This document shows positions 1 through 39,373 of a DNA stretch of 39,373 nt, in pieces. The position numbers were made by a program, and so were the translations under genes. The stretch lies in the sequence record SRR20825006_1147; one strand, written 5' to 3'. The notes below the pieces were generated by a model that saw nothing but the letters and a program-made list of their open reading frames with translations, was not told the DNA's origin and did not search any database. Positions within the stretch are counted from its first letter, which is position 1, and each line of letters opens with the position of its first letter.

Positions 1-992
1 CTCCAGAATTCTACAGGAACCATTTCGGCCATATCATAACGGAATCCGTCTACACCTTTGCCCAGCCAAAACAAGGCGATCTCTTTAAACTGTTTCCAAG
101 AAGCCGGAATGTCTTTATCTTTCCAAAAATCAAAATGCTTCTGATGATCCCAATGTCCGGCATCTTCAGGCAACGAATCAAAGTCTTTATACCCTTCCGG
201 ACTCACTCCATAGTTTATTTTAACGGTCTCGTACCAATCATTCTGCGCAGGTTGCGCATCTCTTGCTCCATTACCAGTCCATTTTGCTGGAGACTCTGTA
301 AACTGTGCATCCGCACTTGCCGACTTTTCGCCTAAAGGCATATATCCATTTTCCCATTGCGGCACTTTAAAATCGGTTCCCGGGATGTAGTAAAAGTTGT
401 TATTCTTGGCATATGCCACCGAAGTATCATCATTCGCCCCAAATGGCACAGTATATTCCGGAGTGTTTAAACTTTCATATTTGCGTGCTACGTGATTGGG
501 AACAATATCTATGATCACTTTTAAACCTGCTTGGTGCGTACGATTTATTAGTGCTTCAAACTCTTCAAGCCTATTTGCAGGATTTACAGCCATATCAGGA
601 TCAACCTGATAATAATCTTTTACGGCATAGGGAGATCCGGCTCTACCTTTTACTACATCTGGATCATCGTTAGAAATACCGTATTGCGTATAATCAGTGA
701 TTACAGCGTGATGCGGAACTCCGGTGTACCAAATATGCGTTACGCCAAGCTCTTTAATCTCACTTAAAGCTTTGGCGGTGAAGTCTTTAAACTTCCCTAC
801 ACCATTTTCTTCGATGGTACCCCAAGGTTTATTGGTTGTGTTCGTATTACCAAACAATCTGGTAAAAACATGATAAACTACTTTTTTCTTTGGGTCTGTA
901 TTCTGCATAGGCTCTTTTATGTGATTAGACTTGTTCTGTGCACAGCTTGTTAGAAGTATTCCAAGGCTAATTAAAAGGATATTTTTGATCAT
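1..992 (-). CDS. GH13 alpha-amylase/alpha-glucosidase family lipoprotein (3' end runs off the window; absent from the ORF track)
   Basis: Manual translation from ATG at 992: MIKNILLISLGILLTSCAQNK (lipobox LTSC), YHVFTRLFGN, GVTHIWYTG, GSPYAVKDYY, DIVPNH (region I), GVDGFRYDMAE (region II nucleophile). Frame stays open to the window edge. Confidence 0.92.
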   Translation of the reverse strand, partial: MIKNILLISLGILLTSCAQNKSNHIKEPMQNTDPKKKVVYHVFTRLFGNTNTTNKPWGTIEENGVGKFKDFTAKALSEIKELGVTHIWYTGVPHHAVITDYTQYGISNDDPDVVKGRAGSPYAVKDYYQVDPDMAVNPANRLEEFEALINRTHQAGLKVIIDIVPNHVARKYESLNTPEYTVPFGANDDTSVAYAKNNNFYYIPGTDFKVPQWENGYMPLGEKSASADAQFTESPAKWTGNGARDAQPAQNDWYETVKINYGVSPEGYKDFDSLPEDAGHWDHQKHFDFWKDKDIPASWKQFKEIALFWLGKGVDGFRYDMAEMVPVEFW

Positions 993-1095
993 CCAACTAA
1001 TTTAAAGTTATAATTAGAAAACAAATTTTATAAGATTTAAAACTAACATAAATTTAATTGCCCGCCTAAATCGATTAACCGGATTTCAGCGGTAA

Positions 1096-1118
1096 AAAAG
1101 GGGATATTTCCCCCTTTT
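1096..1118. promoter_or_regulatory. Inverted repeat AAAAGGGG-N7-CCCCTTTT (core GGGGA-TATT-TCCCC), putative transcription factor site
   Basis: Dyad seen directly between divergent transcription units, centred about 43 bp upstream of the predicted start of the first sRNA. Confidence 0.5.
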
Positions 1119-1145
1119 GTCACAAGTAAATTATAGATACTTTTA
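1116..1145 (+). promoter_or_regulatory. Bacteroidota sigma-A-like promoter for candidate sRNA-1
   Basis: TTTG (1116-1119), 18-bp spacer, TACTTTTA (1138-1145; consensus TAnnTTTG). Predicts a start near 1150, the first base of a hairpin. Confidence 0.55.
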
Positions 1146-1149
1146 TCTC

Positions 1150-1269
1150 GTATTAATAATTAAAGATTAATACCGTTTATAATCTAATTATTAGGGGAAT
1201 TAAATTTTAAACGCATTAATGATTTAGGGGTGAAAGGCACTCTGCGCGAGCAGGGTGTTTTTCTTTTTT
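1150..1269 (+). ncRNA. Candidate ~120-nt structured small RNA (sRNA-1)
   Basis: Promoter-like element upstream. Hairpin GTATTAAT/ATTAATAC (1150-1173), 14-of-16-bp hairpin 1174-1213 with loop AUUAGGGG, second UUAGGGG at 1224-1230, then a GCGA-capped terminator with U-tract. Confidence 0.6.
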
Positions 1270-1270
1270 A
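1222..1270 (+). repeat. 49-bp direct repeat, copy 1
   Basis: ATTTAGGGGTGAAAGGCACTCTGCGCGAGCAGGGTGTTTTTCTTTTTTA, 47/49 identical to 1369-1417. Confidence 0.97.
1232..1269 (+). terminator. Rho-independent terminator of candidate sRNA-1
   Basis: Stem GGCACTCTGC/GCAGGGTGTT, GCGA (GNRA) loop, U-rich tail. G.U pairs form only on the + strand. Confidence 0.8.
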
Positions 1271-1346
1271 CACCATTTGTAAAAAATCGAAAAATTATAA
1301 AACGATTTAGTTATATTTTAACAGAAAGAGTTGCAAATTAATTTTG

Positions 1347-1354
1347 TAGTTTTA
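1347..1354 (+). promoter_or_regulatory. -7 element-like motif for candidate sRNA-2
   Basis: TAGTTTTA resembles TAnnTTTG; no -33 element at canonical spacing. Confidence 0.4.
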
Positions 1355-1358
1355 CGAT

Positions 1359-1416
1359 GTCATTGACAATTTAGGGGTGAAAGGCACTTTGCGCGAGCAA
1401 GGTGTTTTTCTTTTTT
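1359..1416 (+). ncRNA. Candidate ~58-nt small RNA (sRNA-2), paralogue of the 3' half of sRNA-1
   Basis: -7-like element, short GTCATTGAC dyad, AUUUAGGGGU, and a terminator hairpin with a compensatory change relative to copy 1. Confidence 0.55.
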
Positions 1417-1417
1417 A
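1369..1417 (+). repeat. 49-bp direct repeat, copy 2
   Basis: ATTTAGGGGTGAAAGGCACTTTGCGCGAGCAAGGTGTTTTTCTTTTTTA, 147 bp after copy 1. Confidence 0.97.
1379..1416 (+). terminator. Rho-independent terminator of candidate sRNA-2
   Basis: Stem GGCACTTTGC/GCAAGGTGTT, GCGA loop, U-rich tail. Confidence 0.8.
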
Positions 1418-1488
1418 GGCCTATTTCTACGCTGTAAAATTTGCTATTCAACACCTTAGGGCGCAAAACAATTTCTTGTACAAATCCC

Positions 1489-1707
1489 CTATTCTATTTG
1501 ATTCTTCTCTCTTTTCCTGAAAGATAAGTTGAAGCGATCCCTGCGGATGAGAATTCTTTTTCTGAAGATTAAAAAGATTAGGTAACCTAACCAGCTGAAA
1601 ATAGCTACTAAAAATAACCACAGCCATAGCTCTTTTACCGATTTGAACTTTTTATAGCGCAACTCGAGTAACACAAGGATTACAAATAGAATTCTTAGAT
1701 AAACCAA
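1489..1707 (-). CDS. Small membrane protein, PLDc_N-like two-helix hairpin with basic tail (start uncertain)
   Basis: Two hydrophobic segments. KELWLWLFLVAIFSWLGYLIFLIFRK resembles the phospholipase D N-terminal membrane motif. Only a TTG start is available. Confidence 0.5.
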   Translation of the reverse strand: MVYLRILFVILVLLELRYKKFKSVKELWLWLFLVAIFSWLGYLIFLIFRKRILIRRDRFNLSFRKREKNQIE

Positions 1708-1789
1708 AGGGTAACTTTTATATGCGTGTATTTACTACTGCAAGACTACAGCTTTTGATACGCATTTTAAGCATCATGCTTCTTAAAAT

Positions 1790-1829
1790 AAAAAAGCGCT
1801 CAAATCGTTTACCCGATCTGAGCGCTTTT
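1790..1829 (-). terminator. Intrinsic terminator after the tilS-dsbD-CocE/NonD unit
   Basis: AAAAGCGCTCA (1792-1802) / TGAGCGCTTTT (1819-1829), T-tract on the minus strand, about 20 bp past the stop codon. Confidence 0.8.
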
Positions 1830-1850
1830 ACAACAAGTTTTGTATTTCAA

Positions 1851-3695
1851 TTACTTTAAAACTTTAAACTGAATTTCTGAATCTCCAAAAACAGTGTGTG
1901 TCTGCTTTTGAAAATCTTCCGCTTCTGCTTTATAGATATTAGGTACAAAAGTTTGTGGATTGCGATCGATTAGCGGAAACCACGTACTCTGAATTTGAAT
2001 TTGCATTTTATGTCCTTTTAAGAAGGTATGGTTTACCCCTTGTAAGGTCAGATCTACTTCGGTTTTTTGATTAGCTTCAAAAGCTTTAGGTTCACTAAAA
2101 CTCTCACGGAAACGCCCACGCATTACTTCACTACGTACCATCATCTGGTAATTATCCATTTTTAAGTAGTCTTGAGTTTCTGGGTAATCTTCTGCTCCTG
2201 CAGGATATACATCTACCAGTTTTACTACCCAATCTGCATCGGTACCTGTGGTAGCCACCTGAAGTTTAGCCAGTATTTCACCAGTGATCGTCATATCATC
2301 CTCTAAAACTTCGGTTTCATAAACCAAAACGTCTGGTCTGCGCGCTGCAAATCGCTGATCGTCGGTCATATATTTTCTAGGTGTGAATACCATTTTAATA
2401 TCTTCAGAATACGGAACCGGCTTAGAAGGATCACTTACAAAAGCATTTTCAAAATCTGCCGAAGCGCTCTCGGTAAGTTTTTGATCTGCTCCTAAATAAA
2501 AACTTTTAGTTTCTGCTGCTTTTGGAGGCCATTGCGCATAGCTATCCCACTCACGCGAACCGCTGTCATACATAGAAGCTTCAGGGAAATCAATCGCTCC
2601 TTTACCGTCATTTTTCAAGAAATGGTTGAAAAATACCGTCTCGTAATTTTGCTGAAAATCTCTTGAAAGATTATCTCCAAAATATACATTTCCTATAGCT
2701 TGGCGCTCACTTGAGCGTGCCCAATCGCCATGACTCCAAGGCCCGTATACCAAGATATTATAGTTATCACTGGTCTCCTCAATCTTTCTGTAGGTATTGA
2801 AAGGTCCATAAAGATCTTCGGCGTCAAACAGTCCGCCTACAACCATTACGGCAGGCTTGATATCATTTAAATGCTGAATGATTCCGCGACTTCTCCAGAA
2901 TTCATCATAATTAGGATGGTCTTTAATTTGCTGCCAGAATACATTGTCTTCTTTGTAATACGCATCTAAATTGGTCAACGGACCTGCATCTAAGAAAAAC
3001 TGATATTGATCTTGCGTAGGAAGATCAGGAAACGCAAACCAAGGCTTGGTTACCGGTTCATCTTTCATATAGCCGAAAAGCGAAATCGCTCTCCAGTAGC
3101 TTTCTAGAAACGCTCCGTTATGATGGAAATCATCAAAGAAAAAATCAGAAATACACGCTTGTGGAGAAACTGCTTTTAATGCAGGATGCTCACTAAGCAA
3201 AGAATACGTCGCATAAAAACCGGGATATGAAATTCCCCAAGTTCCCACATTTCCGTTGTTATTGTCTACATTCTTTACAAGCCAATCAATCGTATCGTAG
3301 GTATCGCTAGCTTCATCAACTTGTTTTCCTTTTTTATTCGGAATATACGCGCGCATATTGTCGTAAACGCCTTCACTATTCCAACGGCCACGTACATCTT
3401 GCTGTACAAAGATGTTACCTTCTTCAACCATAAATTTATTAGGCCCTATTCTGCCTTTATAGTTTTCTTCACCATACGGCGCACAGCTGTAGGGCGTACG
3501 CATCATCAAAATAGGATACTCTTGTGACTTATCTTTTGGCGAATAAATAGTTGTATGCAATAGCACGCCATCGCGCATTTTTATTTTGACTTCTTTCTTG
3601 TCGTAATGCTCGCGCACATATTCTTCGGTTTGTGCTTGTATGCAGCTCACGAAAAGCAAAAGCACCGCAAATACTAGATTTTTGACTTTTTTCAT
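1851..3695 (-). CDS. CocE/NonD family serine hydrolase (alpha-amino acid ester hydrolase / glutaryl-7-ACA acylase-like)
   Basis: Signal peptide; MRDGVLLHT, RTPY, QDVRGRWNSEG, GTWGISYPG nucleophile elbow, GPWSHG; PepX_C-like C-terminus. Confidence 0.92.
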   Translation of the reverse strand: MKKVKNLVFAVLLLFVSCIQAQTEEYVREHYDKKEVKIKMRDGVLLHTTIYSPKDKSQEYPILMMRTPYSCAPYGEENYKGRIGPNKFMVEEGNIFVQQDVRGRWNSEGVYDNMRAYIPNKKGKQVDEASDTYDTIDWLVKNVDNNNGNVGTWGISYPGFYATYSLLSEHPALKAVSPQACISDFFFDDFHHNGAFLESYWRAISLFGYMKDEPVTKPWFAFPDLPTQDQYQFFLDAGPLTNLDAYYKEDNVFWQQIKDHPNYDEFWRSRGIIQHLNDIKPAVMVVGGLFDAEDLYGPFNTYRKIEETSDNYNILVYGPWSHGDWARSSERQAIGNVYFGDNLSRDFQQNYETVFFNHFLKNDGKGAIDFPEASMYDSGSREWDSYAQWPPKAAETKSFYLGADQKLTESASADFENAFVSDPSKPVPYSEDIKMVFTPRKYMTDDQRFAARRPDVLVYETEVLEDDMTITGEILAKLQVATTGTDADWVVKLVDVYPAGAEDYPETQDYLKMDNYQMMVRSEVMRGRFRESFSEPKAFEANQKTEVDLTLQGVNHTFLKGHKMQIQIQSTWFPLIDRNPQTFVPNIYKAEAEDFQKQTHTVFGDSEIQFKVLK

Positions 3696-3709
3696 TTAGT
3701 AGTGTTTAT

Positions 3710-5710
3710 TTAATCATTGAATTTAGAGATTCCATCTTCGAGCCAGGCTTCAAATCCATCTACATCTGGCGTGTAGCCCACAGGCGTGTTAAGTTCGTCT
3801 TCATTATGGTTCAACAACACATAATACGGCTGCGCATTGATCTGATATTTTTCAATCTGAAAATCGCTCCATTTATTTCCCACGGTTTGAATGCGTTTGC
3901 CGGTAACTTTACTTACATATTGTTCAGCTTCGGGCAGTTCTTCCTTTAGATCTACAAATAACGAAATAAGGACCACGTCGTTTTGTAGTTTTCCAAGGAT
4001 TTGCGGTTCGCCCCAAACGCGCTCTTCCATCTTGCGGCAATTAACACAGGCTTTGCCGGTAAAATCTATTAGTACCGGTTTATTTTCTGCTTTGGCATAG
4101 GCCATTCCTGCATCATAATCAGTAAAAGTCACCAATTGATACGGCCCAAGTTCGGCTTCTTCCGGTAGTTCTCCTTCGGTTAAACCTGCAACACTTCCTT
4201 TAGAATATCCCACACCATAAGGCGATTCACTATAATTTAATGGCGGTGGAAATCCGCTGATCAATTTTAAGGGTGCACCCCACAAGCCGGGAATTAAGTA
4301 CAACGTAAACGAAAGCACAAAAAGCCCTAAAATCAACCTTCCTGAAGAAATATGCGTCAACGGACTGTCGTGCGATAATCTGATTTTCCCGAAAAGATAA
4401 AACGCCATAGCACCAAAAATAGCGATCCAAATCGCTAAGAATACTTCGCGCTCTAAAATATGCGCCTGCAAAACCAAATCAGCATTGGATAGAAATTTAA
4501 ACGCTAGTGCTAACTCTAAAAAGCCCAAAACCACTTTTACTGAATTGAGCCAGCCTCCCGATTTGGGTAAAGAATTCATCAACCCGGGGAATAAAGCAAA
4601 CAAAGCAAATGGGATCGCGATAGCTAATGAAAACCCTAGCATTCCTAAAATGGGCGCCAGACCACCCTCTGAAGCGGCTTGTACTAATAAAGTTCCAACG
4701 ATGGGTCCGGTACAACTGAAACTTACAATGGCTAAAGCCAGAGCCATAAAAAAGATACCTATAATTCCGCCGCGATCTGCTTTTCGGTCTACGGCGTTAG
4801 CCCAAGAATTGGGTAGCATAATTTCAAAAGCACCAAAAAACGAAATTGCAAAAACTACGAGAAGTAAAAAGAATACCAAGTTGAACCAAACGTTGGTTGA
4901 TAATGCGTTTAAGGCATCTGCGCCAAAAATCCCGGTAACCAATGATCCAAGCAATACGTAGATTACCACGATGAAAATTCCGTATAAAATGGCATTTCTA
5001 CGACCGACTGCCAGATTCTTACTCTGCTTAGTAAAAAAGCTTACCGTCATAGGAATCATTGGAAATACACAAGGTGTGAGCAGTGCCAAAAATCCGCTTG
5101 CAAACGCAACGAAAAAGATCGTCCATAGATCTTGTTTTTCTTCTTTTTTAACAACCTCTTTTACCGGTTCGATCTTTTCTACTTCCTCCTGAACGCTACC
5201 ATACGCCTGAAAATCATTGAAGTCTTTAAAAACCTTTCCGTTCTCTTTGACGAGGTCAAAAACAATGTATTTTTCTTCGTTGATACACACTTCTTTACAA
5301 ACCTGATATTTCAAGATCAGCTTGACATATTCAGTGGTTTCTTCAACTTTTATCTTTTGGGATAGCTGCGCGGTTTCTGAGAAAAATGTTTCATCTACCT
5401 CAAAGATCTCACTGTAAGCTGTTGTGGTCTCACTTTCTACCGTAGGTCCTTCTAAAGAATAAGCTTTACCGGCTTCGAGGAACTCTAATTCTAAAGGTAA
5501 AGATCCGCCGGGATCTGTAAACTGCGAATACACATGCCATTCGGGCTCAATGGTCGCATTTAACAACAATGTATATTCAGATTCACTTGTTTTATCTACT
5601 TGAGCCATCCATTGCGCCGGATTTTGTGCTCCGGCTGAAGGTCCAAAAGCTTGTGCATTTCCTGTGAGCGAGATTAATAGCGTTACAAGAAGAAAGCAAT
5701 ATTTAATCAT
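3710..5710 (-). CDS. dsbD: Thiol:disulfide interchange protein DsbD
   Basis: N-terminal domain with WHVYS and VCKEVC; TM domain with LLTPCVFPMIP and FSCTGP; LPKSGGW; C-terminal thioredoxin DFTGKACVNC. Confidence 0.93.
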   Translation of the reverse strand: MIKYCFLLVTLLISLTGNAQAFGPSAGAQNPAQWMAQVDKTSESEYTLLLNATIEPEWHVYSQFTDPGGSLPLELEFLEAGKAYSLEGPTVESETTTAYSEIFEVDETFFSETAQLSQKIKVEETTEYVKLILKYQVCKEVCINEEKYIVFDLVKENGKVFKDFNDFQAYGSVQEEVEKIEPVKEVVKKEEKQDLWTIFFVAFASGFLALLTPCVFPMIPMTVSFFTKQSKNLAVGRRNAILYGIFIVVIYVLLGSLVTGIFGADALNALSTNVWFNLVFFLLLVVFAISFFGAFEIMLPNSWANAVDRKADRGGIIGIFFMALALAIVSFSCTGPIVGTLLVQAASEGGLAPILGMLGFSLAIAIPFALFALFPGLMNSLPKSGGWLNSVKVVLGFLELALAFKFLSNADLVLQAHILEREVFLAIWIAIFGAMAFYLFGKIRLSHDSPLTHISSGRLILGLFVLSFTLYLIPGLWGAPLKLISGFPPPLNYSESPYGVGYSKGSVAGLTEGELPEEAELGPYQLVTFTDYDAGMAYAKAENKPVLIDFTGKACVNCRKMEERVWGEPQILGKLQNDVVLISLFVDLKEELPEAEQYVSKVTGKRIQTVGNKWSDFQIEKYQINAQPYYVLLNHNEDELNTPVGYTPDVDGFEAWLEDGISKFND

Positions 5711-7013
5711 AGTATGCGGTAATTTTTAAAAATTGAGAAGTATTAGGGGTTACCTTATAGCGATCGTCAGTTCGTGCTCCAACGACCCAGATGATGTCTT
5801 GGTCGTTACACAGAAGCCAAACTGACTCTTTATCAAGAGTTGAATATTTTAAGTCTTTAAAGAATTTACTAAGCTTCTTTTTCCCTTTTAAGCCAAATGG
5901 ATAAAACCAATCGCCTTCCTCCCATTTTCTTAATTTAAGCGGAAAATCTAATTGATCTTTATCAAAAATAGCTTCGGTTGTCGTTGTTTTTGAAAATTGC
6001 TCTACAGCTTCTTTTTTGATTTTCAGATTATCTAGAACAAGATTTGCGTCTTGTTCATTCCATAAAACAACTTCGTGTGTTTTTTTGTGTTCTGTAAGTA
6101 GTAACACCTCACGATCTTTTATAAGACGGTGATTTTTTGCGGAAACATATTTACCGGGTTCAGCATCTAGCAAATCATAAATATCATCCCAAGCCGTAAA
6201 TTCAAAATCCTTAAGTAATTGATACAAGACCGCCTTGGTATTTGGCGTCTGCTTCAGCTTCTGAATATTTAATTCGTAGCCTTTAAATGACTGATTTACG
6301 ATCTGAGAAAACAGCATTGCCGTGTAATCTTCAAGTAGCAGTGCAACTTCTTTTAAATGCTGTTGACTCTTCTGAAACTGATTTAAAAATTGGGGGGCTG
6401 CTTCTTCTATCGCAGGAATAGCGTGATGTCTTAAATGATTGCGCAAATATTTATCTGAAGCATTGCTGCTATCTTCTCGCCACTTGATCTCATTGGCCTC
6501 TGCATACGCTAGAATCTCTTCTCTGCTGAAAGGTAACAAGGGACGAATTAATTGCTCATTATGCGCAGTAATGCCAGTGAGACCATCTATTCCTGAACCT
6601 CGACTTAGGTTGATGAGAAAAGTCTCAAGATCATCTTTTGCGTGGTGTGCAGTGGCGATATACGCTAACCCGTTTTTTTGACAAAGCTCCTCAAACCAAT
6701 GATACCGCAATTCGCGCGCTGCCATTTGAATAGAAACCTTTTGATCTTTAGCATAGGCTTCGGTATTGAAACTTTGAAGATGCAACTTAACTTGTAATGC
6801 TTCCGCTAGTTTTTCAACAAAAACCGCATCTGCATCGCTCTCGCTTCCGCGCAGCTTAAAATTGCAATGCGCCATCTCAAAATCAACATCACAAGCTTTT
6901 AATAAATAGGCCAAAACCACACTGTCTAATCCTCCGCTTATCGCTAACAAAACTGAAGTTTGTTTCAATCCATTAAACTGAGATTCTATATGCTGATTAA
7001 ACCTTTTGATCAT
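5703..7013 (-). CDS. tilS: tRNA(Ile)-lysidine synthetase
   Basis: PP-loop AISGGLDS, ARELRY, TAHH..D..ETF, IRPLL, EDSSN, RNHLRH; C-terminal KKLSKFFKD. Overlaps dsbD by 8 bp. Confidence 0.96.
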   Translation of the reverse strand: MIKRFNQHIESQFNGLKQTSVLLAISGGLDSVVLAYLLKACDVDFEMAHCNFKLRGSESDADAVFVEKLAEALQVKLHLQSFNTEAYAKDQKVSIQMAARELRYHWFEELCQKNGLAYIATAHHAKDDLETFLINLSRGSGIDGLTGITAHNEQLIRPLLPFSREEILAYAEANEIKWREDSSNASDKYLRNHLRHHAIPAIEEAAPQFLNQFQKSQQHLKEVALLLEDYTAMLFSQIVNQSFKGYELNIQKLKQTPNTKAVLYQLLKDFEFTAWDDIYDLLDAEPGKYVSAKNHRLIKDREVLLLTEHKKTHEVVLWNEQDANLVLDNLKIKKEAVEQFSKTTTTEAIFDKDQLDFPLKLRKWEEGDWFYPFGLKGKKKLSKFFKDLKYSTLDKESVWLLCNDQDIIWVVGARTDDRYKVTPNTSQFLKITAYYD

Positions 7014-7283
7014 AAAAACACTTGGTGTTCTCGCTATACGCTTTTAAAATTTCAAACCAAATCAGCGACGTTGCCCAGCCTTTAGTTGGACGTAAAAGTA
7101 AAATGTTTTACTAGTACGCTTTTTCTAGGTGTTTGCGCTCTTGATTATCGAGTAAATATACAATTTAAGGCCTGTTTTGCAGCAAAGCTCAGCGCAAGTT
7201 TATTTAGTTTCTATTTAACATGGAATGGAAGCCAAAGCGGTTATTTGATACGCTTAAAATTGTATTTTTAATCCTGATGCTTT

Positions 7284-7327
7284 GTAACAAGAGTTACGAG
7301 TACATCAAAAGCTACGGTCTATATTTG
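7284..7327 (+). promoter_or_regulatory. GTAAC-N4-GTTAC palindrome plus perfect -7 element TATATTTG upstream of SulP
   Basis: Palindrome at 7284-7297; TATATTTG at 7320-7327 matches TAnnTTTG. Confidence 0.6.
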
Positions 7328-7437
7328 CCGATAGTAAACCTCGAGGCAAAGCCGAAGGCACACGATGAAATTAGTTTTTAACATTGAACTACGTCTCAAG
7401 GCAGTATCACTTTGGCTATGGTTCTAAAATTGAATAT

Positions 7438-9153
7438 TTGAAGAAATTCTTCCCCATATTTGACTGGTTACCAAACTACAAGAAAAGTTATCTGTCTGGT
7501 GATATTTCAGCAGGAATAACTGTTGGAATTATGTTGATTCCGCAGGGAATGGCATACGCAATGATCGCTGGTTTACCTCCGGTTTTTGGGCTCTATGCTG
7601 CTCTTTTACCTCAAGTCATTTATGCTTTAATGGGGACTTCGCGCCAAATCGCCATCGGTCCTGTGGCGATGGATTCGCTGATTATTGCTTCAGGATTGGG
7701 AGCGCTTTCGCTTAGCGGGATTGATGAATACATCGCGATGGCGATTTTTCTTGCATTATTTGTTGGGATCATTCAGATCCTTATGGGATTTTTAAAAATG
7801 GGCTTTCTCGTCAATTTTTTGTCTAAGCCGGTAATCAGCGGTTTTACTTCTGCAGCTGCATTGATTATTGGTATCACGCAACTTAAACATTTACTGGGTA
7901 TCAGCGTCACCAGCAACAGGACCTTGCCAATTATAAAGCAAACCTTAGCACAACTTGATCAGATCAATCCGGTTGCAGTGGCAGTTGGCCTTACAGGAAT
8001 TGGCATTATGCTCTTGATCAAACGTATTAATAGCCAGATTCCGGCCGCTATTGTTGTCGTGGTTTTTGGGATCGCTCTGGCCTATTTTACCCCACTTACT
8101 AATTATGGCTTGCTATTAGTGGGTAAAATTCCGCAAGGACTACCCGGCTTTGATATTCCCACAGTGCCTTGGGAAGATCTCGGTCAGCTTTTTACACTTG
8201 CCCTGGCGATGTCTCTTATTGCCTTTATGGAAGTTGTTTCCATAGGTAAAGCCTTAGAAGAAAAGGTCAAATCCAATACGATAAAGCCCAATCAAGAACT
8301 TATCGCATTAGGAACCGGGAATATAATCGGTTCCCTATTTCAATGTTATCCCACCACCGCGGGTTTTAGCCGAACCGCTGTAAACTTTCAAGCCGGTGCA
8401 AAAACAGGTGTAGCGGCATTCATAAGTGCCAGTCTTGTTGCACTCACATTGCTTTTTCTCACACCGGTGTTTTACTATTTGCCTAATGCAATTTTGGCTT
8501 CGATCATTATGCTTGCGATCACCAGCCTGATCGATTTAAAATATCCAAAGGAGCTCTATAAAAACCAAAAGGATGAGTTTTTTCTTTTAGTGACTACATT
8601 TATCATTACGCTGTTTGTAGGTATTCAAGAAGGAATCATTCTTGGCGTTTTGTTCTCGCTGCTGCTCATGGTTTATCGAACTTCAAAACCACATATGGCT
8701 GTTTTGGGTCAAATAAAAGGCACTACTTATTTTAAGAATATCAACCGTTTTGCCACCGATATTATTGACCGAAAAGACATCCTTGTCGTGCGTTTTGATG
8801 CGCAGTTATTCTTCGGAAATAAAGATTATTTCTATAAGGAGTTGAAGAAACACATCAAAGCTAAAGGACCGGACCTCAAAACGATCATTATTAATGCCGA
8901 AGCGATCAATTACATTGACAGCAGTGCGATCTACATTTTAAAATTTGTGATCTTAGAACTGCGTCAAAAGGAAATCACGCTGATGATCGCCGCTGCCACT
9001 GGCCCCACACGAGATATCCTATTTAAAACCGGAGTAACCGAATTACTAGGTGCCGAAAACTTATTTGTTCGTGTTGTGGAAGCTGTTGAATTTATTGACG
9101 GCGTACATCCGCGTACCGAAATTGAAGATCGTGTTTCACGACAAAAATTCTAA
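7438..9153 (+). CDS. SulP/SLC26 inorganic anion transporter with STAS domain (likely start TTG 7438; ORF track extends to 7384)
   Basis: GDISAGITVG..LIPQGMAYA, GTSRQIAIGP, NQELIALG..N, GFSRT, STAS motif RFDAQLFFGN and YIDSSA. Confidence 0.93.
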   Translation: MKKFFPIFDWLPNYKKSYLSGDISAGITVGIMLIPQGMAYAMIAGLPPVFGLYAALLPQVIYALMGTSRQIAIGPVAMDSLIIASGLGALSLSGIDEYIAMAIFLALFVGIIQILMGFLKMGFLVNFLSKPVISGFTSAAALIIGITQLKHLLGISVTSNRTLPIIKQTLAQLDQINPVAVAVGLTGIGIMLLIKRINSQIPAAIVVVVFGIALAYFTPLTNYGLLLVGKIPQGLPGFDIPTVPWEDLGQLFTLALAMSLIAFMEVVSIGKALEEKVKSNTIKPNQELIALGTGNIIGSLFQCYPTTAGFSRTAVNFQAGAKTGVAAFISASLVALTLLFLTPVFYYLPNAILASIIMLAITSLIDLKYPKELYKNQKDEFFLLVTTFIITLFVGIQEGIILGVLFSLLLMVYRTSKPHMAVLGQIKGTTYFKNINRFATDIIDRKDILVVRFDAQLFFGNKDYFYKELKKHIKAKGPDLKTIIINAEAINYIDSSAIYILKFVILELRQKEITLMIAAATGPTRDILFKTGVTELLGAENLFVRVVEAVEFIDGVHPRTEIEDRVSRQKF

Positions 9154-10107
9154 CTAATTAAACTTATAAGTACCGGCCAGAATCGCAAACCGGTGCGGTT
9201 CATTCCCTTTTATTTCACCTTCGGTATAATTCCATTTTAGACCTATAGCATAGCGTTTCTGTGAAAAGAATACACCAACGTGTCCGTTTAAAATATTGTG
9301 ATTTACCACGTTTTGCGGAACTACTTTTTCGCCTTGAGCATTGGCGTTTTCTATGGTCGCATTAAATGCTGAAAAATTCATATTAAAACCGGCTTCGAGA
9401 AAAATTTCGGTTTCACCATTACCTAGCAGGCTTTGTTGCCGTGCCACAGAACGCCCGATTGCATTAAACTGCCCAAACCTAAAATAAAGACCTTGCTCAA
9501 AAAAGGTAAAGATATTTCCCGCGGAAATTCGGCTAAAACTGTACAGGTTGAGCCATTTTTCAGTAAAAATATCCTGAGCATAATTAGCCCTCAAATTAAA
9601 ACCAAACTGATTCGGGATCTGGTCTTCCCATTGATCAACAAAAATATCCTTAGAAAATTTTTGATGAATAAAATTCTGAATATCCCCGGCGTGAACAGCT
9701 GGCCCTAAAATTCCCAGGTCAACTTTTAACTGTAAAAACCCGTTTTCAAATCCGTAGTTATTCGCAAAATCTACATAGCCCCAACCGGCATAGGGCTGTC
9801 TGGTTTTTACAATTTGATAGGTGCGCGCATAATCTGGCGTGTACGCTTGAATATGCGCCGCTACATAATGACTGAATGCCTTTTTATATGGAAAAAGCTG
9901 AGTGATAAAGTTGGTTTGTTTGGGTCGCCAACCAAAACCTAAATGAATTCCGTACGTATAATGCCAATCTGTACGTGTGCCAAAAATCGTAAAATCATTA
10001 TCGTGACCTGCCAGCACTTCGTATTTATAGGCGGTGTCTTGCTGTGCTTTCAGTAAAAAAGGAGTCATAAAAAGCCACAGGGCAATACCGATTTTTACAA
10101 TCTTCAT
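9154..10107 (-). CDS. LpxR-like (DUF2219) outer-membrane lipid A deacylase family protein
   Basis: Signal peptide; HDND...DWHYTYG, QAYTP, RQPYAGW, LGILGP...IQNFIH, WEDQI, AGN; beta-barrel-like C-terminus YKFN. Confidence 0.8.
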   Translation of the reverse strand: MKIVKIGIALWLFMTPFLLKAQQDTAYKYEVLAGHDNDFTIFGTRTDWHYTYGIHLGFGWRPKQTNFITQLFPYKKAFSHYVAAHIQAYTPDYARTYQIVKTRQPYAGWGYVDFANNYGFENGFLQLKVDLGILGPAVHAGDIQNFIHQKFSKDIFVDQWEDQIPNQFGFNLRANYAQDIFTEKWLNLYSFSRISAGNIFTFFEQGLYFRFGQFNAIGRSVARQQSLLGNGETEIFLEAGFNMNFSAFNATIENANAQGEKVVPQNVVNHNILNGHVGVFFSQKRYAIGLKWNYTEGEIKGNEPHRFAILAGTYKFN

Positions 10108-10206
10108 TGGTCTAAACTAAACAGTTTTAAATTTAAACATAACCGCTTTCATAGGAATGTCAAGATTTGATTAAATTTAAAAAGCACAATTCCATTCTAT
10201 AAAACT

Positions 10207-10677
10207 ATGTCACAAGCAGCAGCTCTGGCGCAAAGACTACAGGAAGTGATTCTTGATGGTACCTGGATCGCCAACACAAATTTTAAAAAGGAATTGAATA
10301 CGACCTCATTGGCGCAAGTTTCCAAACCTATTAGGTCCTACAATACTGTCGAGGATCTTGCGCAACATATTCACTATTATATCGCGGGTGTAAAGCAGGT
10401 TTTTCTTGGAGGTGAACTCAGCATCAGCGACCGATTTAGTTTTGATTTTGAGCCTTTACAAAGTGATCAGGAGTGGCACAATTTTTTAGCACTTTTCTGG
10501 AAAGATACCGAAGAATTGATCGCATTAATCCAACCGCTGAGCGATGCCCAACTAGACGCTATTTTTGTAAAAGAAGCATACGGAACTTATAAACGCAATA
10601 TTGAGGCACTTATTGAACACAGCTATTATCATCTGGGACAGATCGTACTGCTGCTAAAAACCGAAGCTTCAACGTAA
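10207..10677 (+). CDS. DinB/YfiT-like four-helix bundle protein
   Basis: NTVEDLAQHI and EHSYYHLGQI metal-binding His pattern. Confidence 0.85.
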   Translation: MSQAAALAQRLQEVILDGTWIANTNFKKELNTTSLAQVSKPIRSYNTVEDLAQHIHYYIAGVKQVFLGGELSISDRFSFDFEPLQSDQEWHNFLALFWKDTEELIALIQPLSDAQLDAIFVKEAYGTYKRNIEALIEHSYYHLGQIVLLLKTEAST

Positions 10678-10707
10678 TTTTACAGCCTTGAAACCGACCT
10701 AACATAC

Positions 10708-11589
10708 GTGGAAAAATATCTAAAGATCATACAAGATTCTTTTACAGGTTATTTTAATTACCTGATTGAAGAGATTACTAATCCCGGGTGGACCAACTAT
10801 TTCTACTGGCTGCTCGGATTGTCTTTACTTGTTTTTGCATTGGAGATCATAATTCCCTGGCGAAAAAAACAGCCTATTTTTAGAAAGGGTTTTTGGCTTG
10901 ATGCTTTTTATATGATCTTCAATTTCTTTCTCTTCTCTTTGATTGGTTATAACGCGCTTTCTAATGTAGGTGTTGAACTCTTCAATGACTTTTTAGGACT
11001 TTTTGGAATAGATAATCTGGTGGCGATCGAGGTTCAGGACTTTCCGGTGTGGGCACAACTTTTAATCATGTTTATCATCGCAGATTTTATTCAGTGGAAT
11101 GTACACCGAATGTTACATCGTGTGCCGTGGTTGTGGAAATTTCATCAAGTGCACCATAGCGTAAAAGAAATGGGTTTTGCTGCTCAGTTTCGGTTTCATT
11201 TTGTAGAAACTCTAGTTTATAAAAGCGCGCAGTATATTCCGCTGGCGATGATAGGTTTTGGGATCGAACAATTTTTTGTGGTACATATGTTTTCGGTGTT
11301 CATCGGGCATTTAAACCACGCCAATCTCGATTGGAGTTACGGTCCGCTGGGTTATGTGTTGAATAATCCGCGTATGCACATTTGGCATCATGCTAAGGCA
11401 CTTCCACCGGAGCATAAGTACGGAATGAATTTCGGTTTGAGTTTGAGCATATGGGACTATCTTTTTGGCACTGCATACGTTCCTAAAAGTGGAAAAGATA
11501 TAGAGATAGGTTTTGATGGTGATGAGCGCTTTCCACACGATTTTACGGGACAACTCACCTACCCTTTTAAAGAGCACTCTCAAAAGTAG
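10708..11589 (+). CDS. Sterol desaturase / fatty acid hydroxylase family membrane di-iron enzyme
   Basis: His boxes HRMLH, HQVHH, HLNHAN, HIWHH; NFG..LSIWDYLFGT; GTG start. Confidence 0.9.
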   Translation: MEKYLKIIQDSFTGYFNYLIEEITNPGWTNYFYWLLGLSLLVFALEIIIPWRKKQPIFRKGFWLDAFYMIFNFFLFSLIGYNALSNVGVELFNDFLGLFGIDNLVAIEVQDFPVWAQLLIMFIIADFIQWNVHRMLHRVPWLWKFHQVHHSVKEMGFAAQFRFHFVETLVYKSAQYIPLAMIGFGIEQFFVVHMFSVFIGHLNHANLDWSYGPLGYVLNNPRMHIWHHAKALPPEHKYGMNFGLSLSIWDYLFGTAYVPKSGKDIEIGFDGDERFPHDFTGQLTYPFKEHSQK

Positions 11590-11759
11590 ATCTACTCCAA
11601 TTCTTCGACCATTGAATGGTACGAATTTTCAAAATTTATGAAAGACTTTTAACAAGAAAACCTAGTGTTTCCACCGGTCCAAACCAAGATTGGGTTGTAA
11701 TTTTATAGCAGGTAAAAGCAGCGTATCGCTTTTGCTAAAATTCTCCAATACTTGCTCTC

Positions 11760-13142
11760 ATGGATGTAGAACTTCTCGCCCGAATACAATTTGCCTTTAC
11801 AGTAGCTTTTCACTATATCTATCCGCCTTTAAGCATAGGAATAGGTCTTTTAATGGTGGTTTTTGAAAGTTTATATGTTAGAACAAAAAAGGAAGATTAC
11901 CATATTCTCGCAAAATTTTGGACTAAAATCTTTGCCCTCACCTTTGGTATCGGTGTCGTTACCGGTATTGTAATGGAGTTTGAATTTGGCACCAATTGGG
12001 CCACCTATTCGCGCTATGTAGGAGATGTTTTTGGTAGTGCGCTCGCTGCCGAAGGTATTTTTGCCTTTGCTCTTGAAAGTGGTTTTCTTGGCGTTTTACT
12101 TTTTGGCTGGAACCGCGTAAAACCTTGGGTTCACTTGGTTTCAACAATCGGCGTATTTCTAGGTTCTATGTTTTCTGCAATATGGATCGTAGTCGCAAAC
12201 AGTTGGCAACAAACGCCGGCAGGATATCACATTGTTGGAGAAGGTATGCAAGCCCGTGCAGAGATCACTGATTTTTGGGCAATGGTTTTCAATCCGTCGA
12301 GTGTAGAACGTATTTGGCACGTTTGGCTGGGCGCTTTTCTAGCGGGAGTATTCTTAATTCTTAGTGTGCACGCCTATTATATCTTAAGAGGACGTTACGT
12401 GAGCATTTCAAAAAAAGCGTTTAAGATTACACTCGTAATCGCAACCATTACTTCGCTGGCACAGCTTGTAGCAGGGCACGCTTCGGCGGAAGTTGTGGCC
12501 GAACATCAACCGGCAAAATTAGCTGCGCTAGAAGGACATTATGATGAAAGCGCTGCGGCTGATATGTATTTGCTAGGCTGGGTAGATCAGGAGAAACAAG
12601 AAGTGACAGGGCTTGCCATCCCCGGCGGACTTTCCTTTTTATTAGATCAGGATTTTGAAGCTCACGTAACCGGTTTAAATGCTTTCCCCGCAGATGAGCG
12701 CCCTTCTCAGGTAAATGCTGTTTTTCAGTTTTATCACCTTATGGTCGCCATTGGAATATTTTTGATCGCGCTTACCTTATATGCTTCGTTTTTACTGTGG
12801 AAAAAGAAATTATTTACTAAAAAATGGTTGCTGTGGGTTTTTGTATTTACTGCACTGCTTCCGCAGATCGCCAATCAAGTAGGCTGGTTTTCAGCAGAAA
12901 TGGGAAGGCAACCTTGGGTTGTGTACGGTTTGTTGCGTACTAATGAAGCTTTTTCACAGGCAGTCACAGCAAATCAAGTATTATTTTCGCTCATTCTATT
13001 TTTTGCGGTGTACGCCCTACTCTTTTTACTTTTTGTATATCTGCTGAATAAAAAAATAAAACACGGACCTTATGAAGAGGCTAATGACGAGGATGACGAT
13101 CGACCGTTAACTAAAGAGATCAGCGAAGTAGTAACAGGATAA
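11760..13142 (+). CDS. cydA: Cytochrome bd ubiquinol oxidase subunit I (short Q-loop type)
   Basis: ARIQFAFTVAFHY, EFEFGTNW, QPAKLAALEG, AEMGRQPW. Confidence 0.97.
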   Translation: MDVELLARIQFAFTVAFHYIYPPLSIGIGLLMVVFESLYVRTKKEDYHILAKFWTKIFALTFGIGVVTGIVMEFEFGTNWATYSRYVGDVFGSALAAEGIFAFALESGFLGVLLFGWNRVKPWVHLVSTIGVFLGSMFSAIWIVVANSWQQTPAGYHIVGEGMQARAEITDFWAMVFNPSSVERIWHVWLGAFLAGVFLILSVHAYYILRGRYVSISKKAFKITLVIATITSLAQLVAGHASAEVVAEHQPAKLAALEGHYDESAAADMYLLGWVDQEKQEVTGLAIPGGLSFLLDQDFEAHVTGLNAFPADERPSQVNAVFQFYHLMVAIGIFLIALTLYASFLLWKKKLFTKKWLLWVFVFTALLPQIANQVGWFSAEMGRQPWVVYGLLRTNEAFSQAVTANQVLFSLILFFAVYALLFLLFVYLLNKKIKHGPYEEANDEDDDRPLTKEISEVVTG

Positions 13143-13151
13143 CAGAATAGT

Positions 13152-14189
13152 ATGGAAACAATTTTAGGTATAGATTATCCCACCTGGTGGTTTTTAGTGA
13201 TTGGTGGTTTATTCTCAGGCTATGCGATTTTAGATGGTTTTGATTTTGGCGCCGGGGCTTGGCATTTATTTTTTAAAAAAGAATTGAATCGACGTATCGC
13301 ACTTAATGCCGTTGGTCCTGTTTGGGATGGTAATGAAGTCTGGCTTGTGATTGGCGGCGGAGCCCTTTTTGCAGGGTTCCCAGTTATGTACGCTACACTA
13401 TTTTCCTCATTGTATATCCCGTTTATGCTGTTTTTGATCTTTATTATTTTCAGAGCAATTTCCATTGAATTTAGAGGAAAAGAAGAAATGCTTTGGTGGC
13501 GAAGACTTTGGGATGTGAGTTACAGCATTTCAAGTATTATGCTCGCATTTTTATTAGGAGTCGTTTTAGGAAATGTACTGCAAGGCTTTGCTATAGGTGA
13601 AAATTATCAATACACAGGATCAGGCTTTTTTGAATTTTTGAATCCGTATGCGATAATGACCGGTGTGACGACACTCGCCCTATTTATGGCTCATGGAGCG
13701 ATTTATCTTTTACTAAAAACCGAAGGCGCAATGTTTGATCAACTTACAAATCTGCTGCAAAAAGGAATGATCTTTTTTATGGTAAGCTTTGCGATCACCA
13801 CCCTTTATACACTGCTTTATATTCCGCATTTGTCTGACGACTTTAAAAGTGCGCCTATCCTATTTGCCGTGCCTGTGCTCACCTTTTTGAGTATTGCTAA
13901 CGTACCGCGTTTGGCGAGTAAAAAGAATTATAAACTAGCATTCTTCTTTTCGTCACTCACCATAAGTTTGTTACTAGTATTGGTTGCCGTAGAGTTGTAT
14001 CCTAACCTGCTTTTTTCAACGGTTGATCCTAAATACAGTCTGGATGTTTATGAAGCTGCATCTTCTGAGCGCTCTCTGGGAATTATGCTCTTATTTGTAG
14101 CTATTGGAGGCCCCTTAGTTTTGGGCTACACCTTTTTTGTTTACCGAACTTTCAGGGGAAAAGTCAAACTAGACGATCACAGTTACTAA
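13152..14189 (+). CDS. cydB: Cytochrome bd ubiquinol oxidase subunit II
   Basis: YAILDGFDFGAG, GPVWDGNEVWLV, FRAISIEFR; 9 bp after cydA. Confidence 0.97.
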   Translation: METILGIDYPTWWFLVIGGLFSGYAILDGFDFGAGAWHLFFKKELNRRIALNAVGPVWDGNEVWLVIGGGALFAGFPVMYATLFSSLYIPFMLFLIFIIFRAISIEFRGKEEMLWWRRLWDVSYSISSIMLAFLLGVVLGNVLQGFAIGENYQYTGSGFFEFLNPYAIMTGVTTLALFMAHGAIYLLLKTEGAMFDQLTNLLQKGMIFFMVSFAITTLYTLLYIPHLSDDFKSAPILFAVPVLTFLSIANVPRLASKKNYKLAFFFSSLTISLLLVLVAVELYPNLLFSTVDPKYSLDVYEAASSERSLGIMLLFVAIGGPLVLGYTFFVYRTFRGKVKLDDHSY

Positions 14190-14226
14190 ACGCATCTGAA
14201 TAAGAATTAGGCGGATTTTACAGCAT

Positions 14227-14255
14227 AAAAAAAGCCCCTGTTAACGGGGCTCTTT
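14227..14255. terminator. Probably bidirectional terminator between cydB and GH30
   Basis: A7-flanked AGCCCC-TGTTAAC-GGGGCT-CTTT; stronger T-tract on the minus strand. Confidence 0.75.
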
Positions 14256-14306
14256 GCTGCTTAAGGTATAAAACACACTTACAATTAACCTTTAAACAGT
14301 GTCTTA

Positions 14307-15887
14307 TTAATTTCTGGTTTCGAGTACTAGGGTAACTACCGCTTTTTTGGGAATCTCAAATCCGTTTTTGGTTTGTAGTGGCGTCAATTCAAGATTTGCA
14401 TCTGCTGAAGTTACATAACTTTTTGCGTCATACGATTCGGTATAGTTGCTCAGCGTAATTGCTTTATTTGTATTGCTGTCGTTTACAAAAACTAGTACGG
14501 TTTTATCTTTTTCCGGACTTCTAAAAGCAGAATATAAAAAGTTCTCATCCAGCGCATTTGCTTCAAGATCTTCAATGCGAATACGTCTATATCCCGGGCG
14601 AATGAATCTGCTATAATTACCAAGCGCCCATAGCATTTTACTCTCTAGAACAGCACCGTCATTTTTATTTTTATCAATATAAATCAAGCCATCTTTATAA
14701 TCATACGGGGAAATTGCTGTCCACCAATGCCAGGCACTCGCGTTAGCCACAACAAGATCAGTATTGATTACTTTGGCCATATACAGCGCCGAAGTCATCC
14801 CAAGATCTCTGCCGTTCCCCTCAATCTCGCCCGCATTATCGCCAAGAATACAATATTCACTCATCCAAAAATGAAGATCAGGAATTTTGTTTACTGCATT
14901 AAAAAGTGTTTTGCGCTGTTTAACCAGACTTTCAAAAGGCGAAGTCGTAAAATAACTATGCGCAGAAACCGACCTGCTCAGGTACTCGAGATCGCCTACA
15001 TATTCGCTTGAATTTTCATCAAAGAAGGTTTGGATCACATCTGCTCTACCTACTTTGTTTCCATTTTCAAAAAGATAATTGAGTTGTGCCGTTTCTGGAA
15101 TATCAATCAAAGTATGCTGTAGCTTACGCAATTTTAGCTCTTGATTGAGAGCCACAACCAAATCTTTAATCTGATCGTTCCAAAAAGGAGTACCCTCCTG
15201 ACCACCATCGGCCCAATCCCACTGCGGTTCATTTACCGGACTGATATAATCAACTTCAAGTCCCATAGTATCAAATCCTTCGGTCACATCTGCCAGGTAT
15301 TTAGCAAAGGCATTGGTGTTAGCTTCAGCGAGATTACTTTCTTTTTTATTGCTGGTATATGCTTTTCCGTTATTGGTGAATTCAACCGGCGGACTGTTAG
15401 AAAAAAGAAGTAGCTGCTCAACACCACGCTCTTTTGCCGCTTTAGCAAACCAAACTTGTCCGCTTTGCTTGCTCCAATCGTAAGTTCCTTCTTGAGTAAG
15501 AAAACTTTCGGCTCTGCGCCATTCATCGCGAATCCCGCTCGACTTTCCTTGTTCTGCGCTTCCGGCTCCTAAATTCAACCTCCATAGACTAAGACCTATT
15601 CCTTTTGGATTTCCCTCTTGATCCATTTGAGTACTGAATAAGAGATCAGCTATTTGCTCGCGTTTATGTATAGGCCAATTTTTCCCCACAAATTGAACAG
15701 ACCAAGCATCTGAAGCACCAAAATTGTCAATCTTTTGAAAAGTCTCTTCGGGATTCAGATGAAGCTGAACTGTTTCTTCAACAGATCCTGTAGCTTGATC
15801 ACTCTTTTTAAGCTTAAAACTTGCAAAGGCAATAATTCCGCCTAGCGCGAAAACAAAAAGTACTATTTTAACAAATTTAAGCTTCAA
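14307..15887 (-). CDS. Glycoside hydrolase family 30 (GH30_4-like; possible beta-1,6-galactanase)
   Basis: DNFGASDAW, GLSLWRLNLGAGS, LFSNSPP, SPVNEP (acid/base), WMSEY (nucleophile), GNYSRFIRPG; N-terminal hydrophobic leader. Confidence 0.85.
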   Translation of the reverse strand: MKLKFVKIVLFVFALGGIIAFASFKLKKSDQATGSVEETVQLHLNPEETFQKIDNFGASDAWSVQFVGKNWPIHKREQIADLLFSTQMDQEGNPKGIGLSLWRLNLGAGSAEQGKSSGIRDEWRRAESFLTQEGTYDWSKQSGQVWFAKAAKERGVEQLLLFSNSPPVEFTNNGKAYTSNKKESNLAEANTNAFAKYLADVTEGFDTMGLEVDYISPVNEPQWDWADGGQEGTPFWNDQIKDLVVALNQELKLRKLQHTLIDIPETAQLNYLFENGNKVGRADVIQTFFDENSSEYVGDLEYLSRSVSAHSYFTTSPFESLVKQRKTLFNAVNKIPDLHFWMSEYCILGDNAGEIEGNGRDLGMTSALYMAKVINTDLVVANASAWHWWTAISPYDYKDGLIYIDKNKNDGAVLESKMLWALGNYSRFIRPGYRRIRIEDLEANALDENFLYSAFRSPEKDKTVLVFVNDSNTNKAITLSNYTESYDAKSYVTSADANLELTPLQTKNGFEIPKKAVVTLVLETRN

Positions 15888-15984
15888 AACAGGTTTTTAA
15901 ATTTTAATATCCATTCGGTATTCAAAAGTGATTTTAACTACTACTTTTGTTGCATACAATTTTCACTATTTCGATTGAGTAAGA

Positions 15985-16020
15985 TGCGGTATAAATTGGT
16001 TGAAAGTGCGGTGCTAATTG
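15985..16020. promoter_or_regulatory. Direct repeat TGCGGT-N3-AATTG x2 with 22-bp period, putative HTCS (AraC-type) binding site
   Basis: TGCGGTataAATTG at 15985 and TGCGGTgctAATTG at 16007, in the GH30/HTCS divergent region. Confidence 0.65.
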
Positions 16021-16101
16021 TTCAACATAGATAAACACTGGGATGAGGCATCCCTTTTTTTTACCTTGTTTAAAGTTTACACACACAAATATGATTTTTG
16101 C

Positions 16102-19100
16102 ATGAGAGCAACTTTACTAAGTGTTCTGATTTATTTAGGTTTTCAACCTTCTGTATTCGCGCAAAAAGACGCTCTAGAATATAGTGATCTGTATTTCTAT
16201 CAAATTAACTCCAGCGATGGTCTGTCTAATAATGTCATCAATGATATCACTCAGGATTCCTTAGGTTTTTTATGGATCGCAACCTATGACGGTTTGAATA
16301 GATATGACGGGACGCAGTTTTTAAAATTCCGAAAGAATATTGCAGATGAAAAAACCGGAGTCTCTAATAATTACATTCAAGAATTACAGCTTTTAGATAA
16401 CAACAGGTTGCTTATTGCAACCGATGCAGGTCTTAATATCTACGACTTGACAACAGAAACTTTTAAAGTGCTTACCACCACCGAAGGTTTATTGAACAAT
16501 AGTGTGAGTGCTTTGACATTAAATGAGCAACAGCAACCTATCATTGGCACCTATCGCGGTGGAATTCAATACCTGTCTTCGCTAACATTTGAAACCATAG
16601 GTTTGAGTAAAGACGGTGAAGCCTTATCTTCTAACGAAATTTCGTCAATCGTAGCACAAGGTGACTCTATACTGTGGGTAGGAACTTACGATAAAGGACT
16701 CAACAAAATCACCCATAAGCAAGGAATATACACTTCTGAAGTTGTCGATATTCCACAGTTAAAAAACGCTACAGTTTATCAAGTATATATTGATAAAGCA
16801 CAAAATCTCTGGGGCGCGACCAATAAGGGTCTAGTCGTGATCACTCCTACTGGAGACTATAAATTTTTAAATAAAGGAAACACTTCAACCTCAGGTTTGA
16901 GTGATAGTGATATCTTATCTATCGTTGATGATCAACACGGAAATCTTTTTGTAGGAACACGGTATGGCGGTTTGAATATTTTAAACAAGCGATCACTATT
17001 AACTAAAAATATTCCTCTGGATATCAAATGGTATCAGCCAACTAATGACGGGGCTAGTGTTTTTGATAGGTCTGTTACAAGTCTTTTTATCGACAAAGAT
17101 CAAGGCTTATGGATAGGTACTCCTACCGGATTAAACTACACGAATTTAAAGGGTGAATTTGCCAAAACCATAAGTGAGAATGGCAGCTATCCCTATACGA
17201 TTAGTGACGATCGCGTGAGTGCTATCGCTGTAAAATCTAATACGCAAGTCTGGGTAGGTACAGATGGCGAAGGTCTGGATCTGTATGATCTCAATACGGG
17301 AAAGCTTAAAACCTTTAGTTCGTCGAGTACTTCTGCCAATCCACTTTCCGGAAATAGTATTCTCGCGTTGTTGCCAGATGGTGATGAGCATATTTGGGTA
17401 GGTACTTATCAAAAAGGATTAAATTATCTCAATCATAAAACCGGTGAGTCGACGTATTTTCTTCAAGGGAGCCAGCAAGATGGTAATGATGTGCGCACCT
17501 TATTTAGAAGTAAAAATGGTACCCTTTGGGTTGGAACCAATCGCGGCGGACTTTTTAAATTTGACGATTCTCTAGAAGACTTCACCTATGTTTCCGATCT
17601 AGAAAAGCTAGACATTCGGGATATTGAAGAACATGATGGGTATTTATGGCTAGCCACTTTTGGTTCAGGCCTTATTAGGTATAATCCATCTGATGGAAGC
17701 GCTATTTATTACAACAGCGATAATATCAAGAACCTAAACACCAATATTTTTTTCACCTTAGAAATTGTAGACGATTCAACCATTCTTTTAGGAACGCGTT
17801 ATAACGGTCTTAAAATCTTTGATCCCAAAAATGAAACAGTTAAAAGCTACAGTGAAAATGATGGCTTGAGTAACAACACCATAAACAGCTTGTTGCTTCG
17901 GCAGGATCAATTTGTATGGATTGGTACCTACACCGGTATTGACCGTTTTGATCTGAAGAACAATGTGTTCAAAAACTTTACAGCGCTACGTAATGTGCAA
18001 AATGAAGGTGTTGGCCCTATAGCTTCTACAACTGACGGAAAAGTTTTTGTGGGTGGATTAAAAGGTCTTCAAGTTATTGATGTAAGCGAACTTGAACGCT
18101 TAGAAGGTGATCAGAACATTGTTTTTAAACAGCTCAATGTTCTGAACAAAGTAATTACTCCCGAAGAAAATTCGGTTTTACAAAAAGCAATTACTTACCA
18201 AGATGAGTTAGAATTTGACTATTTTCAGAACGCCTTTTCTATACATTTTACCGCAGTAAAATACCCATTGGGGAATACGCTTTCTTATTCGTATAAACTT
18301 GAAAACTACAACGACTTCTGGATAGACACACACGAGGGAATTGCCAACTTTACAGGAGTTCCTCCCGGTGATTATATCCTTAAAGTAAAAACCGAATCAA
18401 GCTCTGGTAAAGAAATACTCAAAACGCTGGCAATAACCATACATCCTCCGTTTTGGAAAACACCGCTAGCCTACGTTATCTATATTTTAGCGCTTATACT
18501 CATCATTTATCTGATCTCGCGCTATTTTTCTGAACGTTTAAAACTAAAAAACAGATTAATTCTAGAGCAACAGCAGCGGCAATTAGAGCACGAACTCAAC
18601 GAAGAACGTTTACGCTTTTTCACAGCTTTTTCGCATGAATTAAAAACACCGCTCACGTTGATTCTTGCTCCGCTTGATAATTTGATTACAGATGCTAACA
18701 ATCGCAGCCTCAAAAAACAATTGAATATCATAAACCGAAACGCAAAAAAATTATCTGCTGCGATCAACAAATTGTTAGAGTTTAGAAAGTCTGAAGAAGG
18801 CTTGAGCAGACTTAATTTGAGTGATCATAATCTTTCGGCGAATCTTAAGAAATGGGTAAAAAACTATGCTCCTCTGGCAATTGATAAAAACATCACAATC
18901 CGTACGTTTATTGAAGAGTCTGAACAACGTTATCTTTTTGATATCGAAAAACTCAAGGTCATTATAAACAATTTGCTGTCTAACGCTATAAAATATTGTG
19001 ATGATGATGGTAGCATTGAAGTGCATTTATACATCAATAAGTACACGCTGGATATTTCTGTAAGTGATAATGGTGCAGGGATCGCCCCGCAAGAATTAGA

Positions 19101-20157
19101 AGAAATTTTTAGCTGGTACTACCGCTCTGAAACGGCAACTCAAAAAAGCGGAACCGGCATTGGTCTCGCGCTTTCCAAGCGCTTTGCTGAATTGCATAAC
19201 GGAAGTCTAAAAGTAACCAGTACACCCCACGTAAAAACAACCTTTATGGTTGAAATTCCGAAGTTAATTCCTGAATCGGAAACTATTTCTACGGCAACAG
19301 CAAAAGAGGAAACCTCAGTAGAGACCAAAGATTTACACTTAGCTACGGAGGTTGTAAATGCCGAAAAAGATAATACCAAGTCTATTGCTTCCGCTGAAAA
19401 CAGGGCTTTAGTTATGGTGATCGATGACAATCCTGATATTCTTAATTTTTTAGATGAAATTTTAAAAGGAGATTATGATCTCGTCTTTGCGAATAATGGT
19501 GAAGAAGGTATCAAAAAGGCGCAAAAATTTGTTCCTGACCTTATTATTTCAGATATCATGATGCCCAAAAAGACCGGGATCGATCTTTGCCGTACGTTGA
19601 AAAATGATCTTGCGACAAGTCATATTCCTATTATTCTACTTACGGCAAAAGGCAATTTGGAAAGTTTAAAAACAGGATATGAAGAAGGCGCTGATGATTA
19701 CATCTCTAAACCCTTTCAGCCTCAATTATTAAAAACAAGGATCTCCAACCTTTTACGCAATCGCGAGGCAGTTCAGCGCTTTTTACAAACCAAAGAAACG
19801 AAGCAGCGGCCGGAAGAAAGCAATTCACCAGCACTGAACAAGGAAAAAGAATTTTTAGCAAAACTTGATGCGATCATTCATGCGAATATTGGTAGTGAAA
19901 ACGAAAATGTTTTTGATATCGCCAAAGAGCTTGGAATGAGCCGTACTTCGCTTTACCGAAAATTGAAATCAATCACCGGTTACAGTATCAATGAATATAC
20001 GCGTAATTTAAAACTGGAAAAAGCCGCTGACCTAATAGAGAATCAAGAATACTCCGTTTCTCAAGCAGCGTACGAAGTTGGTTTTAACAGCCCAAAATAT
20101 TTTAGAAAGATCTTTAAAGAAATGTACGGCAAATTGCCCTCTGAGTTTAAATCTTAG
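16102..20157 (+). CDS. Hybrid two-component sensor/regulator HTCS-1 (Reg_prop propeller, Y_Y_Y, HisKA, HATPase, REC, AraC HTH); likely start ATG 16102
   Basis: GLSNN/WIAT..GL repeats, PPFWKT + TM, SHELKTPL, NLLSNAIKY, GTGIGL, ISDIMMP, MSRTSLYRK, VGFNSPKYF. Signal peptide follows MRATLL. Confidence 0.96.
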   Translation: MRATLLSVLIYLGFQPSVFAQKDALEYSDLYFYQINSSDGLSNNVINDITQDSLGFLWIATYDGLNRYDGTQFLKFRKNIADEKTGVSNNYIQELQLLDNNRLLIATDAGLNIYDLTTETFKVLTTTEGLLNNSVSALTLNEQQQPIIGTYRGGIQYLSSLTFETIGLSKDGEALSSNEISSIVAQGDSILWVGTYDKGLNKITHKQGIYTSEVVDIPQLKNATVYQVYIDKAQNLWGATNKGLVVITPTGDYKFLNKGNTSTSGLSDSDILSIVDDQHGNLFVGTRYGGLNILNKRSLLTKNIPLDIKWYQPTNDGASVFDRSVTSLFIDKDQGLWIGTPTGLNYTNLKGEFAKTISENGSYPYTISDDRVSAIAVKSNTQVWVGTDGEGLDLYDLNTGKLKTFSSSSTSANPLSGNSILALLPDGDEHIWVGTYQKGLNYLNHKTGESTYFLQGSQQDGNDVRTLFRSKNGTLWVGTNRGGLFKFDDSLEDFTYVSDLEKLDIRDIEEHDGYLWLATFGSGLIRYNPSDGSAIYYNSDNIKNLNTNIFFTLEIVDDSTILLGTRYNGLKIFDPKNETVKSYSENDGLSNNTINSLLLRQDQFVWIGTYTGIDRFDLKNNVFKNFTALRNVQNEGVGPIASTTDGKVFVGGLKGLQVIDVSELERLEGDQNIVFKQLNVLNKVITPEENSVLQKAITYQDELEFDYFQNAFSIHFTAVKYPLGNTLSYSYKLENYNDFWIDTHEGIANFTGVPPGDYILKVKTESSSGKEILKTLAITIHPPFWKTPLAYVIYILALILIIYLISRYFSERLKLKNRLILEQQQRQLEHELNEERLRFFTAFSHELKTPLTLILAPLDNLITDANNRSLKKQLNIINRNAKKLSAAINKLLEFRKSEEGLSRLNLSDHNLSANLKKWVKNYAPLAIDKNITIRTFIEESEQRYLFDIEKLKVIINNLLSNAIKYCDDDGSIEVHLYINKYTLDISVSDNGAGIAPQELEEIFSWYYRSETATQKSGTGIGLALSKRFAELHNGSLKVTSTPHVKTTFMVEIPKLIPESETISTATAKEETSVETKDLHLATEVVNAEKDNTKSIASAENRALVMVIDDNPDILNFLDEILKGDYDLVFANNGEEGIKKAQKFVPDLIISDIMMPKKTGIDLCRTLKNDLATSHIPIILLTAKGNLESLKTGYEEGADDYISKPFQPQLLKTRISNLLRNREAVQRFLQTKETKQRPEESNSPALNKEKEFLAKLDAIIHANIGSENENVFDIAKELGMSRTSLYRKLKSITGYSINEYTRNLKLEKAADLIENQEYSVSQAAYEVGFNSPKYFRKIFKEMYGKLPSEFKS

Positions 20158-23100
20158 TTGTTTTCTGAAAAGTGATGCAAACTGGCTGAATCATTATTAC
20201 GAGTAACCAAAAGTTTCTTTGCTCCCGAGGCAAAATGCAGTGTATTAAGGTCGCGAATATCACCTCGCAAATTTAATTGTGCAGTTTCCTTAAGTGAAAA
20301 CCACTTTCCATTTTTAAACTGTAGTAAGCTACCAAAAGAAGCATCCATCTGTCCTAAGCTTATTTTAAACGGAAAGAAATTACCCGCTGCCAAGACTTCT
20401 TTTATACCATCATTATTAAAGTCTTCTACAATAAAATCTTGCACTACTGAAGTTTGTGCTGCTTTGGGTAATGGCTGCAAATCAAATGAACCCTTACCGG
20501 TATTTACTAACACCGAAGAACGCAATTCTTTAATATCAAGAACAAATCGGGGTTTGATTTGTGCCACTTCGAGTAATTCTTCTGTAGTGGTTTTAGCATA
20601 ATCTTCATAGTACGGAAAGTGTTTTTTCAATCCGGGAGCTTGACCAATGAGTTCGTCACGACCGGCTAATGGATAATTCTTATGCTGAATGTAATATGAT
20701 AAGATAGGGTCAATTCGCCCATTATTATCAATATCCTGAATATAGTAGCGTATTGGTTCTTCTACCGAAGCCTTCAATTGCGAATTGAGCCCCATATTCC
20801 CCAATAAATAATCTGTGTCTCCATCATTATCAAAATCAAATGGAACAATCGATGTCCACCAACCTGTGCTGTTATTTAAGTTGTAATCATCACTTTTTGA
20901 CAGATTTCCATTGGTATTAAGAAGGATCGTAACCGGCATCCACTCTCCTACCACAATAAGGTCTGGTAAACCATCTTCATTAAGATCATCCCAAACGGCA
21001 TCAGTAACCATCCCTAGGTTTTCTATATCATAATTGCGTTTTTCTTTAAAGGCGACCTTTTGGTTATTGCTCGTATTTTCAAGCAACATACTTTTAGGAC
21101 TCATTGGGTAATTTTTTCCGCTTATTCTGCCTCCTACAAATAGGTCCAGATCTCCATCATTATCAAAATCCGCAGCTTTTACTGTTCCTCCGCTAAAACG
21201 CATGTCAGGTAGAGCATCTTTCGCTTCAGAAAATTTTGCACTTCCATCATTAAGATACAACCGATCTTGAAAGAAATCATTTCCATTAAATTCTTCATTT
21301 CCTCCGCTCACCACATACAAGTCTAAGTCACCATCTCCATCAGCGTCAAAGAACAAGGATGCTAAATCTTCTTGTGCTATTGCTTGAGGATCAAGCCAGG
21401 GTTGATTGTCATTAAAGATCTCCAACGTACCGTCAGATTTCCCCAGATATAATACTGCCGGTTGATCTTTTGCAGCTTCAAAATAGATATCGTCATTACC
21501 ATCGTTATTAAGATCTGCGACACTGGCATTACCGCCCAGCATGGAGGCTCGGTAAAGAATTAAATTCTCACGATTAAAGTCTTGGTACGCATTTTCTTGG
21601 TGGGTATAGCTTAGCTTAGATGCCGCAGTTACATCTTTTAAAAGGCTAATCGCCTCTTCAGGAACTGAATCAGCATATGTACGCGCATCGTTCTCATCAA
21701 TCACTAGTGTTTGATTTACTTGTACATTTTCTAGCGTTGAAATTTTTCCACCGGACCATATGATTTTAAGTTCCTTAATGCGCTGAATATCTCCTAAACC
21801 AATGGTCAACACCGGTTCTACCGAAGCTTGATACCCTCTACCGTAATAGGCCTCTTGAAAAATGCTCGTGCTATCATTCAATTGAAGCAAAATTTTTGCT
21901 CCTAGGGCTTTAGTGTTTTTTGAAGCACCTTTAAGCTCAATCTTCAAATAATGATTTTTGAGTTTTTCAGCAGTATTCTCGTATAAATCTATTAGAGCGT
22001 TGAGATTATTTACGATCAAATCGAGGTCACCGTCATTATCAAAATCGGCATAAGCTGCGGCATTAGAAACCGTTTTCTTTTCAAAACCCCAAGCTGCCGT
22101 CTTATTTTCAAAATGCGCTTCACCCTTATTTTGATAGATATAATTAGAAACTTTGGTCGAGGACATTTTACTCACCAAAAGTCCAATATCTACATTGGTA
22201 TTATTTTGCTGTGCTTGACTAATCGCCTCATTTACGGTATAATTGGTAAAATCGAGATTACTGAAGTCTCTCAAATAGCCGTTAGTAATAAAAATATCTT
22301 TAAGACCGTCATTATCAAAATCGGCTAATAAGGGAGCCCAGCTCCAATCGGTATTTGAAATGCCGGAGAGTTGTGCCTGTTCGCTAAAAGCTAAACTTGA
22401 ATCTGCCGCGACACTTCGGTTTAATTGAAGCGTATTTCGCATATATTGATGATGATAACCGCTATCAACAAGCGTGCGTTCTCTATTGAATTGATCAGGA
22501 CCCTTAAGCACTTTTTGACGATAATTGTCTTCTGGCAGCATATCAAGAACAAAAACATCAGGCTTTTGATCATTGTTTAAATCCGCAATATCAGAGCCCA
22601 TTGAAAATTTTGAAAGATGCCCGAATGCTGACTTTGAAACTTCTTTAAAGCTGCCATCTCGATTATTGATAAAGCAAAAATCCTGCTCTACATAATCATT
22701 AGTTACATAAATATCAGGATAGCCGTCATTGTTTAAATCGCTAACTGCAGCACTAAGTCCGAAATTTATTCCGGTACCCTTGATACCCGATTCCTCTGAA
22801 ACCTCAACAAACGTGTTTCCTCTATTTTCAAAGAGTTTATTACCGTAATAAGGATGTCTGATATTTCTCAGCGTTTTGACATTTAAAAGCGTGTTGTAAA
22901 ATTTATTGGCGTGATTGAGCAGAAACATATCTAAGTCTCCATCTAAATCATAGTCTAAAAAATAAGCTTGCGTGCTAAATGTTCCAGGTGCATCTAAGCC
23001 ATACTCTTTCGCCATTTCTCTAAAAACCGGAATACCCTCTGGGTTATTCCCTAGATTGATGAACAAGGCATTGGCTCTACCTTCATAATCTGGTATAACC

Positions 23101-23528
23101 GGCTCTGCGTGTCCTTCTTGTTTCGAATTCCCCGAGTAGGAAACATAAATATCCAATAGACCATCACCATTAACATCTGCAGTGGTCACGCCGGTTTTCC
23201 AACCTTCTTTTTCATTAAGTTTAGCTGAATTTGTTACTTCTTTAAATTGCCACTCGCCAAGATTAAGAAACAGTTTATTCTTGACTTGATTTCCTGAAAG
23301 ATATACATCGGCGTAACCATCGTTGTTAAAGTCTGCAACCGCAATGCCGCCACCGTTATAGAAATATTCGTAGGTCATCACATTTTGCTCATCGGTCTCT
23401 GTGAGTGTATTTTCAAAATCTAATCCAGCATTTTGTACATCAATTTCAGTAAAAAGCTTTTTTTCTTCACAAGAAAACAGAAGAAAGCAAGTGCAAAAAA
23501 TTCCAAAAAAGAAATTATACCGTATCAT
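20154..23528 (-). CDS. VCBS/FG-GAP repeat lipoprotein with central ASPIC/UnbV domain
   Basis: Lipobox LFSC-EEKK; many D-x-D/N-x-D-G-x-x-D repeats; YEYFYNGGG; ALGAKI...GRGYQAS...GLG. Confidence 0.9.
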   Translation of the reverse strand: MIRYNFFFGIFCTCFLLFSCEEKKLFTEIDVQNAGLDFENTLTETDEQNVMTYEYFYNGGGIAVADFNNDGYADVYLSGNQVKNKLFLNLGEWQFKEVTNSAKLNEKEGWKTGVTTADVNGDGLLDIYVSYSGNSKQEGHAEPVIPDYEGRANALFINLGNNPEGIPVFREMAKEYGLDAPGTFSTQAYFLDYDLDGDLDMFLLNHANKFYNTLLNVKTLRNIRHPYYGNKLFENRGNTFVEVSEESGIKGTGINFGLSAAVSDLNNDGYPDIYVTNDYVEQDFCFINNRDGSFKEVSKSAFGHLSKFSMGSDIADLNNDQKPDVFVLDMLPEDNYRQKVLKGPDQFNRERTLVDSGYHHQYMRNTLQLNRSVAADSSLAFSEQAQLSGISNTDWSWAPLLADFDNDGLKDIFITNGYLRDFSNLDFTNYTVNEAISQAQQNNTNVDIGLLVSKMSSTKVSNYIYQNKGEAHFENKTAAWGFEKKTVSNAAAYADFDNDGDLDLIVNNLNALIDLYENTAEKLKNHYLKIELKGASKNTKALGAKILLQLNDSTSIFQEAYYGRGYQASVEPVLTIGLGDIQRIKELKIIWSGGKISTLENVQVNQTLVIDENDARTYADSVPEEAISLLKDVTAASKLSYTHQENAYQDFNRENLILYRASMLGGNASVADLNNDGNDDIYFEAAKDQPAVLYLGKSDGTLEIFNDNQPWLDPQAIAQEDLASLFFDADGDGDLDLYVVSGGNEEFNGNDFFQDRLYLNDGSAKFSEAKDALPDMRFSGGTVKAADFDNDGDLDLFVGGRISGKNYPMSPKSMLLENTSNNQKVAFKEKRNYDIENLGMVTDAVWDDLNEDGLPDLIVVGEWMPVTILLNTNGNLSKSDDYNLNNSTGWWTSIVPFDFDNDGDTDYLLGNMGLNSQLKASVEEPIRYYIQDIDNNGRIDPILSYYIQHKNYPLAGRDELIGQAPGLKKHFPYYEDYAKTTTEELLEVAQIKPRFVLDIKELRSSVLVNTGKGSFDLQPLPKAAQTSVVQDFIVEDFNNDGIKEVLAAGNFFPFKISLGQMDASFGSLLQFKNGKWFSLKETAQLNLRGDIRDLNTLHFASGAKKLLVTRNNDSASLHHFSENN

Positions 23529-23547
23529 GACCAGAGGAATTATATAT

Positions 23548-25959
23548 CTATATACTTTTGATTTTTATGGTGCTAGAAAGCTTATTCTTATTGCTTACTT
23601 TAAGCTGAATATCACCTTTCTCTGAAGTACTTCTTAAAATCACCAAAGCACGGCCATTCCACGTTTTTCTTGAATGACTTGGGTAGGCGGTAGTGTCTTT
23701 AAGATTTGCATTGTCAGTCGCTATAATTTGTGCAGGACCCTCTACCGTAAACTCTAAAAGTTGATCATCAGTTGGGTTTAGAATTCCGTATTCATCTTGA
23801 AGTTCGACTTGAATGTAAGCCAAATCCTGAGCGTTGGCTTTAAGAGAATTATTTTCTGCAGTAAGTTTAATTTGATCAACAGCTTTGGCCGTTTGTAAAA
23901 CCGTGCTTTCCTTTAAAACGCCGTTTTCATAAGCTTTAGCGACTAATACTCCCGGCTGATAGTTTACATCAAAACGTGCTTTAAATTCAGTCTCTTTAGA
24001 AACCGGCTGCTCAGCCAGTAATTCTTCATTCAAATATAGTTTCACTTTGGGGAATTTGGTATACACTTCAACCGTAACTGCTTTTCCTACATATTCTGGC
24101 CACGTCCAGCTTGGCCAGGTTGGCCACACCGACCACATGGTTTCTTTGATCTGTTTTCCTTCGGGATTAGGCTGCTTTACCGCCATATAGATTTTTTCAG
24201 TATTATTCCACAGCATATCACGGTAATGCGAAATAGGCTTACGCCAACCGATTAAATCAATATCTCCACAATAGGCACCGTGCCACGGAAAATGATCTGC
24301 AGACCAATGCTCGCCATCAGGTTCTTCTCCGGCAATGTATGTTCTGCCTATGCCCGATTCACCCAAATAATCCATCGCAGTCCATACGTAATCTCCGATG
24401 ATATACTCGTGTTTTTGCGACATATTCCAGCAGTAAAAAGCATCTCTCGGATACGATTCGGTTTGAACCATCACACGCTCAGGAACTCGTGTGTGATCAG
24501 CTTCAGCGTGATGCAATTGATAATTATAGCCTCCTATGTCATGTACTGAAAACAAAGGATCAAAAATCTCCCAGTCGCTATCCCACGTAGTCATAGCTGA
24601 AGTCACCGGTCGTGTTGTGTCAAGTTCGAGAACCGCATCTTTAAGAAGCTGAGCGGTTTTTACCGCTTCGGGGTCTTTGCGTTCGATGATCTCGTTCCCT
24701 ATGCTCCACATTACGATTGAAGGATGATTTCGGTCGCGACCCACCATTGCCTGAATATCTTTTTTATACCAAAGGTCAAATAATCTGGCATAGTCGTAGG
24801 GGTTCTTTTCGGTTCGCCAACCGTCAAAAGCTTCGTCAATAACCAAGAGTCCGATACTGTCACACGCCTTTAAGAATATTTCTGAAGGAACATTGTGCGA
24901 AGTACGTACCGAGTTAAAGCCAGCATCTTTAAGAAGTTGCACTTTGCGGATTTCAGCACGATCAAAAGCAGCTGCTCCCAGAGCACCGTTATCGTGATGC
25001 ATATTTCCGCCATTGATCAGAACGTTTTTACCGTTCAGAACAAAACCATCCATTGAATTATAGTCAATCGTACGAATACCGAAGGTTTCTTCTACCTCAT
25101 CCATAGTTTTGCCTTCAGTATTTTTTATGGAAAGTTTTAAGGTATAAAGATTAGGATTATCAGGACTCCATAATCTCGGATTTGGAAGTTCTAATGCTAA
25201 AGTGCCTTTTCGAATCTCACCGGGAGCATTCTTAAGTGCTAACTCTGATTTGTAGGTTCCATCTTCTACCTCAACCGAAGCAGTGACCTTGTATTCCTGA
25301 ATACTTTTTGTCTCGTTTATTATAGACGTCTTAATATTTACTGAAGCTTTATCCTTCTGTATTTCAGAAGTAGTGACAGCGATCCCATTTGTTTCAAAAT
25401 GTAATGGATTATTCACGTGAATATTCACATGTCTGTAAATGCCAGAACCACTAAACCAGCGCGAATTGATTTCTTCAGAATTATCAACTTTTACCGTTAT
25501 GACATTTTGCTTACCAAACTTTAAATATTCTGAAATATCGAAGTAAAAAGGAGAATATCCGTACGGCTGAATACCTACTGATCGCCCGTTTACAAATACT
25601 TCTGCGTTCATATACACTCCGCCAAAATGAATATAAACTTTTTTGTTGTCTAACTCTTGAGATACTTGAAATGTTTTGCGATACCAACCCAGACCATTTT
25701 TAAAATAGCCACCGGCTCCTGCAGACGGATTTTCTTGAGCTATGGGAAATTGTACACTCCAGTCGTGAGGTAAAACCAACGGTTCCCAACTTGAATCATC
25801 GAAATCTGGTTGAATTGCTTCCTCTGTTGCATCTAAACTGAATTTCCAACCGTGATCAAAGTTTTGATTACTAAGCTCATTTATTCTGTTTTGAGCATCT
25901 ACATTAAAAGTAAAAAGCAACATCATATATGTTGCTATAATCTTAAAGCTAAGCGTCAT
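23548..25959 (-). CDS. Glycoside hydrolase family 2, beta-galactosidase-like
   Basis: LPHDW, GWYRK, SRWFSGSGIYR, FGIR, HHDNG, RTSHN, RDRNHPSIVMWSIGNE (acid/base), VQTES (nucleophile), WTAMDYLGES. Confidence 0.93.
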   Translation of the reverse strand: MTLSFKIIATYMMLLFTFNVDAQNRINELSNQNFDHGWKFSLDATEEAIQPDFDDSSWEPLVLPHDWSVQFPIAQENPSAGAGGYFKNGLGWYRKTFQVSQELDNKKVYIHFGGVYMNAEVFVNGRSVGIQPYGYSPFYFDISEYLKFGKQNVITVKVDNSEEINSRWFSGSGIYRHVNIHVNNPLHFETNGIAVTTSEIQKDKASVNIKTSIINETKSIQEYKVTASVEVEDGTYKSELALKNAPGEIRKGTLALELPNPRLWSPDNPNLYTLKLSIKNTEGKTMDEVEETFGIRTIDYNSMDGFVLNGKNVLINGGNMHHDNGALGAAAFDRAEIRKVQLLKDAGFNSVRTSHNVPSEIFLKACDSIGLLVIDEAFDGWRTEKNPYDYARLFDLWYKKDIQAMVGRDRNHPSIVMWSIGNEIIERKDPEAVKTAQLLKDAVLELDTTRPVTSAMTTWDSDWEIFDPLFSVHDIGGYNYQLHHAEADHTRVPERVMVQTESYPRDAFYCWNMSQKHEYIIGDYVWTAMDYLGESGIGRTYIAGEEPDGEHWSADHFPWHGAYCGDIDLIGWRKPISHYRDMLWNNTEKIYMAVKQPNPEGKQIKETMWSVWPTWPSWTWPEYVGKAVTVEVYTKFPKVKLYLNEELLAEQPVSKETEFKARFDVNYQPGVLVAKAYENGVLKESTVLQTAKAVDQIKLTAENNSLKANAQDLAYIQVELQDEYGILNPTDDQLLEFTVEGPAQIIATDNANLKDTTAYPSHSRKTWNGRALVILRSTSEKGDIQLKVSNKNKLSSTIKIKSI

Positions 25960-25995
25960 ACTTTACTTGTTAAAGGGGTGAAATGTTATGGAATT

Positions 25996-26024
25996 AAAAA
26001 AGAGGCATCTAGGATGCCTCTTTT
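25996..26024 (-). terminator. Intra-PUL terminator/stabilising hairpin between the Sus lipoproteins and GH2
   Basis: AAAAGAGGCATC-TAG-GATGCCTCTTTT, perfect 12-bp stem, T6 on the minus strand. Confidence 0.85.
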
Positions 26025-26037
26025 GAATTTGATTTAA

Positions 26038-27258
26038 TTATTCGGCTACTATGATATCCCAAGATCTGATATTACAAAATCTTCCGGGAGTTTCACCCCA
26101 TTGTGTTGTGATTTGACCAATGGTTATGGTCGCATCTTCTTCAAGAGTAAATTCTAATCTGTATGTATATTCACTACCAAGAGCGGAATTTATTCTTTTA
26201 TAAGCAAGGACATTCTCAGCTGTTTCAATATCAGCTACGTCAGGTAAACTTTCACCTTTAGCAACTACAAGATAAGCCCCTCCTTCATCAGATAGTGCGT
26301 GATTTGTATCTCTTATCAAAACGTATAAAATATATGATGCTGCTTGAACACCGCCTATATTTTGATAAATTTTACCATTAGTAATGGCAGGAGCACCCCA
26401 TCCCGATTCTATATTGAAAATATTGCCATTCCACTCATCCCAGCCTCCTTGGCCGTTATGAATTTTAATAGGATCTGTAGTTGTCCAATCTTCTAAAATC
26501 CCCCATCTACCAGCTGTTGATACTGCCTTAAATGGAATTGCAGCATTAAGAATAACCGGTTTAGAAATGGGCGTAAAAGATATGTACTCAGTATAGAAAG
26601 TGTCAATTGCCGTTTCTTCTGGAATAAATACCGTACGGTACTTATAGGTAGACTGAGGTTTATAATCTAAAATTGATTTGAAGTCCTCTTCAATAGCCAC
26701 AAAGGTTGTCACTTGGTTATCAGAAGTATTGGTGTAAATAATCTCTGTGCCGATGACTCCTGTTGTCAAATCCATCGATGCATATTCTATAGATAAACTA
26801 TCCTCAATCAAATTATTTGCTACAACAGGGCGATTAAATAAGGTGTTCTGATAACGCTCGCCATAAACAACACCGGTAATATTTGAAGCCAGCGATTTAT
26901 TACCTTGATCATCATAGGTACGCAACTCAAAATTATAGATATTTTCTTCTATTCCATCAATTATCACTTCAAGAGTATCAATACCCTCTGATCGAGTAAC
27001 TGGTACTGCAACAGAGTCTCTTTTATCATTCCAAAATACTCTAAATTGTGTGATTTTAGGGTCTGCATTTATAATACCCTGTATCATTATTCTATTGTTA
27101 CCAGAAAAGGTTTTCAACGAATCAATCTTCTCTGTATAACTAATTTCTCCACCTGCTGTAAACTCTTTGTAGTCGTCATATTCTTCGCTCGTACACGACC
27201 AATATAATGAGAGTATGCCAGCAAATGCAAACAGTATATATTTATAAATATTCTTCAT
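26038..27258 (-). CDS. Surface lipoprotein, DUF4998/DUF5013-like (SusE/F-positioned); likely start ATG 27258
   Basis: MKNIYKY...YWSC-TSEEYDDY lipoprotein signal; SGNNRI, YDDQGNKS, VYGERYQNTLFNR; Trp-rich C-terminal domain with NGKIYQ. Confidence 0.78.
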   Translation of the reverse strand: MKNIYKYILFAFAGILSLYWSCTSEEYDDYKEFTAGGEISYTEKIDSLKTFSGNNRIMIQGIINADPKITQFRVFWNDKRDSVAVPVTRSEGIDTLEVIIDGIEENIYNFELRTYDDQGNKSLASNITGVVYGERYQNTLFNRPVVANNLIEDSLSIEYASMDLTTGVIGTEIIYTNTSDNQVTTFVAIEEDFKSILDYKPQSTYKYRTVFIPEETAIDTFYTEYISFTPISKPVILNAAIPFKAVSTAGRWGILEDWTTTDPIKIHNGQGGWDEWNGNIFNIESGWGAPAITNGKIYQNIGGVQAASYILYVLIRDTNHALSDEGGAYLVVAKGESLPDVADIETAENVLAYKRINSALGSEYTYRLEFTLEEDATITIGQITTQWGETPGRFCNIRSWDIIVAE

Positions 27259-27268
27259 TTTTCTGATT

Positions 27269-28474
27269 TTAAAAGTTAGAATTACCATAAACCTGTAGTT
27301 CTGAGATTCCCATAGAGTATGTTCCTGCCCAATTATCTATCATATGTATTCTTATGTATCTCACAGGCTCTGCATTTGGGTCAATATCCCAACTAAATCC
27401 ACTATTAGCAGCTTCAAAATCTTCACTAGTACTTTGTCCATAAGGCAAGCCAGAAGGTTTGACTTGTTCATAAGAACCTAATAAAGTCCATTTATCTAAA
27501 TCTCCCGTTGGTTCAAGCTCTGCAGAACCATAAATTTCAAATTCTTTCATACACACGTTATAGTAGTATTCTCTACCTCCATTGTAATATTCAGGGTAAT
27601 CCCAGATTACAATACGACTTAGCTTTGTTAATTTTCCAATATCAAAACTTGTAATATGTGTGTCTTCTAGAAAGTTACCTTGTGTTAGATAACAACGTGG
27701 CCAATTAAGTATATCATTATCCCACATCCCACTTTTAGGGGTCGAATTGTGACCTGGTGCATCGTTAGGTAATCGTAAATCTCCATAATTTGATTTTGGG
27801 ATGGCTTCTTCAAAAAGAGGTGTTATCGTCCTTTCTAAAGTATCTGTATAGTTAAGCCAGCGATCACGAATAGTAAATGCAAAATCTTTAGCAATAGTAT
27901 CTAAACCACGTATTCTGCTTTTAATATCATTTGTAGAAGTATAGATACTGTTAGGACTCGCTATATAGTCACCATCTTCATTTTTATTTAGTACCAAAAT
28001 AGCTAAGTCCATTCTCTCCGGGTTTTCAGCATTGATGTAAATTCCACCGAAAGCTTCTCCTACGTCCAAGCTATTATAAACATCAAAAATGGGAGAAGGT
28101 AGTGGATTTACGGTTATACTCACTGGATCTGACTCTACCTCACTACGATTTACAGCTACCACATCAACATTTATATCATCATTTCCGGTGAAACCTTCTA
28201 ACAGCATAGTGTTTGAGTAATATGAAGATTTAACTTCCATCTCTCGACCTGTTGGTAAAGTATAATTCGCTTTTATATAGAGTAAATCTTGATCTTTTGG
28301 TAAAGTGTATTTAAGACGCGCTTTACCTGGTAAATTTTCTACCTTAATATTACTTACTTGCTGTGGAGCTATACTGTTAGACTCCAAGGGTATTTGTTCT
28401 ACTTCTTCAGAACAACTAAATAGAAGCGTCAGCACGAAGGCAAAAGCTATCTGTTTTAAAATAATCGTTTTCAT
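27269..28474 (-). CDS. Surface lipoprotein, DUF4959/DUF5126/DUF5000-like with discoidin-type C-terminus; likely start ATG 28474
   Basis: MKTII...LFSC-SEE; NLPGKARLKY, DLLYIKA, RDRWLN, FEIYGS, WTLLG, VRYIRI, ISELQVYG. Confidence 0.78.
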   Translation of the reverse strand: MKTIILKQIAFAFVLTLLFSCSEEVEQIPLESNSIAPQQVSNIKVENLPGKARLKYTLPKDQDLLYIKANYTLPTGREMEVKSSYYSNTMLLEGFTGNDDINVDVVAVNRSEVESDPVSITVNPLPSPIFDVYNSLDVGEAFGGIYINAENPERMDLAILVLNKNEDGDYIASPNSIYTSTNDIKSRIRGLDTIAKDFAFTIRDRWLNYTDTLERTITPLFEEAIPKSNYGDLRLPNDAPGHNSTPKSGMWDNDILNWPRCYLTQGNFLEDTHITSFDIGKLTKLSRIVIWDYPEYYNGGREYYYNVCMKEFEIYGSAELEPTGDLDKWTLLGSYEQVKPSGLPYGQSTSEDFEAANSGFSWDIDPNAEPVRYIRIHMIDNWAGTYSMGISELQVYGNSNF

Positions 28475-28491
28475 ATTGCTAATTTTTAATA

Positions 28492-30459
28492 TTACCATCC
28501 TGGATTTTGAACCAGATTTGTATTTCTTATCAAAGAAGTCTCACTTAGTGGCCAGAAATAATCTCTAGGGGATACAAAACTTTGCAGATGAATGGTACGC
28601 ACTTGATAGTATGATGCTTCATCATCGCCAAATACATTCCAACCTTGAACATCGTCATTAAATTCTTCAACCGCTCTTTTCCACCTCAATAAATCCCAAT
28701 AGCGCTGACCTTCAAATGCTAATTCTATCATACGCTCTTGTTGTATAATACTTCGTAAACCATCTTGTGATAAGGGTTTGTTAGGATTAACGGAATGATT
28801 AGCCCACGACTCAACAACTCCCTCTAAACCTGCTCTATCCCTAATAAGGTCTAAATAGTTATAAACATCTGCGCTTGGGCCTTGTACTTCGTTTGTAGCC
28901 TCGGCATATAAAAGGTATAGCTCTGCCAAACGCATCTCTGGCCAAGCATAGTTTTCAAAACTACCGCCATCATTGCTAAAGGTCATTCTCCAATTAACTA
29001 ATTTCTTACAATAGTACCCTGTCTCATTAAAAAAGAAAGGATGATCACTTCCTGAATAGTCACCAAATTTACCTTCAATATGCCATTTAGTTTCATCTCC
29101 TAATGCATCTCTCTTATACCAAGTACTACCATCAAAACCTAAATCAGCATAAAATCGAGGTTCTCTATCAAAATTTAATCTTGAAGTGCGATATCCCTCT
29201 TCGATATTAAAACGTTCTTCTGGAGTAGCCTCTCTTAGTTCTCTAATGTCATTAAAGTCATAATTACGATCTTCTGTAATAGGCACTCCGTTATCTGTAT
29301 AAAACAGTTTTGCCATTGTTATGGTTGGAGACAAGACCTTACGTGCAACACGCGTATTATGACCTACCTGTAACGGTGCCATTGCACTTGCTTGTAGTCC
29401 ATCTTCTCCAAGAGTTAGACTTTGTGTATTAGGCCATATAATTTCTATACTCTCTGGATCTGTAATAGCATTTCGGATACTCAATTTAGTTACGGTAGTA
29501 TCAGTTAAATCAAACCCTGTTACTGACTCATTAAATTCAAAAAGCCTCAAGCCTGCGGCTTCCGCAGCATCTATTGCCTCTTTAGCTGCGTCTGCAGCAA
29601 GTTGCCATTTATTAGGCTCATAGGTGTTATTATAAAGAGGTGTTCCATCTTTATTTACTACAATAGCTAAATCTTCATTGCCATTATAAAGTGGGCTTGC
29701 GGCAGTAACCAATACTTTCGCTTTTAACGATCTTGCTGTAACTGAAGTAATTCTTCCCAATTCTGTATTAATATCTGCAATTACAGGAGGAAGTACTGCT
29801 GCTGCCTCGTCTAACAATTCAACTATATATGCTATAGCTTCATCATATGGGGCTCTTGTAACATCAAACTCTTCGGTGGGAGCATCTATTGAAATATTCT
29901 CTCTCATAACAGGTATTGCTCCATAGAATTTTGTCAAATAAAAATGATAATACGCCTTGAGGAATTTAGCTTCAGCTATCCATCGTTCTCGTTCTGATTG
30001 AGTAATATCAGGTACGTTATTTTCATCAGACATATTCTCTATAAAAATATTACAGTGCCTTATTCCATCCCAGATCTCTGGTCCGTCGTATGGAGCTCCT
30101 GCTTGATATTCCCCTTGCCACACATTAAAATACGGGTTTGAAACGCGCTGTCTTCCAAGAGCTATTTCTAAGGCAAAATAATCTCCATTTTCACGATTGT
30201 CAGGGACCCACATTTCATCCCCTGCTAAAAATCCTGCATTTCTACGAGGGTCTCCTAAACGTGGCATATAGGAATAACAAGTAAATAAGTACTTCTCAGC
30301 CTCTTGTCTCAGATTAAAAACCTTGTCAACGGTTGCTAATCCATCAGGTACTACGTCTAGATAATCATCTTGGCAAGAATATGTACTGTTCAACAAGACC
30401 AGCAATAATAACGCCCCGATTCCCTGCTTAATTAATTTTTTAAATATTATAGTCTTCAT
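28492..30459 (-). CDS. susD: SusD/RagB family glycan-binding lipoprotein
   Basis: YSC-QDDYLDVVP; EAKFLKAYYHF, REPRFY, TGYY, RLAELYLLYAEA, ERMIELAFEGQRYWDLLRW, QNPGW terminus. Confidence 0.96.
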   Translation of the reverse strand: MKTIIFKKLIKQGIGALLLLVLLNSTYSCQDDYLDVVPDGLATVDKVFNLRQEAEKYLFTCYSYMPRLGDPRRNAGFLAGDEMWVPDNRENGDYFALEIALGRQRVSNPYFNVWQGEYQAGAPYDGPEIWDGIRHCNIFIENMSDENNVPDITQSERERWIAEAKFLKAYYHFYLTKFYGAIPVMRENISIDAPTEEFDVTRAPYDEAIAYIVELLDEAAAVLPPVIADINTELGRITSVTARSLKAKVLVTAASPLYNGNEDLAIVVNKDGTPLYNNTYEPNKWQLAADAAKEAIDAAEAAGLRLFEFNESVTGFDLTDTTVTKLSIRNAITDPESIEIIWPNTQSLTLGEDGLQASAMAPLQVGHNTRVARKVLSPTITMAKLFYTDNGVPITEDRNYDFNDIRELREATPEERFNIEEGYRTSRLNFDREPRFYADLGFDGSTWYKRDALGDETKWHIEGKFGDYSGSDHPFFFNETGYYCKKLVNWRMTFSNDGGSFENYAWPEMRLAELYLLYAEATNEVQGPSADVYNYLDLIRDRAGLEGVVESWANHSVNPNKPLSQDGLRSIIQQERMIELAFEGQRYWDLLRWKRAVEEFNDDVQGWNVFGDDEASYYQVRTIHLQSFVSPRDYFWPLSETSLIRNTNLVQNPGW

Positions 30460-30475
30460 CTATTAAAATCTTAAA

Positions 30476-33400
30476 TTAAAAGTCAAATTGAACCCCTAGA
30501 TTGTAGGTAGATTGAATAGGGTAACCCAAACCGTTACTACCCATCTCTGGATCCCATAGGTCAAAACTGCTCCATACAGCCAGGTTTATTCCACTTGCAT
30601 AAATACGTAGAGATCGTATACCTAAGGCGTCTACCAGCTTCTCTGATGCTCTATAGCCAATCTCTAAATTTTTAAGTCTTAGAAAATCATTGTTTTGTAG
30701 CCACCAAGACGAACTTTGCACATTATTTTCAACAATATTCGGACTCAAACGTGGCCAAAAAGCATAAGAATCACGATTATCTTCAGACCAATAACTATCT
30801 GCAATTAGTCTTAGTAATCCATTTTGTTGTCCGGTTTCATTTCCTGTTCCTAATACGAAAGGAGAAATATCAGTAGGGCTTATTTGAAAGGATGATCGTG
30901 CTGATCCTTGAAAGAAAACACTTAGGTCAAAGTCTTTATATCCTACTGTTCCTCCAAAACCATAAATAATTTCAGGAGTTGTTGGTAAGCCAATTGGCAC
31001 ACGATCTAAAGAGGTTATGACTCCATCTCCATTAACATCTCTATACTTAATATCTCCTCCGGTATAATTACCAAATTGTGTAGGCGAATTGTTAACCTCT
31101 TCTTGATCTGTAAACAAACGCTCTGCTATATAACCATACATCTGGCTTGCATTATTACCAACTTGTGATAAATAGCTAAGATTATCTGGATAATTAAGCT
31201 CATTTGTCTGTTTTACTTCATTTGTAGCATAGGTGAGCGTTGCTCGTGCCTGTGTCCACCATTCTTGATTAATCTGTCTATTATAATCCAATGATAAATC
31301 TATACCTTTAGATTCTAACTCAGCAAAATTAACCTGCGGTTGTGCGGTTAGCCCAATAACGTCTCCAATTTCTGTACGACGCTGTAAAATATTTGACCTG
31401 TTTTGCTTGTAAATTTCTGCTGTAAAGTTTAAATCACGCCATAACCCGATATCGATACCTAGATTATATTGTTCTGAAACTTCCCATCCAATTGCTGCAT
31501 TTGCATATCTATCAATTGAAATACCAGGTCTATAAAAATTATAATCTTGTCCAAATGTGGCTCCGAAACCTCCATTATTTGTATTTACACTCGACAGGTA
31601 AAAGAATCTGTCCTCATCAAGATTTCCTATTTCATCATTCCCAGCCTTTCCATAAGTAAATCGCAGCTTAAGATTACTGATAGTTTCTTTTAATTTAGAA
31701 AAATAATCCTCATTTGAAATTACATAACTCACTCCAAAAGATGGGAAAAAACCATATCTATTGCTTCGATCGAAACGCTCAGAACCATTATAACCGAAAC
31801 TGAATTCACCTATATAGCGTTTATCAAATGCATAGGTAAATCGCCCCGAAAATGTATGGTTTCTATATTGTAATGATTCTTGTAGACTACTAAATTCAGT
31901 TGTTTCATAACTTTGTAATACATTGATTAAAAAGCCAGAAACCGCATGTTTTTCAGCAAATACTCTGTCGTAATTCAGCGTGAATTGATTGTAAATTCTA
32001 GAGTTGGATTCATTATTTTCTCCTGAAAGATTTAAAAATTCAGTACCAGGGGTTCCTATAGAAGATTGTGTACCATCATTAATAACACTAAGTAAAACAC
32101 CATCATTAAGTGGATTTCTAGAAGCTTGATAAAAGAAGGGATTGTATGATCTACTAATCGAATATGTATTATATCTACGTATATAATTCATAGTTCCTAT
32201 TTTTAATCCTTCGGTAATAAAGTCTAATTTTTGATCAATAGCAATTTGAGCTTGTACTGTAGAGTTTTTAGTAGTTCTATATCCTTTAACCATTTCGGCA
32301 TAGGGATTTGTATACAAGGCATTGCTTGCCAGAGATAAAGGTGAATTACCAAAAAGCGGATGCTCGGCTAATGGGTATAATTCTGATGGAAAAATTGATG
32401 TGAATGCAACTGGGTTAGCATTAACTGTAGAAGCGATAATATCACCCCCATTAGATATTGGACCATTATAGTCGTCAAACTGACCATAAATATTGACAGT
32501 TGCAAGTGTAGTAGGAGTTAAATCAATATCTAACTTACTTCGTAATGAATAGTTCTGTAGTTTAATATTACTATTAAAATTATTTATTGGATTCACATCT
32601 AAAATTCCATTATCAATATTATAGGTGCCTGAAACATAATATCGTGCACGTTCAGACCCTCCACTTGCACTTATATTGAAACTTTGATTTATCGTATACT
32701 CTTTTAGTATCTGATCAATCCAATTATTGCTAGGGTATAAATACGGATTGTCTCCTGCTGCAGTACGGTCAATTTTAATTTGAGAATACGGTAAAATGGC
32801 AAGAGGATCACGAGTAAGCGCAGCCTCATTTGCTAGTTGCATATATGTGATGTTATCTGCAAATTCAAAATTTCTTGTGTTAGTAGAAATACGAGAGGCA
32901 GCACGTGCACTAAACTTTGCTTTGCCTGCCTTACCGCTTTTTGTAGTGATTAAGATAACACCGTTTGCGCCTCTGGCTCCATAAACTGAAGCTGCGGCTG
33001 CATCTTTAAGTACAGAAAATGTATCAATATCATCAGGCTGTAAACGTGCGAGATCTGTAGATGTAGACTCTATGTTATCTATTAAAATTAATGGATTGCG
33101 CTTACCTGAGCCAAAGGTGCTTAAACCACGTATAAAGAAATCTGAATTGTCTGCTCCTGGTTCTCCCGACCTTTGAAAGGATACCATCCCAGGAACTCTT
33201 CCAGCAATCATATTAGTTAGGTTATTTGTAGGCCCTTTAAGCTCTGCTGGATTAATTGTTGCTATTGAACTCACCTGACTTTCTTTCAGCTGTTTTCCTC
33301 CGAAAGCAATTACCACTGTCTCTTCTAGCGACTCTGAACTTAAGTTTAGAGAGACGTTAATACTTTCTTGATCACTAACGAGGACTTCTTTAGTTTCAAA

Positions 33401-33676
33401 ACCCACAAAGGAAAATACCAAGGTTGATCCTGGTGAAACGCGTATAGAATAGTTCCCGTCAAAATCAGTAGAAGTTCCGTTTTGAGTTCCCTTTTCCACA
33501 ACCGTTACACCTATTAATGGTTGGTTGCTATCACTACCGTCATAAACAGTACCTGTTATGATTTGTTGTGGTAGCTCATCTAAACTATGCGCCTTAAATT
33601 GGGGCCCAAATCCAAGCGCAAGTAGGAGCACAAGACACCTTAAAAAGTGTTTCACTCGTATTAATTGTTGTATCAT
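30476..33676 (-). CDS. susC: SusC/RagA TonB-dependent transporter
   Basis: GTSTDFDGNYSI...LVFSFVG, SGEPGAD, LKDAAAASVYGARGANGVILITTK, YNGSERF, GDIKYRDVNGDG, FLRLKN, WDPE; C-terminal F. Confidence 0.97.
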   Translation of the reverse strand: MIQQLIRVKHFLRCLVLLLALGFGPQFKAHSLDELPQQIITGTVYDGSDSNQPLIGVTVVEKGTQNGTSTDFDGNYSIRVSPGSTLVFSFVGFETKEVLVSDQESINVSLNLSSESLEETVVIAFGGKQLKESQVSSIATINPAELKGPTNNLTNMIAGRVPGMVSFQRSGEPGADNSDFFIRGLSTFGSGKRNPLILIDNIESTSTDLARLQPDDIDTFSVLKDAAAASVYGARGANGVILITTKSGKAGKAKFSARAASRISTNTRNFEFADNITYMQLANEAALTRDPLAILPYSQIKIDRTAAGDNPYLYPSNNWIDQILKEYTINQSFNISASGGSERARYYVSGTYNIDNGILDVNPINNFNSNIKLQNYSLRSKLDIDLTPTTLATVNIYGQFDDYNGPISNGGDIIASTVNANPVAFTSIFPSELYPLAEHPLFGNSPLSLASNALYTNPYAEMVKGYRTTKNSTVQAQIAIDQKLDFITEGLKIGTMNYIRRYNTYSISRSYNPFFYQASRNPLNDGVLLSVINDGTQSSIGTPGTEFLNLSGENNESNSRIYNQFTLNYDRVFAEKHAVSGFLINVLQSYETTEFSSLQESLQYRNHTFSGRFTYAFDKRYIGEFSFGYNGSERFDRSNRYGFFPSFGVSYVISNEDYFSKLKETISNLKLRFTYGKAGNDEIGNLDEDRFFYLSSVNTNNGGFGATFGQDYNFYRPGISIDRYANAAIGWEVSEQYNLGIDIGLWRDLNFTAEIYKQNRSNILQRRTEIGDVIGLTAQPQVNFAELESKGIDLSLDYNRQINQEWWTQARATLTYATNEVKQTNELNYPDNLSYLSQVGNNASQMYGYIAERLFTDQEEVNNSPTQFGNYTGGDIKYRDVNGDGVITSLDRVPIGLPTTPEIIYGFGGTVGYKDFDLSVFFQGSARSSFQISPTDISPFVLGTGNETGQQNGLLRLIADSYWSEDNRDSYAFWPRLSPNIVENNVQSSSWWLQNNDFLRLKNLEIGYRASEKLVDALGIRSLRIYASGINLAVWSSFDLWDPEMGSNGLGYPIQSTYNLGVQFDF

Positions 33677-33785
33677 AATCTGTTGATGTAATGTTTTTCT
33701 ATAAAAATTAATTCTGTTTGATTAAAATGACATATTCGTTATTTGCTTAAGTTTTTTAGGTTTCTCATATGTTTGTTTTTGGTTA

Positions 33786-34946
33786 CTAATCTGCTTTGTA
33801 GTTATCTGAAATATATTTTAGTTGATCTAAACTCCATTCATCCTGCCATTCCATTGCTGGTTGCCCTTGTTTGACGACAAGCGGAAGCCAGATATATCTA
33901 CCATCACTATGTTTCTTAGGATTCCATCTATCCCCCATATATATATAAATACCTTCTGCTCTATTTATGGGCAATACATAGGTGCTTTGAGAAAAAAATG
34001 TCACATCTGCATTTTTTCCTTTAGCTGGATTCGTTAGCTTTTCCCAAGGTCCGAACATGGACTTAGCTTTAAAAGACCGGGCTTTATTGGGCTTCCATCC
34101 TGTAAGTCCTGAGGTTATCATGTAATAGGTTTCCTTATGTTTAAAAACAGCAGGAGCTTCATTCTGGCCTCCAGGTTGAACTCTTACCCATTCCTTTGAG
34201 AATCCTAAATAATCATCAGTGAGCTTAGAAATATGTAAGGTTTGATTCTCTTCTGAACTACTAATGTGGTACGCTGTATCATCATCATCTACAAACACTG
34301 TCATATCTCGCGACATTTGCCCTTTTTTAAAATCTCGACGTACATACAGGCCATCCACAAGGGCGTGATGCCATTCCGCCGTCCACCATTCAAGATGCTG
34401 TTCTTCAAGATTTTCTTGGGTTTGTGATAACTCAAAATTCTGAGGCCATGATTTTTGATTGGGCCTAAAAGATTGAATATATTTAAAGGGTCCTGTGGGT
34501 GATTGACTTGTGGCTACTGCAGTACGGGCGGCAGCATAACCTTGTCCCTTAAGCTCCAAATGAAACCACATAACAAATAATTTTGTTTTCTTATTGAAAA
34601 TGACTTTAGGACGCTCTATAACTGACCCAATCGTAATTTCTGAATTGGGATCTGTACTTACTTCTAATGCCACCCCCTCATTAGACCAATTGATTAAATC
34701 TTTTGACTTATATACGCGAACCCCAACTTCAGCTAGACTATTTGCCCCTTTATGTTCACCATACCAATAATAAGTCTCGTTATGATATAAAATACCACCA
34801 CCATGAGCATTGATATGATTACCATCATTATCTGGCCAAAGTTTGCCTGGAAAAAAACTACTGTGGTCGTTTTTTTGACCGTAGACAGATGCACTTAGAA
34901 TTACCGCAGCAATTAATTGAAGGACTTTAATATAATTAATAAACAT
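33786..34946 (-). CDS. Glycoside hydrolase family 43 (GH43_24-like exo-beta-1,3-galactanase)
   Basis: INAHGGG, YYWYGE, IERPKV, SRDMTVFVDDD, NEAPA, GWKPN, SQST, MGDRW, RYIWLP; signal peptide. Confidence 0.88.
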   Translation of the reverse strand: MFINYIKVLQLIAAVILSASVYGQKNDHSSFFPGKLWPDNDGNHINAHGGGILYHNETYYWYGEHKGANSLAEVGVRVYKSKDLINWSNEGVALEVSTDPNSEITIGSVIERPKVIFNKKTKLFVMWFHLELKGQGYAAARTAVATSQSPTGPFKYIQSFRPNQKSWPQNFELSQTQENLEEQHLEWWTAEWHHALVDGLYVRRDFKKGQMSRDMTVFVDDDDTAYHISSSEENQTLHISKLTDDYLGFSKEWVRVQPGGQNEAPAVFKHKETYYMITSGLTGWKPNKARSFKAKSMFGPWEKLTNPAKGKNADVTFFSQSTYVLPINRAEGIYIYMGDRWNPKKHSDGRYIWLPLVVKQGQPAMEWQDEWSLDQLKYISDNYKAD

Positions 34947-35039
34947 GTCTGGAATGTTATATTCTGTTAAACGTTTGGATTATATTTACGCAGCGAAATC
35001 GAAATAGTTAATCATATTCTATTGCAATTTTCATTAATT

Positions 35040-35082
35040 CAAAGATTGATCAAGGGGGACAAACTATCTTTTTATAGGGGGG
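35040..35082 (-). promoter_or_regulatory. Putative HTCS-activated PUL promoter: paired G-tracts 22-23 bp apart plus -7-like AATCTTTG
   Basis: AGGGGG at 35053-35058 and AGGGGGG at 35076-35082 in very AT-rich DNA; minus-strand AATCTTTG at 35040-35047. Confidence 0.45.
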
Positions 35083-35166
35083 TATTTATTCAATAGTTAA
35101 AAAAACAGCTATTTATATATCTAATTATTAATTTTTAGCGAATTTTAACAAAAATTAAATAATACT

Positions 35167-38100
35167 ATGTGCGTGTTAAGCAGAAATAGCACTCTAGTTA
35201 TTCAATGGTTCTTTTTAATATGCTTTTATAATTTGAGTTATACTCAAATTAAATATGATCTTAGAAATGAAACTTTAAAGGAGCAACTCACATTCTACCA
35301 TCTAGATACCCAAAACGGATTATCAAACAATACCGTTAAAACAATTGAACAAGACGAGTTAGGTTTTATTTGGATTGGCACATCTGACGGTTTGAATAGG
35401 TATGATGGGAACGAATTCAAAATTTTTAGGAAAGAGAATTCAAATATTCGCAATAATTACATTCAAAACATTTCATTTGAAAATTCTGGGGAGCTTAAAC
35501 TTGCAACCGATGGTGGACTGGTTACTTACAATCCGAAAAATGAAAGATTTTATTCCTTAAACGATTTCAATCCTCATTTAAAATTAAGCATCAATTCTTA
35601 CATAGATATCTCAGAAAATAGCTATGCAATAGGCGTTTACGGTCAAGGTATTTTTACTTTTAATGATACTGAAGAAACAACTTTTTTAAATTCAGAAACT
35701 TCTGATCTATCATCGAATAAAATATCTTGTATGGTAAAACAGGGATCAAAAGGTGCTTGGATAGGAACTTTTGATGAAGGCCTCAATTATTTTGACTTTC
35801 AAGCAAATAAGATTACACCAATTCCTTTAGTAATTGATGATGAGAAAGTTGAAGAAATCAACACCTTGTATTTAGATGAAAATCAAATTTTATGGATAGG
35901 TAGCAGTCAAGGCTTGATCGCTAGGTCTTACAATGGAAAACTTTATACCCTTAATGAAGGCTCTACCAAACAAACTTTGACAGATGACCAAATTTTAGCA
36001 ATTGAGAAAGATGACTATGGAAAGTTATGGGTAGGTACTTACTCAGGTGGTATTAATAGATTTGATATTAAAGCCTTTCTATCTAAAAGCCCTTCATTTA
36101 GCATAGATACCTATCAACCTCAAGATGATGGAACCAGCATAACAAATGCTAGCATCAATGCTCTTAAAAAAGACAGAAATGGATATTTATGGATAGGTAC
36201 AAATGCTGGGATAGATTTTGTAGATCCAAAAGGTGAGCCCGTAAAATTACTTAAGAATAATCTCAAGGGTGGTGCAAAACTTATTCATAATAGAATTACA
36301 GGATTAGAAGAATTAAAATCTGGCTTGATTTTAATAGCTACAGATGGAGGAGGCTTAGATTCTTTTAATCCTGACACTGGTATTTACAGTGATGCTGACT
36401 TTTTAGATTCAGATAAATTAAGAACAAAACATCTAAATTGTTTATTTGAGGACAACCAAGAAAAATTGTGGATAGGTACCTATCAAAAAGGACTACATCA
36501 ATATGACCCGAGAAATAATACTTGGAGTTACTATTTAAATGGATCTAAAGCTGATGGAAATGATGTTCGTTGTATTGCCCAAGATTCTAAAAATCAAATA
36601 TGGGTAGGAACTAATCGTGGCGGTCTTTTTAAATACGATTCTAGTAAAAAGAATTTTGTTTACATAAAGGCTTTAGATCAAATTACAGAAAGAATGGATA
36701 TAAGAGCCATTGATTTTGATTCTAATGGTGTATTATGGCTAGCAACCTACGGCAATGGAATTGTTAAATTCAATCCTGATAATAATGAGGTATTCTCTTA
36801 TTTTCATGGAAATCTTGATGGACTTACTAATAATGTCATATTTAGCATCAAAGTGCTTTCTGACGATACTATCGCAGCAGGTCAGAAATATGGAGGTTTA
36901 ATTTTATTTAAAGATGGAGATTCCTCGGGTAAAACCTATACAGAATCTCAAGGCCTTAGTAACAACACTATAAACAGTATAATTAATTATAATTCTCAAA
37001 AATTGTTCTTAGGCACCTACAAAGGCCTAAGTGAATTTAACCTTGGCAACAAACAGGTTAATAGCTTAAACTCCCTTTATAATATTCAAAAAAGTGAATA
37101 TAATGTTGGTGCCGCACTTATTAGTAAAAAGGGGTATCTATATTTTGGAGGTAACAAAGGAGTTAACATATTTACCCCTGAGGACCTAAAAAATCAAAAT
37201 GAAGCAAACACAATTATTATAAAAGACTTAAAAGTACATAATGAAGTTGTAAATGTTAGCCTTGATAATCCTAAGGCTATTCTTGACCAATCTATCATAT
37301 ATAAGGATCAAATAAAACTTCAGTACAATCAGAATAATTTTTCACTAGATTTTACTAGTTTAAATTTTCCCTTCGCTGCGTCTTTGAACTATTCTTATAT
37401 TTTAGAAGGCTATTATGATCAGTATACTCACTTAAAAAATTCTAATAGAATTAATTTCAGTAATATTCCTCCGGGGAATTATACGCTCAAAATCAAAGCA
37501 GAAAATCAAGCAAACAGCACACGCTTTAAAGAATTATCAATAATAATTTTACCTCCCTTTTGGCAGACATTGCCTGCTTATATATTCTATATAGTTACAT
37601 TAATTATAATCATTTGGGGTGGTTTAAAATATTACGCAGAGCGCTTAAAACTTAAAAACTCATTACTTTTTGAGCAGAAACAAAGACAGCTGGAACACGA
37701 ACTAAATGAAGAGCGTATTAGGTTTTACACTGGAATTTCACACGAGCTTAAAACCCCCCTCACTTTGATTTTGGCCCCGTTAGAATCGCTTATAGACAAT
37801 GTGATTCACAAAAAGCAACAGAAAAGTTTAAGACTCATAAAAAAAAATGCAGAACATTTATTGCAATTTATAAATAAGCTATTAGAATTTAGAAAAAGTG
37901 AAGAAGGTCTAAGTACTCTTCACCTAAATAGTTATGACTTAAATAAAAATCTGTCTCATTGGCTTGAATCGTACAAGCATCTTCTCAAGAAAAAGAATAT
38001 TAATTTAATATTTAATAAACCTGAAGCACCTGTATTGGTGGTCTGCGATCTCGAGAAAATTCACATTATCATTAATAATCTTATTACTAATGCTATTAAA

Positions 38101-39264
38101 TACAGTAACATTAATAGTAAAATATATGTAAAACTGTGTTCTAATGCCTCAGATGTAACTATTGAAGTTGCAGATATTGGAGCGGGAATTGACGAAACTG
38201 AAATACACCAAATTTTTGAGTGGTATTATCAAGCACACTCCAAAATTAGAAAAGGTGGTAGTGGTATAGGTTTAGCCCTTTCTAAACGCTTTGCTCAACT
38301 TCATAATGGTAATCTTTATGTGGTAAGTACTCCTCAAAAAGGAAGCACATTTACCCTCAGTTTTCCGGTTAGTCAGCCAAAGCAAAGTGAAGGATCACAG
38401 TCGCACCCAAAAAATACAATTGAGGACAATCTTGCAAATATACAGGCTACAATCTATGAAGAGTTAACTGTAAACGATGTCATTATAGGTGTAGAAAAAG
38501 AGAGAAAGCTTGCGTTGTTGATTGATGACAACCCAGATATCTTAGCACTGTTAGATAGTATTCTTGCTACAGATTATGATCTTATTCATGCGCAAAACGG
38601 ACAGGAAGGAATTTCACGTGCTATTAAATACATACCCGATATAATAATTAGCGATGTAATGATGCCTCAAAAAAATGGAATTGACCTATGCCGAGAGTTA
38701 AAAGAACAAAGAGCAACCTCACATATCCCAATTATTCTGCTTTCAGCTAAAAGTAATTTTGACATTATTGAAACAGGTTACAGCAAGGGCGCGGATGATT
38801 ATATGGTTAAGCCCTTTAATATTAAAGTTCTAAAAGCACGTATTGCTAATTTAATTGCTTCAAGAACCTCACTTTTACAAAAATATGAGACTCATGATGC
38901 AATTAATGCTAATGTAGATGCTGACGAACTTAAAGTATTAGATTCTGAAAAGGCATTTCTGAAAGAGTTCAAAGAAATTGTTCATCAAAATATACAACAG
39001 GATATTAAAACAATCGATACCATTTCTGAACAAATGAATATGAGTAGATCGTCATTATACCGAAAGATTAAAGCAATTACTGGAAAAAATATCAATGAAT
39101 ATGTTCGTAATATTAAAGTTGAACACGCCGCTTACCTGATTGAAAAAAAGAATTTTAATATTACTGAAGCCGCGTATGAGGTTGGTTATTTAGATCCTAA
39201 GTATTTCCGAAAAATTTTTAAGCAACGTTATGGGAAGACTCCATCTGCATTTAAATCAAATTGA
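35167..39264 (+). CDS. Hybrid two-component sensor/regulator HTCS-2
   Basis: Same architecture as HTCS-1: propeller repeats, PPFWQT + TM, SHELKTPL, NLITNAIKY, GSGIGL, ISDVMMP, MSRSSLYRK, VGYLDPKYF. Confidence 0.96.
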   Translation: MCVLSRNSTLVIQWFFLICFYNLSYTQIKYDLRNETLKEQLTFYHLDTQNGLSNNTVKTIEQDELGFIWIGTSDGLNRYDGNEFKIFRKENSNIRNNYIQNISFENSGELKLATDGGLVTYNPKNERFYSLNDFNPHLKLSINSYIDISENSYAIGVYGQGIFTFNDTEETTFLNSETSDLSSNKISCMVKQGSKGAWIGTFDEGLNYFDFQANKITPIPLVIDDEKVEEINTLYLDENQILWIGSSQGLIARSYNGKLYTLNEGSTKQTLTDDQILAIEKDDYGKLWVGTYSGGINRFDIKAFLSKSPSFSIDTYQPQDDGTSITNASINALKKDRNGYLWIGTNAGIDFVDPKGEPVKLLKNNLKGGAKLIHNRITGLEELKSGLILIATDGGGLDSFNPDTGIYSDADFLDSDKLRTKHLNCLFEDNQEKLWIGTYQKGLHQYDPRNNTWSYYLNGSKADGNDVRCIAQDSKNQIWVGTNRGGLFKYDSSKKNFVYIKALDQITERMDIRAIDFDSNGVLWLATYGNGIVKFNPDNNEVFSYFHGNLDGLTNNVIFSIKVLSDDTIAAGQKYGGLILFKDGDSSGKTYTESQGLSNNTINSIINYNSQKLFLGTYKGLSEFNLGNKQVNSLNSLYNIQKSEYNVGAALISKKGYLYFGGNKGVNIFTPEDLKNQNEANTIIIKDLKVHNEVVNVSLDNPKAILDQSIIYKDQIKLQYNQNNFSLDFTSLNFPFAASLNYSYILEGYYDQYTHLKNSNRINFSNIPPGNYTLKIKAENQANSTRFKELSIIILPPFWQTLPAYIFYIVTLIIIIWGGLKYYAERLKLKNSLLFEQKQRQLEHELNEERIRFYTGISHELKTPLTLILAPLESLIDNVIHKKQQKSLRLIKKNAEHLLQFINKLLEFRKSEEGLSTLHLNSYDLNKNLSHWLESYKHLLKKKNINLIFNKPEAPVLVVCDLEKIHIIINNLITNAIKYSNINSKIYVKLCSNASDVTIEVADIGAGIDETEIHQIFEWYYQAHSKIRKGGSGIGLALSKRFAQLHNGNLYVVSTPQKGSTFTLSFPVSQPKQSEGSQSHPKNTIEDNLANIQATIYEELTVNDVIIGVEKERKLALLIDDNPDILALLDSILATDYDLIHAQNGQEGISRAIKYIPDIIISDVMMPQKNGIDLCRELKEQRATSHIPIILLSAKSNFDIIETGYSKGADDYMVKPFNIKVLKARIANLIASRTSLLQKYETHDAINANVDADELKVLDSEKAFLKEFKEIVHQNIQQDIKTIDTISEQMNMSRSSLYRKIKAITGKNINEYVRNIKVEHAAYLIEKKNFNITEAAYEVGYLDPKYFRKIFKQRYGKTPSAFKSN

Positions 39265-39373
39265 GTTTGGTTTTGTTTATAAAGATAGATTGCTACCTAA
39301 AGACTAAATGACCAACAGCAAAATAAGATTATACTTGAAGGACAGAAACAGGTTTCATTAGTAAAAGCTTTTA

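Follow-up and report, generated by a model that had tools for sequence, protein, structure and literature searches.

The window (the whole 39,373-nt stretch of record SRR20825006_1147 that was analysed, from a marine flavobacterium of the genus Leeuwenhoekiella) carries two adjacent homologous units on its plus strand that are quite likely to be real small RNA (sRNA) genes. The best reading, and a likely one, is that they encode two sibling sRNAs, about 120 and 58 nt long and each with a promoter of its own, which would act in trans through an exposed G-rich motif. The pair represents an undescribed RNA family of a known general kind. The features of the locus, by position in the window, are as follows.

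3–992, minus strand: GH13 amylase ORF, divergent from sRNA-1
1066–1079, unstranded: palindrome-like box CTAAATCGATTAAC, upstream of sRNA-1 and 83 nt from the GH13 gene start
1095–1118, unstranded: conserved A5-G5-loop-C5-U4 hairpin (alignment of 18 loci; terminator scan 1100–1113)
1138–1145, plus strand: predicted -7 box TACTTTTA of sRNA-1 (conserved columns in the alignment)
1150–1269, plus strand: predicted sRNA-1, about 120 nt (RNA-library contig 1147–1311)
1225–1238, plus strand: motif UAGGGGUGAAAGGC, copy 1
1232–1269, plus strand: predicted Rho-independent terminator of sRNA-1 (core stem 1238–1245/1250–1257, loop 1246–1249, U-tract 1258–1269)
1297–1310, unstranded: second box ATAAAACGATTTAG, some 50 nt 5' of where sRNA-2 is predicted to start
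1347–1354, plus strand: predicted -7 box TAGTTTTA of sRNA-2 (32 distinct units)
1359–1416, plus strand: predicted sRNA-2, about 58 nt (RNA-library contigs over the region)
1372–1385, plus strand: motif UAGGGGUGAAAGGC, copy 2
1379–1416, plus strand: predicted Rho-independent terminator of sRNA-2 (core stem 1385–1392/1397–1404, loop 1393–1396, U-tract 1405–1416)
1489–1707: ORF of 72 aa
1851–3695, minus strand: S15-family X-Pro dipeptidyl-peptidase gene (Pfam), convergent with the units and the syntenic marker of the locus

The repeat search revealed that the two units (1214–1270 and 1361–1417) form a 57-nt direct repeat with 91% identity. A preliminary description of this DNA had reported that the 49-nt cores (1222–1270 and 1369–1417) differ at two positions that pair with each other, and this could be reproduced: the sole differences were found at 1242 (C/T) and 1253 (G/A), and they face each other in the stem as C1242–G1253 in the first copy and U1389–A1400 in the second. 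The stems run from C1238–G1257 to C1245–G1250 and from C1385–G1404 to C1392–G1397, and each is capped by the GNRA-type loop GCGA and followed by a U-tract, again as described. Both hairpins were scored as terminator-like on the plus strand (14 pairs, loop of 4, T-rich tail) by a terminator scan, which marked six sites in the region where shuffled sequence would give 0.5. Two occurrences of the 19-mer ATTTAGGGGTGAAAGGCAC were counted in the window, with an expectation of 0.00. The fold is strand-specific because of its G.U pairs, which had been said to be valid only on the plus strand; accordingly, 1359–1416 folds at -20.0 kcal/mol on the plus strand and at -9.3 kcal/mol on the minus strand, with z values of -4.28 and -2.52, respectively. 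On the plus strand, 1150–1269 reached a minimum free energy (MFE) of -32.0 kcal/mol (z -4.93).

Conservation was observed both in the letters and in the pairing. The 5' flank outside the core stem, claimed earlier to be fully conserved, corresponds to the motif UAGGGGUGAAAGGC, which was unchanged in 34 of 35 units gathered by BLAST independently of the motif. The motif variants seen in the family as a whole were GAAAAG, GAAAGA, and UAAAAGG. In copy 1, the 5' part of the motif is single-stranded, while its GAAAGGC runs into an extended terminator stem. Covariation was analysed in 70 distinct units from two genera (78 matches, 47 sources), in which the hairpin was kept with compensatory changes, in agreement with the earlier proposal that the structure is under selection. 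Paired cells amounted to 99.2%, and double changes were present at 6 of the 14 pairs. None of 500 shuffles reached the observed score, and slid controls were 58–68% paired. Two pairs showed the series U-G to C-G to U-A, which is compatible with the plus strand alone.

BLAST matched the locus in 18 of 23 Leeuwenhoekiella genomes, and in 17 of the 19 that are at least 90% complete. The five others, two of them 99% complete, contained no unit by BLAST and 13-mer search; four of their six exact 13-mer matches were inspected (L314, L319, L318, and L321) and all were 23S rRNA, and the five inspected matches with one mismatch all lacked a hairpin or U-tract. The family is also present, with other stems, in Dokdonia and relatives and, as far as searched, is restricted to Leeuwenhoekiella, Dokdonia, and their close relatives in the Flavobacteriaceae. 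The pair is not the high-copy element that would have spoken against the earlier reading, since BLAST found one tandem locus in genome G001; with two to three copies per genome, it is therefore no REP or MITE. A diverged third paralogue, UUUGGGGUGAAAG, with a terminator, is located elsewhere in G001. The units share with ordinary terminators and REP/MITE elements the G+C-rich hairpin with U-tract and the A-tract/U-tract symmetry, but differ from them in their predicted promoters, the invariant upstream motif, the low copy number, and the lack of a gene to terminate.

The covariance model R1 gave five matches in G001, namely the pair, the third paralogue, and two ordinary terminators. As a family detector it was rejected: it returned matches of 28–40 bits in 71 other genera, and 29 of 29 inspected were ordinary A-tract/hairpin/U-tract terminators without the motif. 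Relatives were therefore sought by motif patterns instead. Five of the 44 genome stretches matched in this study lay outside the Flavobacteriaceae (delta-proteobacterial, Methanosarcinales, and Chlamydiales MAGs, Sphingobacterium composti, and Ca. Opitulatrix); they were without the hairpin and were taken as chance, and the covariance model produced no match on the two of them on which it was run (L099 and L121). No named RNA family had been recognised in the pair, and Rfam 15 bears this out, with best matches on the units (region 900–1900) of 18–22 bits against thresholds of 44–175. Rfam 15 gave no match at the gathering threshold in L103, L140, and L056 and nothing on the third paralogue.

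Each copy is preceded by its own TAnnTTTA box, as first reported (TACTTTTA and TAGTTTTA). Across Leeuwenhoekiella, a TAnnTTT[A/G/T] box stands 76–82 nt before the AGGGG of the motif in unit 1 and 15–18 nt before it in unit 2, and the box-to-motif distance is fixed within each unit class (15–18, 76–82, 53–58, and 99–104 nt). By sequence, the boxes are predicted to be -7 elements of the Bacteroidota sigma-A type TAnnTTTG; both end in A where the consensus has G, and sRNA-2 is without a clear -33 TTTG. In Flavobacterium psychrophilum a TAnnTTTG-type box occupies -12 to -5 according to PMC9723704, which would place the 5' ends near 1150 and 1359 and thus give lengths of about 120 and 58 nt, matching the sizes estimated before.

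The conserved block upstream opens with the A5-G5-loop-C5-U4 hairpin in the 18-locus alignment, which is a putative bidirectional terminator-like insulator; its 3' TTTG (1116–1119) lies at about -33 of sRNA-1. The box CTAAATCGATTAAC may be an operator, and about 10 of 18 Leeuwenhoekiella loci have a related box ahead of unit 1. In 12 of the 18, a box of the ATAAAACGATTTAG type is found about 75 nt 5' of the motif of unit 2. The sequence AATCGATTTAG occurs six times in 2.37 Mb of G001, five of them intergenic.

The predicted sRNA-1 folds into P1 (1150–1157/1166–1173), P2 (1174–1189/1198–1213), and a single-stranded linker (1214–1231). The P2 loop (1190–1197) holds AUUAGGGG; UAGGGG lies entirely inside this loop in 16 of 18 species folds, and double changes were found at 2 of 5 P2 pairs. 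The layout of sRNA-2 is simpler, with a single-stranded 5' part that holds the motif followed by the terminator. A further UAGGGG in a hairpin loop recurs among 5' domains that are otherwise unrelated.

Short contigs (151–262 nt) from the RNA libraries of four studies were found on 1147–1593. The four RNA runs were picked because they contain this stretch, so their contigs are no measure of high expression; the contigs are strandless and without mapped ends, and DNA carry-over is possible. Of the five contigs, four run across the first terminator and the spacer 1270–1358, so that read-through or co-transcription is possible; this pattern is as compatible with read-through or a single longer transcript as it is with two separate genes. 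The four runs gave no contig on 700–1146 or 1594–2000, where missing cover proves nothing.

The tandem RNAs are probably regulators, because the family keeps the G-rich 14-mer unchanged across two genera. In the proposed mechanism, two adjacent homologous plus-strand genes, each with a sigma-A type promoter (TAnnTTTA -7 box), would produce RNAs whose 5' domains differ among paralogues and genera. Their shared 3' module would consist of the near-invariant motif, exposed on its 5' side, leading into a Rho-independent terminator whose stem may change freely provided that pairing holds. The longer sRNA-1 would present a second UAGGGG in its P2 loop, and sRNA-2 would be the minimal form of seed and terminator. 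Both would act in trans through UAGGGG(U), most likely by base pairing with C-rich mRNA sites (CCCCUA), as siblings with overlapping targets.

Given that the sRNAs are real, the motif is slightly more likely than not to be a pairing seed; it is conserved and unpaired in the MFE folds. A genome-wide scan of the seed against -60 to +21 of 1949 ORF starts (crudely called ORFs in 2.37 Mb, 59% of G001) performed no better than 40 shuffled seeds, with 49 duplexes at or below -14 kcal/mol against a shuffle mean of 38 (sd 19) and 7 of the 40 shuffles reaching 49. No common theme emerged among the best-scoring genes (MarR-like, FMN dehydrogenase-like, desaturase-like, and others), and the hexamer analysis of complementary sites gave a weak hint. 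Anti-seed hexamers were found in none of 16 SusC-like leaders, and the duplex energies of these leaders were weaker than for other genes (both with crude gene calls in 59% of G001). Complementary 12-mers with one mismatch were as frequent as in the reversed control. No conserved ACCCCTA site was present among neighbouring genes in the loci of about 8 kb from 32 sources; the sole exception was the upstream terminator stem in some Dokdonia. Shine-Dalgarno mimicry was considered and rejected, since the pairing of the seed with the 16S 3' tail (L312), at -9.5 kcal/mol, was equalled by 34% of 1000 shuffled seeds.

Comparable arrangements are found in PrrF1/PrrF2 of Pseudomonas and AbcR1/AbcR2 of Rhizobiales, in which head-to-tail homologous sRNA genes have their own promoters and terminators and a common functional motif, and in which read-through can yield a longer joint transcript. 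These sRNAs are Hfq-dependent, whereas Bacteroidota are generally without Hfq. The pair described here is likewise a tandem of homologous genes with a shared motif and a predicted promoter and terminator each, but it belongs to another phylum, its sequences are unrelated, and its siblings are of markedly unequal length (about 120 and 58 nt), the 3' module being all that they have in common. A nearer likeness is found in FopS/GibS of Bacteroides thetaiotaomicron, described in PMC11697453 as multicopy paralogous sRNAs of about 65–70 nt, FopS targeting susC leaders. Both systems belong to Bacteroidota, are multicopy and paralogous, and combine a single-stranded conserved seed, a Rho-independent terminator, and a TAnnTTTG-type promoter; sRNA-2, at about 58 nt, has this architecture, a working likeness with no claim of homology. 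The present seed differs from that described for FopS/GibS in being G-rich and beside the terminator, the copies are tandem rather than dispersed, and, unlike the FopS targets, all 16 SusC-like leaders are without anti-seed hexamers. No FopS/GibS match was present among 22 sub-threshold Rfam matches, a result that counts only if the FopS model is in that Rfam copy.

A protein-binding role of the motif is a possible, though unlikely, alternative to a seed. The UAGGGG motifs would bind an RNA-binding protein, such as one of the small RRM-type proteins of Bacteroidota, which the sRNAs would titrate or which would act as their chaperone. Such a role would suit the absence of enriched complementary sites in the target scan and the SusC-like leaders, the presence of at least two UAGGGG-like G-runs per RNA in loops or linkers of unrelated 5' domains, and a letter-invariance stricter than that of most pairing seeds. 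It is also in line with the binding of RbpB to sRNAs of the same build in Bacteroides (PMC11697453). The intergenic share of TAGGGG, 22%, was the highest among 30 letter permutations (others 4–17%), but G4/C4 terminator stems account for part of this excess. No protein gene is linked to the locus.

The motif is also identical, in 14 of 14 letters, to helix H35a of the organism's own 23S rRNA (L174), and likewise in L314, L319, L318, and L321. The match lies in domain II, in a 3-bp hairpin with the loop GAAAG. PMC6125677 describes the uGAAA(G)g of H35a as conserved almost universally and as docking on H65, and PMC12560758 describes contacts of uL2 and YsxC with H35a. The invariant block could thus be a copy of H35a (GG-U-GAAA(G)-GC) serving as a decoy for the ribosomal protein uL2, the GTPase YsxC/EngB, or the H65 receptor of the loop in 50S assembly, an explanation that we consider very improbable. 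The stretch shared with H35a is the very block that is invariant in the sRNA, and the observed variants of the motif fit the loop, bulge, and closing-pair variants listed in PMC6125677. Shuffled 14-mers occurred anywhere in 2.37 Mb in just 141 of 20,000 trials; however, the match, with a genome-wide chance of about 0.01, was noticed post hoc and may be coincidence. The sRNA has GGCA in place of GGCC, so only two of the three H35a stem pairs are possible (A stands for C in the third), and its GAAAGGC doubles as the 5' arm of the terminator, a context unlike that of the rRNA; the second motif copy is UAGGGG(A) only, without the GAAA loop. The relation is a likeness in sequence and not membership. 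If the mimicry were true, the tandem sRNAs would titrate an H35a-recognising factor and couple some signal to 50S assembly, and a free-standing sRNA mimic of a universally conserved rRNA helix would be a regulator kind so far undescribed.

A reading without RNA genes, in which the units are a pair of terminators, orphan or bidirectional, or else a protein-binding element of the DNA itself, 3' of the convergent peptidase operon, is about as improbable as the mimicry. Both units are textbook intrinsic terminators, the covariance model mostly picks ordinary terminators in other genera, and the S15 peptidase gene always has the locus at its 3' end. A homologue of this gene adjoins the units in 31 of 34 loci (Leeuwenhoekiella, Dokdonia, and relatives); it serves as a synteny marker, and any part of it in the sRNA function would be hypothetical. 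Against plain terminators, the hairpins are of low stability when read on the strand of the convergent gene, with the minus-strand energy given above, and the peptidase gene has its own terminator at 1792–1829 by the terminator scan, as in Dokdonia, where the RNAs and the convergent gene are kept apart by an additional bidirectional terminator. Both flanking genes of the pair (ORFs 3–992 and 1851–3695) are on the minus strand, as already noted in the preliminary description, and no co-directional gene ends just 5' of the units in the window. In 23 of 32 loci the ORF 5' of the units runs in the other direction and so leaves no gene there that needs termination. An invariant 14-mer and conserved promoter boxes would also be unexpected for plain terminators.

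The units are extremely improbable as guide RNAs of a dCas12f-sigmaE system, even though two similar gRNAs in tandem are reported for a dCas12f homologue of L. palythoae (PMC13472631), the same species to which similar tandem small RNAs are ascribed here, the units of the window being identical to those in an L. palythoae record (L137). In PMC13472631 the gRNAs directly follow dcas12f, and their 3' end is a guide of 14–16 nt, whereas here the units are flanked by a GH13 amylase and a peptidase operon and finish in a self-complementary terminator with a U-tract. In G001 the candidate dCas12f locus is found on a different contig (C10, about 334–336 kb), where an ORF of 365 aa with weak TnpB/Cas12f-like matches follows a sigma-70-family ORF; the DNA after this ORF pair is unlike the units. 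Searches with PF07282 and PF01385 gave no match for dCas12f at the curated cut-off, and the C10 locus was recognisable by its sigma-factor neighbour alone. The sRNA family is also present in many genomes, while the dCas12f-sigmaE system is sporadic. The gRNA reading, on comparison with the published gRNA descriptions, is already contradicted by location and anatomy.

Equally negligible are a cis-acting leader or attenuator and a tiny ORF (from the GUG at 1230 or 1377; MKGTLREQGVFLF in copy 2). The motif overlaps the 5' arm of the terminator as in RAT-type antiterminator sites, and both copy differences are synonymous in the GUG frame. Against these readings, 28 of the 31 loci with a downstream ORF have it in the opposite orientation, the frame is not kept (phases 34/19/17; GUG-to-U-tract distance 28–34 nt), in-frame stops occur in several units, the stop codon is unconserved, one unit has GUA for GUG, and substitutions in the stem that preserve its pairs change the encoded residues (T to I, L to P, Q to R).

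Two sibling sRNA genes with a common G-rich motif remain the preferred reading of the locus. Flavobacteriia are the main marine degraders of algal polysaccharides and proteins; to our knowledge they are without Hfq and CsrA, and hardly any regulatory RNAs are known from them. The family offers a clean entry point, with an invariant 14-nt motif and natural variants that have one or two motif copies and varied 5' domains, and cultivable hosts exist in Leeuwenhoekiella blandensis MED217 and Dokdonia species. The perfect 23S H35a match is a cheap and sharp hypothesis that is testable using GAAA versus UAGGGG mutants. The partners of this sRNA family, once found, would reveal post-transcriptional control in Flavobacteriia.

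A repeat search revealed a single 57-nt direct repeat, with unit 1 at 1214–1270 and unit 2 at 1361–1417 (91% identity). The 49-nt cores of the units (1222–1270 and 1369–1417) mismatched solely at 1242 (C/T) and 1253 (G/A). As these positions lie opposite each other in the stem running from C1238-G1257 to C1245-G1250, the copies differ by one C-G to U-A exchange; this reading and the repeat search bore out the preliminary description, in which the two differing positions pair with each other. The features of the region are as follows.

starts 992, minus strand: GH13 alpha-amylase-like gene
1095–1118: A5-G5-loop-C5-U4 hairpin, conserved in the 18-species alignment
1138–1145: TAnnTTT[A/G/T] box of sRNA-1, the predicted RNA carrying unit 1 (TACTTTTA), conserved in the same alignment
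1238–1257, plus strand: hairpin of copy 1, stem C1238-G1257 to C1245-G1250, loop GCGA at 1246–1249
1347–1354: TAnnTTT[A/G/T] box of sRNA-2, the predicted RNA carrying unit 2 (TAGTTTTA), likewise conserved in that alignment
1385–1392/1397–1404, plus strand: hairpin stem of copy 2
1489–1707, minus strand: hydrophobic 72-aa ORF between the units and the S15 gene
ends 1851, minus strand: S15 X-Pro dipeptidyl-peptidase gene

Both hairpins with their UUUUUCUUUUUU tails were terminator-like on the plus strand in a terminator scan, and the region held six terminator-like sites against 0.5 expected from shuffles. A 19-mer common to both units occurred twice in the window (0.00 expected). Folding of the units is strand-specific: 1359–1416 gave −20.0 kcal/mol (z −4.28) on the plus strand versus −9.3 (z −2.52) on the minus strand, and 1150–1269 gave −32.0 kcal/mol (z −4.93) on the plus strand. 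The G·U pairs had been described as valid only on the plus strand; the fold energies favour that strand, and the U-G / C-G / U-A series seen at two pairs agree with an RNA of plus-strand sense.

The block ahead of the terminator hairpin, U.UAGGGGUGAAAGGC, was unchanged in 34 of the 35 units gathered by BLAST, a set not chosen by motif, with GUAAAAGG as the exception, while the stem and loop 3' of it varied freely. Covariation was analysed after 78 units, 70 of them distinct, had been aligned with a model as guide. The 14-pair helix was 99.2% paired in the distinct units, with both-sided changes at six pairs (94 cells), and the observed covariation score was reached by 0 of 500 shuffles; sliding the partners by 1–3 columns left only 58–68% paired. 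Both the conserved 5' flank outside the stem and the selection on structure proposed at the outset could thus be recognised well beyond the two window copies. Leeuwenhoekiella loops were all GNRA (GCGA, GUGA, GAAA, GCAA, GUAA), and Dokdonia had variable loops and stem lengths. The covariance model of the unit also detected ordinary terminators in other genera, so the family-specific feature is the motif and not the hairpin. A tiny ORF from GUG at 1230 or 1377 (MKGTLREQGVFLF in copy 2), in which both copy differences are silent, was rejected because its frame is not kept: the GUG lies 28–34 nt from the U-tract with every phase represented (34/19/17), in-frame stops interrupt several units, and the place of the stop varies.

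Conservation among the 18 species started at the A5-G5-loop-C5-U4 hairpin and extended to ~1430. Across all distinct units, the nearest TAnnTTT[A/G/T] box stood at a class-specific distance from the AGGGG of the motif: 15–18 nt for Leeuwenhoekiella unit 2 (32 units), 76–82 nt for Leeuwenhoekiella unit 1, 53–58 nt for Dokdonia type B, and 99–104 nt for Dokdonia type A. The sigma-A box TAnnTTTG of Flavobacterium psychrophilum lies at −12 to −5 (PMC9723704). Applied to the window, this position predicts starts at about 1150 and about 1359 and hence RNAs of about 120 and about 58 nt ending in U-tracts; the boxes and both sizes agree with those first proposed. TTTG at 1116–1119 was compatible with a −33 element of sRNA-1, and no clear −33 element was found for sRNA-2.

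The nearest Leeuwenhoekiella genome (G001) was 99% identical to the window over 1000–1500 by BLAST and contained the stretch once; the stretch is therefore no high-copy repeat of the REP/MITE kind that the preliminary description had considered. Matches at E 1e-5 or better were present in 18 of 23 genomes of the genus (17 of the 19 that were at least 90% complete); no unit was found in the five genomes without a BLAST match, where the exact 13-mer matches inspected were 23S rRNA. Among 201 sampled Flavobacteriaceae genomes, two of the same genus alone gave genuine BLAST matches, and the strict pattern of motif plus U-tract was found in 4 of 401 family genomes (3 of 302 genera). Across the full set of 185,579 species genomes, a pattern scan returned 44 stretches: 15 from Leeuwenhoekiella, 17 from Dokdonia, one from a Flavimarina MAG, four from uncultured Flavobacteriaceae, two from uncultured bacteria, and five from unrelated taxa, which were without the hairpin and are regarded as chance. 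The BLASTn search thus located the unit in Leeuwenhoekiella, to which the pattern scans added Dokdonia and relatives. Both window units and their flanks were letter-identical to Leeuwenhoekiella palythoae (L137), which assigns the window to this species or one very closely related. One genome carried three tandem units (L056), and a third, diverged paralogue elsewhere in G001 reads UUUGGGGUGAAAG followed by a terminator. Directly downstream of this paralogue (L177, G001:C10:134300-137300, ~1200–1440, minus strand) lie two tandem ~110-nt elements, ~85% alike, with a G-rich start (UAAGGGG(G)UG..UGAAC) and the end ...ACCAAUCACAUACAAACCCGAAGUGAAGCG; an Rfam search up to E 1 found nothing matching them, and they are possibly a further structured RNA pair.

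No homology was found between the 5' domains of the Leeuwenhoekiella and Dokdonia RNAs, and only the 3' module of motif and terminator is common to both genera. The fold of Leeuwenhoekiella sRNA-1 comprises a 5' hairpin, P1, then P2, which is long and imperfect, and finally the terminator; a second UAGGGG lies fully unpaired in the P2 loop in the predicted folds of 16 of 18 species, and double changes occurred at two of five predicted P2 pairs. Dokdonia RNAs have additional UAGGGG-like or GGGG(G) runs within their own 5' hairpins.

A terminator hairpin with the stem UAGGGG/CCCCUA precedes the first unit in one Dokdonia stretch (L103, reverse strand, ~1870–1915), and such a hairpin is also present in L102, L123, L130, and L138; this Dokdonia helix occupies the place of the Leeuwenhoekiella G5/C5 hairpin. 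A third Dokdonia unit type (L116, L122, L124, L125, L139) has a first unit whose hairpin is followed by a short U-run only (UUUUUC) and then A-rich sequence, and a second unit, AUAGGGGGUGAAAGG, with a full terminator ~100 nt further on; it is possibly a single transcript with two motifs. Of its 30 letter permutations, TAGGGG had the top intergenic share (22%) in G001 contigs C5, C8, and C9 (2.37 Mb). Two TAGGGG lie within 200 nt in several other intergenic regions (e.g., C5:743676/743743 and C5:106921/106953), some of which resemble additional small RNAs with G4/C4 terminators at their ends.

Twelve rows recorded as RNA contained part of the stretch. From the best four of these 12, representing four studies, five contigs of 151–262 nt were mapped (1147–1311, 1165–1374, 1237–1498, 1237–1387, and 1446–1593). 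The contigs place the sequence in RNA libraries from seawater, marine, and freshwater metatranscriptomes, though they may include DNA carry-over. One contig starts 3 nt ahead of the predicted sRNA-1 start, the contigs carrying no strand, end, or level information; four of the five cross the first terminator, which leaves room for read-through.

Rfam 15 gave nothing near threshold for the units, consistent with the earlier failure to recognise a named family. The two units are probably genuine sibling sRNA genes, well conserved as a pair, and would represent a new sRNA family with a build of a known kind. The analysis supports the preliminary interpretation, with the ends, separate transcription, and mechanism standing as predictions. 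Bacteroides FopS sRNAs pair with susC leaders, are bound by RbpB, and similarly combine a conserved exposed motif beside a Rho-independent terminator with canonical promoters and several paralogues (PMC11697453).

Because of this matching build, action in trans through UAGGGG(U) is favoured, and the motif would most likely pair with CCCCUA-containing sites. A protein-binding role of the repeated UAGGGG motif is a serious rival. With the motif taken as the seed and ORFs called crudely, targets were sought in 2.37 Mb of G001 (59% of the genome). Seed duplex energies against 1949 start regions were not better than those of 40 shuffled seeds, anti-seed hexamers occurred in 0 of 16 SusC-like leaders, anti-seed 12-mers with one mismatch were as frequent as the reversed control, and pairing with the 16S anti-Shine-Dalgarno tail was no better than for shuffled seeds. 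The three anti-seed hexamers of composition C4/T/A, ACCCCT, CCCCTA, and TCACCC, ranked 1st, 3rd, and 4th of 30 permutations at −45 to −5, a weak hint of a target signal. One candidate target or sponge of the sRNAs is the transcript of a 107-aa ORF encoding a signal peptide (L169, G001:C10:440988-443999, 1501–1842, minus strand), which has a perfect 12-nt anti-seed, UUUCACCCCUAA, in the 3' UTR between stop codon and terminator, and two further CCCCUA inside the coding region.

The organism's own 23S rRNA also contains the invariant 14-mer, UAGGGGUGAAAGGC, letter for letter, at a 3-bp hairpin with the loop GAAAG in domain II. This hairpin is helix H35a, a near-universal uGAAA(G)g Z-turn docking on H65 (PMC6125677) and contacted by uL2 and the assembly GTPase YsxC (PMC12560758). 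The match was noticed after the fact, at a chance of ~0.01 for the whole genome; of 20000 shuffled 14-mers, 141 were present somewhere in 2.37 Mb. Mimicry, in which the sRNA motif copies H35a, is the boldest reading compatible with the data and a very improbable one; against it, the sRNA has GGCA instead of GGCC, GAAAGGC also serves as a terminator arm, and the second motif copies are without the GAAA part.

Two tandem L. palythoae gRNAs with a 3' guide, directly downstream of dcas12f, are reported for the dCas12f-sigmaE system (PMC13472631). G001 encodes, on the minus strand of L313 (G001:C10:333502-336702, 1369–3161), a sigma-70-family ORF (227 aa; Sigma70_r2/r4) and, directly after it, a 365-aa ORF showing weak OrfB_IS605 (TnpB-type) / Cas12f-TNB matches; the pair fits the rpoE-dcas12f operon type of that account and is unrelated to the units. 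As it lies on another contig than the units and its downstream DNA does not resemble them, the gRNA reading was rejected, the published gRNAs being compared by description only.

Both flanking genes, GH13 and S15, were confirmed on the minus strand. An S15 peptidase homologue adjoined the units, convergent to them, in 31 of 34 loci of both genera, and the neighbouring ORF was on the opposite strand downstream in 28 of 31 loci and upstream in 23 of 32; the units therefore neither terminate nor lead into a gene. The S15 gene has its own strong terminator (1792–1829 in the window), as also in Dokdonia. The 72-aa ORF had no Pfam match; it is conserved beside the units in eight Leeuwenhoekiella loci (tblastn, 67–80% identity), with no obvious terminator of its own except the reverse of the sRNA-2 hairpin. 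Further along, 14307–39264 is a polysaccharide utilisation locus containing GH30, a hybrid two-component regulator (1379 aa), an FG-GAP/ASPIC protein, GH2, DUF4998/DUF5013 and DUF4959/DUF5000 surface proteins, a SusD/SusC pair, GH43, and a second long ORF (1365 aa).

Among 18 Leeuwenhoekiella loci, a palindrome-like box with a consensus near CTAAATCGATTTAG stood upstream of unit 2 in 12 and upstream of unit 1 in about 10. AATCGATTTAG occurred six times in 2.37 Mb of G001, five of them intergenic, and two palindromic box copies lie upstream of SusC-like genes (C8:751186 and C9:441213). In the window, the LacI-operator-like palindrome (core AATCGATT) is at 1066–1079 and 1297–1310; it precedes both sRNA promoters, the GH13 gene, and two SusC-like genes. 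The distribution of the box hints at a common transcription factor and suggests a small carbohydrate-linked regulon that would include the sRNAs.

Follow-up and report, generated by a model that had tools for sequence, protein, structure and literature searches.

Twin predicted small RNAs with an invariant G-rich seed in a marine flavobacterial genus, probable regulators of membrane-lipid production

The window analysed here, a 39,373-nt stretch of DNA from sequence record SRR20825006_1147, begins with a GH13 alpha-amylase gene (3-992, minus strand) and continues with an S15 peptidase gene (1851-3695, minus strand). Two predicted small RNA units on the plus strand, sRNA-1 (1150..1269, ~119 nt) and sRNA-2 (1358..1416, ~58 nt), sit in the 860-nt gap between these two minus-strand genes, along with a 72-codon minus-strand ORF (1489-1707) without a Pfam match. 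The neighbourhood was compared across 13 loci, the window and 12 relatives. The upstream neighbour is the GH13 amylase in six of the 13, a LacI-family regulator in one and, in six further loci, the C-terminal fragment of a T9SS-sorted protein, which carries an amylase domain in both loci where more of the protein is visible. The downstream gene points toward the locus in 12 of the 13. Because no plus-strand gene lies downstream of either unit in the window, and because the next gene is convergent in nearly all loci, sRNA-1 and sRNA-2 are not leaders of a neighbouring gene.

Both units contain the heptamer TTAGGGG, which is found on the plus strand at 1191-1197, 1224-1230 and 1371-1377. The three copies fall within 187 nt, in agreement with the original prediction, which had pointed to a threefold occurrence in about 190 bp. 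Over the whole window the heptamer has five matches against 3.6 expected, and five or more were reached in 29 of 100 shuffles; since it is not over-represented at this scale, its raw count alone is weak evidence. What is non-random about the motif is the clustering of the three copies and, above all, their conservation. The second and third copies are contained in a 57-nt direct repeat (1214-1270 and 1361-1417, 91% identical), each copy of which is closed by its own terminator, and the locus is therefore read as two paralogous units. Motif copies 2 and 3 are not independent of each other, and the third belongs to the shorter paralogue sRNA-2, which had been missed before. The conserved motif also exceeds the version first reported in length, reading UUUAGGGGUGAAAGGC. 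A terminator scan returned six terminator-like sites against 0.5 expected, two of them at 1232-1263 and 1379-1410, and between the terminator stems of sRNA-1 and sRNA-2 a C-G pair is exchanged for U-A with pairing kept.

The RNA from 1150 to 1268 folds at -32.0 kcal/mol (z -4.9), and none of 200 shuffles folds as well. The computed fold consists of a hairpin of 8 pairs (1150-1173), a hairpin of 14 pairs (1174-1213) with the 8-nt loop AUUAGGGG at 1190-1197, an unpaired stretch (1214-1231) and a terminator (1232-1263) followed by a U-run. The back-to-back hairpins of the original prediction are recovered in this fold, as is its display of the motif both in a hairpin loop and in a single-stranded linker, with UAGGGG in the loop and UUUAGGGGU at 1223-1231 in the linker. 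sRNA-2 folds at -20.7 kcal/mol (z -4.3) into a small 5' hairpin, a seed UUUAGGGGU at 1370-1378, and the terminator at 1379-1410 with its U-run, and it scores 83.6 bits with a covariance model. In the ensemble the seeds are accessible, with a mean probability of being unpaired of 0.59-0.71, and of about 60% for both seeds of sRNA-1.

The -7 consensus of Bacteroidota promoters is TAnnTTTG. Putative -7 boxes are found upstream of both units, TACTTTTA (1138..1145) for sRNA-1 and TAGTTTTA (1347..1354) for sRNA-2, and we take these TAnnTTTA boxes to be of the Bacteroidota type. In orthologues, TAnnTTTA is conserved ahead of the first unit and TAnnTTTAC ahead of GTCATTGAC at the second, and the box stands 4-5 nt before each predicted 5' end. 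Transcription of sRNA-1 would accordingly start near 1150 and that of sRNA-2 near 1357-1360; a perfect TAATTTTG (1339-1346) lies near the sRNA-2 promoter. Further upstream, an A-run, a GGGG..CCCC hairpin and a T-run make up an element at 1094..1119 (1100-1113 in the terminator scan) that is terminator-like on both strands. It keeps a constant distance to the -7 box across orthologous loci, whatever the upstream gene, and its TTTTG tail is likely the -33 box of sRNA-1.

Two palindromes accompany these promoters. The first, TAAATCGATTAA (1067..1078), lies about 80 nt 5' of sRNA-1 and is a candidate operator of a LacI-type carbohydrate regulator, and the second, TAAAACGATTTA (1298..1309), lies 5' of sRNA-2 and is conserved before the second copy in many loci. 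Palindromes close to TAAATCGATTTA stand ahead of both units and also of many orthologous units. The genome nearest to the window, G001, has 53% of the window's sampled 31-mers in common with it and an identical sRNA-1; it contains 39 such sites with at most one mismatch, against 22 for the control. Seven of the first 15 sites in G001 are intergenic, and among six annotated intergenic sites three adjoin SusC-like receptor genes and one is flanked by a LacI regulator and a GH32 gene. The palindromes suggest control by a carbohydrate regulator, for which they would serve as operators.

Five contigs from four marine or seawater metatranscriptome runs overlap the locus (1237-1498, 1237-1387, 1446-1593, 1365-1626 and 1383-1626). 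Their depth is 2-5, they are strandless and possibly derived from DNA, they overlap the minus-strand ORF, and 1150-1236 is covered by none of them. Low-depth, strandless coverage that is restricted to 1237-1626 is compatible with a reading in which the locus encodes no regulatory RNA and the repeats are DNA-level elements, namely tandem bidirectional terminators, promoters or operators serving the amylase and the downstream genes. The terminator-like form of the hairpins, the operator-like palindromic sites and the position of the locus, always between convergent or divergent genes, are in line with the same reading.

Orthologues were searched with the 18-mer TTTAGGGGTGAAAGGCAC, allowing up to two mismatches, in 23 genomes of one marine flavobacterial genus and 18 genomes of other genera. 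Matches were found in 20 of the 23 genus genomes and in none of the 18 others. The match in G008 lies in apparent coding sequence without a terminator and is not genuine, so that the element is genuine in 19 of 23 genomes; 15 of these have two copies, at a spacing of 137-205 nt, one has three copies and three have a single copy. An alignment of sRNA-1 was built from 16 rows, from which G001 was omitted as identical to the window, G023 and G004 as near-duplicates, G018 for its missing second hairpin and G008 as not being an sRNA. In all 16 rows the loop UAGGGG is invariant, and so is a 25-nt block, UUAAURAUUUAGGGGUGAAAGGCA, while the stems vary; T.TAGGGGT.AAAGGC is invariant in 27 of 27 3' modules. 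When the rows are laid on the structure described above, 88.5% of cells are paired, compared with 42-52% in slid controls, and 12 pairs are changed on both sides, compared with 4-8. For covariation the score is 0.243; shuffles give 0.147 +/- 0.011 (none of 500 reached 0.243) and slid controls 0.065-0.11, and RNAalifold independently recovers the loop hairpin and the terminator. A conserved loop motif on covarying hairpin stems, which the original prediction had named as a check on itself, is thus what the orthologues present.

These patterns weigh against the DNA-level reading. Leaving the terminator aside, the two A/U-rich hairpins have 9 of their 23 pairs changed on both sides, and such compensatory changes point to selection on RNA structure. 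The terminator stem varies between rows but the 25-nt block that precedes it does not, and the -7 box is conserved at a fixed distance. We therefore consider it quite improbable that the locus acts only as DNA, and favour the reading of sRNA-1 and sRNA-2 as RNA genes.

The family appears to be narrowly distributed. A covariance model of the 3' module scores 87 and 83-84 bits in both the window and G001, while outside the genus, where a single genome was taken for each of 150 other genera, no score exceeds 36 bits. At E<=0.01 the model has matches in 38 of 151 genomes, and the 16 best matches outside the genus (<=36 bits) proved to be gene-end terminators or faint resemblances. Unlinked matches to the 18-mer with two mismatches (TTTAGGGGTGTAAGGCAT in 10 genomes, and others) lie mostly in apparent protein-coding DNA, one set being kept across several genomes. 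Three unlinked matches (L157, L159 and L160) contain or come after hairpins.

Searches against Rfam 15 gave best scores of at most 25 bits for 900-1900, where the gathering scores are 34-175, and no match at gathering level in the whole window. No description of the pair was found among openly accessible papers, and to our knowledge almost nothing has been reported on sRNA regulation in Flavobacteriia. The features found at the locus are those of trans-acting sRNAs, including a free-standing, terminator-ended unit, a covarying structure, an invariant and accessible seed, and predicted complementary sites that are conserved. The locus is probably a genus-restricted, previously undescribed regulator of the base-pairing sRNA type.

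The predicted targets were all read in G001, a relative of the window's source. The exact complement of the seed, the 9-mer CACCCCTAA, has 17 matches outside the sRNA genes in G001 and is not enriched genome-wide there (20 matches against 32 for the control). In the sense strand it lies directly 5' of three genes, which encode an acyl-ACP desaturase, an AccD-type carboxyltransferase and a small phosphatase-family lipoprotein. A target scan then covered 2.04 Mb (51%) of G001 and 1666 crude starts, defined as the first ATG of non-overlapping ORFs of at least 80 codons, with the region from -60 to +21 around each. Among these 1666 starts, the linker motif places the desaturase first (-18.6 kcal/mol) and accD fifth (-16.9 kcal/mol), both genes being at rank 37 for the loop motif and both having been chosen beforehand by the very complementarity on which they are ranked. 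The gene accA, on the other hand, was not preselected and happened to lie on a scanned contig; it is first for the loop motif (-14.0 kcal/mol) and at rank 36 for the linker motif, and in its leader CCCCUAA directly abuts the AUG. CCCCTAA is present in 11 of the 1666 start windows; its 105 permutations of the same composition have a median of 4 and a maximum of 11. The fabH, accB and accC starts have no site. In the window itself, CCCCUAA at 5743..5749 (minus strand), position -39 of a DsbD-like gene (3710-5710, minus strand), is a possible minor target that is partly conserved in the genus.

Sites in the accA leader were compared with the distribution of the sRNA pair. CCCCTA is found 0-2 nt before the accA ATG in 14 of 19 pair-bearing genomes, extended to CCCCTAA in 12 of these 14, and the remaining five have CCCCTT, CCCCTTTT, CCCCCATTT, CCCAAA and CCCTAC at this place. 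None of the four genus genomes without the pair has CCCC at the site. CCCCTA precedes the accA ATG in none of 29 other genera, two of which have any CCCC in the last 25 nt of the leader, yet these 29 genera recognisably share the accA promoter (TATATTTG) and the greater part of the leader. In a tree of the accA gene (27 rows, quick IQ-TREE, SH-aLRT support only), the four pair-less genomes form one derived clade, nested in a larger clade (with G014, G022 and G018) whose accA sites have already decayed. The disappearance of the pair and the decay of the site thus coincide, but roughly as a single event in evolution, and have no statistical weight, and because the whole accA leader is well conserved in the genus, part of the conservation of the site is mere relatedness.

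The other two leaders were compared in the same way. Duplexes at accD of -15.6 kcal/mol or lower, a cut-off that corresponds to the 1st percentile of a background of 634 starts, are found in 6 of 18 pair-bearing genomes, compared with -6.5 to -9.4 kcal/mol in three genomes without the pair. The accD site exists in two versions, GCACCCCUAAAA and UUUUUCACCCUUAA(AA), the latter with one G.U pair. Desaturase duplexes at or below the 5th percentile are found in 6 of 18 genomes, belonging to two lineages whose leaders otherwise fail to align, and the three genomes without the pair have no desaturase site. Several further candidates were set aside. A GlgB-like CBM48-GH13 gene has a CCCCUAA site that recurs in none of its 10 recovered orthologues, the site of a cyclomaltodextrinase gene is kept only in G001 and G020, and a similar site in the HU leader is also kept in genomes without the pair. 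The conserved, genus-specific CCCCUA(A) sites in the accA, accD and desaturase leaders support the earlier proposal that the G-rich motif pairs with CCCC-containing mRNAs.

Taken together, we hold with somewhat better than even confidence that the locus encodes a chaperone-independent pair of base-pairing sRNAs, whose G-rich seeds would repress accA at the start codon, with accD and the desaturase as further targets. sRNA-1 and sRNA-2 would be tandem paralogous genes of trans-acting sRNAs, each with a Bacteroidota-type promoter and an intrinsic terminator. The seed would be shown twice by sRNA-1, as UUAGGGGAA in the hairpin loop and as AUUUAGGGGUG in the unpaired linker, and once by sRNA-2, and it would pair with the rare C-rich sites that interrupt the A/U-rich leaders of fatty-acid synthesis mRNAs. 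Because CCCCUAA abuts or overlaps the AUG of accA, binding there should block initiation. At accD and the acyl-ACP desaturase, pairing is predicted 25-40 nt upstream of the start, near the predicted 5' end of the mRNA. Four G-C pairs may nucleate the pairing without a chaperone. The sRNAs would in this way co-ordinate the two unlinked genes for the carboxyltransferase subunits of acetyl-CoA carboxylase and fatty-acid desaturation, and the twin RNAs are probably a new regulator of membrane-lipid production. Control of the sRNAs by alpha-glucan or carbohydrate supply is suggested by their constant place beside the GH13 amylase gene and by the LacI-like palindromes upstream, and the pair possibly links lipid synthesis to carbohydrate supply. 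The original prediction had raised the prospect of a new mechanism; none is needed, as the data can be accounted for by conventional seed pairing close to or at the start codon.

If this reading is correct, the pair would constitute the first sRNA regulon in Bacteroidota to act on acetyl-CoA carboxylase, which catalyses the committed step of fatty-acid synthesis, and a second solution to the co-ordination of unlinked accA and accD genes. Flavobacteriia initiate translation without the lead of Shine-Dalgarno sequences, and a G-rich seed would gain its specificity in an A/U-rich genome through rare CCCC sites. The reach of such a regulator is limited, since the sRNA family is confined to about one genus.

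The G-rich motif also invites readings that dispense with mRNA pairing. The sponge RNAs CsrB and RsmZ carry many GGA motifs and require CsrA. The present RNAs resemble them in displaying a repeated motif in hairpin loops, and the original prediction had included a decoy role, in which repeated UAGGGG motifs titrate an RNA-binding protein. Such a role would agree with the invariant double display of the motif in the loop and linker of sRNA-1, and with the related UUUGGGGUG in a third paralogue elsewhere in the genome. However, there are only one or two motifs per RNA (two in sRNA-1, one in sRNA-2), and CsrA, Hfq, ProQ and RRM_1 had no match in G001, which is 99% complete, in searches that were each positive in 1-5 of 14 control genomes. 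The invariance of the motif can moreover be explained without a protein, because complementary mRNA sites are conserved. The protein sponge receives no support here, and we regard it as unlikely.

In another reading, the GGGG tracts form inter- or intramolecular G-quadruplexes. sRNA-1 contains two GGGG tracts in addition to a GG and a GGG, and sRNA-2 contains one GGGG. An intramolecular quadruplex needs four tracts, however, and the other G runs are locked in the stable terminator. Quadruplex formation would also leave the invariant UUUA and UGA flanks and the complementary mRNA sites without an explanation, and we consider it exceedingly improbable.

The motif may be compared with ribosomal RNA as well. 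Bacteroidota mRNAs mostly lack Shine-Dalgarno sequences, a circumstance that would suit a ribosome binder in which GGGGUGA mimics the Shine-Dalgarno sequence and pairs with the 3' tail of 16S rRNA. Presumably seven pairs, one of them G.U, can form between GGGGUGA and the anti-Shine-Dalgarno tail. The 13-mer that we assumed for the 16S 3' end had no match in G001, where this end is probably unassembled. The copy in the loop of sRNA-1 lacks the UGA part, and UAGGGG is what all copies have in common. Ribosome binding of this kind has in our estimate a very slight probability.

A match to 23S rRNA was found after the fact. The invariant UAGGGGUGAAAGGC is identical in 14 of 14 positions to 23S rRNA of G001, at helix 35a (H35a), and a mimic of the 'uGAAA(G)g' hairpin of this helix might bind a factor or RNA receptor that recognises it (for example uL2 or a YsxC-type GTPase). 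By our rough estimate, the odds that 14 nt match some 4.5 kb of rRNA by chance are 1e-3 to 1e-4. When the genomes of all species were scanned, the motif had many matches on short contigs from distant phyla, and the five that were read through all lay in a 23S context. H35a has been described as a Z-turn hairpin of the form uGAAA(G)g, almost universally present and docking on domain IV (PMC6125677), and contacts of uL2 and YsxC with H35a have been reported (PMC12560758).

The likeness does not extend to presentation. Within the sRNA, GAAAGGC is paired at the foot of the long terminator stem (probability unpaired 0.00-0.01) and not displayed as a short uGAAA(G)g hairpin, and where the rRNA stem has its second C the sRNA has an A. 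The sequence varies to GGGGUGAAAGCC in the third paralogue and to GUAAAAGG in one copy of G022, the sRNA family is confined to about one genus while H35a is universal, and the mRNA sites already account for the seed portion. We therefore think it very unlikely that the RNAs act as H35a mimics. A combined proposal, in which the RNA pairs through its seed with accA and accD and its invariant 14 nt, as an H35a copy, bind or sense a partner of 50S assembly (the domain IV receptor, or a factor of the uL2 or YsxC type), has hardly more than a speculative standing; were the copy genuine, lipid synthesis would be coupled at its committed step to ribosome assembly, in a bacterium that has none of the chaperones Hfq, ProQ, CsrA and RRM.

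Among known base-pairing sRNAs, RsaE of Staphylococcus and RoxS of Bacillus use C-rich (UCCC/CCCC) seeds against G-rich Shine-Dalgarno sites. As in RsaE and RoxS, a short homopolymer-like motif is repeated here in loops and linkers and would provide multiple seeds for a metabolic regulon, but the polarity is reversed, with a G-rich seed, C-rich sites and leaders devoid of Shine-Dalgarno sequences.

GibS and FopS of Bacteroides thetaiotaomicron are intergenic, terminator-ended, paralogous sRNAs tied to glycan use, whose unpaired seeds pair beside start codons and block translation, GibS repressing a GH13 enzyme (PMC11697453). The present pair shares with them its occurrence in Bacteroidota, its intergenic, terminator-ended and paralogous nature, unpaired seeds predicted to act beside starts and a suggested link to glycans. 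There is no sequence relation to GibS and FopS, whose hallmark is a shared R1 seed or 41-nt motif; BTnc005 scores 18.3 bits against a threshold of 174.8, and no Bacteroides sRNA family comes up to its threshold. The seed here is G-rich and its predicted core targets are fatty-acid synthesis genes, in contrast to SusC-like genes. The RbpB-type RRM protein associated with GibS and FopS was not found in G001, while the control search did find RRM_1 in B. thetaiotaomicron, and the family described here is confined to one flavobacterial genus. In Escherichia coli, translational autoregulation is reported in which carboxyltransferase itself binds the accA and accD mRNAs (PMC2831308). Both systems would co-ordinate two unlinked carboxyltransferase genes post-transcriptionally, with a predicted sRNA pair here taking the place of the enzyme.

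The third, unlinked paralogue in the genus, sRNA-3, is located in G001 at C10:135740-135801 on the minus strand and is absent from the window. It has the canonical TATATTTG box, a length of about 110 nt and the 3' end AUGAUUUGGGGUGAAAGCC followed by a terminator, and 22 of 23 genus genomes carry it. Its neighbours are TatD and asparaginase genes and not the amylase. A 15-mer of sRNA-3 occurs in 3 of 401 family genomes, comprising both genomes of the genus and one of another genus, in which the copy has a compensated terminator. Against the accA, accD and desaturase leaders of the pair-less clade, its variant seed performs no better than shuffled seeds. The best predicted site of sRNA-3 is a 14-pair match across the start codon of a CAP-domain protein.

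A third paralogue of sRNA-1 and sRNA-2, here called sRNA-3, lies unlinked to the pair (G001:C10:135740-135801, minus strand, loci L329/L505, in G001, the genome nearest to the window; orthologues L496-L499 and L504). It is approximately 110 nt long, is preceded by the promoter TATATTTG and closes with AUGAUUUGGGGUGAAAGCC followed by a terminator. This RNA is found in 22 of the 23 genomes of the genus. A single genus outside it (G306) also has the RNA, with compensating changes in the terminator. The top predicted site of sRNA-3 is a 14-pair match spanning the start codon of a gene for a CAP-domain protein. Additional copies bearing ACGAUUUGGGGUGAAAGCG occur in some genomes (G010:C546:737-1007, where two stand in tandem; G019:C1:276158; G009:C68:16982), and the sRNA family is larger than the three members studied.

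The sequence UAGGGGUGAAAGGC, invariant in the sRNAs (1225-1238 and 1372-1385 in the window), is identical to 14 nt of helix 35a of 23S rRNA (L151, 1140-1153). This helix is described in a passage of PMC6125677 as a GAAA Z-turn hairpin, and a passage of PMC12560758 reports that uL2 and YsxC contact it. Searches for Hfq, ProQ, CsrA and RRM_1 across the whole G001 genome (99% complete) returned no match, and any sRNA chaperone in this organism would therefore be of an unknown kind.

The leader of the HU gene (G001:C5:482306-482405, L473; orthologues L474-L494), near-invariant across 22 genomes, contains two C-rich elements, CACCCUUGAAA and AACCCCCUAAAA. Both are complementary to the sRNA seed, also in genomes lacking the sRNA pair. 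Within the window, the leader of a DsbD-like gene, two genes from the sRNAs, carries CCCCUAA at position -39 (5743-5749, minus strand), and this site is only partially conserved within the genus.

Both sRNA units are preceded by palindromes resembling TAAATCGATTTA (1067-1078 and 1298-1309). Similar palindromes in G001 (L175, L176, L186 and L187) adjoin genes for SusC-like receptors and also separate a LacI regulator from a GH32 gene. A regulator of carbohydrate genes is the candidate ligand of these putative operators. With an A-run on one side and a T-run on the other, a GGGG..CCCC hairpin (1094-1119), terminator-like on both strands, keeps a constant spacing upstream of sRNA-1 irrespective of the upstream gene. 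Downstream, a hydrophobic-looking 72-codon ORF on the minus strand (1489-1707) had no match in a Pfam search, and contigs from RNA libraries of two studies end within it, at 1626.
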